Shown: piece by piece, positions 1 to 64,000 of the stretch
Position numbering within the stretch: the first letter of the stretch is position 1
Layout: each line of letters begins with the position of its first letter
Assembly: GCF_009914755.1 (NCBI RefSeq)
Contig: NC_060928.1
Direction: 5' to 3' (one strand)
Source: the human T2T-CHM13v2.0 reference genome, Homo sapiens
Length of the DNA: 64,000 bases
Position numbers and translations under genes: made by a program
The notes under the pieces: generated by a model
Told to the model about the DNA's origin: nothing
The model's input: the letters and a program-made list of their open reading frames with translations, nothing else
The model's database searches: none

Positions 1-1878
<1,878 letters not shown>

Positions 1879-2008
1879 GCATCTTCCTATATTTTTAAAA
1901 GTAGTCTTTCAATTATGTTATGCTCAATTACACCATTTTGTTGTGTCATCTGTTCCCTACAGGGACTCTTACATAAGTAGATTACACACCTACACCTATT
2001 TATATTCA

Positions 2009-2304
2009 TTTTTTTTTTCTCAGACACAGTCTCGCTCTGTCACCCAGGCTGGAGTGCAGTGGCCTGATCTTGGCTCACTAAAACCTCCACCTCCTAGGTT
2101 CAAGCAATTCCCCGGCATCAGCCTCTCGAGTAGCTGAGGCTACAGGTGCCTGCCAGCACATCTGACTAATTTTTGTATTTTAAATAGAGATGAGGTTTCA
2201 CCATGTTGGCCAGGCTGGTCTTGAACTCCTGACCTCAAAGTGATCCACCCACCTTAGCCTCCCAAAATGCTGGGATTACAGGCGTGAGCCACTGTGCCAG
2301 GCCT
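2009..2304 (-). mobile_element. AluS (Sx/Sz-like)
   Basis: PolyT followed by a complete antisense Alu dimer ending ...tgccaggcc. Confidence 0.95.
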
Positions 2305-2956
2305 CTGTCTCTTTCTTTATCTCTGTCTATATCTTTACTACTTTTCTCAGTCTTTTTCATATACAATAGATACCTCTGCAATGTGAATTAGCTCACATGT
2401 GATTAGAAAATACGAAAAACATGTCATATAAGCAGAGTCACTATTTTCCATATGTGCTTTTTCATGGGCAATTGCTGCCAGAATAGCAGAAATTGCATTA
2501 TACTATTCTGTAGAAAATAAAAACAAGCAAGCAAACAAATAAAAAACACCTTGCCTGCTGCACTGGTGGTACAGACTGTTGTGCTTTATTTAAATAAAAT
2601 TACAAACACATTACTGTCTCCAGAAATCCTCCCTCATGGACATTTATATGAAGACACAGAAAGCTTTGGATTCATGGGAAATTATGACGTCAGCCTTGCC
2701 TATGTTAAAGATGACCCCACTGTTTTATGGGTCAGCCCTACCAATCTTGCCTTAGAATCTACCCTGCTTGAGTTAAAGGATGGTAAGAATATTCACTCTA
2801 CTGTTTTATTTTCAATACCTACAGCGGCAGTTTCCGCGCTTTCTTGAGTAGTCCAATTATCTTCTCAAATACTATTGCTATTTTTTTTATTTTTTTTAAG
2901 GTAAGTATAAGCATTTTTGCATCACTTTTGTTATAACATTGCATAGTATTTGGGTT

Positions 2957-3049
2957 GTGTGTGTGTGTATGTGTATATGTATATATAAATACACGTGTGT
3001 GTGTTTGTGTGTGTGTGTGTGTGTGTGAGTGTGTGTGTGTGAGTGAGTG
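2957..3049. repeat. (TG)n/(TA)n compound microsatellite
   Basis: Visible gtgtgt runs interrupted by atat. Confidence 0.95.
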
Positions 3050-5369
3050 ATTTCTCTTAAACCCTGAAATTTAATGTATGAGTATTTGGAATTCAAGGCT
3101 GTTTAGGAATACATGTAACATATGGTATCAGAATGACCACTGTATCTATTTATGTCTGTACACATATATGTGTATGATTGCCTATCTGTTCATCTATCTG
3201 CCATCTATCTTTAATAACTTTTTCACTTTCTGTCTTTTGTAGGAAGGTCAAACCCAATTTATAAAATATGTACTGCCACAATTTTGTAGTTTGTTTTTTA
3301 TAATATTGAGTTCTCAATCTACTTATAATTCATTATTTCTAAAGAGTGTGAGGTGTAAATTGAGACTTTATTATTCTCCACATAGAATGACAATTGTCTC
3401 CAAGCAATTAATAAAAAAATCTTCATTTTCTACTGAGCTAAATGCCATCCTTATAGAAAAATATTTTATAGGATAGGATAGTATATTTTTAAATTGACAT
3501 AGGATCAGTTTCTAGATCCTGTAAACTTTTATATAGATCTAAATTGTTTCCATTTTTATGCTAGTACCATTCTGGCTAAATACTAAGCTTTGGTAAGTGA
3601 AAATATAATTCTCTAAAACATAGTGTCTGCTCTTCAAATAGTCTCTTTCAAATGAACCTGAGGATCTTCTACCAAGTTACATAAAATATAATGTCATTTG
3701 AAAGAATTTCATTCCATTTATAGGTTTATTTCAGTAGATTTAATTCTTTAAATGATAAGAATATAAACACAAACATGTATATACATATACAAATATGTAA
3801 GTCTAATAAAATTTCATAGGCCATACTTTAACCAGTTGTTGAACATTTGATTAATTTTATTCTTTGTAAATGTTTTGATTTTAAATTGTTATTGTAAACC
3901 AGTAGTATAAATTATATTTGTTAATTAGATATTGCTGTTTTATAAGATAGGAGTTCATATTATGCCTTGACCTTATATTAGGTCATCTGTATCAATTAGG
4001 ACTTTATATAGTTGCAAATAAAAAAAATTACTATAGTGGCATCCACAAGTGTCATGCCAAAAAATTAGCAACACACCAGGACTACTGAAGTACTATTTAT
4101 GAGATAGATTCATGTCATTATGATTTGCTAAAGAAATATATGCAACTCCTCTGTGAAGCATCACATTCTGAGCACCACATAACAGCCTAGAAGGGGCAGG
4201 CATATTTGGGAGAGAGGGTGGGATACTCGACTGATGATAATCTTTAAGTTATATTATTTTGGTACTTCTGACAACTCCCATGATATAACCATGAGCCAAA
4301 ATACAACAGCATTACCATGGTAGCATAATCTTGGCTGTCTTCTTACTGTTGGCCTCATGTTATATGTCCATTCTTATCCAAATAGCTACTAATGGCCTCA
4401 TTATATGTGTCCATTCCTACCAAAATAGCTGTACGAACTAATTGTGTAGACACCAGAGTCAGTAAAAAGAGAGGCTTTTTTTTTAAATTTTTTTTAATTT
4501 GGTTAATCTATGTGTCCTTAGCAGTGCATGTCCTTTTATGGATTCTGATATAAGATACAAAGATATGCATAGTTTAGTACCCAGTCCATTCCTATTTCTA
4601 AAGTTCTTTGTCTCCCCACTTCTTACTTACCTCCTACAGACCTTCTACGAACTACCTAAGGTATTTGCTATTGTTCAGAAATGCATGTATGTACTATATC
4701 TCCCTTCTGTATGTACTAAGACCAGATTCTGTTGTACGATAGATTACTATTGTGTCTGCCCCAAATAATGATTTGTGGGGTTCACATGACGCAGATTTTG
4801 AGTGCAGCACTGGTTACATAGTTATATCACAGTCCATGATCTAATGCTTAGTTTCCAATATGGTGCAATGGCATTCAGGAGCCGCTTTTTGAGTGATGAA
4901 TATTTCTTTTCTGCAGAAGGTAAGAACTTATTCTAACACCCGATAGGTATAAGCTTAATTGCTCCTCTGAGTATTCTTCACAGTGTGTTTTCATCCACTA
5001 AAGAAATCTGTAGCACTATTGAATCTACCAGGTCTCATGGCCCAAGAGCAGGGCTATTTATATTACAGCTTAAACCCTCTGAACAGTCATTGGATATAAT
5101 GACCCACACTAAAATTGGTAGCCTTGTGAGTCTCCTGGTAAATAGGGTTAGAAGAACAGACTCAGGTGTGGTATGCACTGTGGTCAAAATCTTAATATGC
5201 CAACCAAAAGTTGCATCACTTTTCTAAAAAATGGTAGGTGCAAGGCACAATAAATTGTTCTCTCTCTTAGAAAGGATATCTTAGTATGAATCAGACCACT
5301 AAACCTCTAAGCATTTCACCAATCTTTCAGGCCTTAGTTTTTTTTATGTTCATCTTCTACAAAGATAAA

Positions 5370-7180
5370 CTGTATATTGAGCCATGAAGGAGACATCAAA
5401 AATTAAGAGAATATAATAATACTATAATGGACCATAATAAAATCAAACTAGAAATAAATAAGAAAAACATAACAGGAAAATCTCCAGACATGAAAAAATT
5501 AAACAACACACTTATAAATAATTCATAGGTCAAAGAGGAAATATCAAAGAAATATATAGAAATAAATGAAAATAAAAATGCAACACATCAAATTACATGA
5601 GGCAGAGATAAAGCAGTACTAAGAGAGAAAGGCATGCTTTCATTAGAAAAGAAGAAATATCTCAGGTCAATAATCTAAAATTCCTACCTCAAGAAACTAG
5701 CAAAGAGCAATTAAAAACAAAGAAAAATAAAGACAAGAGCAGAAATTGAAGAAATAAATCAGAAAAAGAGTAGACAAATCAGTGATACAAAAAGTTCCTT
5801 AAAAACTTAAAATAGACAAATTTCTAGTGAGACTGGCAAAAATCAAAATATAAGACACAAATCACCAATATCAGGAATTAAAAGATGATATCACTGCAGA
5901 TCCTGCAGTCACTAAGAGGATAATAAAGAGATCTACGAACAAATTTATGTCCATAAAATTGACAATTTTGTAAAAATAAATAAATTCATTGAAAACCACA
6001 AACTACCTGTGGTGGGCAGAAAAATACCCCTTCCCCAGTTTATGTGTCTTCTAATACCTGAAGCCTGTCAATATGTTACGTTATATAGTAAAAGGAAATT
6101 AGCAGATCTGATTAAATTAAGACTCTTGAGATAGGGAGTATTACACTGGATTATTTCAGTAGGAACAATGCAATCACAAAGGATTACAAGAAGAAGGTAG
6201 GAGTGTGAAATTCAGAAAATATGTGACAACAGAAGCAGAAGTCATAGAAAGAGAGATTTAAAGATACTATACTGCTGACATTGAAGAAAGTGGAAGAGGC
6301 CATGAACTTAGGAATTTAGGTGACCTCTAAAAGCTGGAAAAGGCAAAGAAAAGGATTCTTCCTTAGAGTTTCCCAAAGGAATGATGCTTTGCTGATGTCT
6401 TGCATTTAGGATTTCTGACATCCAGAACTTTAAATATAACAAATTTGTGGTATTTTGAAGCCACTAATTTTGAGATAATTTGTTACATTAGCAATAGAGA
6501 GCTAATACAGTATCAAAACACAATTTAGATAAAATAGACAATCTAGAAAGAATTATATCACTAAAGAAACTGAGTAAGTAACTTAAAAGCTCTCAAAAAA
6601 TAAATCTCCATGCCCAAATGATTTCACTGGAAAATTCTACTAAATATTTAAAAACATTGCACTTTATCTTCCAGAAAATAGATTTTCAATTTATTTTATG
6701 AGAATAGTAAGTAATATACTAATATCAAAATCAAGCTTAGTACAAGAAAAGAAAGAAAACTGATCAGTATTTCTCAAATTTACAGGCAAAATTTCTCAAC
6801 AAAATATGAGCAAACAGATCCAACCATTTATAAAAAGAGCTATGATCTGTTATGAAGTGGCAAGTATATGAGGTTGATTCAACATTTAAACGTTAGCCAA
6901 TTTAACCCAACATATCGAGTGTAAAAAATAAAAAATGATATGATCACATCAAATGAAGCAGAAAAAATGATAAAATCCAACATCCATTCATGATAAACAC
7001 TCTCAGAAAACTAGAAACAGAACCTTCCTCAACTTGATAAACAGCATCTATGAAAATTCCTACAGATAAAAACACATTTAATAAAGAAAAACTGAATGTT
7101 TCAACCTAAAATCACTAATTAGACAAAAATGTGTATGCTCTTCATTCCAACAATTCAGATTACTGAAAGTTTTAGACACT
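5370..7180 (+). mobile_element. Old L1M ORF2 fragment interrupted by an MLT1 LTR
   Basis: A-rich degenerate ORF2 sequence (aaaatcaaactagaaata; gatatcactgcagatcctgcag; aaaatccaacatccattcatgataa); resumes after 6509. Confidence 0.8.
6008..6509 (+). mobile_element. MaLR solo LTR, MLT1D-like
   Basis: Starts tgtggtgggcagaa and ends gctaataca; typical core aagctggaaaaggcaaag; splits the L1M. Confidence 0.85.
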
Positions 7181-8175
7181 ACTAATTTTTTAAAATGATT
7201 TTTCCAGATTCTTATAATATTTTAAAAATATGTTAATTTTGACTTATCAACCTTTTTCCAGAGGATCATTGCTACTCAAATAAAATGTAACTTTGACATT
7301 TTCCAAGATAAGTGCAATAATTTTATTTTATTAAAAATTTGTCTAGATATAAGGATTTCTGCTAGGAATGAACTGCAGATTTGACATAGAAAAAACGTTT
7401 AACGAAAAGGAAAGAGGACACTAGTGTCTGTCAAAATTGATGATTGTGAAGATTCTTTCAGATTCCCTCACCAAAGAGAATCTCAAAAAGAGCAATGTGA
7501 TAGTTGAACTAGATATTGTTGATTCTGAAAGATGGATTAAATAAAGCCATATTCTTTCAAAATTTGTTAAATAGCAATGTCTTTATGATAGTATGTAAGG
7601 GACTCAAAGCCAAAATTGACTCAGCACCTTCGCATGAATTGTTTGCTAGTCTAGTGGACCTTCAAGTATTAGTCTCAGGGCCAGCTTGAATTACAGATGT
7701 TATGATTGTAGGCCTCTATCTGTTCTCTATAGAACAAAAGCACTCAAGAAAAAAAATTCAAGACAACAAAAATTTAAGGCAAGACTAAAGCACAGGAAGA
7801 CTGTACAAATAGTCATGCAAAATCAAGATATAGATCAACAATGTTTGACTAATCAGGTTAATACAGAAATATTTACCAAACATTACACCAACAAATATAA
7901 AGTTCTAATAACCTCATATAAATACCCAGATCTAATTATTTAACCGTGATGTACCTCCAAAGGAAAGTAAGACCACTTTAACAAAAAGCAATTTTTAAAA
8001 TATGCTAATTAGTAATAGTTTCCAGCATAACAAAATAAACTAAATACCATGAACTCTACGTATCAAACTAGAGTTTAGATTATGTCTGAGATCAAGTTAC
8101 TTGACAGTAAACTGTAAAGACAAAAGGAATTTGAGTACAGAGTGCTGTTAATATGTGTACTTCCTGTTCACCTGA

Positions 8176-8532
<357 letters not shown>

Positions 8533-10124
8533 AGAAAGTTTATTTAATATAATATTGACTGAATAGCCAAAATTTCAAGGAATGAGAACGTCTCTCAATA
8601 CATAAAATTATGAAGATGGATTTACTGCTTACTTCAATACAAGAGAGCTGGTCAGATGTGAATTCATTAAGAAAAATAAACTGATCTTGCATAAGGTTTT
8701 GGGGAAAATTATTTCGGATTGTGTTGGTTATGAATATTACAGTGGTTGAAATCAGTCAAAAACTCATGATTTATGTTGTCTAGAAAAGTATGTTTAATGT
8801 TGGTTTAAAGTAAGAGTAGGTTGACATTCAGTCTAGAAAGTGTGTTCCTTGGAGTGTCTGCACTCTGGCTGGTGTTCAGTGTGAGGCTACTATTAGTTCA
8901 GTGTACTAATTGGCTAGTATGCTTGCGGAAGCAAGTTGTCATTGATCACACCAGTTTATAACCCATCCTGGCGCTTACTTGTTAAAACCATTTTAATATT
9001 CACTGGCTATAAGGCTGTCAGTCTTTTCCTGGAAGTGAGGGAAATTTTTTTTTAATTTTTTAAATCTCAATAGCTATTGTCTTGGAGAATTTGCCTTTGT
9101 CTGGAAGCTAAGCTGCAGTTTATTTTTCCACTGCTACAATTGACATTGCCTCTGTCTAATCACTCTTAATATTTTGGTTATAAACGTTAAGAAACATACT
9201 TAAACCCATCCTATCTATTAATATCTCATTTCGAGAGACAATAGTCTATTAACCACTGACACAAAACCCCATGTCACATGAGACCACCAGGACTCTACAA
9301 ATCCTATTTTCTCCAGTACTGGAGCCAAATTTCATAGCAGTTTCGCCTATAATCAATACTGGTTCACAGAGGACAAGATTTTCAAGAATGCTTTTGCTCT
9401 CCTCATTACTATATTCCCATCATTGTAGTGAAGTGGGTGTGATCTCTGCTCTCCTTAGAAACATAGTCAGCTGGTGTTATTTTTGGTTTTACCACTTAAC
9501 ATGCCAATCTCCCTGAACGTTTAAAATGGTTTGTTCTGTAGCAAGGAACTTCCAGAATCTCCATGTAATTTGTATTTTTTTCCTAAGTTCTGAAGAACTA
9601 TTCTAGTAGCATATTAGAACTGACAGAAGATGACCTTGCCAGGTTATTAAATCCTGATTTTTGAGAGTGTCCTCTAGATTTTTTTTTAAAGAAAGCTCTA
9701 GTGTATGGTCTTCTGTCTTATATTCTGACACCTTACCAGCTCTTTCCGTTCTAAAGCCCCAGGCGCTTCGTGCTGATTCCAGCTGGTGCATACTAGCGGG
9801 GACTTGCAGCTCTTGAGTGAATAACTCCTTCTTCCCATAACATGAACAGCACCTCCTCACTGAGGCCATGATCTGAATGATTTCTACATTACGGAATTCC
9901 TTGAAACTTTCATTAATAGCCTAACCCATAAACATTTAAATTGTTTTCCCGGTATTTTGAAAAATATATGTAATTTGTTTCTTGGGTGCAAATTGTCATT
10001 CTCTCTCACTGAATGAAATTAGTTAATTTTGGTGTACAAATTCCGGAAAGACTTATTTGTTTTAACCTTGATCTATTAGTTTCTGAAAGATTTCTTATAC
10101 TTTATTTTATTACTTTTTCAGACA

Positions 10125-10445
10125 CATTAATGTAGTGGTTAATTTCAAAGCCTCTGTAGTCTGGCTACTCTATATTCTATCTTAAAAATTCTACGAAACT
10201 TACCTCTGTGTTTCTCACTTTCCATATATAAAATGGTAATATTAATAGTGCTGATGTGATACAGTTGTTCTGAGCACTGGAGAACGGAGTTTCTATTAAT
10301 GAAGAGGTTATCTTTATGAAGATAACTGTATTCACATCTGTATCTAGTGCTTATACATACAAATACAGATGTGTATATATAATAAATGTATAATATAATT
10401 CATTAAGGATTAATAAAAGTATATGAGAATAAATGTTGGCTATGT
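10125..10445. mobile_element. MIR remnant
   Basis: tgtagtggttaa...tctgtgtttctcactttccatatataaaatgg...gttgttctgag...aataaatgttggctat resembles the MIR core. Confidence 0.6.
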
Positions 10446-11202
10446 TACTCTAAAATCATGTTCTGTATTTTTAGAGCTAAGTTTCTAGGTTGATAAATGC
10501 TTGTTGACTTGTTTTTTGAATTATACATTTTATTGATATAAATATAATTTTAATCGCTTATAAATATTTTCAAAACATTGAATTTAACATTATCTGATAT
10601 TAATATTGTTCAGAGTTGATTTCTTAGCATCTTTCTTGTGTATGTTTCTCCTTATTAAGAAATTTAATTATTTTAATTTTTTAATGTTAGAAATCTATAT
10701 TTAAAGTCCAGAAAAGTATACATGTTCTGTCTATGCCACATAAAATAAACTTAGATGTCTTAATATATTAAGATTACATATATGTATATCTTAATATAAT
10801 ATTATATTACTATAAGTTATATGACATTACTATAACATAAAAGCAATTGGCAATTTGAATTAAGCAATCAGACAATTCTTTGGCAAATTAATATAACTAG
10901 TAATTTGATGGAGTCATTCATCTATTAGCCAGTCATTTTAAGAAGAAAAGTCAACGGACCTGTGTAGAAAAGATCCAAATATAATCATTTTACTGATTTT
11001 GCTTTATAAAATATAATTTTAACATCATATTATCTGTGAAACAATTCTAATGCTCTATTATTCCCTTTGTAACTTTGATAAGTTACATATTGTGTTTTTC
11101 TTTCACTAATACATTATTATACATTTAAATGAAAATATTTGCCATATTTTCATGTCATTGTGAATTCAATATATCATAAAAATAATTAAAACATTATTTT
11201 AA

Positions 11203-11727
11203 CCTCTTTCCCATTTAGAAAAAAAAAATGCAGCTCACTGCCAGTGCTCATTTAATTTTACATAAGTATGCTCTTTGAGGCTGAAGGAAATCTGTCTGAA
11301 GCAAATCTGTCTGACTTTCAATGTGAAAATAAAATATACAAACTGTTCTTGGAGTTATGTCTAAACAGAACTAACATCAGAATTGTCTGAATCATCAGAA
11401 TCTTCTATTTTGGAAAAATCAAATTAATCAAATTTATCTTCAGCCAACTACTACTGGAGAACAATGTTAACACCACTCATAGGAATGCTATGTTTTTTAG
11501 GATTTAACATTTTCAGCATTTGAGAATTACTATATTTTAATGAAAATACCACTATTAAAAACATAACGCTATAAATAGAATGATGTCTTCTGTTTCCAAA
11601 GGTGATATACTAGACCAATGCAAAAATAAGAATAAAAGCGAGATAGTTCATGGCAAAGTTATCTTGGGGTAAATGCTGCAGCTGCAAGTGCTGCCAGTGA
11701 GCATTCTTAGGGCAAATGGAAAATGAG
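11203..11727 (-). mobile_element. MER75 (piggyBac-type non-autonomous DNA transposon)
   Basis: TTAA at 11199-11202, degenerate TIRs (cctctttccc...ggaaaatgag); interior matches recalled MER75 (ggcaaagttatcttggggtaaatgctgcagc). Confidence 0.85.
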
Positions 11728-11789
11728 ATGAAAGTAAAAAATTTTATTATGTATCTATTTAATACGAATGTAAAATTTTGCTTTACATT

Positions 11790-12250
11790 TGTACATAATC
11801 AAAAAATGACTGAAGCAGATCTCAATTATTTTGCCAAGGTTGCGGACATGCCTGGGAAAGAGAAATACAAGTTACAGTAAAATCTATGGACTGTGATTTT
11901 TCCAAATAGGGTTTTGGGAAATTCAGTACTGAAAGGGAAAAGAGCAGACAGGAGGGGAAGGGAAAAGGTATGTGGGTAGGCAATAAGGCAAATAGTTTCA
12001 TTCTTGTGAGGCTTTGATTAGCATTCAGTGAATCTATATTTTACCTGTGAAAAGGAGTAGAAGGGAAAGCAAATTATGCATTCATCTTGTGCTCAGTAAA
12101 TATACATTTTATACAAGACAAAGTAAGGATGTGAAATTACAGCTATCTGGAAACAAAAGGAAGGCAGTTTGGCCATGATTCAGTTCCCAAATTTAACTTT
12201 CCCTTTGGTATAGTGAGTTTCAGGTCTTGAGATTCTATTTTTCTTTCACA
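11790..12250 (-). mobile_element. MER4-group ERV1 solo LTR (MER83-like)
   Basis: Reverse complement begins tgtgaaagaaaaatagaatctc...gggaactgaatcatgg, a MER4-group LTR start. Confidence 0.75.
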
Positions 12251-15247
12251 CTACAAAATTCAAATATTATTTAAGGCAAGTGTTTTGATTGCATTTAATA
12301 CATAATAGGGACAATAGGACATGGAAGCATTTTACAAAACAAAGGGCTAGATACACCAAATGATGTTACTAAATGATGTGACAACTAATAAAGAGGTAGA
12401 ATTTAAGTCATGTCTGTGTCACTGCAGATTGAATGTTATTTCCATGACATTCTATATTGTGTTTTGCACCTATATGGATTATGTTACTGAAGTGATTATG
12501 AAATAGAGGATGGTCTAATTTGAAATTAACTGTGAAAAAGATAAAACAGCAGACATAATAATAGTTACGGCAATAGCCCTATGTGTTGATTACATTAATA
12601 TACTTCTTAATACTTAACTCTTTGTGTTACCTTATGAAATAAGTTAACCTTTCTTGAATTTTAACTGAATAAATGGGCAAATTCTTACTACACACAATTT
12701 AATTTTTAATGGCCTTTATTTTTTATTTTCAAATACAAAGAAAATTTTAGAAGATAGTACATAGAAATCCTATATAACCCACATTCAGTTTTCCTATTGT
12801 CACACAATATATTACTATGGTGCATTCTTACATGCAATAAACTCATATTGAAGCATTATTATTAATTAAAGTCCATATTTTTCTTCAGATTTCTTTAGCT
12901 TTTACCTAATGTCCTTTTCTATACAAGAATTCCATCCAAAGAAGCAATTACATTTAGTTGTCATGTCTACTTAGGTTTATCTGGGCTGTGACATTTCTCA
13001 AAGGTTTTGTTGGTTTTGTTGCCCTTGGCAATTTTAAGCTTTACTATTTTGGTGTTTTATAGGTTACCTTTATATTGGAATTTTTCTGAAGTTTCTTATG
13101 ATTAGACTGAGGTTATAGGTTTAGGAGAGCAAGACCACTGAGGTAAAAAGCCATTTTCAACACATCATATCAAAAGCACATATTGTTAATATGATTTATG
13201 ACTATTGACATTGGCTTTAATACCTGGGTAAAGTTGTGCTTTTCAGGTTTTTCAAGGTAAAGTTAATTTTAGTTACAAAGCTTGAGTAAAGTTATTTTTT
13301 CTTTCCATGTTGCAGTCTTTGGAAGAAAATCACTATAGCTCACACTTAAAGAGAGCAGTTATATTCCTCCTCATTTATGGAGGAGTGGATATAATTTATT
13401 TAAATTATTAACATGGGACATTTGTTTCTTCCCCCCATTTATTAATTTACTAAATCATTTATTTATATTGGTATGAACTGATGGATGTTTGTTTTGTACT
13501 TTGGGTTATAATATAAATTTCTCTTGCTTCCTTCCTCCCTCCCTTCCTCTCTTCCTTCCCTCACTCCTTCCTTCTTTTCCGTCTTTCTTCTTTCTTTTTT
13601 TCTTTTTCATTTTGCTTAAATTGTTCTCTCTTTGGCCACTGGAAACATTTTCAGTTGACTCCAGTGTTCCTTTGACATCCCCCTACAAATTTTTTTTTAT
13701 CATTTCCTTACTTTCTGGCACTACAACATACTTGAGGTTTATTTTGTATAGTTCCCAGCCCAGCCCTAGTATTAACCTTTTCTCCAAACAGCTCTAAATT
13801 TTTTGTTGGAGAATGGTATTAGAAACAAAGACCTGGGTGCCAGATTTTAATCATTGCTACTGGGATGTTGTTTCTTTCAGACACTCTCATCTGACAAAGG
13901 AAGACAATGTATGTATATACTAACGTGTATATACACATATGTACATTTCTATATGTAAGCATTTATATTGAACTAAGCTGAAACATTACTTTTTACTGAC
14001 CTTGCCAAATTTAGTCAATTACCACATGGTTAATTCTATCCTCTTCTCCTTGGTTATCTGTTTCTCTTCTCCAACAGTGAGAAATATGGCTTCCACAATC
14101 CACTGTTCATTTATTGATTGCTTAATTCCAGTGTGCATGTACAGCTGTCACAGAATTATTAATTCATATCCATGTACCTCTTGGAAAACAACTTTTCCAA
14201 GTAGACTATATTGCTCAGCTCCTTTTGCCTTTAGTCTTACAGACTGTTCTAATTTCCAAAAGTATTTAGGTCAACAATTTTTCCCTCCATTCCCTTCAGT
14301 GAGGTAGCTTCGTAGTTGCAATACAGTTAGATTCTCACATCACAGTGTCTATTTCTTTCTGGGATCCACCAAATTCATATTCATTTATATATATGGAATA
14401 AATTTGTATACATCAAGTTTAACCATTTTTGTTGAAAATTTCAGTGAGTTTTGTAAAGTACATAATGTCATGAATGGGTGTGGGGTTTTGTTAAAGGCTT
14501 TGTCTTCATCAACTGACATGGTTATGTGATTTTTTTCCTTTAGCCTGTTGATGTGGTGAATTATATCACTAAATGTTTGAATGCCACATTTGTCTGAATA
14601 TCTGGAATCAATACTCTTTAGTCATGATGTACAATTTTTAAATTTATTATTAGATTTTATTTGCTAATATTTTGTTGGAAATTTTTGCATCTATGTTTAT
14701 AAAAGATATTAGTTTGTACTTTTCCATTCTTGTAGTATCTTTATTTGGTTTTGGTTTTTGGGCATTTATGTCAATATAGATTGAATTAGGAAATATTTCC
14801 TCTGCTTCTATTTTAGAAAAGAGATTAAACAACATGCATATTATTTCTTCCTTAAATGCTTGATGAAATTCATCAATGAAATCCTTTGGGCCTAGCATTT
14901 TTTTTTTTTGAGAAAAGCTTATTAATTTAATTATTGAGTCAATCTTAAACAGCTATTGGACTTTTCAGATTATTTTACTTGTGTGAGTTTTGGTAGTTAG
15001 TTTCTTTAAAAGAATTGGTTAGTTGTTATCTAAGTTACATAATATAGGCATATAAATGTTCATAGCATTTTTTATTATCTTTTGATGTTTATGAGATCTG
15101 TAGTGATAATGGCTATTCATTTGTAATGTTTATAATTTGTGTTTTCTCATTTTTTCTTGATTAGCTTGGCCACAGATTTGTCAATTTTGATCTTTTCAAA
15201 GAACCAACTCTTAGTTTCGTTATCTTTTTCTATTGCTTTACTGCTTT

Positions 15248-17582
15248 TGTATTAGTCCATTCTCATGCTGCTATGAAGAAATACCTGTGACTGGATAATT
15301 TATAAAGGGTAGAGGTTTAATTGACTTATAGTTCTGCATAGCCAGGGAGGCCTCAGGTAACTTACAATCATGGTGGAAGTAATCTCCTCATAGGGCAGCA
15401 AGAGAGAGAATGAGTGCCAGCCGGGGAAATGCTAGATGCTTAAAAAACCATCAGATCTCCTGAGAATTCACTCACTATCATGAGAACAGCATGGGGGAAA
15501 CCACCTTCATGATTCAACTACCTCCCTCCAGATCCCATGATACATGGGGATTATGGAAATTACAATGAAAGATGAGATTTGGGTGGGGACTCAGACAAAT
15601 CATATTATTCCAACCCTGGCTCCTTCTAATTCTCATATCCTCACATTTCAAAACACGATCATGCCATCCCAACAGTCCCCCAAAGTGTTAATTCATTCCA
15701 GTTTTAACCCAAAAGTCCAAGTCCAAGGTTGCATCTGAGATAAGACAAGTCCCTTGCATGTATGAGCCTGTGAAATCAAAAGCAACTTAGTTATTTTCTA
15801 GATACAACAGGGGTACAGTCATTGGACAATTACAACCACTCCAAATGGAAGAACTTGGGTGAAACAAAGTGGCCACAGGCCCCATGCAGGTCTGAAATCT
15901 AATAGGGTAGTCATTAAAGGTTAAAGTTCCAAAATGATCTCTTTGAATCCATGTCTCACATCCAGGGCACACAGTTGCAAGAGGTGGACTCCCAGGATCT
16001 TGGACAGCTCCGCCCTCATGGCTTTGCACAGCACAGCCCCCTGACCTGCTGCTTTCACAGCTGTAATTGAGTGCATGTGGCTTTTCCAGGTGCATTGTGC
16101 AAGCTGTCAGTGGATCTACCATTCTGGGGGCTGGAGGATGGTGGCCCTCTTCTCACAGCTCCACTAGGCAGTGCCCCAGTGGACACTCTGTGTTGGGGCT
16201 ATAACTCCACATTTCCCTTCTGCACTGGTCTAGCAGAGGTTCTCCATGAGGGCTCCAACCCTGCAGCAAACTTCTGTATGGACATCCAGGTTTTCCCGTA
16301 CATCCTCTGAAATCTAGGCGGAAGTTCCTAACCTCAATTCTTGTCTTCTGTGCACCTGCGGGCCCAACATCATGTGGAAGCTGCCAAGGCTTGTGGCTTG
16401 TACCCTCTGAAGCAGACCTGAACTGTACCTTGGCTCCTTTTAGCCATGGCTGGAGCAGCTGGGATGCAGGGCACCAAGTCCAAGCTACCCACAGCAGGGA
16501 GGCCAGGACTTGGCCCAGGAAACCATTTTTTCCTTCTAGGCCTCCAGGCCTGTGATGAGAGGGGCTACCATGAAGGTCTCTGACATGCCCTAGAGACATT
16601 TCCCTATTGTCTTGGTGATTAGCATTTGGCTCCTTGTTACTTATGCAAATTTCTGGAGTGGCTTGAATTTCTCCTCAGAAAATTGGTTTTCTTTTCTGTT
16701 GCATTATCAGGCTGTGAATTTTCAAAAGTTTTATGCTCTGCCTCTTCTTGAATGCTTTGCCACTTAGAAATTACTTCTGCCAGATACCCTAAATCATCTA
16801 TCTCAAGTTCAGTGTTCCACAGATCTCTAGGGTAGGGACAAAATGCCACCAGTCTCTTTGCATAACAAGAGTGACCTTTACTCCAGTTTCCAACAAGTTC
16901 CCCATCTCCATCTGAGGCCACCTCAGCCTCTACCTCATTGTTCATATCACTATAAGCATTTTGGTCAAGCCATTCAACAAGTCCCTAGGGAGTTCCAAAC
17001 ACCCCAAATCTTCCCGTCTTCTGTCCCCTCTAAATATCTAGGAGGCTCCAAACTTTCCCATATTTCTTCTTTGTCTTCTTCCTGAGCCTTTTCCCACATC
17101 TTTCCTTGTCTTCTTCTGAGCCCTCCAAACTGTTCCAGGCTCTGCTACCCAGTTCCATAGTCGCTTCCACATTTTCATGTATCCTTATAGCAGTGCCTCA
17201 CTCCTTGGTACCAATTTACTGTATTAGTCCATTCTCATACTGCTATAAAGAAATATCTGAGACTGGGTAATTTTTAAAAATAGAGGTTGAATTGGCTTAC
17301 AGTTCTGCATGGCTGGGGAAGCCTCAGATAACTTACAATCATGGCAGAAAGCACCTCTTCACAGGCCAGCAAGAGAGAGAATGAGTGCCAGCAGGGAAAA
17401 TGCCAGACATTTATAAAATCATCAGATTTCATCATAACTCACTTACTATCATAAGAACAGCATGGGAGAAACCACCTCCATGATTCAATTACCTCCCACC
17501 AGCGCCCTCCCATGACATGTGGGAATTATGAGAACTACAATTCAAGATAAGATTTGGGTAGGAACACACTCAAACTATATTA
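15248..17582 (-). mobile_element. Complete THE1 (THE1C/D-like) MaLR: LTR 15248-15607, internal region, LTR 17220-17582
   Basis: Two ~360-bp LTRs (tgtattagtcc...atatta) flank THE1-int; perfect 5-bp TSD GCTTT at 15243-15247 and 17583-17587. Confidence 0.93.
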
Positions 17583-18194
17583 GCTTTCAATTTTATTGAT
17601 TTCTGCTCCTGTTCCTCTTCTTTGTTAGTTTCCTGTGGCAGAAGCATATTTAATTAATAGTAAATATAACATTCCTTTTTTCTAATATATGGATTTAAAG
17701 CTATTAATTTTCCTTGAAACTTTGATCAGTTGTAGTTTAATTTTCATTTAGTTCAAAGAATTTTTAGATTTTGTTGAGACTCCTTTTTCATTGTGAATTT
17801 TTTTTGCAATGTATTATTTATGTTCCAAATACATGAATTTTCAGCTCTTTTCCTGTTATTGATTTATACCATAATTCCATTGTGTTCTAAGTGTATGTTT
17901 TGCATAACTTTTATTATATTACATTTGATAAGATGTGTTTTTTCTTCCAGAATATAGCCAATATTGGTTAGTGTTATATGTGAGGTTGAGAGGAATTTGT
18001 ATTCTTCTCTTGTTGGATAAAGTATTCTATAAATATAAATTAGATTCAGATGATTAATGGTGCTATTCAGTTCAACTGTATTCTTACTGATTTTCTGCCT
18101 ACTATATCTGACAATTACTGATAAAGGAGTGCTGAAGTCTTCAATTATACTGGTGAATTTACCTATTCATGCAATTTTATTATTTTTAAATTAT

Positions 18195-18500
18195 TTATTT
18201 GTTCATGTATTTATTTTTGAGACAGAGTTTCACTCTATCACCCAGACTGGAGTACTGTGGCATGATATCAGCTCACTTCAACCTCTGCCTCCTGGGATCA
18301 AGCAATTCTCCTGCCTCACCCTCCTGAGTAGCTGCTACTACAGGCACCCACCACAACACTCAGCTAATTTTTGTATTTTTAGTAGAGATGGTGTTTTACT
18401 ATGTTGGTCAGGCTGATCTCAATCTCCTTACCTCAAGTCATCTACCCTCCTTGGCCTCCCAAAATGTTAGAATTAAAGGCATAAGCGTCTACTCCTAGAC
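18195..18500 (-). mobile_element. Alu (S/J, diverged)
   Basis: Antisense Alu dimer. Confidence 0.92.
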
Positions 18501-18771
18501 TTTGTAATGATTTTTGATGCTTTATTGTTAGATGTATATTTGTTAATCATTATGTCCTTTTTGAGAATTAATGCCTTTATCTTTATATAATGTCTCTCTT
18601 TATCCCTAGTAATCTTCCTTGGTCTGAACTTTGTTTCTCTCAAATTAATACAGATATTTCAGCTTTGATTTCATGAGTGTTAGCATGACATATTTTCATT
18701 CATCTCTTTACTTTTACTTTATAGATATGTTTATATTAAAGTGGTTTTCTTATAGAAAACATATAGTTGAC

Positions 18772-19058
18772 AGCCAGGCATGGTGGCTCATGCCTGTAAT
18801 CCCAGCACTTTGGGAGGCTGAGGCAGGCAGATCACTTGAAGTCAGGAGCTTGAGACCAGCCTGACCAGCCTGAAACACCGTCTCTACTAAAAATACAAAA
18901 ATTAGTCGGGCATGATGGTGCATGCCTGTAATCTCAATTACTCAGGAGGCTGAGGCAGAAGAATCATTTGAATGCCGGAGAGGTTGCAGTGAGCTGAGAT
19001 TTTGCATTGCGCTCCAGCCTGAGCATCGCAGTGAGATTCCATCTCAAAAAAAAAAAAT
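18772..19058 (+). mobile_element. AluS
   Basis: Sense Alu dimer with polyA; TSD cat[a/c]tagttgac. Confidence 0.95.
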
Positions 19059-19647
19059 CATCTAGTTGACTTATTTTATTTTTTATCCACAGTCTTTTAA
19101 TTAGGCTATGTAGATAATTAACATTAAAAATAATTGTTGCAGTAATTGAGATCTATTTATTTGTAACTATTTACTATTTAATGGACTTGCCCTTAGTTTA
19201 TTTCTTTTTTTTTTCCCATCTCTTTCTACTTTTTCTGGTATTAATTGAGCATTTTATATAATGCAGTCTTAACTCCCCTTTTAGCATATGAATTTTACTT
19301 CTTAAAATGTTTTGTAATTGCCTTAGAATTTGCAACATACATTATAACTCATCTTAGTCTACTTTCAAATCACACTTACTTTCCTGCTTCACAAGTAGTG
19401 TGCTACCTTAGAGTCTTTGCAATCCCTCCTACCTGTCCCTTATACCATTTCTGCCATCCTTTTTATTTATCCATATTTTATATTGCCTGATACATTGTTA
19501 CTATTAGTGTTAGGAGTTCAGCTGAGCTGGAAAGAATTGAACTAGCCAAGAAAAACAAGACAAAACTGAAAGTACAAGTGGAGCCCTAATCACTTACTGA
19601 GATAGTATTACCAAGAGACTAAACTTGAGAAAGTATCTGCTCCCTGA

Positions 19648-21255
<1,608 letters not shown>

Positions 21256-21509
21256 TCTAAAATTCAATTGATACATTTTATATGATTTCATTTTCTACCC
21301 TTAGAATATCAATTATACTTCATTTTATATTTTTAAGGTTGCCCTAAGGTTTGTAATATACACTTATAACAAATCCAAATCTACTTTCAAATAACACTAT
21401 GCCACTTTATGGGTACTCTAAGTACCTCATAATAACAAAGTAATCCTAATTTATAGCTCCCATCCCTTGTATCATCGCTGTCATTCATTTCTATTATATG
21501 TAAGAATAC

Positions 21510-21656
21510 ATAAGTGTGTGTGCATATATGTAAACACAAGTTTATACATAAAAATACTTATTTATGTGTATATATACTTAAGTATATATTTATACTTATG
21601 GGTATCTATGTGAGTATATATGTATGTATATATATGTGTATATATACATATATAGA
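21510..21656. repeat. (TA/TG)-rich low-complexity tract
   Basis: Alternating purine-pyrimidine sequence. Confidence 0.8.
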
Positions 21657-23474
21657 TGAACTCAGAATAAGAAAAATAAAAGTTTTAATTTGCTTTTTAT
21701 TCCTACTTTGATGCTTGTCCTTTCTTTATGTAAACTGAAATTTCTGTCCTATATTACTTCTCTTTTCTCTAAAGATTTTTTATCATTTTTTCAAGGCAGG
21801 TCCACTGGCAATGAATATTCTAAACTTTTGTTTGCCTGAGAAAGTCTATTTCTCCTTTAAATTTGAAGAATAATTTCACACAATACAGAATTTTATGCTG
21901 GTGTGTTTTTTCTTTCAACACTTTAAATATTTTATTCACTCTTTTCTTGCTTGCATGGTTTCTGTGGAGAAGTTGGCTATAATTCTTCCTCGTTATCCTT
22001 AGGTAAAGTGGTTTTTTTTTTTCCCCTCTGGCTTCTTTCAGAATTTTTTCTTTGTCTTTGATTTTCTATACTTTCAAATTAATATGCCCAAGTATGTATT
22101 TTTGGCATTTGTCCTGCTTGATGTTTTTCTGAGCTTCCTTGATCTGTGGTTTGGTGTCTGCTATTAATCTGGAAAAATTCTGTCATTATTGTTCCAAATG
22201 CTACTTTGTTTCTTTCTGTTTTTCTTCTCCTTATGATATTTTCACTCTGTATGTTACAGTTTTCATAGTTGTCCCATAGTTCTAATTTTGTAGTCTGTGT
22301 TCTTTTTACTTTTTACTTTTGGGTGTTTCTATTGCTATATCTCAAGCTCAGAGATTCTTCAGCTATGCCCAGTCTACTAATAATCCCACCAGAGGCATTC
22401 TTCATTCTGTAAGTGTAAGAACACTTACACTAATTAATTAAGAATCCTTAGCATTTTTATTTTTGGTTCTTAAGATTTCAACTTTTTGCCTCCACTGCCC
22501 ATCTGTCCTTGCATGCTGTCTGCTTTATCCATTACAGCCCTTAGCATATGAATCATTGTTGTTTTAAATTCCCACTCTGATCCTTTCAACATTCCTGCCA
22601 TGTCTGGTTCTGATACCCACTGTCTCTCTCGTCAAATTGTGTTCTTAGCCTTTAGTATTTCTTGCATTTTTTTTTTCTACAAGAAATAGCCAGACATGAT
22701 GTACTAGGCAAAAGGAGCTGTTGTTAATAGTCTTTTAGTAATGTGGTGGTAAAATGTGGGGGAAAGAAAGCATGCTACAGTCCTATAATTAGGTCTCAGT
22801 TTGTAGTTAGCTTATGTGTCTGGACTGTGAACTCCCCTGGATCTTTTCAATTCCATCCTTGCCACCTCCTTTAGGTGAGACAGGAAGGCTAGAGTGGGCT
22901 GCTGTTGAGTATTTCTTCTCTCCCATTTGGATGTCTAGAGGTGGCTACAGTTAGCTCTTTCTCTCCCCTCAGGCCAGTTAGGCTCTGCTAAAACCACAGC
23001 AGGGTAGGCTGTGGTTAAATCATTTCTCCTGAGGGCAAGTCTTGTTAAGAAGAACAGAGTCCTCTGGCTATTTCAAAATTGGTCATCCCTGCCCCCAGCC
23101 CCTCCCAGAAGCACAAGAGGATTGTTCTCTGATATTTCCCATGAGAAACTGGTCAGATTCCTGGAAGTAAAACTCACAAGACAGTGGGAATCCCATATAA
23201 CTAGGCCCTTTAGAATTTTTAAGTCTCAGATTCATCCACACCAAGCCTCCAGCAATTCGTCAGTTATAGCTGATGAATCCAACAGTTGTTGATATTTCAG
23301 TCTGTTCAGCCCTTTACTTGTTAGAATGGAGACTCCAGTCTCCTTTCATGAGGAATAGGAAAGAAGTTGACATAATTTTTGAAATTGTCTCATGCTTTTT
23401 GAATATTCCGTTCTTTATTATGTCTGTTTTTTGTTTTTACATTTTAATTTCGGAAATTTACTTTAACATACTTT

Positions 23475-23929
23475 TGTAACTGTCTGAGGAGTTCTTTCTG
23501 CCTGCTACACAAGTAAAGTCCAAAAATAATTTAATAGACATGAGGCTGGCCATGCCACATAGGAGACAGTTAGTACTCAAATCAATCTCACCCAAGGCCT
23601 TTAGGTAAGGGTTTTCAAAGGCAGTTTGGGAAAAGGAGTGGTGGTTGCTAGGCTTGCTGCTGATTGGTTGGAGGTGCAATTGTGGGGGTTGAAAATGATT
23701 CTTCTGCCCACTGAATCACTTCTGGGTGGGACCACAGGACCAGTCTATGGGCATAGGCTGGTCCAGGTGGAGCTATTGGGTCCAGGTGCAGCCATGGGTG
23801 TCCGGCAAGCAAAAAACCTAAAGAGATATTTTGAAAGGCCAATCTACAATCGTGGTATTCCATATCTTCAGGTTCCTGTTTTACTGCCATAATTTTCTCA
23901 CTGTTATGATTTTCACAAAGGCAGTTTCA
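23475..23929 (-). mobile_element. MER50-group ERV1 solo LTR
   Basis: tgtaactg...tactcaaatcaatctc...gcagtttca; TG/CA ends; host L1 continues on both sides. Confidence 0.7.
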
Positions 23930-24268
23930 CCTTCAAGCTCACTGATTCTTTTCTCAGTCAAATCCTATCTATTCGTGAGTTCATCAAAGACATTTTTCCT
24001 TTTTGTTACAATGTTTTCAACTTTAGCATTTGCTAGTGTTTCTTGGAGTTTCAGTATCTGTGCTTCCAATACCACCTGTTTTTGCATATTTTCTACTTTT
24101 TTGCCTTACAGACCTTAGCATATTAGTTATTTGAAATGCCTTGTCTGATGATTCCAAATCTGTGTCTTCTCTGAGACTGGTTCTGATGCTTGCTTTGTCT
24201 TTTTTCTTGCCTTTCAGCATGACTTTGTAATTTTTTTTTTGAAAGCTGGAGGTAAATATTGGCTAATA

Positions 24269-24577
24269 GGCTGAGTGTGGTGGCTCACTCCTGTAATCCC
24301 AACACTTTGAGAAGCCAAGGTGGGCAGATCACCTGTGGTCAGGAGTTTGAAGCCAGCCTGACCAACATGGTGAAACCCTGTCTCTACTAAAATTACAAAA
24401 TTAGCCGTGCGATGTGGCAGATACCATAACCCCAGCTACTCAGGAGGCTGAGGCAGGAGAATTGCTTGAACCCAGGAGGCAGAGGTTGCAGTGAGCCGAG
24501 ATTGCAGTGAGCCAAGATCATGCTGTTGCGCTCCAGCCTGGCCAACAAGAGCAAAAATCTCCCTCAAAAAAAAAAAA
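24269..24577 (+). mobile_element. AluS (Sq/Sp-like)
   Basis: Sense dimer with a short internal duplication (ttgcagtgagcc twice); degenerate TSD. Confidence 0.93.
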
Positions 24578-25534
24578 GTATTTGGTAATAGAACAGACAT
24601 AAATGAGCATTAAATGTTAAGTTTTTTTAATCTGGATAAGAGTTGAGATATGTTTAATTTTTGCTTTAGCTAAATGTGTACTTGTCCCTGTATGGGACCT
24701 TAATGTGCATTTCTTAGCTTTTTTCCCATCTTAGTGAGACATAGACTATATAGGACTGGATCTGTGAAATTTCTTTTTGCTCTAGGTGAGGTAAGTCTTT
24801 ATTAAAATATTTTCCTCTGGGGAGTAGGATTTTCTTAGGAATAATTCCCTGAGGATATTTTAAAATGGTTACTTTTTTCTCTTTCCTTCAGCAGAGATGT
24901 TAGGAGATTTTTCTTGACACTTTATGGTAAGAATCTGATGTTTCTGGAGGTAAAGTATGGGGTCCCAGAAGGCTGCAGCACCCAGGAGTTTCTCACTCTC
25001 TTGCTAGTCTACAATCAGCCTCCAGCAGTTCATCACAATTACAATTCACCTGTTTCTACTGGTTTATGACACCAGTGCCTTTCTGCTCTAATTAATCTGA
25101 TCTAGGTTGTGATTCCCTGTGTCTGCCTACTTCTACAGATTTGAGATGGTTGTTTTCCTATGAGTTAAATTCTCTGATGTGCCTGTGAATAGTCTTTCAT
25201 TTTAAGCTTTTTTCTTGTTATAGGACTGGGGAATGATGACTTCAAAGCTTTTCAAATGTTAAAGACTGGAAGTCCTGTAATTTTTTTCAATAATGAAAAT
25301 TAAAGTTTTATTTTAAATACAACACTTATTATTCTTGTTTCTGTGATAAATATTTAGAAGCATATTATAATTCTGATTTCAATGGATTTACCACTTCTCC
25401 TATGATTTAAATAAAAACTTCAGAAAATTATTATTTTTTTTGTTATTAGAAGGACTTTTTTGGCCTTCCAGAAAAAAAAATTACATGAAAGAGTAACCTA
25501 ATAAGAATGCATGGCTTAAAAATAAATTTAATTT

Positions 25535-25625
25535 GGCCAGGTGCGGTGGCTCATGCCTGTAATCCCAGCACTTTCGGAGGCCAAGGAGGGCAGATCATGA
25601 GGTCAGGAGATGGAGACCATCCTGG
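25535..25625 (+). mobile_element. AluY 5' part (split by provirus)
   Basis: ggccaggtgcggtggc...gagaccatcctgg, continuing after the provirus as ctggctaacacggtg. Confidence 0.95.
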
Positions 25626-26511
25626 TGAGAGGTGAAGCTGGCTGGGCTTCTGGGTTGGGTGGGGACTTGGAGAAATTTTCTGTCTAGCTAAAGGATTGTA
25701 AATGTACCAATCAGCACTCTGTGTCTAGCTAAGGGTTTGTAAACACAACAATCAGCACTCTGTGTCTAGCTAATCGGGTACAGACTTGGAGAACTTTTCT
25801 GTCTAGCTAAAGGATGGTAAATGCACCAATCAGTGCTCTGTGTCTAGCTAAAGGTTTGTAAATGCACGAATCAGCACTCTGTAAAAATGGACCAATTAGC
25901 ACTCTGTAAAATGCACCAATCAGCAGGATGTGGGTGGGGCCAAATAAGAGAATAAAAGTTGGCCACCCAAGCCAACAGGGGCCACCCCCTCGGGTCCCCT
26001 TCCATGCTGTGGAAGCTTTGTTCTTTCACTCTTTGCAATAAATCTTGCTGCTGCTCACTCTTTGGGTCCGCACTACCTTTATGAGCTGTAACACTCACCG
26101 CAAAGGTCTGCAGGTTCACTTCTGAAGCCAGCAAGACCACAAACCCACTGGGAGGAACAAACAATTCTGGACATCCCACCTTTAAGAATTGTAACACTCA
26201 CTGTGAAGGTCTGTGGGTTCATTCCTGAAGTCAGCGAGACCACAAACCCACTGGGAAGAATGAACAACTCTGGAAACGCCACCTTTAAGAGCTGTAAAAC
26301 TCACTGTGAAGGTCTGTGGCTTCACTCCTGAAGTCAACAAGACCACGAACCCACCAGAAGGAAGAAACTCCAGACACATCTGAACATCTGAAGGAAAAAT
26401 CTCCAGACACACCGTCTTTAAGAACTTTAACACTCACCGTGAGTGTCTGAGGCTTCATTCTTGAAGTCAGCGAGACCAAGAACCCACCGGAAATAATGAA
26501 TTCCAGGCATA
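25626..26511 (+). promoter_or_regulatory. 5' LTR (LTR12 family, LTR12F-like)
   Basis: tgagaggtga start; CCAATCAG repeats, GGGTGGGG box, AATAAA TATA-like element (~25951), polyA signal 26037, four ~100-bp downstream repeats; terminal CA reads TA. Confidence 0.93.
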
Positions 26512-26514
26512 TTT

Positions 26515-26532
26515 TGGTGACGATGAAGGGAC
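26515..26532 (+). promoter_or_regulatory. Primer binding site, tRNA-Arg type
   Basis: TGGTGACGATGAAGGGAC resembles TGGCGACCACGAAGGGA (complement of a tRNA-Arg 3' end) with CpG decay; 3 nt after the LTR. Confidence 0.8.
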
Positions 26533-27683
26533 ATCGACTATTGCTGAGTGGTGAGGACTATCAGACCCCTTTCACTTGCTATTCTGTCCTATTTTTCCTT
26601 AGAATTTGGGGGCTAAATACCAGGCAGCTGTCAGCCAGTTAAAAGCAACTAGCACGGCTGCCGGTCTAAAGACACGGGTGTTAGGCTTTCTGGGAAAGGG
26701 CTCTCTAACAACTGCCGAGTCTTTGGAGTTGGGAGCGTTGGTTTGCCTGGAACCAGCTTCCACTTTACCTGTACTTCTGGGTTGAGCCGAGGGTCGACAG
26801 AGAGGAAAACCATTCAGCTCCAGGGTCCCGATAACAAGTTGGTTGACCCTGCGGCCATAAGCAGAGCTCTCAAAGTCATGTTGCCCAAGCGAGACTCACC
26901 AATCTATTCTATCTATCCTGACCCTTGCCTCCTGGGTCCTGCTGCCTGTCAGACAAACTTCCTCTCACCTCTCTTCTCCGAGGCTAGTCCCACTTCTAAA
27001 AACCACTCCCTGTCTCTGTTGCTTTTCCAGTTTCTCCTGTAAGAATGATTTCTAGTATAAACTTCAGGACTCCATTACCTTCTTTAGGCACCTGGGCTCA
27101 CCAATCAGAAAAACATAATTTTTGCCCAAAGCCCCATCGTAGGGGGCACTGTCTGGAATTTTAAGATCTGTCCTCAGACAAGCAGGACTAAAAAAATCTA
27201 TTCCTGAAGCTAGGATATGGGGAGCCTCAGAAATAATATCCTTCCTATTCAACTGAGGGCAAAAGGCATCACTCTTCCAACTCTGGAGATCCCTCCCCTC
27301 CCTCAAGGTACGGCCCTCCACTTCATTTTGGGGCATAACATCTTTATAGGACATGGGCAAGGTCCCAATACTAACAGGAGAATGTTTAGGACTCTAACAG
27401 GTTTTTAAGAATCTGTCAGTAAGGCCCCTAAATCTGATTTCTCTTGGTCCTCTTTGTGGTCTAGGAGGACAGGCAAGGGTGCAGGTTTTTGAGAATGTGT
27501 TGGTAAGGGCCACTAAATCTCATGTTCCTTGGTCCTCCTTGTGGTCTAGGAAGAAAACTAGTGTTTCTGCTGCTCCATCAGTGAGCACAACTATTCCGAT
27601 CAGCAGGGTCCAGGGACCGTTGTGGGTTCTTGGGCAGGGGGAGAAACATACAAACTGAAACCATGGGCAGTTTTATCTTTCAG

Positions 27684-29142
27684 ATGGGAAACACTCAGGC
27701 ATCAACAGGCTCACCCTTGAAATGCATCCTAAGCCATTTGGACCAATTTGACCCACACACCCTGAAAAAGAGGCAGCTCATTTTTTTCTGCACTATGGCC
27801 TGGCCCCAATATTCTCTCTCTGATGAGGAAAAATGGCCACCTGAGGGAAGTATAAATTACAACACTATTCTGCATCTTGACATTTTCTGTAGGAAGGAAG
27901 GCAAATGGAGTGTAATACCTTATGCCCAAGTTTTCTTTTCATTGAAGGAGAATACACAACTATGCAAAGTTGCAATTTACATGCCACAGGAGGACCTTTC
28001 AGCTTACCCCCATATCCTAGCCTCCCAATAGCTCCCCTTCCTATTAATGATAAGCCTCCTCTAATCTCCCCTGCCCAGAAGGAAATAAGCAAGGAAATCT
28101 CCAAAGGGCCACAAAAACCCCTGGGCTATCAGCTATGTCCCCTTCAAGCTGTAGGGGGAGGGGAATTTGGCCCAACCTGGGTACAGGTCCCTTTCTCCCT
28201 CTCTGATTTAAAGCAGATCAAGGCGGACCTGGGGAAGTTCTCAGATGATCCTGATAAGTACATAGATGTCCTACAGGGTCTAGGGCAAACCTTTGATCTC
28301 ACTTGGAGAAATCTCATGCTATTGTTAGATCAAACCCTGGCCTTTAATGAAAAGAATGCAGCTTTAGCTGTAGCCTAAGAGTTTGGAAATACCTGGTATC
28401 TAAGTCAAGTAAATGATAGAATGACAGCTGAAGAAAGGGACAAATTCCCTACTAGTCAGCAAGCCATCCCCATATGGATCCCCACTGGGACCTCGACTCA
28501 GATCATGTGGACTGGAGTCATAAACCTCTGTTGACCTGTGTCTTAGAAGGACAATGGAGAATTAGGAAAAAGCCCATGAATTATTCAATGATGTCTACCA
28601 TAACTCAGGGAAATGAGGAAAATCATTCTGCCTTCCTCAAGAGGCTACAGGAGGCCTTAAGAAAATATACTTGCCTGTCACCTGACTCACTGGAAGGTCA
28701 GTTGATTCTAAAAGATAAGTTTATTACCCAATCAGCCACATATATCAGGAGAAAGCTCCAAAAGTGAGCCCTTGGCCCTGAACAAAATCTGGAGGCATTA
28801 TTAAACCTGGCAACCTCAGCATTCAATAATAGGGACCCAGAGGAATGGGCCCAAAAGGAAAAGTGAGATCAGAGAAACGCTGCAGCCTTAGTCATTGCCC
28901 TCAGACAAACAAACCTTGGTGGTTCAAAAAGGACAGAAAATGGAGCAGGCCAATCCCCTGGTAGGGCTTCCAATCAGTGTGGTTTACAAGTAGACTTTAA
29001 AAAAGATTGTCCAATGAGAAACAAGCCACCCCCTTGTCCATGTCCACTATGCCGAGGTAATCACTGGAAGGTGCACTGCCCCAGAGTGCAATGGTTGTCT
29101 GGGACAGAAGCCCCCAACCAGATGATCCAACAACAGGACCAA
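27684..29142 (+). pseudogene. gag: HERV9 gag (disrupted)
   Basis: MGNTQAS myristoylation start, WPPEGSIN, PFSLSDLKQIK, DKFITQS, zinc knuckle CPLCRGNHWKVHC; frameshift ~27970, stops at 28376 and 28765 among others. Confidence 0.93.
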
Positions 29143-32100
29143 GGGTGCACAGGGCAATTGCCAGCTCATGTCATCACCCTCACTGAGCCCTGGGTATGTG
29201 TAACCATTGAAGGCCAGGAAATTGACTTCCTCCTGGACACGGTGTGGCCTTCTCAGTGTTAACCTCCTGTCCTTGATGACTGTACTTAAAGTCCATTACT
29301 ATCTGAGGAATCCTGGGACAGCCTGTAACCATGTATTTCTCCCACCTCCTCAGTTGTAATTGGGATACTTTGCTCTTTTCACATGCCTTTCTTTGTTATG
29401 CCTGAAAGTCCCACACCCTTGTTAGGGAGGAATAGATTAGCCAAAACTGGAGCTATTATCTACATGAATATGGGAAAAAAGTTACCCATTTATTGTCCCC
29501 TACTTGAGGAGGGAATCAACCCTGAAGTCTGGGCATTGGTAGGACAATTTGGAAGGGTAAAAAATGCCCACCCAGTCCAAATCAGGCTAAAAGACCCCAC
29601 CACTTTTCCTTATCAATGGCAATATCCCTTAAGGCCTGAAGCTCATAAAGGATTACAGGATATTGTTAAGCATTTAAAAACTCAAGGCTTAGTAAGGAAA
29701 TATAGCAGTCCCTTCAATACCCCAATTCTAGGGTACCAAAACCAAATGGTCAGTGGAGACTAGTGCAAGATCTTAGACTCATCAATGAGGCAGTAATTCC
29801 TCTATATCCAGTTGTACCCAACACCTATACCCTGATCTCTCAAATACCAGAGGAAGCAGAATGGTTCACTGTTCTGGACCTCAAGGGTGCCTTCTTCTAT
29901 ATTCCCCTGCACTCTGACTCCCAGTTTCTCTTTGCCTTTGAAGATCCCACAGACCACACATCCCAACTTATGTGGATGGTCTTGTCCCAAGGGTTTAGGG
30001 ATAACCCTCACCTGTTTGGTCAGGCACTGGCCCAAGATCTAGGCCACTTCTCAAGTCCAGGCACTCTGGTCCTTCAGAATGTGGATGATTTACTTTGGGC
30101 TACCAGTTCAGAAGCCTCATGTCAGCAAGCTACTCTATATCTGTTGAAATTTCTAGCTAATCAAGGGTACAAGGCATCTAGGTCAAAGGCCCAGCTTTGC
30201 CTACAGCAGGTCAAATATCTAGGCCTAATCTCAGCCAGAGGGACCAGGGCCCTCAGCAAGGAACACATACAGCCTATACTGGCCTATCCTTTTCCTAAGA
30301 CATTAAAACAGTTGTGGGCATTCCTTGGAATCACCGGCTTTTGCCAACTGTGGATCCCTGGATACAGTGAGATAGCCAGGCCCCTCTGTACTCTAATCAA
30401 GGAGACCTAGAGGGCAAATACTTACCTAGTAGAATGGGAACCAGAGGTAGGAACAGCATTCAAAACTTTAAAGCAGGCCCTAGTACAAGCTCCAGCTTTA
30501 AGCCTTCCCACAGGAGAAAACTTCTCCTTATACATCACAGAGAGAGCAGGAATAGCTCTTGGAGTTCTTACTCAGACTCATGGGACAAGCCCACAACCAG
30601 TGGAATACCTAAGTAAGGAAATTGATGTAGTAGCAAAAGGCTGGCCTCACTGTTTACAGGTAGTTGCAGCGGTGGCCTTGTTAGTGTCAGAGGCTATCAA
30701 AATAATACAAGGAAAGGATCTCACTGTCTGGGCTACTTGCGATGTAAATGGAATACTAGGTGCTAAAGGAAGCTTATGGCTATCAGACAGCTGCCTACTT
30801 AGATACCAGGCACTACTCCTTGAGGGACTGGTGCTTCAAATACTTATGTGAGTAGCCCTCAATCCTGCCACTCTTCTCCCAGAGGATGGGGAACCAATTG
30901 AGCATGACTGCCAATAAATTATAGTCCAGACTTATGCCACCTGAGATGATCTCTTAAAAGTCCCCTTAGCTAATCATGACCTTAACCTAAATAATGATGG
31001 AAGTTCATTTGTAGAGAATGGGATACGAAGGACAGGTTATCCCATAGTTACAGATGTAACTGTACTTGAAAGTAAGCCTCTTCCCCCAGAGGCCAGCACC
31101 CAGGTAGCAGAACTAGTGGCACTTACCCAAGCCTTAGAACTGGGGAAGGGAAAAAGAATAAATGTATATACAGATAGCATGTATGCTTATCTAACCTTAC
31201 ATGCCCATGCTACAATATGGAAAGAAATGGAGTTCCTAACCTCCAGGGGAACCCCCATTAAATACCACCTGGAAATTATAGAGTTATTGCATGCAGCGAA
31301 AAAACCCAAGGAGGTGGCAGTCTTATACTGCCAAAGCCATCAGCAAGGTGAAGGAGAAAAAGCAGATGGAAACCTTCAGGTAGAGGTTGAGGCGAAAATT
31401 GCTTCCAGGCAGAACCTCCCATTAGAAATACCTGGGGAAGGACCCTTGGTATGGAACAATGCCCTGCAAGAGATTTAGCCCCAGTATTCCCCGACTGAAA
31501 CAGAATGAGGACCTTAATGGTGGATAGGTTTCTCATCTCGGGGTGGTTAACAACATAAGATGGAAAGGTACTTATACCCAAAGCCAGCCAGTGGAAAATA
31601 CTTAAAACCCTCTACCAAACTTTTCATATGGGTATTGAAAACACTCAACAAATGGCCAAATGCCTATTTACAGGGTCAAATCTCCTCTGGACCATCCAAG
31701 AGGTAGTCAACACCTGTGAGGTGTGCCAAAGGAATAATCCCTTGGTTCATCATAAGGCCCCTTTGAGGGAACAAAGAATAGGTCATTATCCTGGAGAGGA
31801 CTGGCAGTTAGACTTCACCCATATACCTAAGTCAAAGGGATTTCAGTACTTGTTGGTCTGTGTTGATACCTTTACAAATTGGATAGAAACTTTTCCCTGC
31901 AAGACAGGGAAAGCTCAGGAAGTGATTAAAGTCCTAATTCATGAAATAATTCCTAGATTTGGGCTTCCCCAAAGCTTACAGAGTGACAGTGGTCCGACTT
32001 TTAAAGCCACGATAAATCAGGGAATTTCCAGGGTGCTAGGGATACAATATTACCTTCACTGCACCTGGAGGCCACAATCCTCGGGGAAGGTTGAGAAGAC

Positions 32101-32716
32101 AAATGAAACACTCAGGAGGCACTTAAGGAAACTAACACAAGAAACTCATCTCCTATGGCCTATTCCTTTGCCCATGGCCTTGTTGAGAATCCAAAAATCT
32201 CCTCACAAAATGGGGCTCAGTCCATATGAAATGCTTTATAGACGACCTTTTCTCACAAATGGCCTCCTACTTGATCAGGAAACAGCCAACTTGGTCAAAG
32301 ATATAACTTCTTTGGCAAAATATCAACAAAACCTTAAAAACCTACCTGAAGGATGTCACAGAGAAAAGGGAACAGAGTTGTTTCAACCAGGAGATCCAGT
32401 GTTGGTCAAATCTCTCCCCTCTATGTCCCTATCTATGGACCATTTGTGGGAAGGACCATACTTGGTAATCTTCTCTACCCTCACTACAGTTAAGGTGGCA
32501 GGAGTGGAACCTTGGATTCACCATACCAGAGTTAAATTTTGGACATCCCCCGAGGAACCTGCAGGACCGTCAGCTCAGGAGTCCCAAGATCAGCCAGACC
32601 AACCTCAATACACTTGAGAACGGTTGGAGGACTTACATCTCCTATTTCGGAAGGAAACATCCCAGACTAAAAAGGCTCCTACCACTGATCCTGAAGAAAA
32701 ACCCCTTCCTCCTTAA
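29143..32716 (+). pseudogene. pol: HERV9 pro-pol (PR, RT, RNase H, IN), disrupted
   Basis: FLLDT (DTG frameshifted); QDLR, DLKGAFF, NVDD (YVDD mutated); YTDS; IN WQLDFT, QSDSG, GKVEK and GPY; native stop ~32714-32716. Confidence 0.95.
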
Positions 32717-32774
32717 AAAAGATAAGTGAAAACCTACATAATCTTTATCTCTAACACCTCTCCTTGCCCCTTTA

Positions 32775-32936
32775 ATGGAATCGTTTTACTATTTCATCAT
32801 ATTATTAAGCAGCATACTAACCATACTCTTTGCAATAGGGCTATACACTGTAGCTCCTGCTGGGACAAAAATCCTAATCACATCAACCTTCTTTTTGTCT
32901 TCCTTCCTTCTGACAGCAATTTACTCCTACCTTTAA
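32775..32936 (+). CDS. Hypothetical 53-aa two-TM microprotein in the pol-env spacer
   Basis: Manual translation ATG to TAA: MESFYYFIILLSSILTILFAIGLYTVAPAGTKILITSTFFLSSFLLTAIYSYL. No expression evidence. Confidence 0.35.
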   Translation: MESFYYFIILLSSILTILFAIGLYTVAPAGTKILITSTFFLSSFLLTAIYSYL

Positions 32937-32951
32937 CTCAGCCTGGATAAG

Positions 32952-34804
32952 ATGATCATATCTTCCAAAGCACCCTCTTTACCTTCCTATTTATTCTTTG
33001 CCTATCTATCTCTCCTGCTTCCTTGGATACTCCATACAATCACCCCTCCCTTTCCACTAGCTCCTAATTACCTCTACATGACTCTCAACTTAACCCACTC
33101 TCTGTTAAACCAGTCCAATCCTTCCTTGGCAACTGACTGTTGTCTTTTTATCTCTCTATCAACCTTTGCTTATGTTGCCACTCCCATTCCCACAAAAAAC
33201 TGGGTCTTTACCAACGTAACCTACCACCCTCATTATGAAGGAAAAGACCTTTTCTGACTTCTAAATATGCAATAATTAGCTGACTTCTCCATCTCTGATA
33301 GGAGGAAGAATACCCTAACAGGATGTGCAATCCAACTTTTACGTTCCTACATTTCCAACCTCACCTATTACACAAGCAATGAAAAGCCCAGCATGGCCCT
33401 GTAACTACAAATACCATCTTAACTTTCCAAGCCCCGTTATGCATCCAATGCAACCTGTTATCAGGCCTGCCCCTGGGGCGCCTACTACTCCATCAGTGTA
33501 ATTACACCCTACAACTTCAAGCCCCAGCTGATCATAGTAACTTCCAGGTCACCCAAACAGCTCCATTCAGATGGCCTGTCTGCTTCTCAGGGCCCCCCAA
33601 AATTATCACCTCCTCCATGCTTAACAAACAGTCCAGGTTTTTAATGGCAAGCATACTCCCTGCATGAACATTCACCCCTGGACTCCCTATTGCAGTGCCC
33701 CCACCACTAGTGAATGCCTTCTCATCCCCTCTTTCAATCACTCTCTTGAATTGTTCCTAGTAGATACAAAATGGTTCTTTTGTCCAATGGGAAAATAGAA
33801 CACAGGGAACCACTCAGTTTGGTCCCAACACCCCTCTCCAGCCACTTACTGGAGCTACCTTGGCAAGTACTCTAGGAGTATGGAAAAATGAAAACAACAA
33901 ACTCACACACCTTTTTAACATACACAACTAGTTCTGTCTACCCAGCCAAAATATATTCTTCTTATGTGGAACATCGACATATATCTGCCTCCTCACTAAC
34001 TGAACAGGCACCTGCACCTTAGTCTTTCTAAGTCCCAACATTAACATTGCCACAGAAAATCAGACCCTATCAGTACCCGTCAAAGCTCAAGTCCATCAGC
34101 ATAGCCATACAACTAATACCCCTACTTATAGAGTTAGGAATGGCTACTGCTACAGGAAATGGAATGGCCAGTTTATCTACTTCATTATCCTACTACCACA
34201 CACTCTCAAAGGATTTCTCAGACAGTTTGCAAGAAATAAGGAAATCTATCTTACTCTACAATCCCAAATAGACTCTTTGGCAGCAGTGACTCTCCAAAAC
34301 CACCAAGGCCTCCTCACTGCTGACAAAGGAGGACTCTGCACCTTCTTAGGGGAAGAGTGTTGTTTTTACACTAACCATTCAGGGATAGTATGAGATGCTG
34401 TCTGGCGTTTACAGGAAAAGTCTTCTGAAATCAGACATGCTGCCTAGCATTTACAGGAAAAGTCTTCTGAAATCAGACAATGACTTTCAAATTCTTATAC
34501 CAACCTTTGGAGTTGGCCAACATGGCTTCTCCCTTTTCTAGGTCCCGTGGCAGCCATCTTGCTATGACTTGCCTTTGGGCCTTGTATTTTTAACCTACTT
34601 GTCAAATTTGTTTCCTCCAGGATCAAGGCCATCAAGCTACAGATGGTCTTACAAATGGAACCCCAAATGAGTTCAACTAACAAATTCTACTGAGGACCCC
34701 TGGACCCACCTGCTGGTCCTTCCACTGGCCTAAAGAGTTCTCCTCTGGAGGACACTACAACTGCAGGGCCCCTTCTTCACCCCTATCCAGCAGGAAGTAG
34801 CTAG
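32952..34804 (+). pseudogene. env: HERV9 env (disrupted)
   Basis: Signal peptide, LNLTHSLLNQSNPSLA, fusion peptide [27 protein letters not shown]6CC (CTFLGEECC), TM LPFLGP...FGPCIFNLLV, C-terminus PAGSS*; multiple stops and frameshifts. Confidence 0.93.
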
Positions 34805-34850
34805 AGCAGTCTTTGGCCAAATTCCAAAAAGCAGTTGGGGTGTCCTGTTT

Positions 34851-34861
34851 AGAGGGGGGAT
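34851..34861 (+). other. Polypurine tract
   Basis: agaggggggat immediately before the 3' LTR TG. Confidence 0.9.
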
Positions 34862-35826
34862 TGAGAAGTGATGCAGGCTGGGCTTCTGGGTCAGGTGGGG
34901 ATTTGGAGAACTTTTCTGTCTAGCTGAAGGATTGTAAATGCACCAATCAGCACTCTGTGTCTAGCTAAAGTTTTGTAAACACACCAATCAGCACTCCGTA
35001 AAAATGGACCAATCAGCACTCTGTGTCTAGCTAAAGGTTTGTAAAAGCACCAATCAGCACTCTGTAAAAATGGACCAATCAGCTCAGCACTCTGTAAAAT
35101 GGACCAATCAGCTCTCTGTAAAGTGGACCAATCAGCAAGATGTGGGTGGGGCCAAATAAGGGAATAAAAGCTGGCCACCTGAGCCAGCAGCAGCAACCTG
35201 CTCGGGTCGCCTTCCATGCTGTGGAAGCTTTGTTCTTTCGCTCTTTGCAATAAATCTTGCTGCTACTCACTCTTTGGGTCTGCACTACCTTTATGAGCTG
35301 TAACACTCACCATGAAGGTCTACAGCTTCCCTCCTGAAGCCAGTGAGACTACAAACTCACTGGGAGGAACAAACAACTCTGGACATGCCACCTTTAAGAG
35401 CTGTAACACTCACTGCAAAGGTCTGTGGCTTCATTCCTGAAGTCAGAAAGACCACAAACCCACTGGGAGGAAAAAACAACTCCAGATGCACCACCTTTAA
35501 GAGCTGTAACACTCACTGTGAAGGTCTGCAGCTTCACTCCTGAAGTCAGTGAGATCAAGAACCCACCGGGAGGAATGAACAACTCTGGACGCGCCACATT
35601 TAAGAGCTGTAACGCTCACTGTGAAGGTCTGCAACTTCACTCCTGAAGTCAGGAAGACCAAGAACCCACCAGAAGGAAGAAACTCCAGACACATCTGAAC
35701 ATCTGAAGGAACAAACTTTGGACACATCATCTTTAAGAACTGTAACACTCACCGCGAGGGTCCGCAGCTTCATTCTTGAAGTCAGCAAGACCAAGAACCC
35801 ACCAGAAGGAATGAATTCTGGACACA
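34862..35826 (+). promoter_or_regulatory. 3' LTR (LTR12 family)
   Basis: tgagaagtga...ggacaca; seven CCAATCAG motifs, polyA signal 35249, five ~100-bp repeats. Confidence 0.95.
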
Positions 35827-36023
35827 CTGGCTAACACGGTGAAACCCATCTCTACTAAAAATATAAAAAATTAGCTGGGCATAGTGGCAGCCACCTGTAG
35901 TCCCAGCTACTTGGGAGGCTGAGGCAGAAGAATGGCGTGAACCTAGGAGGCAGAGCTTGCAGTAAGGGAGCCAAGATCCCGCCACAGGACTGCAGCCTGG
36001 GTGACAAAGCAAGACTCAGTCTC

Positions 36024-36054
<31 letters not shown>

Positions 36055-36070
36055 AAATAAATAATAAATA
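35827..36070 (+). mobile_element. AluY 3' part with (TAAA)n tail
   Basis: ggctaacacggtg, gaatggcgtgaacc, gagcttgcag; Alu TSD aaataaa[t/g]ttaattt flanks the whole composite. Confidence 0.95.
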
Positions 36071-36077
36071 AAGTTAA

Positions 36078-36472
<395 letters not shown>

Positions 36473-36624
36473 TAATTATAGAGCTCTATTTAGAATGTTA
36501 GTTACATGAGCCTTTCTAAAGCTTTTACAATGTATTTTAAACACTAGTGAGGTTTTTATAATAATTATTTTTTATATGTTATGAATTTTCTATCATAGAA
36601 ATAAGTGATGGGTGAATACACAGT

Positions 36625-37182
36625 TTTAAAAATTATAGTAAAATACACATAATATAAAATGCATCATCTTAACCATTTTTAAACGTATAGTTCAGTAGTG
36701 TTAAGTATGTTCACAATGTTTGGTAATCAATACAAAGAACTCTTTTCCATTTGCAAAAGTGAAATTCCATAACCATTAAACAACAGCTCCCTAGTCCTCC
36801 TGCCCATTCCCTGGTAACCACTATTCTACTTTCTGTTTTTATGAATTAACTACTCTATAAATTTCATTTGTAACTTTAAAGCTATATGTACATCATTTAC
36901 CCATTTTTATTCTGTAAATACCTTATACCTTATGTAAGTTGAGCCATACAGTATTTGCTTTTCTATGGTTGGCTTATTTCACTCAGTGTAATATCTTCAA
37001 GGTTAATCCATGACATAGCCTATGTCTGAATTTCCTTCCTTTTTAATACTAAATAATATTTTGTTGTATGTATATACCACCTTTTAAAAAATCCATTCAT
37101 GTGTCGATAGACATTTGGGTTGCTTCCACCTTTTGGCTATTGTGAATCATGCTGTAATAAACATGAATGTACAGATATCTCT
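36625..37182 (-). mobile_element. L1MB-type 3' end
   Basis: accatttttaaacgtatagttcagtag...ttgggttgcttccaccttttggctattgtgaa. Confidence 0.8.
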
Positions 37183-37664
37183 TAGAAAGTTTTTGTTATT
37201 CGACATTTCTATAGAAAATCCGTTTTTTTTTTTGTCCTACAGCATGAAATTCCTTAGTCAAACCACTTCTGAAAAATGCTGCATTCCATACATTCTTGTC
37301 TTAGATTCACTTTGAATACTTAAAAGACGAATATAATGCTGGAAAATTGAATTACTTTTATGGTATTTAAGCAAAAAAATGTGCAATAATTTAACTTAAA
37401 TTTTGAATTTTAATGTCATATATGGCTAATGACATTTTTGTCATATGTAGCATTTTCAATAGAGAACCAATTTTGCTATAAGTTTTAGCATTCTAGAAGC
37501 AATAAGTAAAGAGCTACCTATGAGGGTAAAGAAAGATTGAGGTTATAATTGGAGGATGGATGTTGTAAAAATTACCCCTGTCCTATTAATAAGTTTTGCC
37601 TAGAGAAGTTAAATTTCATTTATAACTTTTAAGTTACATTTACATAATCTACACATTTTCTTTC

Positions 37665-37890
37665 TGTAAATATACAGAGGAACATCACTTCCTTAGAGAT
37701 GCCTTTCTTGTCAAACTTGCCTTAGAACTCACTCCTATCTTAGTCTTTTATTGTTTATATCACACCTCTGAAATTACAAGATATTTATGTGTACTTGTTT
37801 ATGTTATGCTTCCCTCACTGGAAGGAACATTATATAATGGTAAGAATATTTTTCTTATTTAACATTGTATTTTCAGGAGCTAGTAGATTC
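37665..37890. mobile_element. L2 3'-end remnant
   Basis: atcacttccttagagatgcctttc...ccctcactgga...ttgtattttcaggagctag resembles an L2 3' end. Confidence 0.5.
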
Positions 37891-38329
37891 TTAATTGAAA
37901 AAAGTAAAGTATTTTTAATTCTAACATTTTATAAGATCATAAATTTGCATATTAATTTTAAGCATTTTTATTTACTAATTAACTTGAGTTGCTGAATAAA
38001 ACTTCTGCAACAGAAATGATAATTTACCATTGTAACTATGATGACATCATACAAGGTAACATATTTAGAATATATCCAAAGGTATATGCTAATATTCTTG
38101 TAATTTTCTTTTATGTTATAACACATATAACAATGGCATTTTGTGTTGTGTCTCATTGTTTATCTTACAGATAATGTTTGTATAATTTTCACTTGAGAAA
38201 CCTTTATTTTAGAGAAAGTTTTTCAATTAATATTTCTAACTTGAGAATGCAAATGCATATGAGCCCATATATGGGCTTAGTTATTTACAATAAAAGTAGT
38301 AAAGTCATAACCATAAACAGTGATTAACA

Positions 38330-41300
38330 TTATATGACAAATCCAGATAAATTCACCAATGAATCTACAAAACGTTAAAAAAAACCAATTTTCTACTGTC
38401 TTTTCCAGAAGACAGAAGCAGAAAGAATAGTTCTTTATTCATTCTATGATGCTAGCATTATTCTAATATCAATCTAAAGACTTCTTTAAAAAATAAACTA
38501 CAGACTAATATTTCTCATGAATACTAATACAAAAATCATCAACAAAATATTAGCAAATCAAAAATCAAATCCAACAATGTATAAAGATAATTACTATGTC
38601 ATGATCAAGTGGGATTAATTCTAAGTAGACAAGCCTGGTTCAACATATATTAATCAATTGGTATATGTTGGCTGCTTGTATATCTCCTTTTCAGAAGTGT
38701 CTCTTTATGTCTTTTTTCCATTTTTTAATGGAGTTATTTGTTTTTTGCTTGTTCAATTATTTAAGTTCCTTACTGATTCTGGATATTAGACCTTTGTTGG
38801 ATATATACTTTATGAATATTTCTCCCATTCTGTAGGGTGTCTGTTTACTCTGCTGATAGTTTCTTTTGCTGTGCAGAAGGTCTTTAGTTTAATTAGGTTC
38901 TACTTGTCAATTTTGGTTTTTGTTGTAATTGCCTTTGGGATCTTAGTCATAAATTCTTTCCCAAGGCTGATGCTCAGAATTGTGTTTCCTAGCTTTTCTC
39001 CTAGGATTATTGTATTTCGAGGACTTACATTTAAATCTTTAATCCAACTTGAGTTAATTTTTGTGTATGGTGAAAAGTAGGGGTCCAATTTCATTCTTCT
39101 GCATATGGCAAGCCAGCTATTCCAGCACCATTTATTGAGTAGGGAGTCCTTTTCCCTATTGCATAATTTTGTCAACTTTGTTGAATGTCGGATGGATGGA
39201 GGTTTGTGATGTTATTTCTGGGTTGTGTATTCTGTTCCATTGGTCTATCTGTTTTTGAACCAGGACCATAATGTTTTGGTTACTGTAGCATTATTGTTTA
39301 CTTTGAAGTCTGGTAATGTAATGCCTCCAACTTTGTTCTTTTTGCTTAGGATTGTTTTAGCTATTTGGGCTCCTTTTTGGCTCCATATGAATTTTTGAAT
39401 AGTTTTTTTCTAATTCTGTGAAAAATGACATTAGTAGTTTGACAGGAATAGTGTTGAATCTGTATATTGCTTTGAGGATTATGGCCATTTTAACAACATT
39501 GATTCATCCGGTCCATGAACATGAAATGTTATTCCATTTCTTTGTGTCACCTCTGATTTTTTTCAGCAGTGTTTAATAGTTTTCCTTTAGAGATCTTTTA
39601 CCTCCTTGGTTAGATGTATTTCTAGATATTTTATTTGAGTGGCTATTATAAATTAAAGTGCATTCTTCATTTGGTTGTCAGCTTGAACGTTATTGGTGTA
39701 AAGAAAAACTGCTGATATTTGTACATTGATTTTGTATTCCGAAACTTTACTTTTTTATGAGTTTTAGAAGTCTTTTGGCAAAGTCTTTAGGTTTTCTAGG
39801 TATAGGATCACATTTTATGTCAAGAGAGATAGTTTGAATTCTTTTTTCCTCTTTGGATGTATTTTGTTTCTTTATCTTGTCAAATTGTTCTGGCTAGCAT
39901 TTCCCACACAAAGAACTTAAAATAGAACTACCATTTTACCAGCAATTTCATTACTGGGTATAGATCCAAAAGAAAATAGTTCTTTGCACCAAAAAACACA
40001 TGCTCTTTCATGTTCACTGCAGCACTGTTCACAATACCAAAGACATGAAATTAACCCAGGTGCCCCGACATTAAATGGGATAAAACATATATGGTGTATA
40101 TACACCATAGGATACCATGCAGCCATAAAAAAGAATAAAATCATGTTCTTTGCAGCAATATGGATGCAGTTGGAGGCCATTATCCTAAGTTAATTAACAC
40201 AGGAACAGAAAATTAAATACATTATGTTCTCATTTGTACGTGGGAGCTAATCTTTGGGTTCTCATAAAGATGGGAATAATAGAAACACAGGAATGCTATA
40301 TGGGAGGAGGAAGAGAACAATGACTGAAAAGCTGGTGGATGCTATACTCAATACCTGGGTAAGAGAATCATTTATACTCCAAACATCGTTTTCACACAAT
40401 ATGCCCAGTTAACAAACCTACACATGTACCCCCTAAATCTGAAATAAATTTGAAAAAAAGGGGAATGAATAAAGGTAATTCATCTCATAAATAGACTAAC
40501 AAAAAAAAGGTACTATCAAGAGATGCAGAAAAAGCATTTGCCAACATCACCCATTTATGATGAAAAAGGAAACCACCCAACAAACAATAAGGGGAAAAGT
40601 CTCAATTTGATAAATAACATCTACAAAAAAAACCTATAACTAACATCATATTTAATGCTGAGAAACTAAGAGCTTTTCCAAAAAGATCAAGAACCAGACA
40701 ATGGCATTACCTCTTACCACTCTCTTTTCAACGTTATCCTGAAAGTCTTAGTTAATGAAATAAGATGGGAAAATAATATAAAAAATGTATATATTCTAAA
40801 GGAATAAATAAATTTGTTATTGCCCACAGATGACATGATTGGCTATGTAGAAGTTCTAAAGACATCATCAACAATAACAAAAACCTACTGGAACTAACAA
40901 ACGAGTATAGCACAGTTGTAGATATAAGATCAATAATGAAAGTCAATGACTTTCCTATATACCAGCAATAAGCAAGTGGAATTTAAAATTTAAAACACAA
41001 TACTATTTATATTAACACTCCAAAACACTAAATATTTAGGTATAAACCTAACAATAAATATAAATGATCTAAATAAGTTGAGAGATATTCAATATTTATG
41101 AATAGGAAGACTAAATATTGACAAGATGTCATTTTTTCCCAACTTGATGTATACATTATATGCAATCCCAGTCAGAATATCAGCAAGTTATTTTATGAAT
41201 ATTCACAGACTAACTAAAGTTTATATGGAGAAGCTAATGACCCAAAATAGCAGACGCAACATTCAGAGAGAATAATGAAGTTTGAGGACTCACACTAACC

Positions 41301-42915
41301 AGTATCAAGACTCACCATAAAGCTGTAGCAATTAAAACAGTGTGGTACTGATGATAAAAACAAACAAAAAGATCAATGGAACAGAATAGAAAGCTCAGAA
41401 ATAGCCTTATACAAATGTTGCCAACTGACCTTTGATTAAAAAGCAAAGGCAATACAATTGAGCAAAGATCGTCTTTTCATCAAATGGTGCTAAAACAAAC
41501 ACCTGCACATATGCATGCACAAAATATATATATAATAAATCTAGACACAGACCACATATATCCATAAATATTAACTCAAAATAGGTCACAAATCTAAATG
41601 TAAAACACAAAGGTATAAAACTCCTAGAAGATACCATATGATAAAACCTAGATGATCTTGGGTTATTGATGATAACTTTTTAGATACATCAAATGCATTC
41701 TCCACAAAAGAAATAATTGATAAGCTGTACTTCATTAAGCTTAAAAACTTCTGTTCATCGAAAGAGTGAGAAAATATGTCACAGGCCTGCAAAAAATAAT
41801 TGTAAAGACATATCTGACAACGGACTCATAAAAACATACAAAGAACTTTTAAAATTAAACAATAAAGACAAATAACCCTATTAAAAATTAGTAAGAAATC
41901 TGAAAAAAACAGCTCGTCGAAAAAAACAGCTCGTCAAAAAAAAATGTATAGATATGACAGTAAGCATACACACAAATTCTAAAAATTATATATTCCATCA
42001 GGGAAGCACAAATGAGAAAAACATCGAGTTACCTCTATGTTGTTTTCTATACACCTGTTAGAATGACCGCGATTTAGAACACTGAAAACACTAAACATTG
42101 GGGATGATGAGGAGGAACAGGATCTCTCATTAATTTTTGGTGGAAATGCAAAACAATATGGCCACTTTGGAAGACAGCTGGGTTGTTTCTGACAAATCTA
42201 AACATACTCTTACCATATGATACAGCGATAATTCTCCTTGGTATCTACCCAAGGGAGCTTAAAACTTCTGTCTTACAAAAAAGTGGACACTGATGTTTAA
42301 AGCAGCTTTATTCATAGTGACCAAAACTTGAAAGAATCTGATACATCTTCAGTAGATGAAGGGATAAACTGTGATACATGCAGACAATGGATTATTTTTT
42401 AGTGTTAAAAAAGAAATAAGCCATTATGTCACAAAAAGACATGGATACATTTTAAATGCATATTACGGAGTGAAAGAAACCCATTTGAAAGTGTACATGC
42501 TGTATGCTTTCAATTTTATGGCATTCTGGAAAAGACAAAACTATGGACACAGTAAAAATAATTGGTACTAGTGATTGGTGGGGAAGTAAGGGTGAATAAT
42601 CAGAATACACTGGATTCTTAGCATTGCGAACCTTTTCTATATGTTATTATAATGAGTGGTATACATCATTAAATATTTGTCACAACTCATAGAATGTACA
42701 ACATCACCAGAGAACCCTAGTGTAAACTGTGGACTTGGGGTGATAATGATGTGTCAGTATATGAACGTACATTGTAACAAATGTGTGATTCTGGTGCAAC
42801 CAGTTGATGTTGGAAAAGGCTGTCTATAGGGAGGATACAGTAAGTATGTGGACACCCCAATTTGTGCTCAATTTTACTGTGAACACAAAAATTGCTCTGA
42901 AAACAAAATTATTGA
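38330..42915 (+). mobile_element. Old L1M (L1MC/MD-type) ORF2 to 3' end, split by a younger L1
   Basis: ORF2-like 38330-38660 resumes at ~40470 (cagatgacatg = ADDM region) and runs to an L1MC-like 3'UTR (gaaccctagtgtaaactgtggact). Confidence 0.8.
38661..40460 (+). mobile_element. 5'-inverted L1PA15/16-like insertion (inverted part 38661-39899, sense 3' part 39900-40460)
   Basis: Antisense ORF2 (ORF 38900-39175: [10 protein letters not shown]...) abuts sense ORF2 end (IWMQLEAIILS), 3'UTR and polyA remnant. Confidence 0.85.
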
Positions 42916-43811
42916 AAAATCTGTATTAGAAGTAAGCTTTACTACTTGGATTACACAATGCTCTAAAAAACCCCAAATAACATTTTTATAAATGCAATTA
43001 TACGTGAAATTTAAAAGTTTTAAGATTAAAATGTTATGGTTCTAATAAAAGTTAAATGAACCATTGATTATTAACAGAATAAAGAGCTTTGATTATTAAA
43101 TGCTATTGCAATAAGGTAAAAATTATCTAACGGTATAATTTAATGCATTAGAGAGAAACAGTATTATTTTTAAATGATTTTTTGTATATATGATATTGAA
43201 ATAGTATTACAAACTTAACACTATAATAAAAATTTAAAAGTCCTTTGCAACAAAATGGAAAATACTGGATAAATTTGTTTATTTTTAAACATAGTTTTAA
43301 TAGTTTGACTTTGTCCAATTACTTGTGTCAATAACCTCACATTCTTTTAAGTTCTCTGGTTACCTGCTATTGAAATTCCTGGTTATGAATTCAACTATGA
43401 TTTTCACCAATATTAAATCAAATAATTTGAGTTTCTAATTACTTATTTCTAGAAGGGTATTTTTTCTTTCCCATTTCTCTTCACATTATTTATTGTTGAC
43501 AGGATAAAGAGATAAAAATAAGCATAAAAACAAGTTTGTGCACTTGGCCTTAGTAAACAATGCATTTGTCAATATGTCTGCTTTTATTTTTTCTGACATA
43601 GAAATTTTGAACATATGTTGGTAAGAAGCAAACCTGAATTTCTATTAAAATAAAAATTTAAAAATTCCATGGAACACAGATTTTGCTGCTGTTCTTTATA
43701 ATTTGTTTAATTCATTACTAGAACAGAACCTAGAACTTACCAGTATCTCAGTATCTTTGTTCAATTAATAACTGAATTTAATTATATTTATCAAAAAATT
43801 AATTAAATTAT

Positions 43812-43946
43812 GTATGGTGGCTCACACCTGTAGTCCCAAGCCGCTTGAGAAGCTGAAGTGAAAGAATCACTTGAGCCCTGAAGTTCAAGTCTAGACTGGG
43901 CAACATAGCAAGACCCCCATCCCTTTTAAAAACAATGTAAAAAAAA
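43812..43946 (+). mobile_element. FLAM (Alu monomer)
   Basis: tggtggctcacacctgtagtccc...gggcaacatagcaagacccc plus A-rich tail. Confidence 0.8.
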
Positions 43947-44577
43947 GTTTAATAGCCTTTCAGTCAGAAATTTTGATTTTATCTAGCAGGTGTAATATTG
44001 AAAATCTCAAAAGATATAAAATAGAAAAATTGGAATAGTGCTTATATATACACAGTATGCAGTCCTTGACTATTGGCTGACAGTGAAAATGATCACTAAT
44101 TTACTCAAAACTTAGCTCAACATTAAATGGATATATAGCTTTGTCTATTTCTTAAGTATTTAAATTTGGCAATACACTTATTCCCTGTTAAAAAGCCTAA
44201 AACAACCAGTTCATAATATTTCCCACTTTGGTTTGGCACATTGTCATATAATATTTCTTAAAGATATAATAACTTGGAATTGGAACTTGGAACTTTAACC
44301 AGACCATGACATTCATAGAGATGAATGTTTCCCAAACTATCTCAGAACTTGTGTAGAAGGTTTTTCTGGTCACTCCTCCATTTTTTAAAAAAATAAATGG
44401 GACAGAATTTTGAGATTTCAGGTTAAATATTATTCCAATTTTCAGCCCCACTTAAGTTAATGTCATGATTTTTATCCACATGTAAACCTTGTGCTCTGTC
44501 TTATACTCTAGGTCAGGCATATTTTGCAAAACACTGAAAACAAGCAAACAAAAATGTTAGCTTAAGGCTACTCACTG

Positions 44578-44892
44578 GGCCGGGTGCTGCGTTGGCTCAC
44601 ATCTGTAATCCCAGCACCTTGGGAGGCTAAGGTGGGCAGATCACCTGGGGTCAGGAGTTCAAGACCAGCCTGAATATGGTGAAACCCTGTCTCTACTAAA
44701 AATTCAAAAAATTAGCTGGGCGTGGCAGCGTGCACCTGTAGTCCCAGCTACTAGGGAGGCTGAGGCATGAGAATTGCTTGAACAATGGAGGCAGAGGTTG
44801 CACTGAGCCAAGATTGCACCACTGCTCTCCAGCCTGGGAGATAGAGTGAGACTATGTAAAAAAAATAATAATAATAAATAAATAATAAAAAA
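44578..44892 (+). mobile_element. AluS
   Basis: Sense dimer with (AAT)n tail. Confidence 0.95.
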
Positions 44893-45340
44893 CTACATTG
44901 CCTCTGATTCGCTTTCTTCATGCAGGGGTAAGTATCTTTTTTATTTATCTATTTTTGGTCTAGAATTTCTATATGTTTCTTAGAAAGAGAAATCTATCTG
45001 AGTTACTATGTTGCCAGAAAATGTCAGAGTAATAGGATAGAAAAATATCTAATTCACACAATTAATAGCACAGAAGGGAAATTGAGTGGCCATTTTTTAG
45101 ATGGTATAATTTTGAATTTAGACTATCCAAGTATTGCTTAAATTCTTAAATAAAATATCAAATTATAAAATTAAATACACATTAATACCAATATATCAAT
45201 ATCAATTATGAATTAAATATTAATATAAAATAGAACAGATAATTAAAATTGTTTTTCAAGAATAAACAAAATAGCTAGAAATAATTCTACTAGAAAATTT
45301 CAAAACTAATATGCAGAGAATTATTCAATTTAATCATAGG

Positions 45341-45560
45341 ACAGAGGTCAGTTATCTTTTTTTTAATAAAGGGTCATTCAGAAAATATATGTGCTTTGTA
45401 GGCCATATACATTATCTGCTGGATAATGTATAATCTGTTGGATAATTCTTTTTTTATACACCCCTTTAAAATTAAAAAAATATATATTTTTACTTGGAGG
45501 TCCATACAAAAACAGGCTGAAGACCAAATTTGACTCAGGGCTCTAATTCACTTATCCTTG
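45341..45560. mobile_element. MER58-like hAT-Charlie DNA transposon
   Basis: cagaggtcag...tttgtaggccata...aaaacaggc...atttg...ccttg. Confidence 0.65.
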
Positions 45561-46409
45561 TTCTTTCTATAAAGCAGGAAATCTATACAAGTGTTCTGGA
45601 ATAGAAAGTCATCTGCAAAATGTAATAACATTCAATATCTTAATAATATTCTTCTCTAACTTGACATACTGATTCTAAATTCTAACTTTTATCTGGAAGA
45701 GAGAGTGACAGCAGAATGGCAGAATAAGAGAACCTCACTTATGTTCTATCGTAGCAACAGTAACTTGGCAGTGTTCCACAGACAAAAGTGTATTTGTGGA
45801 AGCTTTATAATCAGGGTTGTAAAACTATAGTTAAGCTCAACACTGAGGAGGGCCATTTTGAAAATGCAGGTTATTTCCCAGGTAGCAGTCATACCAACTG
45901 TGGTATTTCAAAAAAATGAACAAAATTGAAATTCTTTAGTCATACAAACCAGGAAAAAGAGAGAGAGGCCTCAAATGAATAGAATTATAAGTGAAAAAAA
46001 GATCATTGCAATGATACCATAGAAATACAAGAAATCAATAAGAGACCACTATGAACAACAAATTGGATAAATTACAAAAAATAGATAAATTCTTAGAAAC
46101 ATAAAACCTACCAAAACTGAATTATAAAGAAATACAAACTATGAATAGTCTCATAACTAGTAAAAAGATTGAATCAATAACTGAAAATCTTCCCAAAAGA
46201 AAATCCCAGAAACAGAGGGCTTCACAGTTTAAATAAACTGCAAAGCATTTAAATAATTCATATTTAATAATTCATATTTAAATAATTCATATTTAACTCT
46301 TCCAAAATTTGAAAAGAAGGGAATAATTCTAAACTCACTTTATAAGGTGAACATTACCCTCAGCCCAAAAGCCAGATAAGGATACTACAAGAAAAGTATA
46401 GGCCAATAT

Positions 46410-46620
46410 GTAAGACCTGTTTTTATCAGAAAAAAATAGTAATAACAAATAAAAAGGGTGGGAGAAGACTTTTGAAAGTGATAGATGTGTTTATGACATT
46501 GATTGTGATGATGGTTTCACGAGAGTATACCTACTTCCAAACTTAAGTTGTATACATTAAATATGTGCAGGTTTCTGAACATCAAACATACCTCATTAAA
46601 GTGGTTAAAACTGAAAAAAA
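46410..46620 (+). mobile_element. 5'-truncated L1MD/MC-type 3' end with 18-bp TSD
   Basis: TSD aaaagta[t/c]aggccaatat at 46392-46409 and 46621-46638; ends in polyA. Confidence 0.75.
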
Positions 46621-46702
46621 AAAAGTACAGGCCAATATCCTTGATGAATATAGATGCAAAATTCTCAACAAAATACTATCAAACTGAATCCCACAACAAA
46701 TT

Positions 46703-46917
46703 TTAATTTTTGTTTATTTTCTAATTTAATTTTTAAATTTTAATTAATTAATTAATTTTAAGACTGAGCTATGAAACTGGCTAATTTTCATATTTTTGGT
46801 AGAGATGTGGTTTCGCCATGTTGCCAAGGTTGGTCTCAAACTCCTGGACTCAAGCAATTCACCTGCCTCAGCCTACCAAAGTGCTGGGATTACAAGCATG
46901 AACCATCATTCCCAGCC
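46703..46917 (-). mobile_element. Alu left monomer with atypical short 3' extension
   Basis: TSD cccaca[a/g]ca[aa/ct]tt; left arm + linker + ccagtttcatagctcagtct + tail. Confidence 0.85.
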
Positions 46918-47837
46918 CCCACAGCACTTTAAAAAAATCATTCATCATAATCAAGTGGGATTTATTCCTGTGATGCAAGGATGGTTCAACATAAATAAAT
47001 AAATGTGATATACTACATTCACAGAATGAAGGATTAAAATTACAGGATGATCTTAATGGATGCAGAATAGGCATTTAAAAAAATTCAATGTCATTTCATG
47101 ATAAAAACTCTCAACAAATTAGGAATAGAAGAAATGTATCTCAAGGTAATAAAGATCATATAAAAGATCATACAAAGGCCATAGCAAACACAGTCAATGG
47201 TGAAAAGCTGAAAGTGTTCCCCTAAGATTAGAAATAAGAGTACCTACTACCACCACTTCTATTCAACATAGTACTAGAAGTTCTAGCTTGGGAAATTAAG
47301 CCATAAAAAAATAAAAGGCACTCAAGTCAAAAAATAAGAAGTTAAATTGTATTTTATTTTTGTTTTGCAGATGACATGATCTGATATATAGAAAACCCTA
47401 AAGACTCCACCCCAAAATAGTTAGAACTGATAAACAAATTCAGTGAAATTACAGGATACAAAATCAACATAAAAGTGTCAGCTGCATTCCTATACACTTA
47501 AAATGAAATACCTAAATAAAACAAAAAAATTCATTTATAATAGTACTAAAAGGAATAAAATAATTAAGAATGCATTTATACAATGGGATGAAAATATGTA
47601 CAATAAAAACTATGAAACATTGATGAAAGAAATTGAGGAAGACACAAATAAATAAAAAGATATTCTGTGTTCATAAATTAGAAAAACCGTTAGTTTTAAA
47701 ATATCCATACTGTACAAAGTTATCTACAGATTCAATGCCATGCCCAATAAAATTCCCATAGGATTTTTAATAGAAATTTTAAAAATAACTCTAAAATTTG
47801 TATGGAACCACAAAAGATGCCTAACAGGCAAAGTATT

Positions 47838-49262
47838 ATTTTTGTTGTTGTCATGGTTGTTGTTTTACTTACATTTTAGGTACATGTGAAGGTTTGTTTC
47901 ATAGGTAAACACGTGTCACAAGGGTTTGTTGTACATATCATTTCATCACCCAGGTATTAATCCCAGTACTTAACAGTTATCTTTTCTGTTTCGCTCTCTC
48001 CTCCCACCCTCCACCTTCAAGTAGACACCAGTGTCTGTTGTATTCTTATGTTCATAAATTCCCATCATTTAGCTCTAACTTATAAGTGGGAACATGTGGT
48101 ATTTGGTTTTCTGTTCCTGTGTTAGTTTGCTGAGGCTAATAGCCTCCAGCTCCATCCACGTTTCTGCAAAGGACATGATCTCATTTCTTTTTATGGCTGC
48201 GTAGTATTACATGGTGTTTATGTACCACATTTTCTTTATCCTGTCTATCATTGATGGGCATTTAAGTTGATTCCATATCTTTGCTATTGTGCATAGTGCT
48301 GCAATGAACATTCACAAGCATGTGTCTTTATGGTAGAATGGCTTGTATTTCCTTGACTATATACCCAGTAACGAAATTGCTGGGCTGAATGATAGTTCTT
48401 CTTTTAGTTCTTGAGGAATTCCCATACTGTTTCCCACAATGATTGAACTAGTTTACACTAATGCAAAATATGTATAAGTGTTCCCTTTTCTCTACAACCA
48501 GGCCACCTTTAATAATAGCCATTCTGACTAGTGTAAGATGATATCTCACTGTGGTTCTGATTTGCATTTATCTAATGATAAGTGATACTGAAATTTTTTC
48601 ATATGCTTGTTAGCTGCATGTATGTATTCTTTTGAGAAGTGTCTGATCATATCCTTTGCCCACGTCTTAATGGGGTTGTTTTTCTCTTGTAAAGTTGTTT
48701 ACATTTCTCATAGATGCTATATATTGGACCTTTTTCATATGCCTAGTTTACAAATATTTTCTCCTATTCTGTAGGTTGTTTGTTTACTGTGTTGATAGTT
48801 TCTTTTGCTATGCAGAAGCTCTTAAGTTTAATTTTATCCCACTTGTCAATTTTTGCTTTTGTTGCAATTGCTTTTGCTGGCTTTGTCATGAAATTTTTGC
48901 CCATTCCTATGTCCAGAATGGTGTTGCCTAGGTTGTCTTCCAGGGTTTTTATAGTTTTTAGTTTTATATTTAAGTCTTTAATCCATCTTGAATTGATTTT
49001 TGTGTATGGTGTAAGGAAGGGGCCCAGCTTCAATCTTCTGTATCTGGCTAGCCAGTTAAGCCAGCACCATTTATTGTTAGGGAATCTTTTCCCTGTTGCT
49101 TGTTTTTGTCATCTGTGTCAAAGATCAGATGGTCATAGATGTGTGGCCATATTTCTGGGCTCTCTATTCTGTTCCATTGGTCTATGTGCCTGTTTTTGTA
49201 CCAGTACCATGCTATTTTGGTTACTGTAATTTCGTACTGTAAAGTCAGGTAATGTGGTGCTT
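47838..49262 (-). mobile_element. L1PA11-13-like 3' end (ORF2 C-terminus and 3'UTR)
   Basis: ggtacatgtgaaggtttg...tttcatcacccaggtattaa 3'UTR; ORF 48764-49033 is ORF2p-like. Confidence 0.85.
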
Positions 49263-50806
49263 CCAGCTTGGTTCCATTATCCCCGTCACTTTCAGGTACA
49301 CCAATCAAATATAGATTTGTTCTTTTCACATGGTCTCATATTTCTTGGAGGCTTTGTTAATTTCTTACTCTTCTTTCTCTAAACTTCTCTTCTCAGTTCA
49401 TTTCATCAATTTGATCTTCAATCACTGATACCCTTTCTTCCACTTGATTGAATCAGCTATTGAAGCTTGTGCTTGCATCACGTAGTTCCTGTGCCGTGGT
49501 TTTCAGTTCCATCAGGTCATTTAAGGTCTTCTCTACATTGTTTATTCTAGTTACCATTCGTCTAATCTTTTTTAAAGGTTTTTAGCTTCCTTGCTGTGGG
49601 TTCGAACATCCTCCTTTAGCTTGGAGAAGTTTGTTATTACTGTCTTTCTGAAGCCTACTTCTGTCAACTCGTCAAAGTCATTCTCTGTCCTGCTTTGTCC
49701 CATTGCTGGTGAGGAGCTGCGATCCTTTTAAGGGGCGCTGTGGTTTTTATAATTTTCAGGTTTTCTGCTCTGGTTTCTCCCCATCTTTGTGGTTTTATCT
49801 ACATTTGGTCTTTGATGATGGTGACCTACAGATGGGGTTTTGGTGTGGATGTCCTTTTTGTTGATGTTGATGCTACTCCTTTCCATTTGTTAGTTTTCCT
49901 TCTAACAGTCAGGACCCTCAGCTGCAAGTCTGTTGGAGTTTGCTGGAGGTCCACTCCAGACACTGTTTCCCTGGGTATCACCAGTGGAGGCTGCAGGACA
50001 GCAAATATTGCAGAACAGCAAATATTGTGTCTGATCCTTCCTCTGGAAGCTTCATCTCAGAGGGGCACCTGGTTGTATGAGGTGTCAGTCAGCCCCTACT
50101 GGGAGGTATCTCCAAGTTAGGCTACATGGGGGTCAGGGACCCACTTGAGGAGGTGACCTGTCCGTTCTTAGAGCTCAAACACTGTGCTGGGAGAACCACT
50201 GCTCTCTTCAGAGCTGTCATTCAGGGATGTTTAAGTCTGCAGAAGTTTCTGCTGCCTTTTGTTCAGTTATACCCTGCCCCCAGTGGTGGAGTCTACAGAG
50301 GCAGCTGGGCCTCATTGAACTGCAGTGGGCTCCACCCAGTTCGAGCTTTCCTGGCCACTTCATTTACCTACTCAAGCCTCAGCAATAGTGGACGCCCCTT
50401 CCCCAGCCAGGCTTGCTGACTCGCAGTTCGATTTCGGAGTAGCAGTGAGCAAGGCTCCATGGGCATGGGACCCGCTGAGCTATGTGCGGGATATAATCTC
50501 CTGGTGTGCCATTTGCTAAGACCATTGGAAAAGTGCAGTGTTTAGGTGGCAGTGTCCCAATTTTCCTGGTATAGTCTGTCACAGTTTCCCTTGGCTAGGA
50601 AAGGGAAATTCCCCAACTTCTTGCACTTCCTGGGTGAGGTGATGCCCCAACCTGCTTCGGCTCACCCTCGAAGGGCTGCACCCACTTTCCGACCAGTCCC
50701 AATGAGATGAACCATGTCCCTCAGTTGGAAATGCAGAAATCACCCATCTTCTGCATTGATCACGTTTGGAGCTGCAGAGCAGAGTTTTTCCTATTTGGCC
50801 ATCTTG
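49263..50806 (-). mobile_element. L1PA5-7-like 5'UTR and ORF1 N-terminal half
   Basis: Ends ggccatcttg (YY1 site CAAGATGGCC at the L1 5' end); ORF1 LIGVPESDG motif. Confidence 0.88.
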
Positions 50807-51637
50807 ATATCGACTGGATTTTGTTAATTTTAAAAGACCAACATAACCTTAACATTATATTTCCTATTAAGTTCATTTTCTTTTGGCATCAGTGCATATC
50901 CAATTTATAATGATTTATTCTGCAAAATATACTATTAGCTTACTTAGTATCCTATTCTAGAATGAAAATTTTTCTTGGCTCAGATTCTTATAGAAATGAC
51001 ATTAATTATTGATATTTTATGTAAACAATTTCAGTCAAAAAATTTGAATCACTTTACAAAATAATAATTGGCTGGGAGATTTAAATATCAGCTTTTCATT
51101 TCAGAAGGGATATTTTTAGAATGGCAAATGAGAATGCAATAATCATGTTTATCATGTAGAAGTCAAGAGAAAAAAATCTTTCATATTAGTATATAAAACT
51201 AAAATAAGCATACTTTGGAAGAGTTGTGTTCACCTTGGCTTGATTATGGATAACTCTCCTTTATCTGTTAACCTTATATATTACTTTCTCCAAGAAAATT
51301 TCCCTTTACTTAATGTTAAAAAGGAAGTCTTTTCTGTGTGATTCCACAGTATTTCATGCTTACTTGTTTATTTTCAATAAGGTGCTTTTCACACTGAAGT
51401 TTAGATTATGACTTTTCCTGTTTTCCCATGTGTTTCTATGCTCTCCACACAGCATAATTCATGAGAAATAGAAAATTCATAATATTATTCATCAAATAGA
51501 ATGACTAGATTAACTTGTTTTATCAACATCTTTGTTTACAACATATTAAGCTAACATTAAGTTATTCTCTCCAGAGAAAGTGCCTGTAATAGATTTGCCT
51601 CATGACTAACTTTTACTGAGTCCCACATACCACAACT

Positions 51638-51740
51638 AGAATATAAATTCATGAGACTGGAATTTTGTCTCAGTGTTGTTCACAGCTGTATTTACTAGGT
51701 AAAATAGTGCTAGCGTATTTTGTAGATATAAATATTTAAG
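51638..51740. mobile_element. L2 3'-end remnant
   Basis: agaatataaattcatgag...ttgttcacagctgtattt...aaatattt. Confidence 0.5.
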
Positions 51741-52344
51741 GAGCAAATTTATGGTGAAAAAGGAGGGTCACCTCATAAGAAATGCTTTATATAGGCAATC
51801 TTAGGCAATGTTGACACTCAATTTTCCTTCTATCAGTGATAAACAGAATTAGTCACAAGAAACAGTATGGATATATGAAATCTTCTGAATATGAGAATGA
51901 CTAATAAATGCTATAAAATATTTTCTCTGATTTCATTAACTTATGTTGAAGTTAATGTTTGTTACTACAACAATTTATATAAAAGCTTAAGGCACCATAT
52001 GAAGTGAGTCATATATTTTCTCTACAATTCTAGCATTCTCACACATCACATTATAAACAGTGCATCATTCAAAACATTACCTATCAAATAGTCTCAACCT
52101 AAAAAGTAAAAGGATGTCTCTTATGTGTTTGTGAAAACTAGCGGCTTTTCATTTTATTTTTGCCTGTTTTTTTAATACAGTTAATTTTTATGGTTTTGAG
52201 ACTTAAATGTAAGTGATGTAAGTGATCTGGTCAATATAAGTGTTAGACTTTAACTCTCAATATTTATGCCATGGTACACCCAGATTTTAAGTCATATAGA
52301 AAAGCTATTTTAAAGAAAATTATTTGTCTTAAAATATATTGGTA

Positions 52345-54649
52345 GAAAAGAGAATTCTGTGAAGAAGGCAGACTAGGAAGAAAAAGGTGACTGTCTCCCC
52401 ATCAATACAATTGCACTAGCAAAATCTGATGAAAGCATTTTGGAATTCTGCAGTGTATGGAAAGCTTGCAAATTCCAGGGGAAGGCTTGGACAGTAAATT
52501 CCAGTTAATTTCAGTAAGTTTCAGCTCTTAGTACAGTAGCAGCTACCCATCCTCTAGCCCCAGCCTAGTGGCAAGCAACTGTGTGCTTGTTCCCAGAGAC
52601 ATCTGCACACAGCTTGCAGACACTAGAGTGGGCAAAAAGGTCCCTGAAAAAAGCCCTGTCCTCCAAATATTGGAGATCTATGTTCTAATCACTGATTGCC
52701 GCTTCTGATCACAGAGATGCAGACAAACAGGCAGGTGGCCATTGTTGATGCCCCTCCACTTATTGTTGCAAGCCCTTCCTCCTCTGGTTGAAGTTATTTC
52801 CAGGATATTTATTGAGCTAGTGCCCTTCCCCTCCATTGATTTTTTTTTCTCTTTTGTAGCCACTAATTAAAGACTAGAACATTCAAAAACAACTGCATGT
52901 ATGGGGAAAACTAGAAAGTGATCTTGAATGCCCAGGGAAAGATGCAGACTGAGGAAAGAACTGAAAATGCCTTAAGTTAACACCTCAGGGTGATTCTTTT
53001 CCCAGAGACGGCCAATAATAGTGTAAACAATAAGAAACAAAAACAATTCAAAAATCAGCAAATCCTTGGAAAAGGGGAGAATCTGATATCCAGTGTTACC
53101 TCATAAGCTCAAATATTCAGTTTTCAACAACAAAAAATCTCGAAACAGAAAAGCATGGCCCATGTAGAGGAAAGACATAAATCAACACAAACTATAAAAG
53201 AAACCTAAAGGGGGATTCTGATGTCAGCAAGATGGATGACTAGAAGCTCCTAGCACTTGTCCCCTGACAAAAACAGCAAAATTAACAAACAAACAACTAC
53301 ATTTTGACAAAAATGACTAAAGGAAAGCAACAAAGTTTATCAAAGGAGTAACAGAAACCCTGATGAGCACAGAAACTCTAGATAGTCATTGATATGGTTT
53401 GGCTGTATCCCCAACAAAATCTTACCTTGAATTGTAGCTCCTATAATTAACACGTTGTGGGAAGAAACTGGTGGAAGATAAGTGAATCATGGGGGCAGTT
53501 TTCCCCATGCTGTTTTTGTGATAGTGAATAAATCTCACAAGATCTGATGATTTTATAAGGGGAAAACCCTCTCACTTGGTTCTCTTGCCTGCCACCATGT
53601 AAGACGTGCCTTTCACCTTCCACCATGATTGTGAGACCTCTAAAGCCACATGGATCTGTGAGTTCATGAAACCTTTTTTCTTTAAAAATTACCCACTGTT
53701 GGGTATGTCTTTCTCAGCAGTGCAAAAACAGACTAATACAGACATATAGAAAAGAGAAGGTTCTACTTGGCATCTGCCACCCCATACCCTAGCCCCATAC
53801 TCTAGCTAGGATAAGCTGGGAAGCAGAAGAAGCTTCCTCTGGTGGAGACAAGGTAAGCAAGAGGAATCCAGCAGCCTCCATCAACACCTTGGACACATAT
53901 AATTTTTATTATTGGGAACTCCCGCCATTCTCACAGGCACTAAGCTTAGCTGTGGGAGATTCCTTGAGTCCACACAGCTGTGTTTCCCCACAGAAAAAGC
54001 CAACACTGTGTCCTACCCCCTCTGGACCCTGTGGCTACTGAGCTATGTCATCTTGGAACTGAAACTACTAATGGAGTGTGTTTTGCTCTGGGACTGAGTG
54101 TTCATGGCACCCTTTCCTCCCTGAGGGTAAAGTGTTGCTGAACCACCCCTGCCTGGTAGCATGATATCCCCAAGCCAAGCTGCAGGAGGCTGTTACACTC
54201 TTCCCCATGTGGCCAAGTGGTGGTGGAGATGCCCCACCTAATCCTCTCACTTGTGGATGAAACTTACCCCTTTAGGCCAGAGCTGAAGTTACACATTTCC
54301 TTCTGAAGAAACAGTGCCTTGAAGGAACTGTGCCATTTACTCCTCCCAGTTGCTACTGTACCCTGCCACTATGTACCTGAGCTGGATCTGTGCACTCTTT
54401 CACATGGAAACTGCCTGTCAGAGTCATTCCATATACTTCTTCCAGTCACTGCTGTGGTTGCCCCTTGGGACCTCAAGCAAATATTACACATTTCCTCCTA
54501 GGGAATGGTGCCTTTGTATAGCTGCTCCATCTACCCTTTCCAGTCACCATTGAGCCCTGCCCCCATCTCCAGAGTGAAAGAAACTATTCGAAAATTATTT
54601 ATCTGACAAGGGGTGAATATTTGCAATTAAAAAAAACATCCAAACAACT

Positions 54650-54680
<31 letters not shown>

Positions 54681-55475
54681 TACGGTTAGAAAATGGTAAT
54701 TGAGCTAGAGATCTCTCAAAGAAGACATACAAATGCCCAACAGTTATATGACAAAAGTCTTAATATCACTAATCATCAGGCAAATGCAAATTAAATCCAT
54801 AATGAGATATTATCTCACCTCAGTTACAGGATTTTATGAAAAGGATAAAAAAAATGCTGTCAAGGATGTGGAAAAAAAGGAACTTTTTCTGTTGTACACT
54901 GTTGGTACTAATGTAAATTAGTGCAGCCATTATGGAAAACAGTATGAAGGTTTTTTAATAAACTAAAAATAGAACTACCCTATGATATACAATCTCACTA
55001 AAGGAGATATATATGTATATATATATATATGTGTGTGTGTATAATATATATATGAAAGGGAATTAGTATACCAAAGAGCTATCTGCATCCCCATGTTTAC
55101 TGCAGCACTATTTACAATAGCCAAGCTATGAAATCAACCTAAGTGACCATCAGCAGATAAAAGAATAATGGAAATGTGATGTACATACACAATGGAATAC
55201 TGTTGGACCATAAAAAGGAATGAAACTTTGTCATTAGTGGCAATACAGATGAGCTTTTAATATATTAAGTAAAATAAGCCAGGTACAGAAAGACAAATAT
55301 TGCATGCTTTCACTCATATGTAGAGGTTTAAAAAGTTGATTTAATAAAAGTAGAGAGAATATGGTTACTATAGACTGGGAAGGTTGAGGGGAGGAGGAGT
55401 TAGTAAGAGGCTGGTTAATGAATACAAAACTATAGCTAGATAAGAGAATTAAGTTTTAGTGTTCTATAGTATCTT
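52345..55475 (+). mobile_element. L1M 5' fragments (52345-53200; 53210-54570) followed by an L1MA 3' end (54575-55475)
   Basis: caagatgg...gactagaagc 5' start at ~53228; ORF2 end and 3'UTR (ggttaatgaatacaaaactatagctagataag). Confidence 0.65.
53390..53740 (+). mobile_element. THE1B/C solo LTR
   Basis: tgatatggtttggctg...gactaataca; TSD gtcat/gacat. Confidence 0.92.
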
Positions 55476-55716
55476 ATTACATGTAACATGGGTGTCTTTT
55501 ATTTCTTTATCTTGCCTGATTACTCTGGCAGGACTTGCAGTCCTATGTTGAATAGTACTGGTAAGAATGGACAACTCGGTCTTATTCTTGTTCTCAAGAG
55601 GTGTGTTTTTTGCCCATTCAGTATGATATTGGCTTTAGATTTGTCATAGATGGATCTTATGATTTTGAGGTATATCCCTGTGATACATAGTTTGTTGAGG
55701 ATTTTTATCATGGAGG

Positions 55717-56268
55717 TGTTTTAGTCAGGATTCTCCAGAGGGACAGAATCAATAGGATATATTTATATATAAGAGAGAGTTTACTAGGGAGATTTGGCTC
55801 ACATAATTACATGGTAAATTCCCATGATAAACCACCTGCAAGCTGTGGAAAGAGAGAAGCCAGTAGTGACCCAGTTCAAGTCTGAATGCCTCAAAACCAA
55901 CAGTACAGCCTTCAGTCTGTAGCCAAAGGTCCAAGAGCCCCCAGGAGGCCACTGGTGTAAGTCCCAAAGTTCAAAGTCTGAGGAATCTGAAGTCTGATGT
56001 CCAACGGTAGGAGAAGAAGCAAATGTCCAACATGAAGAAAGAAGGAGCGAGAAGACTCCCCTTTTCTGCCTACTTTGTTCTTGATGCACTGGCAGCCAAT
56101 TGGATTGTGCTCACTCACATTGAGGGGAGTCTTTCATTCCCAGTCCACAGACTCAAATGTAAATCTCCTATGGCAACACCGTCACAGACACACCCAGAAA
56201 CAATATTTTACCAGTCACCTAGACATTCCTCAATCTGGTCAAATTGACAACTAATATCAGCCATCACA
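55717..56268 (-). mobile_element. MLT2A/B (ERVL) solo LTR
   Basis: tgttttagtcaggattctccagagggacagaa...tcagccatcaca. Confidence 0.88.
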
Positions 56269-57948
56269 GAAGCAATGCTGGGTTTTATCAAAAGCCTTTT
56301 CTGTGACTTTTGAGGTTATCATATGCTTTTTGTTTTCAATTCTGTATATGTGGTAAAGTACATTTATTGATTTCCATATTTTGAATCAACCTTGCATTGC
56401 AGGAATACAGCCTACTTGAATTACCTCTTTGATGTGTTGCTGGATTTGGTTTGCTAGTATTTTGGGGGGGATCTTTTCATTGGCCTGAAGTTTTCTTTTT
56501 TCACTGTGTCTCTATGAGCTTTTGGTATCAGGACAATGCTGGCTTCATAGAATGAGTGAGGGAGGAACTACTCTATTTTTTAAAATGTTTTTAGTGCAGT
56601 TGGTACAAGTTATTCTTTGTTTGCCTGGTAGAGTTTCACTGTAAATCCATCTGGTTCAACGTTCTTTTTTGTTGGTAGGTTTTTAGTCACTTATTCCATT
56701 TCAGAATTTATTATTGGTCTGTTCAGGTTTCAGTTTCTTCCTAGGTTCAAACTTGGGAGGTGGTTTGTCTCCAGGAATTTATTCATTTCCTCTAGTTCCC
56801 CTAATTTGTGTGCACAGAAGTGTACATGATATTCTTTGAGGATATATTGGGTTTTTGTGGGATCAGTTGCAATGTAATCTTTGTCATTTCTGATTGTGCA
56901 TATTTGGATATTCTCTCTTTTTTTCTTTGCTAATCTAGCTTATGGTCTACAATTTTGTTTGTCCTTTCAAAAAAACCAACTTTTGATTTCATTGGCCTTT
57001 TGTATGGATTTTTGCATGTCAGTTTTATTTTCTCCTCTGATTTTGGTTATTTCTTTTCTTCAGGTAGATTGTAGGTTGGTTAGATCTTGTTTTTCTAGTT
57101 CCTCTAGATGCAATAATAGATTAGATTGTTAACTTGAGATCTTTCTAACACCTTGATGTAGTTATTTAATATTATGAAATTTCCTTTTAATGCTGCTTTA
57201 GCAGCACCCCAAAGGTTTTGATATGTTGTGTTCCTTTCCATTTATTGAAAATAAATTTTTGATTTCTACCTTAATTTCATTTTATGCAAAAGTAATCTAG
57301 GACCAATTTGTTTTATTTCCATGTAACTGTGTGGTTTTGAGAGATCTTATTGTTATTGATTTATATTTTACTGCACTGTAGTCTGATAGTGTGCTTCATA
57401 CAATTTTCACTTTTTTGAATTTATTGAGACTTGCTTTATGTTGGAGCATGGTTGAGCTGGGAATATGTTCTATGTGCAGATGAGAAGAATGTACATTTTG
57501 GTGTTGTTGGGTGGAATATTCTATAGATGCCTATTAGGTCCACTTGATCAAGTGTTGAGTTTATGCCCAGGATTTCTTTGTTAGCTTTCTGCCTTGATTA
57601 TCTGTTTAACGCTGTTGGTGGGGTGTGGAAGTCTCCTATTATTATTGTATAGCTTCCTACATCATTTTGTAGCTCTAGAAGAACTTGCTTTATGAATCTG
57701 GCTGTTTCTGTTTTGAGTGTGTGTGTATTTAGGATAGTTAAATCTTGTTGATTAAAATGTTTATTATTATGTTATGCTCTTTGTTCTTTTTGACTATTGT
57801 TGGTATTAAGTCTGTTTTATCTGATATAAGCATAGCAATCTATTTTTTTTTTCTGTTTGCACAATAGATATTTATCCCTTTACTTTGAACCTGGGAGTAT
57901 TGTTACATGTGAGATGGGTCTCTTTAAGACAGCAGGCAGTTTGGTCTT

Positions 57949-57980
<32 letters not shown>

Positions 57981-58841
57981 ATCCCACTTTCCACTCTATG
58001 CCTTTCAAATGGGGCAAATAGGCCATTCGAGATTAATATTAATATGAGACTTTGATCCTGTCATCTTGTTAATAGCTGTTTTTTTTTTACTTTATTTTAT
58101 AATTGCTATTTATTGTCTGTGTGCTATATGCTTAAGCATATTTTTGTGGTGGCAAGTATCCTTCTTTTATTTCCATGTTAGTTATTTCATTCTCTTATGA
58201 AGCTTATGAAGCTCAGTTTGATGGAATATGAAATTCTTGGTAGGAATTTCTTTTCTTTAAGCATGCTGAAAATAAGCCCCAGACTCTTGGCTTTAAACAT
58301 TTCTACTGAGATGCCAGCTACTAGCTTCATGGGGCTCCCTTTGTAAGTCACCTGGCGCTTCTCTCTAGCTCCCTTTATGAGTGTTTTCTTTCATGTTGAC
58401 TTTGGAGAATCTGACGACTAGGTGTCTTGTTGATGATCATTTTGTATAACTCTGGGATCATTTTGTAGACATCTCTGGGAAATAGGAGTTCTCTGAATTT
58501 CTAGAATTTGCATGTTGGCCTCTTTTTTGAGACTGGGAAATTTTTCATGAGCTATATACTCAACTATATTATGCAAGTTTCTTATTCACTCCCCTTCTTC
58601 CTCAGGAATGTCAGTGAGTCACAGGTTTGCTCTCTTTACATAATCTCATATTTTTTGGAGGTTTTGCTTTTTTAAATACTTTTTCCTTTGTTTTTGTCTT
58701 ACTGTATTGATTCACAGGACTAGTCTTTGAGCTCTGACATTCTTCCATCAGCTTGTTATATTCTGTTGTTAATGCTTCCAATTGTATTACAAATTTTCTG
58801 TAGTGAATTTTTTAGTTCTAGAAATTTGAATATGGTTCTTT

Positions 58842-58992
58842 TTATTAATTTTATTTTTTATTTTTTGATATTTGTAGAGACAGGGTTTCACTATGTTTCC
58901 CAGGCTGCTCTCAAACTCCTGGACTTAAGGGATCTTCCTGCCTCAGCCTCCCAAAGTGCTGGGATTACAGGTGTGAGCCACCATGTCCAACC
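58842..58992 (-). mobile_element. FLAM_C
   Basis: Antisense monomer with TSD tggttcttt (58833-58841 and 58993-59001). Confidence 0.9.
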
Positions 58993-59594
58993 TGGTTCTT
59001 TCTTAAAATGACTGTATTGTCTTTCAACTCCTGGATTTCTTGGATTGGGTTTCAGCTTTCTCCTGCACCTCATTGAGCTCCCTTGCCATCCAGATTCTGA
59101 ATTCTGTCTGTCATGCCTGCCACTTCAATTTGATTAAGTACCACTGTTGGGAAGCTACTACAACTATTTAAAAGTAAGAAGACACTCTGATTTTTAAAAT
59201 TGACGTAGTTATTGCACTCATCTAAGAGGGCTGGTTTTCCTTTATTATTTAGAATTTGCTCTTGCTTGAGTGGGGCTTTTGGTTTTCATGTTCTTTAATT
59301 CCCTTGAAGGTTTGACTGTGAGGTGAGTTGAGTATAGTTGAAGCAATCACTTCATTTAACACTTCCTTAGGAGCCATTCAGGGCCAGGAATGAATCTTGG
59401 CAGTCGGCAATCCAACGCAGGGCTTGCAGCTTTCTCCCTCTTCAGCCTTGGTGTCTGTGTTGCCTATCGACTTTCAGTATTTTGTCTCAAAAAGATCTGT
59501 TTGAAGCATGTTAATTTATTCTAAGTTTTGGTCTCACTCAGTGAGTGAGGCTCTTAATGGATGTGTTTAGTCAAACATTTTGTCCCAAATCCCC

Positions 59595-59830
59595 TGTAGT
59601 AAGTTTTTAAATCAAGAAGTGTGAGCACCCCAACTTTTTTCAAAAGTTTTAATTCCTTTTTAAGATTGTTTTGGCTACTCGAAGTCCCCTGAGATTCCAT
59701 AGATATTACATGATAAAATTTCCTGTTTAAAAAAATGCTGTTGAAATTTTGGTAGATAGTGCATTGAATCTTTAAGAAATTTTGGGTAGTAATGTCATCT
59801 TAACAATATTAGCTGTTCCAATCTTTCAGC
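59595..59830 (-). mobile_element. L1M ORF2 fragment
   Basis: aagattgttttggctact...gcattgaatc...catcttaacaatatt. Confidence 0.65.
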
Positions 59831-62084
59831 TTTATACGTTACATCATAGAGTCATATTTACCAAATATATTTTATATTAAATGTTATTTTACATTTACGA
59901 CATCTCTGGGAAATAGATAGCATTTGCCAAAGAAGAAATAGGTTCACTGTGGTGAAGAGAAAAAAACCAAAGTTGCATAGTAAGAAATGGGGTGAAGGTT
60001 TTGGCTTTATAACCTACCCACTAAAACAAGAACTCCACATATTATATATAATCCCATAAAAAGATTGCAAATTCTGTCTGAAAATAGATCTCCAGATAAT
60101 ACCCAATCTAATATTCAAACTGAAGTATCTTGAAATACACTTAGATTTTTTAGTGTGTAGCTTGAGTCTTCACCATTACTGCTTTCTAAACTTTATTTCA
60201 TAATTTATGTGAGGGTGGTCATCTTGTCATGGTGAAAAAGATAGCTTTATAACTTATCAACTAAAGACCTCAAGATTAATCTTCAGGTTAATGTATATGC
60301 AATTATTATTTCCACTAATCTTCTCTATCACCTTGACTCCAGATAGACTTATTTATCTCTCAAAATAGGAGGTAGCAGGAAACTCTTTCCCTAAACATTT
60401 TGTGTGATTCATTTCTTACTGTTGCAATGGGAATTTTGTTTTAAAACCTTGGAGGAAAAGATGGTGGTAACATGTTTTCTACATAGATCTTAGAAAAAAA
60501 TTCTCTCTAATTTATTGGTTAAAAATCTATAAGGATATAACCTTTGACAAAATAACTCTTAAACAATAGAAGGACAGGATTTAGAATTCAGACATCTCCC
60601 TGGTGGTCTTTTATTGTTGCCACAGGCAGAAAGAATAGCTGGAAGGCATTTCTGAAGCTTTTGAACAGATAATTACTTATTCTAATATCACAATATTATT
60701 GTTTTACACCTAAATAGCAGATCTTACTCTTAAGAGCCAATTCTATCTAAAATTAAAGAGTACATGTCTGAACTTTTGACACAGACATTTTAAAACACAG
60801 TAAAATAATTATTGCTATAACATTGACAAGCCTTGACTCATCTTTAGAATTTTTAAAAGCATGCTTTCTTTCTTTGTGTAGAAAATCCATTCACATTATT
60901 TGACTTCTTTGAATTTTTATTACTATTAATTACACTAGTGTAGTACAGTGATAACTTTTCTGGTAAAGTATTGCCAGTTGTGACAAGTAGAGAGTAACTG
61001 ACATAACTAAATGTGTTTCCCAAACTGAATTTGCTTAACTTGTCTTCTCATTATTTGTTTTGGTGCTGGTTGTCACAGTTTATATGTTGACAGTCATAAT
61101 TACATTCAAAAGAAAAGAATATCTTAACAAATGTATTAAGATTTTGTAATTACCTATATGTCTTTTATATATATATATATATTCCTATTGCTGAGAGACT
61201 TGAGTGGTATTTGTCTATATCTTTCTGGAAGTTAAGACCTATAAAAATAGTGTCAAGCATAATATCTTACACCATATTTACTTCGTGATGAAATTTAATT
61301 TCCTGATTCTGACTCTAGAGAATAAGGAAACTACAAATATTTGATCGTGTCTGGTTAGCATTCTATTTTGCTGCACACTAAAGTAAATTTTTAAAATAAC
61401 ATGCAAGCAATGATAATTATTCTCACAGAATCAGTGCAAAAGTTTCACAGAGGAAAACTACTTGGATATTTTATAGATATGATTACTTAGGTCAAAAAGA
61501 TTAAATGAATTGGCTTGGGGTTATGTTGCATGCTCATTGGCAGTTAGAATACCTCAACTCTCTACCCATACTTGGGTACTGAGATTTCTTTTTTTATTTA
61601 AGATTTCCTCTAAGTAAAATTCCAGGGAAGTGTATTTTTCCTTTTATTTCCTTCTGTATATTTTTAATTAATTTTAGCCAAACTTACAAAAATATTTCAA
61701 TTTCTGGTAGGTCCTACACTAGATAATGAGCAAAATATATTTCTATGCTTACCCATTTCATTTACAAACTGAATCATCTCAAGATGTTCCTTGACAATAT
61801 TTAATTAACAATATTCTCTGACTATTCATAGTAAGCTATTTACTTTTATTTCACCTCCATTTTATTTATTATTTTATTTTTAGCATACTGACAGTTTTCC
61901 TTTAGAAAGAGAGATTGTATAACACTGATCATAGGAAGAGATAGTCCATTAATGAACATAATTCAAAATATATCTCACTATTCACCATATTAAACCAACT
62001 ACAAATTTTGCATGTAATATGCTGCAAACAAGGATGCCAAAGTTTTCCCAAACTCATAAGCCCATTTTTAACCCCCTGTGAGGT

Positions 62085-63060
62085 CTTTTTACCCAGAAGT
62101 AGAGCCTGAGATCAGGATTTTTGGGGGAGTGCCCTCAGGAGAAGTTGAATAAAGGAAGCACAGGAAGGTAGTGTAGGAAACTAAGCAAGAATGTGGCCTT
62201 GGCTACATTGAGGTTGGTTCCACGGGAATAACCTGGAGTGCAAATAGCACTAAGAGTAAGGCTCACTTTTAGAACAGAAGGACTCCTTTTGTATCACGGT
62301 CAGTCAAGGCTGAGGGATATCCCAGTGTGTATGTGGAGTATAGCATTGTAAGCAAAATGCTTCCAGTTTGGCTAATTACTATTCTCCAGAAAAGGTAGCA
62401 GCTATGATTATTTATCAGCCAACACTCACAGCAGCTGGAAGATGGTTGGCTGAAACGTGAAAGAAATTTGGGTGAGGCATCAACACCCACTTTCTGTACC
62501 ACATAGTTATACTTGTTTCTCAGGCTAAGTTACACACCTGAGGCAAAGCTTTTTTTAGGTTAATGATGTACTAAAGAGGCTTAGTGGAACAAACTATAGG
62601 CTCTGTCTCTCCAGTTTTCTCCAATGCTTTAAAAAAAATTCATCATTTCCCTTCTCCACTACTCATACTAGATAACTTTTAATCTCAACTTTTAATTTTA
62701 TTTCCATTAGTTCAGGTGGTTTGTCAGGTGGGTTGCCCAGATCTTCATCTCTGAGGACTTTAAGTTCCTCAGTGTCATGCTCCTATCAAGCTATGGTTGT
62801 TGTATTTACACTTAAAACTGGGCATGAGTGTTGCAAGAGGTATACTGGAGGACCACATGAGTGGCTAACGTATTTCTCTATATCCCCATTGTAGAGCAAC
62901 AACCCCATGAAGATAAAGGTCAATTACCATTGCCAGTATGCTCCCTCCTTTATTTGATGGTTGGTCTACCGGGATGAAGAAAAGAAACTGTCCATAGTTT
63001 TAGATTCACTAGGAGTTGGATTATCTTTCCTTATGAAAACATTCCTCCACCCCAAACATG
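62085..63060 (-). mobile_element. Old MLT1 (J/K-like) LTR plus internal remnant
   Basis: cagaagtagagcctgagatcaggattt...gtaccaca followed by MaLR-int-like sequence. Confidence 0.5.
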
Positions 63061-63084
63061 TGACTAGTGCCTCTATTATCCCTG

Positions 63085-63448
63085 AAACCATTGAAGCTGA
63101 TGGTGTAACTCTGTCTGAGAAAGTCAAGGGCTGCTAGTGCAAATCTCAGAGTCCAAAGGCCAGAGAACCTGGATCTCTGATGTTTAATGGCAGGAGAAGA
63201 TGGATGACCCAGCTGCCAAAGAGAGAGGGAATTTACCCTTCCTTTGCCTTTTTTGTTCTTTCTGCTCTCACAGCAGATTGGATGATCTACTCCCCACATT
63301 TGTGAGGGTTGATCATCTTTACTCATTCTACTGATTTAAATGCTAATCTCTTTCAGTAATCAGCTCACAGACATACAGAACTAGTATTTTGCCATCTCTC
63401 TGGATATCCCTTAATTCAGTCAAGTTGACATAAAATTAACCATCGCAG
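63085..63448 (-). mobile_element. MLT2-type LTR fragment
   Basis: gaagctgatggtgtaactc...caagttgacataaaattaaccatcgca. Confidence 0.7.
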
Positions 63449-63614
63449 AGAACAAAAAAGCAATAAGCAAACACATAGCCAAAATGGATGTCAATATTAA
63501 TCAGCATGAAATAAAATATTGCTCTTTTCAGGTGGCTCTGGGTCAGATATAATTAGATTTCCACCCAGTACCTAGTAACATATCAGGGGTTTATTGTTGT
63601 CACATTTCCCCCCT

Positions 63615-64000
63615 ATTTTTTTAATTGAAGTGAAATTCTCAAAGTTATAAATTTTAAAGTGAAACATTGAGTGGCATTTAATGCATTCACAGTACTGTTT
63701 AACAACCTCCTGTCTCTAGCTGTCACACATTTTCATCACACTAAAAGTTAAACCTTGTGCCCATTAAGCAGTTGTGCCCATTTTTGCCATCTATTCCTAT
63801 CCCTACATAACCAACCATCTGCTTTTGTTTCTGTGAATTCACTTCTTCTGTATATTTCATATAAATGAAATCCTGCAATATGAGACTTTATGTCTGGCTT
63901 TTTTTCATTTAGAACAGTGTTTTCAAGGTTCTTCCATATTTTAGCATGGATCATTATGTCATGCCTTCTGTGCTGAATAATATTCCGTTGTATGTACATA
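63615..64000 (-). mobile_element. L1MB/ME-type 3' end, runs off the window
   Basis: attgaagtgaaattc...attttaaagtgaaacattgagtggcatt...tatttcatataaatgaaatc. Confidence 0.75.

What the first reader, a model, noticed from the sequence alone, without database searches (positions are those of the whole stretch)
32775..32936. Intact two-TM microprotein ORF between ERV9 pol and env: candidate Vpu/viroporin-like accessory gene
Seen: pol ends at ~32716 and env starts at 32952. Most of that ~235-nt spacer is one open ATG-TAA frame of 53 codons: MES-FYYFIILLSSILTILFAIGLY-TVAPAGTK-ILITSTFFLSSFLLTAIYSYL. This gives two ~21-aa hydrophobic segments joined by a short Pro/Gly/Lys turn. It stops 15 nt before the env ATG. 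Its ATG context is weak (tttaATGg, -3 T) while env's has -3 A. Gag, pol and env here are all broken. Known: HIV-1 vpu occupies this position and shares the env mRNA by leaky scanning; the related HERV-W has almost no pol-env gap; gamma-like ERVs are usually regarded as lacking accessory genes. Inference: ERV9 may have encoded a helical-hairpin membrane microprotein. I know of no description of it but cannot search. Caveat: 53 codons can stay open by chance, and T/C-rich DNA encodes hydrophobic residues.
Basis: partly seen in the sequence, partly recalled or inferred. Interest (0 to 1): 0.85.

Follow-up and report, generated by a model that had tools for sequence, protein, structure and literature searches.

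The report
Conserved small membrane gene before env
The 53-codon frame between pol and env of this ERV9 provirus looks like a real, ancient retroviral gene for a tiny two-helix membrane protein, and HERV-H and other old human retrovirus families, usually regarded as having no extra genes, carry it too.

Summary
In one copy it is not beyond chance: 7.7% of shuffles of the pol-env gap give an ORF this long. Comparison with other copies makes the case. In 40 ERV9 copies the ATG is kept in 37, the TAA in 38, and the whole ORF in 21. Variants shared by 3 or more copies are mostly synonymous in this frame only (N:S 11:17 against 91:25 for singletons, p 1e-4). That constraint is at least as strong as in integrase; the neighbouring spacer shows none.

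A homologous 53-68-codon ORF sits between pol and env in HERV-H and at least three other gamma-like lineages. It keeps a conserved core, a basic loop, a weak start context, and a stop 0-15 nt before the env or leader ATG. AlphaFold predicts a helical hairpin. No Pfam family, structural match or paper was found.

Best reading: a small membrane accessory protein that belongs to the env module. Untested: viroporin activity, oligomerisation, and which mRNA carries it. Two good candidate splice acceptors lie downstream of its ATG. The within-family selection test was null in HERV-H and in a third lineage.

The parts
25884..26477 (+). Part of the 5' LTR (LTR12-type) with 103-nt tandem units
   Evidence: direct repeats pair 25884-26183 with 35096-35395 (89%), 9212 nt apart; tandem spacing 103 nt. 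LTR ends were not mapped.
31628..32617 (+). Integrase part of pol, open in this copy (329 codons), ended by a stop private to a few copies
   Evidence: ORF; the stop at 32615-32617 is in 3 of 40 copies; 35-79% identity to integrase regions of other ERV lineages. Used as positive control.
32618..32715 (+). Rest of the ancestral pol frame, up to its stop at 32713-32715
   Evidence: translation of the pol frame past the private stop.
32716..32774 (+). 59-nt spacer between the pol stop and the ORF start, pyrimidine-rich at its 3' end
   Evidence: In the ORF's frame a TGA at 32727 is kept in 38/40 copies, so the ORF is not a continuation of pol. The stretch 32618-32774 shows no coding-type substitution bias in any frame.
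32775..32936 (+). The small ORF: 53 codons plus TAA
   Evidence: Retention in 40 copies. Shared-variant N:S 11:17 against singletons 91:25, p 1.2e-4, in this frame only. Homologues in other lineages.
32778..32852 (+). Predicted helix 1 (residues 2-26), carrying the conserved core (residues 15-28)
   Evidence: AlphaFold2: H2-26, mean pLDDT 81.5; nearly invariant columns L15, T16, L18, F19, A20, L23, V26, P28; hydropathy; shared N:S 7:10.
32853..32867 (+). Short loop (residues 27-31), followed by a Lys at residue 32
   Evidence: All 7 representative copies of the lineages have Lys/Arg in or next to the loop.
32868..32933 (+). Predicted helix 2 (residues 32-52); in ERV9 it is encoded by a pyrimidine tract
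   Evidence: H32-52; shared N:S 0:4, singletons 42:15.
32886..32916 (+). Candidate 3' splice site inside the ORF: long pyrimidine tract followed by CAG
   Evidence: crude scan of my own; the AG at 32915-32916 is kept in 38/40 copies. Use as a splice site is not shown.
32922..32941 (+). Second candidate 3' splice site, 10 nt before the env ATG
   Evidence: AG kept in 37/40 ERV9 copies. The homologous AG is kept in 34/40 HERV-H copies. Use is not shown.
32937..32951 (+). 15-nt gap between the ORF stop and the env start
   Evidence: Length kept in 39/40 copies.
32952..33257 (+). Start of env: signal peptide and the CXXC region near the N-terminus; open for 101 codons here
   Evidence: 44-54% identity to the env N-termini of L057-L059. 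L057's env is 92% identical to a protein named 'HERV-H_2q24.1 provirus ancestral Env polyprotein'. ATG kept in 35/40 copies.
35096..35689 (+). Part of the 3' LTR

Best explanation
The ORF is a genuine retroviral gene. It is a third cistron between pol and env that encoded a protein of about 53-68 residues made of two transmembrane helices joined by a short basic loop.

It is old and belongs to the env module. It occurs with HERV-H-type envelopes (CXXC motif close to the N-terminus) in ERV9, HERV-H and at least three further gamma-like lineages. Its similarity follows env, not integrase.

Inferred, not shown: it was made from a subgenomic mRNA together with Env. Ribosomes would either pass its weak start codon by leaky scanning or restart at the env or leader ATG that follows its stop within 0-15 nt. 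Also inferred: it acted in the membranes of the secretory pathway, on Env maturation or particle release or on a host membrane protein, in the manner of small viral hairpin proteins. Ion-channel (viroporin) activity is one possibility among these and is the least supported step.

The copy in this window is one of the intact relics. Nothing suggests a host function for it.
For: (1) Ancestral to ERV9. All 40 scored matches of 80 first-look candidates were used. ATG is kept in 37/40, TAA in 38/40, whole ORF in 21/40, and length is unchanged in 30/40.

(2) Coding-type constraint in ERV9.
- Variants shared by 3 or more copies have N:S 11:17 against singletons 91:25 (OR 0.18, p 1.2e-4).
- With 5 or more copies: 6:8, p 0.0076. 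A different alignment gave the same result.
- The shifted frames give 16:9 and 23:4.
- Without CpG sites: 10:12 against 85:20, p 0.002.
- Helix 2 has 0 N and 4 S shared variants.
- Controls: integrase frame OR 0.31, p 1.7e-5 (5 or more copies); spacer OR about 1 in all frames.

(3) Homologues at the same place. Of 20 weak six-frame hits fetched, 15 have an integrase match 5' of the ORF (one of them weak) and 7 have an env match 3' of it, always in the order pol-ORF-env.
- First-look candidates in this genome: 182 (ERV9 query), 339 (L051-type query), 991 (HERV-H query).
- L057-type is HERV-H.

(4) Between lineages, over the ungapped codons 2-29:
- Second positions differ least and third positions most (for example 0.34 against 0.68).
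- pN/pS is 0.52-0.58 in frame, against 0.44-1.05 and 1.04-1.81 in the shifted frames. The in-frame value is lowest in 5 of 6 comparisons.

(5) Shared architecture.
- Hairpin predicted for ERV9 (H2-26, H32-52, pLDDT 81.5) and for HERV-H (H4-26, H38-55, pLDDT 69.5).
- Lys/Arg at the loop in 7/7 representative copies; acidic residue 2 in 6/7.

(6) Compact gene order.
- pol stop 5 nt (HERV-H) or 59 nt (ERV9) before the ATG.
- ORF stop 0 nt (HERV-H), 2 nt (L051-type), 13 nt (L053, L042) or 15 nt (ERV9) before the next ATG.
- Pyrimidine at -3 in 9/9 representative copies, in 40/40 ERV9 copies and in 39/40 HERV-H copies.

(7) ORF identity to ERV9 follows env, not integrase. L059: IN 36%, ORF 58%, env 54%. 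L043: IN 57%, ORF 50%. This fits the published remarks that HERV9 Env clusters with HERV-H/F Envs and that HERV9 has a short HERVIP-like piece at the pol end and env start (PMC4724089, passages).

(8) No RNA family and no unusual RNA fold (z 0.18) offers a non-coding reason for the conservation.
Against: - The single ORF is within chance (7.7% of shuffles).
- The within-family test is null outside ERV9. HERV-H: OR 0.48, p 0.15 with 40 copies; OR 0.84 with 52 copies; OR 1.25 with the 20 old-type copies. The pol-tail control was null there too, so the test may lack power. L051-type: OR 0.56, p 0.11, and the shifted frames look the same.
- A large HERV-H subfamily amplified with the ORF broken by a shared stop and frameshift. 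The gene was therefore dispensable for that amplification.
- The between-lineage pairs are not independent, pS is near saturation, only intact copies were used, and one of six comparisons favours a shifted frame.
- In ERV9, helix 2 coincides with a textbook pyrimidine tract plus CAG (ending 32916), and a second candidate acceptor ends at 32941. Both are conserved. If env mRNA is spliced there, the ORF's ATG is not on it.
- Nine of 40 ERV9 copies, and the L051 copy, have out-of-frame ATGs between the two starts. That is awkward for pure leaky scanning.
- No evidence of RNA, ribosome occupancy or peptide was available. No homology to any characterised protein was found.
Confidence: 0.65

Rival explanations
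1. A translated upstream ORF whose real job is regulatory. It would set how much Env is made, by leaky scanning or termination-reinitiation, and perhaps bring the mRNA to the ER through its hydrophobic nascent chain. The peptide would have no function of its own.
For: - Stop 0-15 nt before the env or leader ATG in five lineages.
- Weak start context throughout.
- The ORF follows env in recombination.
- It was dispensable in the env-less HERV-H expansion.
Against: Regulatory uORFs are as a rule constrained in position and length, not in peptide sequence (general knowledge). Here substitutions are constrained at the amino-acid level. A core of about 14 residues and the hairpin layout are kept between lineages whose DNA differs at 30-70% of sites. 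A 53-68-codon uORF is long for efficient reinitiation (general knowledge).
Confidence: 0.15
2. No gene at all. The frame would be open by chance in T/C-rich DNA that is conserved for env splicing (branch point, pyrimidine tract, acceptor), and hydrophobic codons would be a by-product.
For: - Chance alone gives such an ORF in 7.7% of shuffles.
- There are strong candidate acceptors at 32916 and 32941.
- Within-family tests are null in HERV-H and in the L051-type.
Against: - The three-base periodicity of shared variants appears in one frame only.
- Shared changes in the tract include purine changes at third positions, and no amino-acid change is shared in helix 2.
- In the other lineages helix 2 is not a pyrimidine tract, yet the ORF, its length class and its stop position persist.
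- ATG and stop are kept in 31-37 and 34-38 of 36-40 copies in three lineages.
Confidence: 0.1
3. A remnant of a long N-terminal leader of Env. It would once have been one reading frame with Env, as in foamy-virus or MMTV leader peptides (recalled), later cut off by a stop or still joined by readthrough.
For: - In ERV9 the ORF and env share a frame.
- In HERV-H the stop abuts an in-frame ATG.
- Related envelopes do have a long Cys-rich leader (L053).
- Occasional copies or database proteins read through, for example P0129 and P0133.
Against: - The stop is present in 38/40 ERV9, 36/40 HERV-H and 34/36 L051-type copies.
- The ORF is in a different frame from the env or leader start in L051, L053 and L042, and from the HERV-H env ATG, so no common readthrough scheme exists.
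- The constraint in ERV9 acted while the stop was already there.
Confidence: 0.07

Closest known systems
HIV-1 Vpu (recalled from general knowledge)
   Same: A small membrane protein encoded immediately 5' of env. Vpu has a weak start codon and shares a bicistronic mRNA with env by leaky scanning. Here the position and the weak context (pyrimidine at -3 in 40/40 ERV9 copies) match.
   Different: Vpu has one transmembrane helix plus a cytoplasmic domain with a phospho-degron. This ORF has two helices and no soluble domain. There is no sequence similarity. The shared mRNA is not shown here.
Hairpin viroporins: HCV p7, alphavirus 6K (recalled)
   Same: About 55-65 residues: two transmembrane helices joined by a short basic loop, encoded next to the envelope glycoproteins. 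Size, hairpin and basic loop match.
   Different: p7 and 6K are cut out of polyproteins, whereas this ORF has its own start and stop. No sequence or significant fold match was found. Oligomerisation and channel activity are untested.
Small hydrophobic accessory or oncoproteins of other viruses: HTLV-1 p12/p8, papillomavirus E5, pneumovirus SH (recalled)
   Same: Short, largely transmembrane viral proteins that act by binding host membrane proteins rather than as enzymes. This is an alternative way the ORF could work.
   Different: Unrelated in sequence and genome position. Nothing here was tested for partners.
Extra ORFs already proposed in gamma-like ERVs: the 'pre-gag' ORF of HERV-T (PMC5388530, passages) and of HERV-H (recalled abstract; paper not held)
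   Same: They show that 'simple' class I ERVs can carry additional conserved frames.
   Different: Those lie 5' of gag and are Pro/Ser-rich extensions. This one lies between pol and env and is a membrane hairpin.
Termination-reinitiation gene pairs (influenza B M1/BM2, calicivirus VP1/VP2; recalled)
   Same: The stop of the upstream cistron abuts or nearly abuts the next ATG (0, 2, 13, 15 nt here).
   Different: Those systems need defined upstream RNA motifs that bind 18S rRNA. None was sought or found here.

Membership tests
Viroporin (small viral channel-forming membrane protein) | Small virus-encoded protein with one to three transmembrane helices | tested here: met
   53 aa. AlphaFold2 gives two helices, 2-26 and 32-52, with pLDDT 81.5; the HERV-H form has the same layout. 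Hydropathy maxima over 15 residues are 1.9-3.3 in 7 copies.
Viroporin (small viral channel-forming membrane protein) | Homo-oligomerisation into a pore | not tested
   The four-copy complex job never entered the queue.
Viroporin (small viral channel-forming membrane protein) | Membrane permeabilisation or ion conductance | not testable with these tools
   Needs expression and electrophysiology or permeability assays.
Viroporin (small viral channel-forming membrane protein) | Basic residues flanking the helices (hairpin class) | tested here: met
   Lys/Arg at the loop in 7/7 representative copies.
HIV-1 Vpu family | Sequence homology (Pfam Vpu) | tested here: not met
   No Pfam family at E up to 10 other than chance-level rows.
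HIV-1 Vpu family | Single N-terminal transmembrane helix plus cytoplasmic helices with a phospho-degron (recalled definition) | tested here: not met
   Two helices fill the whole protein; there is no soluble domain.
HIV-1 Vpu family | Encoded just 5' of env and translated from the env mRNA by leaky scanning | tested here: inconclusive
   Position and weak start context are met. The mRNA structure is unknown, and candidate acceptors lie downstream of the ATG.
Env signal or leader peptide | One continuous reading frame with SU | tested here: not met
   Stop in 38/40, 36/40 and 34/36 copies of three lineages. The frame differs from env in L051, L053, L042 and HERV-H.
Purely regulatory uORF | Peptide sequence free to vary | tested here: not met
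   Shared-variant N:S 11:17 against 91:25 in frame only. The core is conserved between lineages.
C-terminal extension of pol | Same frame as integrase with no stop between | tested here: not met
   pol stops at 32713-32715 in another frame. A TGA at 32727 in the ORF's frame is in 38/40 copies. HERV-H has a double stop 5 nt before the ATG in 38/40 and 37/40 copies.

The most novel reading that the evidence does not exclude
A whole clade of 'simple' gamma-like retroviruses that colonised primate genomes (HERV-H, ERV9 and relatives) were in fact complex retroviruses. They would have carried a conserved hairpin viroporin-type accessory gene that is physically and translationally coupled to env (stop-start spacing 0-15 nt) and that moved between lineages together with env by recombination. 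Dozens of intact copies would still sit in the human genome, where LTR7- or LTR12-driven transcription could express them.
Probability: 0.3. Interest if true: 0.9.

Novelty: new variant of a known kind. Interest (0 to 1): 0.8.

Why it matters
As generally taught, gamma-like (class I) endogenous retroviruses encode gag, pro, pol and env only. A conserved extra cistron for a membrane hairpin next to env would have four consequences.
- It would change the gene map of HERV-H, ERV9 and their relatives.
- It would give a new protein family to test for channel activity, Env-chaperone function or host-factor antagonism.
- It would give a marker for env-module recombination between ERV lineages.
- It would add a set of still-open small ORFs to the list of possible HERV products in stem cells and in tumours treated with epigenetic drugs.

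The claim can be tested with ordinary experiments on natural copies.

Tried and rejected
- **Env with a deleted receptor-binding domain.** My first idea was that the ORF was the old env 5' end. I rejected it: the CXXC motif near the N-terminus is normal for HERV-H-type envelopes.
- **Internal duplication of the signal-peptide region.** Only short, weak direct repeats were found.
- **Readthrough fusion with Env.** The frame relation is not conserved.
- **Pfam**, **Foldseek against BFVD and PDB** and **IMG/VR**: nothing significant.
- **Protein databases.** 112 short unnamed proteins and 47 cluster representatives at E up to 1e-3 among 1.84 billion. No names, so no functional lead. Some members are divergent (P0145, P0150, P0154).
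- **Naming the non-HERV-H lineages.** The env of L053 found no named relative. A hit I guessed might be the ERV3-1 locus was not; it has no env downstream.
- **RNA explanations.** Rfam gave only a chance-level row, and the fold z-score is 0.18.
- **Within-family selection tests** in HERV-H and in the L051-type: null.
- **Homo-tetramer prediction.** The queue was full at every try, so no result.
- **Literature.** Ten full-text searches found no description of this ORF, including searches for four core peptide motifs (0 papers). The three papers most likely to mention it are not held: the HERV-H in-silico consensus study, the HERV-H env splicing study and the first ERV9 description. No supplements were opened. 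Repbase and Dfam annotation could not be seen. 'Not described' therefore holds only for the open library searched.

Full report
**The observation**

The ORF is exactly as described. ATG is at 32775, TAA at 32934-32936, with 53 codons and the quoted peptide. The env-type ORF begins at 32952, 15 nt later and in the same frame.

In this copy the integrase frame stops at 32615-32617, but only 3 of 40 copies have that stop. The frame otherwise runs to a stop at 32713-32715.

On its own the ORF is not remarkable. 1544 of 20000 shuffles of the 334-nt pol-env gap contain an ATG-to-stop frame of 53 or more codons.

**ERV9 copies**

The window lies in a human assembly that could be searched. A DNA search with 32640-33060 scored 40 matches out of 80 first-look candidates, at 84-100% identity. 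I used all 40. Counts:

| Feature | Copies (of 40) |
|---|---|
| ATG kept | 37 |
| TAA kept | 38 |
| Whole ORF intact | 21 |
| Length unchanged | 30 |
| 15-nt gap to env kept | 39 |
| env ATG kept | 35 |
| Pyrimidine at -3 of the ORF start | 40 |
| G at +4 of the ORF start | 40 |
| Purine at -3 of the env start | 40 |
| TGA at 32727, in the ORF's frame | 38 |

The TGA at 32727 separates the ORF from anything upstream. The frame, with its own stop, is therefore an ancestral feature of ERV9 and not an accident of this copy.

**Selection while ERV9 was active**

The rules bar a consensus or ancestral sequences. I therefore compared variants shared by several copies with private ones, each classed as synonymous or not against the real window copy. 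Shared variants mostly arose in replicating lineages; private ones mostly arose by decay after insertion.

- In the ORF's frame, shared variants (3 or more copies) have N:S 11:17 against 91:25 for singletons (OR 0.18, p 1.2e-4).
- With 5 or more copies the figures are 6:8 (p 0.0076). A MAFFT alignment gave the same result.
- The other two frames give 16:9 and 23:4.
- Leaving out CpG sites gives 10:12 against 85:20 (p 0.002).
- By segment, shared N:S is 7:10 in helix 1, 3:3 in the loop and 0:4 in helix 2.
- Controls in the same pile-up: integrase frame OR 0.31 (p 1.7e-5, 5 or more copies); env start OR 0.45 (p 0.068); the stretch 32618-32774 about 1 in all frames.

I ran about 24 such tests in this comparison. 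The main p-value survives a Bonferroni correction (about 0.003).

**Other lineages**

A six-frame search with the peptide gave 149 matches from 150 scored candidates out of 182. Many of them were weak, at 40-60% identity.

I fetched 20 of the weak ones. Fifteen have an integrase match 5' of the hit (one of these weak). Seven have an env N-terminal match 3' of it. The order is always pol-ORF-env. Five show the ORF only.

Translations show ORFs of 56-68 codons starting M-E or M-S. They have a conserved core, nearly invariant at L15, T16, L18, F19, A20, L23, V26 and P28, then a basic loop and a second hydrophobic stretch. Searches with two of them found 339 and 991 first-look candidates, 150 scored each.

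The 991-candidate type is HERV-H. Its env start is 92% identical to a protein named HERV-H_2q24.1 Env. By my hand count, 44 of the best 59 rows are near-full-length matches without a stop. The other lineages could not be named.

**Between-lineage pattern**

I used the ungapped codons 2-29 of intact real copies: 21 ERV9, 13 HERV-H, 5 L051-type and 6 others.

- Second codon positions differ least and third positions most. ERV9 against HERV-H gives 0.53, 0.34 and 0.68 for positions 1, 2 and 3.
- pN/pS is 0.52-0.58 in frame, against 0.44-1.05 and 1.04-1.81 in the shifted frames. The in-frame value is lowest in 5 of 6 comparisons. Protein-guided full-length alignments agree.
- Caveats: the pairs are not independent, pS is near saturation, and only intact copies were used.

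**Results against the reading**

- The shared-versus-private test is null in HERV-H: OR 0.48, p 0.15 with 40 DNA-selected copies; 0.84 with 52 copies; 1.25 with the 20 old-type copies. The pol-tail control is null there too, so the test either lacks power or HERV-H amplified under relaxed constraint.
- It is null in the older L051-type lineage as well: OR 0.56, p 0.11, with the shifted frames alike; 5 of 36 copies are intact.
- 27 of the 52 HERV-H copies fall in a group whose members mostly share a stop and a frameshift in the loop. The ORF was therefore dispensable for that expansion.
- In a few copies a second length change restores the downstream frame. This is suggestive but could be chance.

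**Gene layout**

| Lineage | pol stop to ORF ATG | ORF stop to next ATG |
|---|---|---|
| ERV9 | 59 nt | 15 nt (env) |
| HERV-H | 5 nt (double stop in 38/40 and 37/40 copies) | 0 nt (stop in 36/40; ATG in 40/40) |
| L051-type | not determined | 2 nt (spacing kept in 32/32 copies that reach it; ATG in 25/32) |
| L053, L042 (single copies) | not determined | 13 nt |

All nine representative copies have a pyrimidine at -3. The frame relation to env is not conserved, which argues against a readthrough fusion. Identity of the ORF to ERV9's follows env rather than integrase. This fits the published remarks that HERV9 Env clusters with HERV-H/F envelopes and that HERV9 has a short HERVIP-like piece at the pol end and env start (PMC4724089, passages).

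**Structure and homology**

- AlphaFold2 predicts a helical hairpin for the ERV9 form (helices 2-26 and 32-52, mean pLDDT 81.5) and for the HERV-H form (helices 4-26 and 38-55, pLDDT 69.5).
- All seven representative copies have Lys/Arg at the loop; six have an acidic second residue.
- There is no Pfam family, no significant Foldseek match in BFVD or PDB and nothing in IMG/VR.
- The large protein libraries hold only short unnamed relatives: 112 proteins and 47 cluster representatives.
- There is no Rfam match and no unusual RNA fold.

**Expression: the open point**

A crude scan finds two good candidate 3' splice sites downstream of the ORF's ATG.

- One is a long pyrimidine tract plus CAG ending at 32916, inside helix 2.
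- The other ends at 32941. HERV-H has a counterpart 10 nt before its env ATG.
- Their AGs are kept in 38/40, 37/40 and 34/40 copies.
- Upstream candidates exist in HERV-H, where the AG is kept in 40/40 copies, and in L051. They are weaker in ERV9.

Without RNA data I cannot say which mRNA carries the ORF. The one review passage found on HERV-H splicing gives no positions (PMC9631305), and the primary paper is not held.

**Interpretation**

Most likely (0.65) this is a real third cistron for a small two-helix membrane protein that belongs to the env module of a clade of gamma-like retroviruses.

- Shown: its ancestry, its constraint in ERV9, its homologues, their synteny and the hairpin prediction.
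- Inferred: co-expression with Env by leaky scanning or reinitiation, and action in secretory-pathway membranes.
- Channel activity is only one option.
- It works most like hairpin viroporins (HCV p7, alphavirus 6K) in form and like Vpu in position. It is a member of neither family: there is no homology, and its architecture differs from Vpu's.

Rivals:
- a purely regulatory uORF (0.15);
- a by-product of splice signals (0.10);
- a cut-off Env leader (0.07).

**Novelty**

Ten full-text searches, including four core peptide motifs, found no description. Extra ORFs reported for related ERVs lie 5' of gag (PMC5388530, passages). Key older papers and the Repbase and Dfam annotation could not be read. 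The claim of novelty is therefore limited to the open library searched.

Noticed in passing
L057 1663-1947 (+); L053 777-1469 (-); window 32937-32960: Right after the small ORF, HERV-H has a 94-codon ORF whose ATG abuts the small ORF's stop and which overlaps the env ATG in another frame. Its Cys-rich product is homologous to a long N-terminal leader that in L053 runs in frame into SU (230 codons open). ERV9 lacks roughly the first 30 codons of this leader. It could be a second unrecognised product or an unusual long Env leader.
   Followed up: partly
L057-L098, L129-L140 (HERV-H copies), loop of the small ORF: 27 of 52 HERV-H copies belong to a group whose members mostly share an in-frame stop and a one-base frameshift in the loop. 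In three young, closely similar copies, and separately in three others, a second length change upstream puts the downstream helix back in frame. The loop is re-coded while both helices are kept. This may be chance or selection for the hairpin.
   Followed up: partly
window 32615-32617: The stop that ends the integrase ORF in this copy is private to 3 of 40 ERV9 copies. The family's pol frame runs about 100 nt further.
   Followed up: yes
L041-L060: Similarity of the small ORF to ERV9's follows env similarity, not integrase similarity. This suggests that ERV9 acquired ORF and env together by recombination with a breakpoint between the pol end and the ORF. It agrees with published remarks on HERV9 mosaicism (PMC4724089, passages).
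   Followed up: partly
window 25972-26477 and 35184-35689: Both LTRs hold three or more 103-nt tandem units. These also produce the repeated minus-strand ORFs seen. The LTR pair is about 85-89% identical over ungapped 300-nt stretches.
   Followed up: no
G000:C23 139.33-140.0 Mb: Five near-identical copies of the L051-type pol-env junction, on both strands. They look like a segmental duplication of a provirus-bearing block on the X chromosome.
   Followed up: no
P0150, P0154, P0145: Divergent database members of the ORF family from unnamed records. In P0150 the hairpin runs on into what looks like an Env membrane anchor and tail, as expected of an env-deleted element from a more distant lineage.
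   Followed up: no
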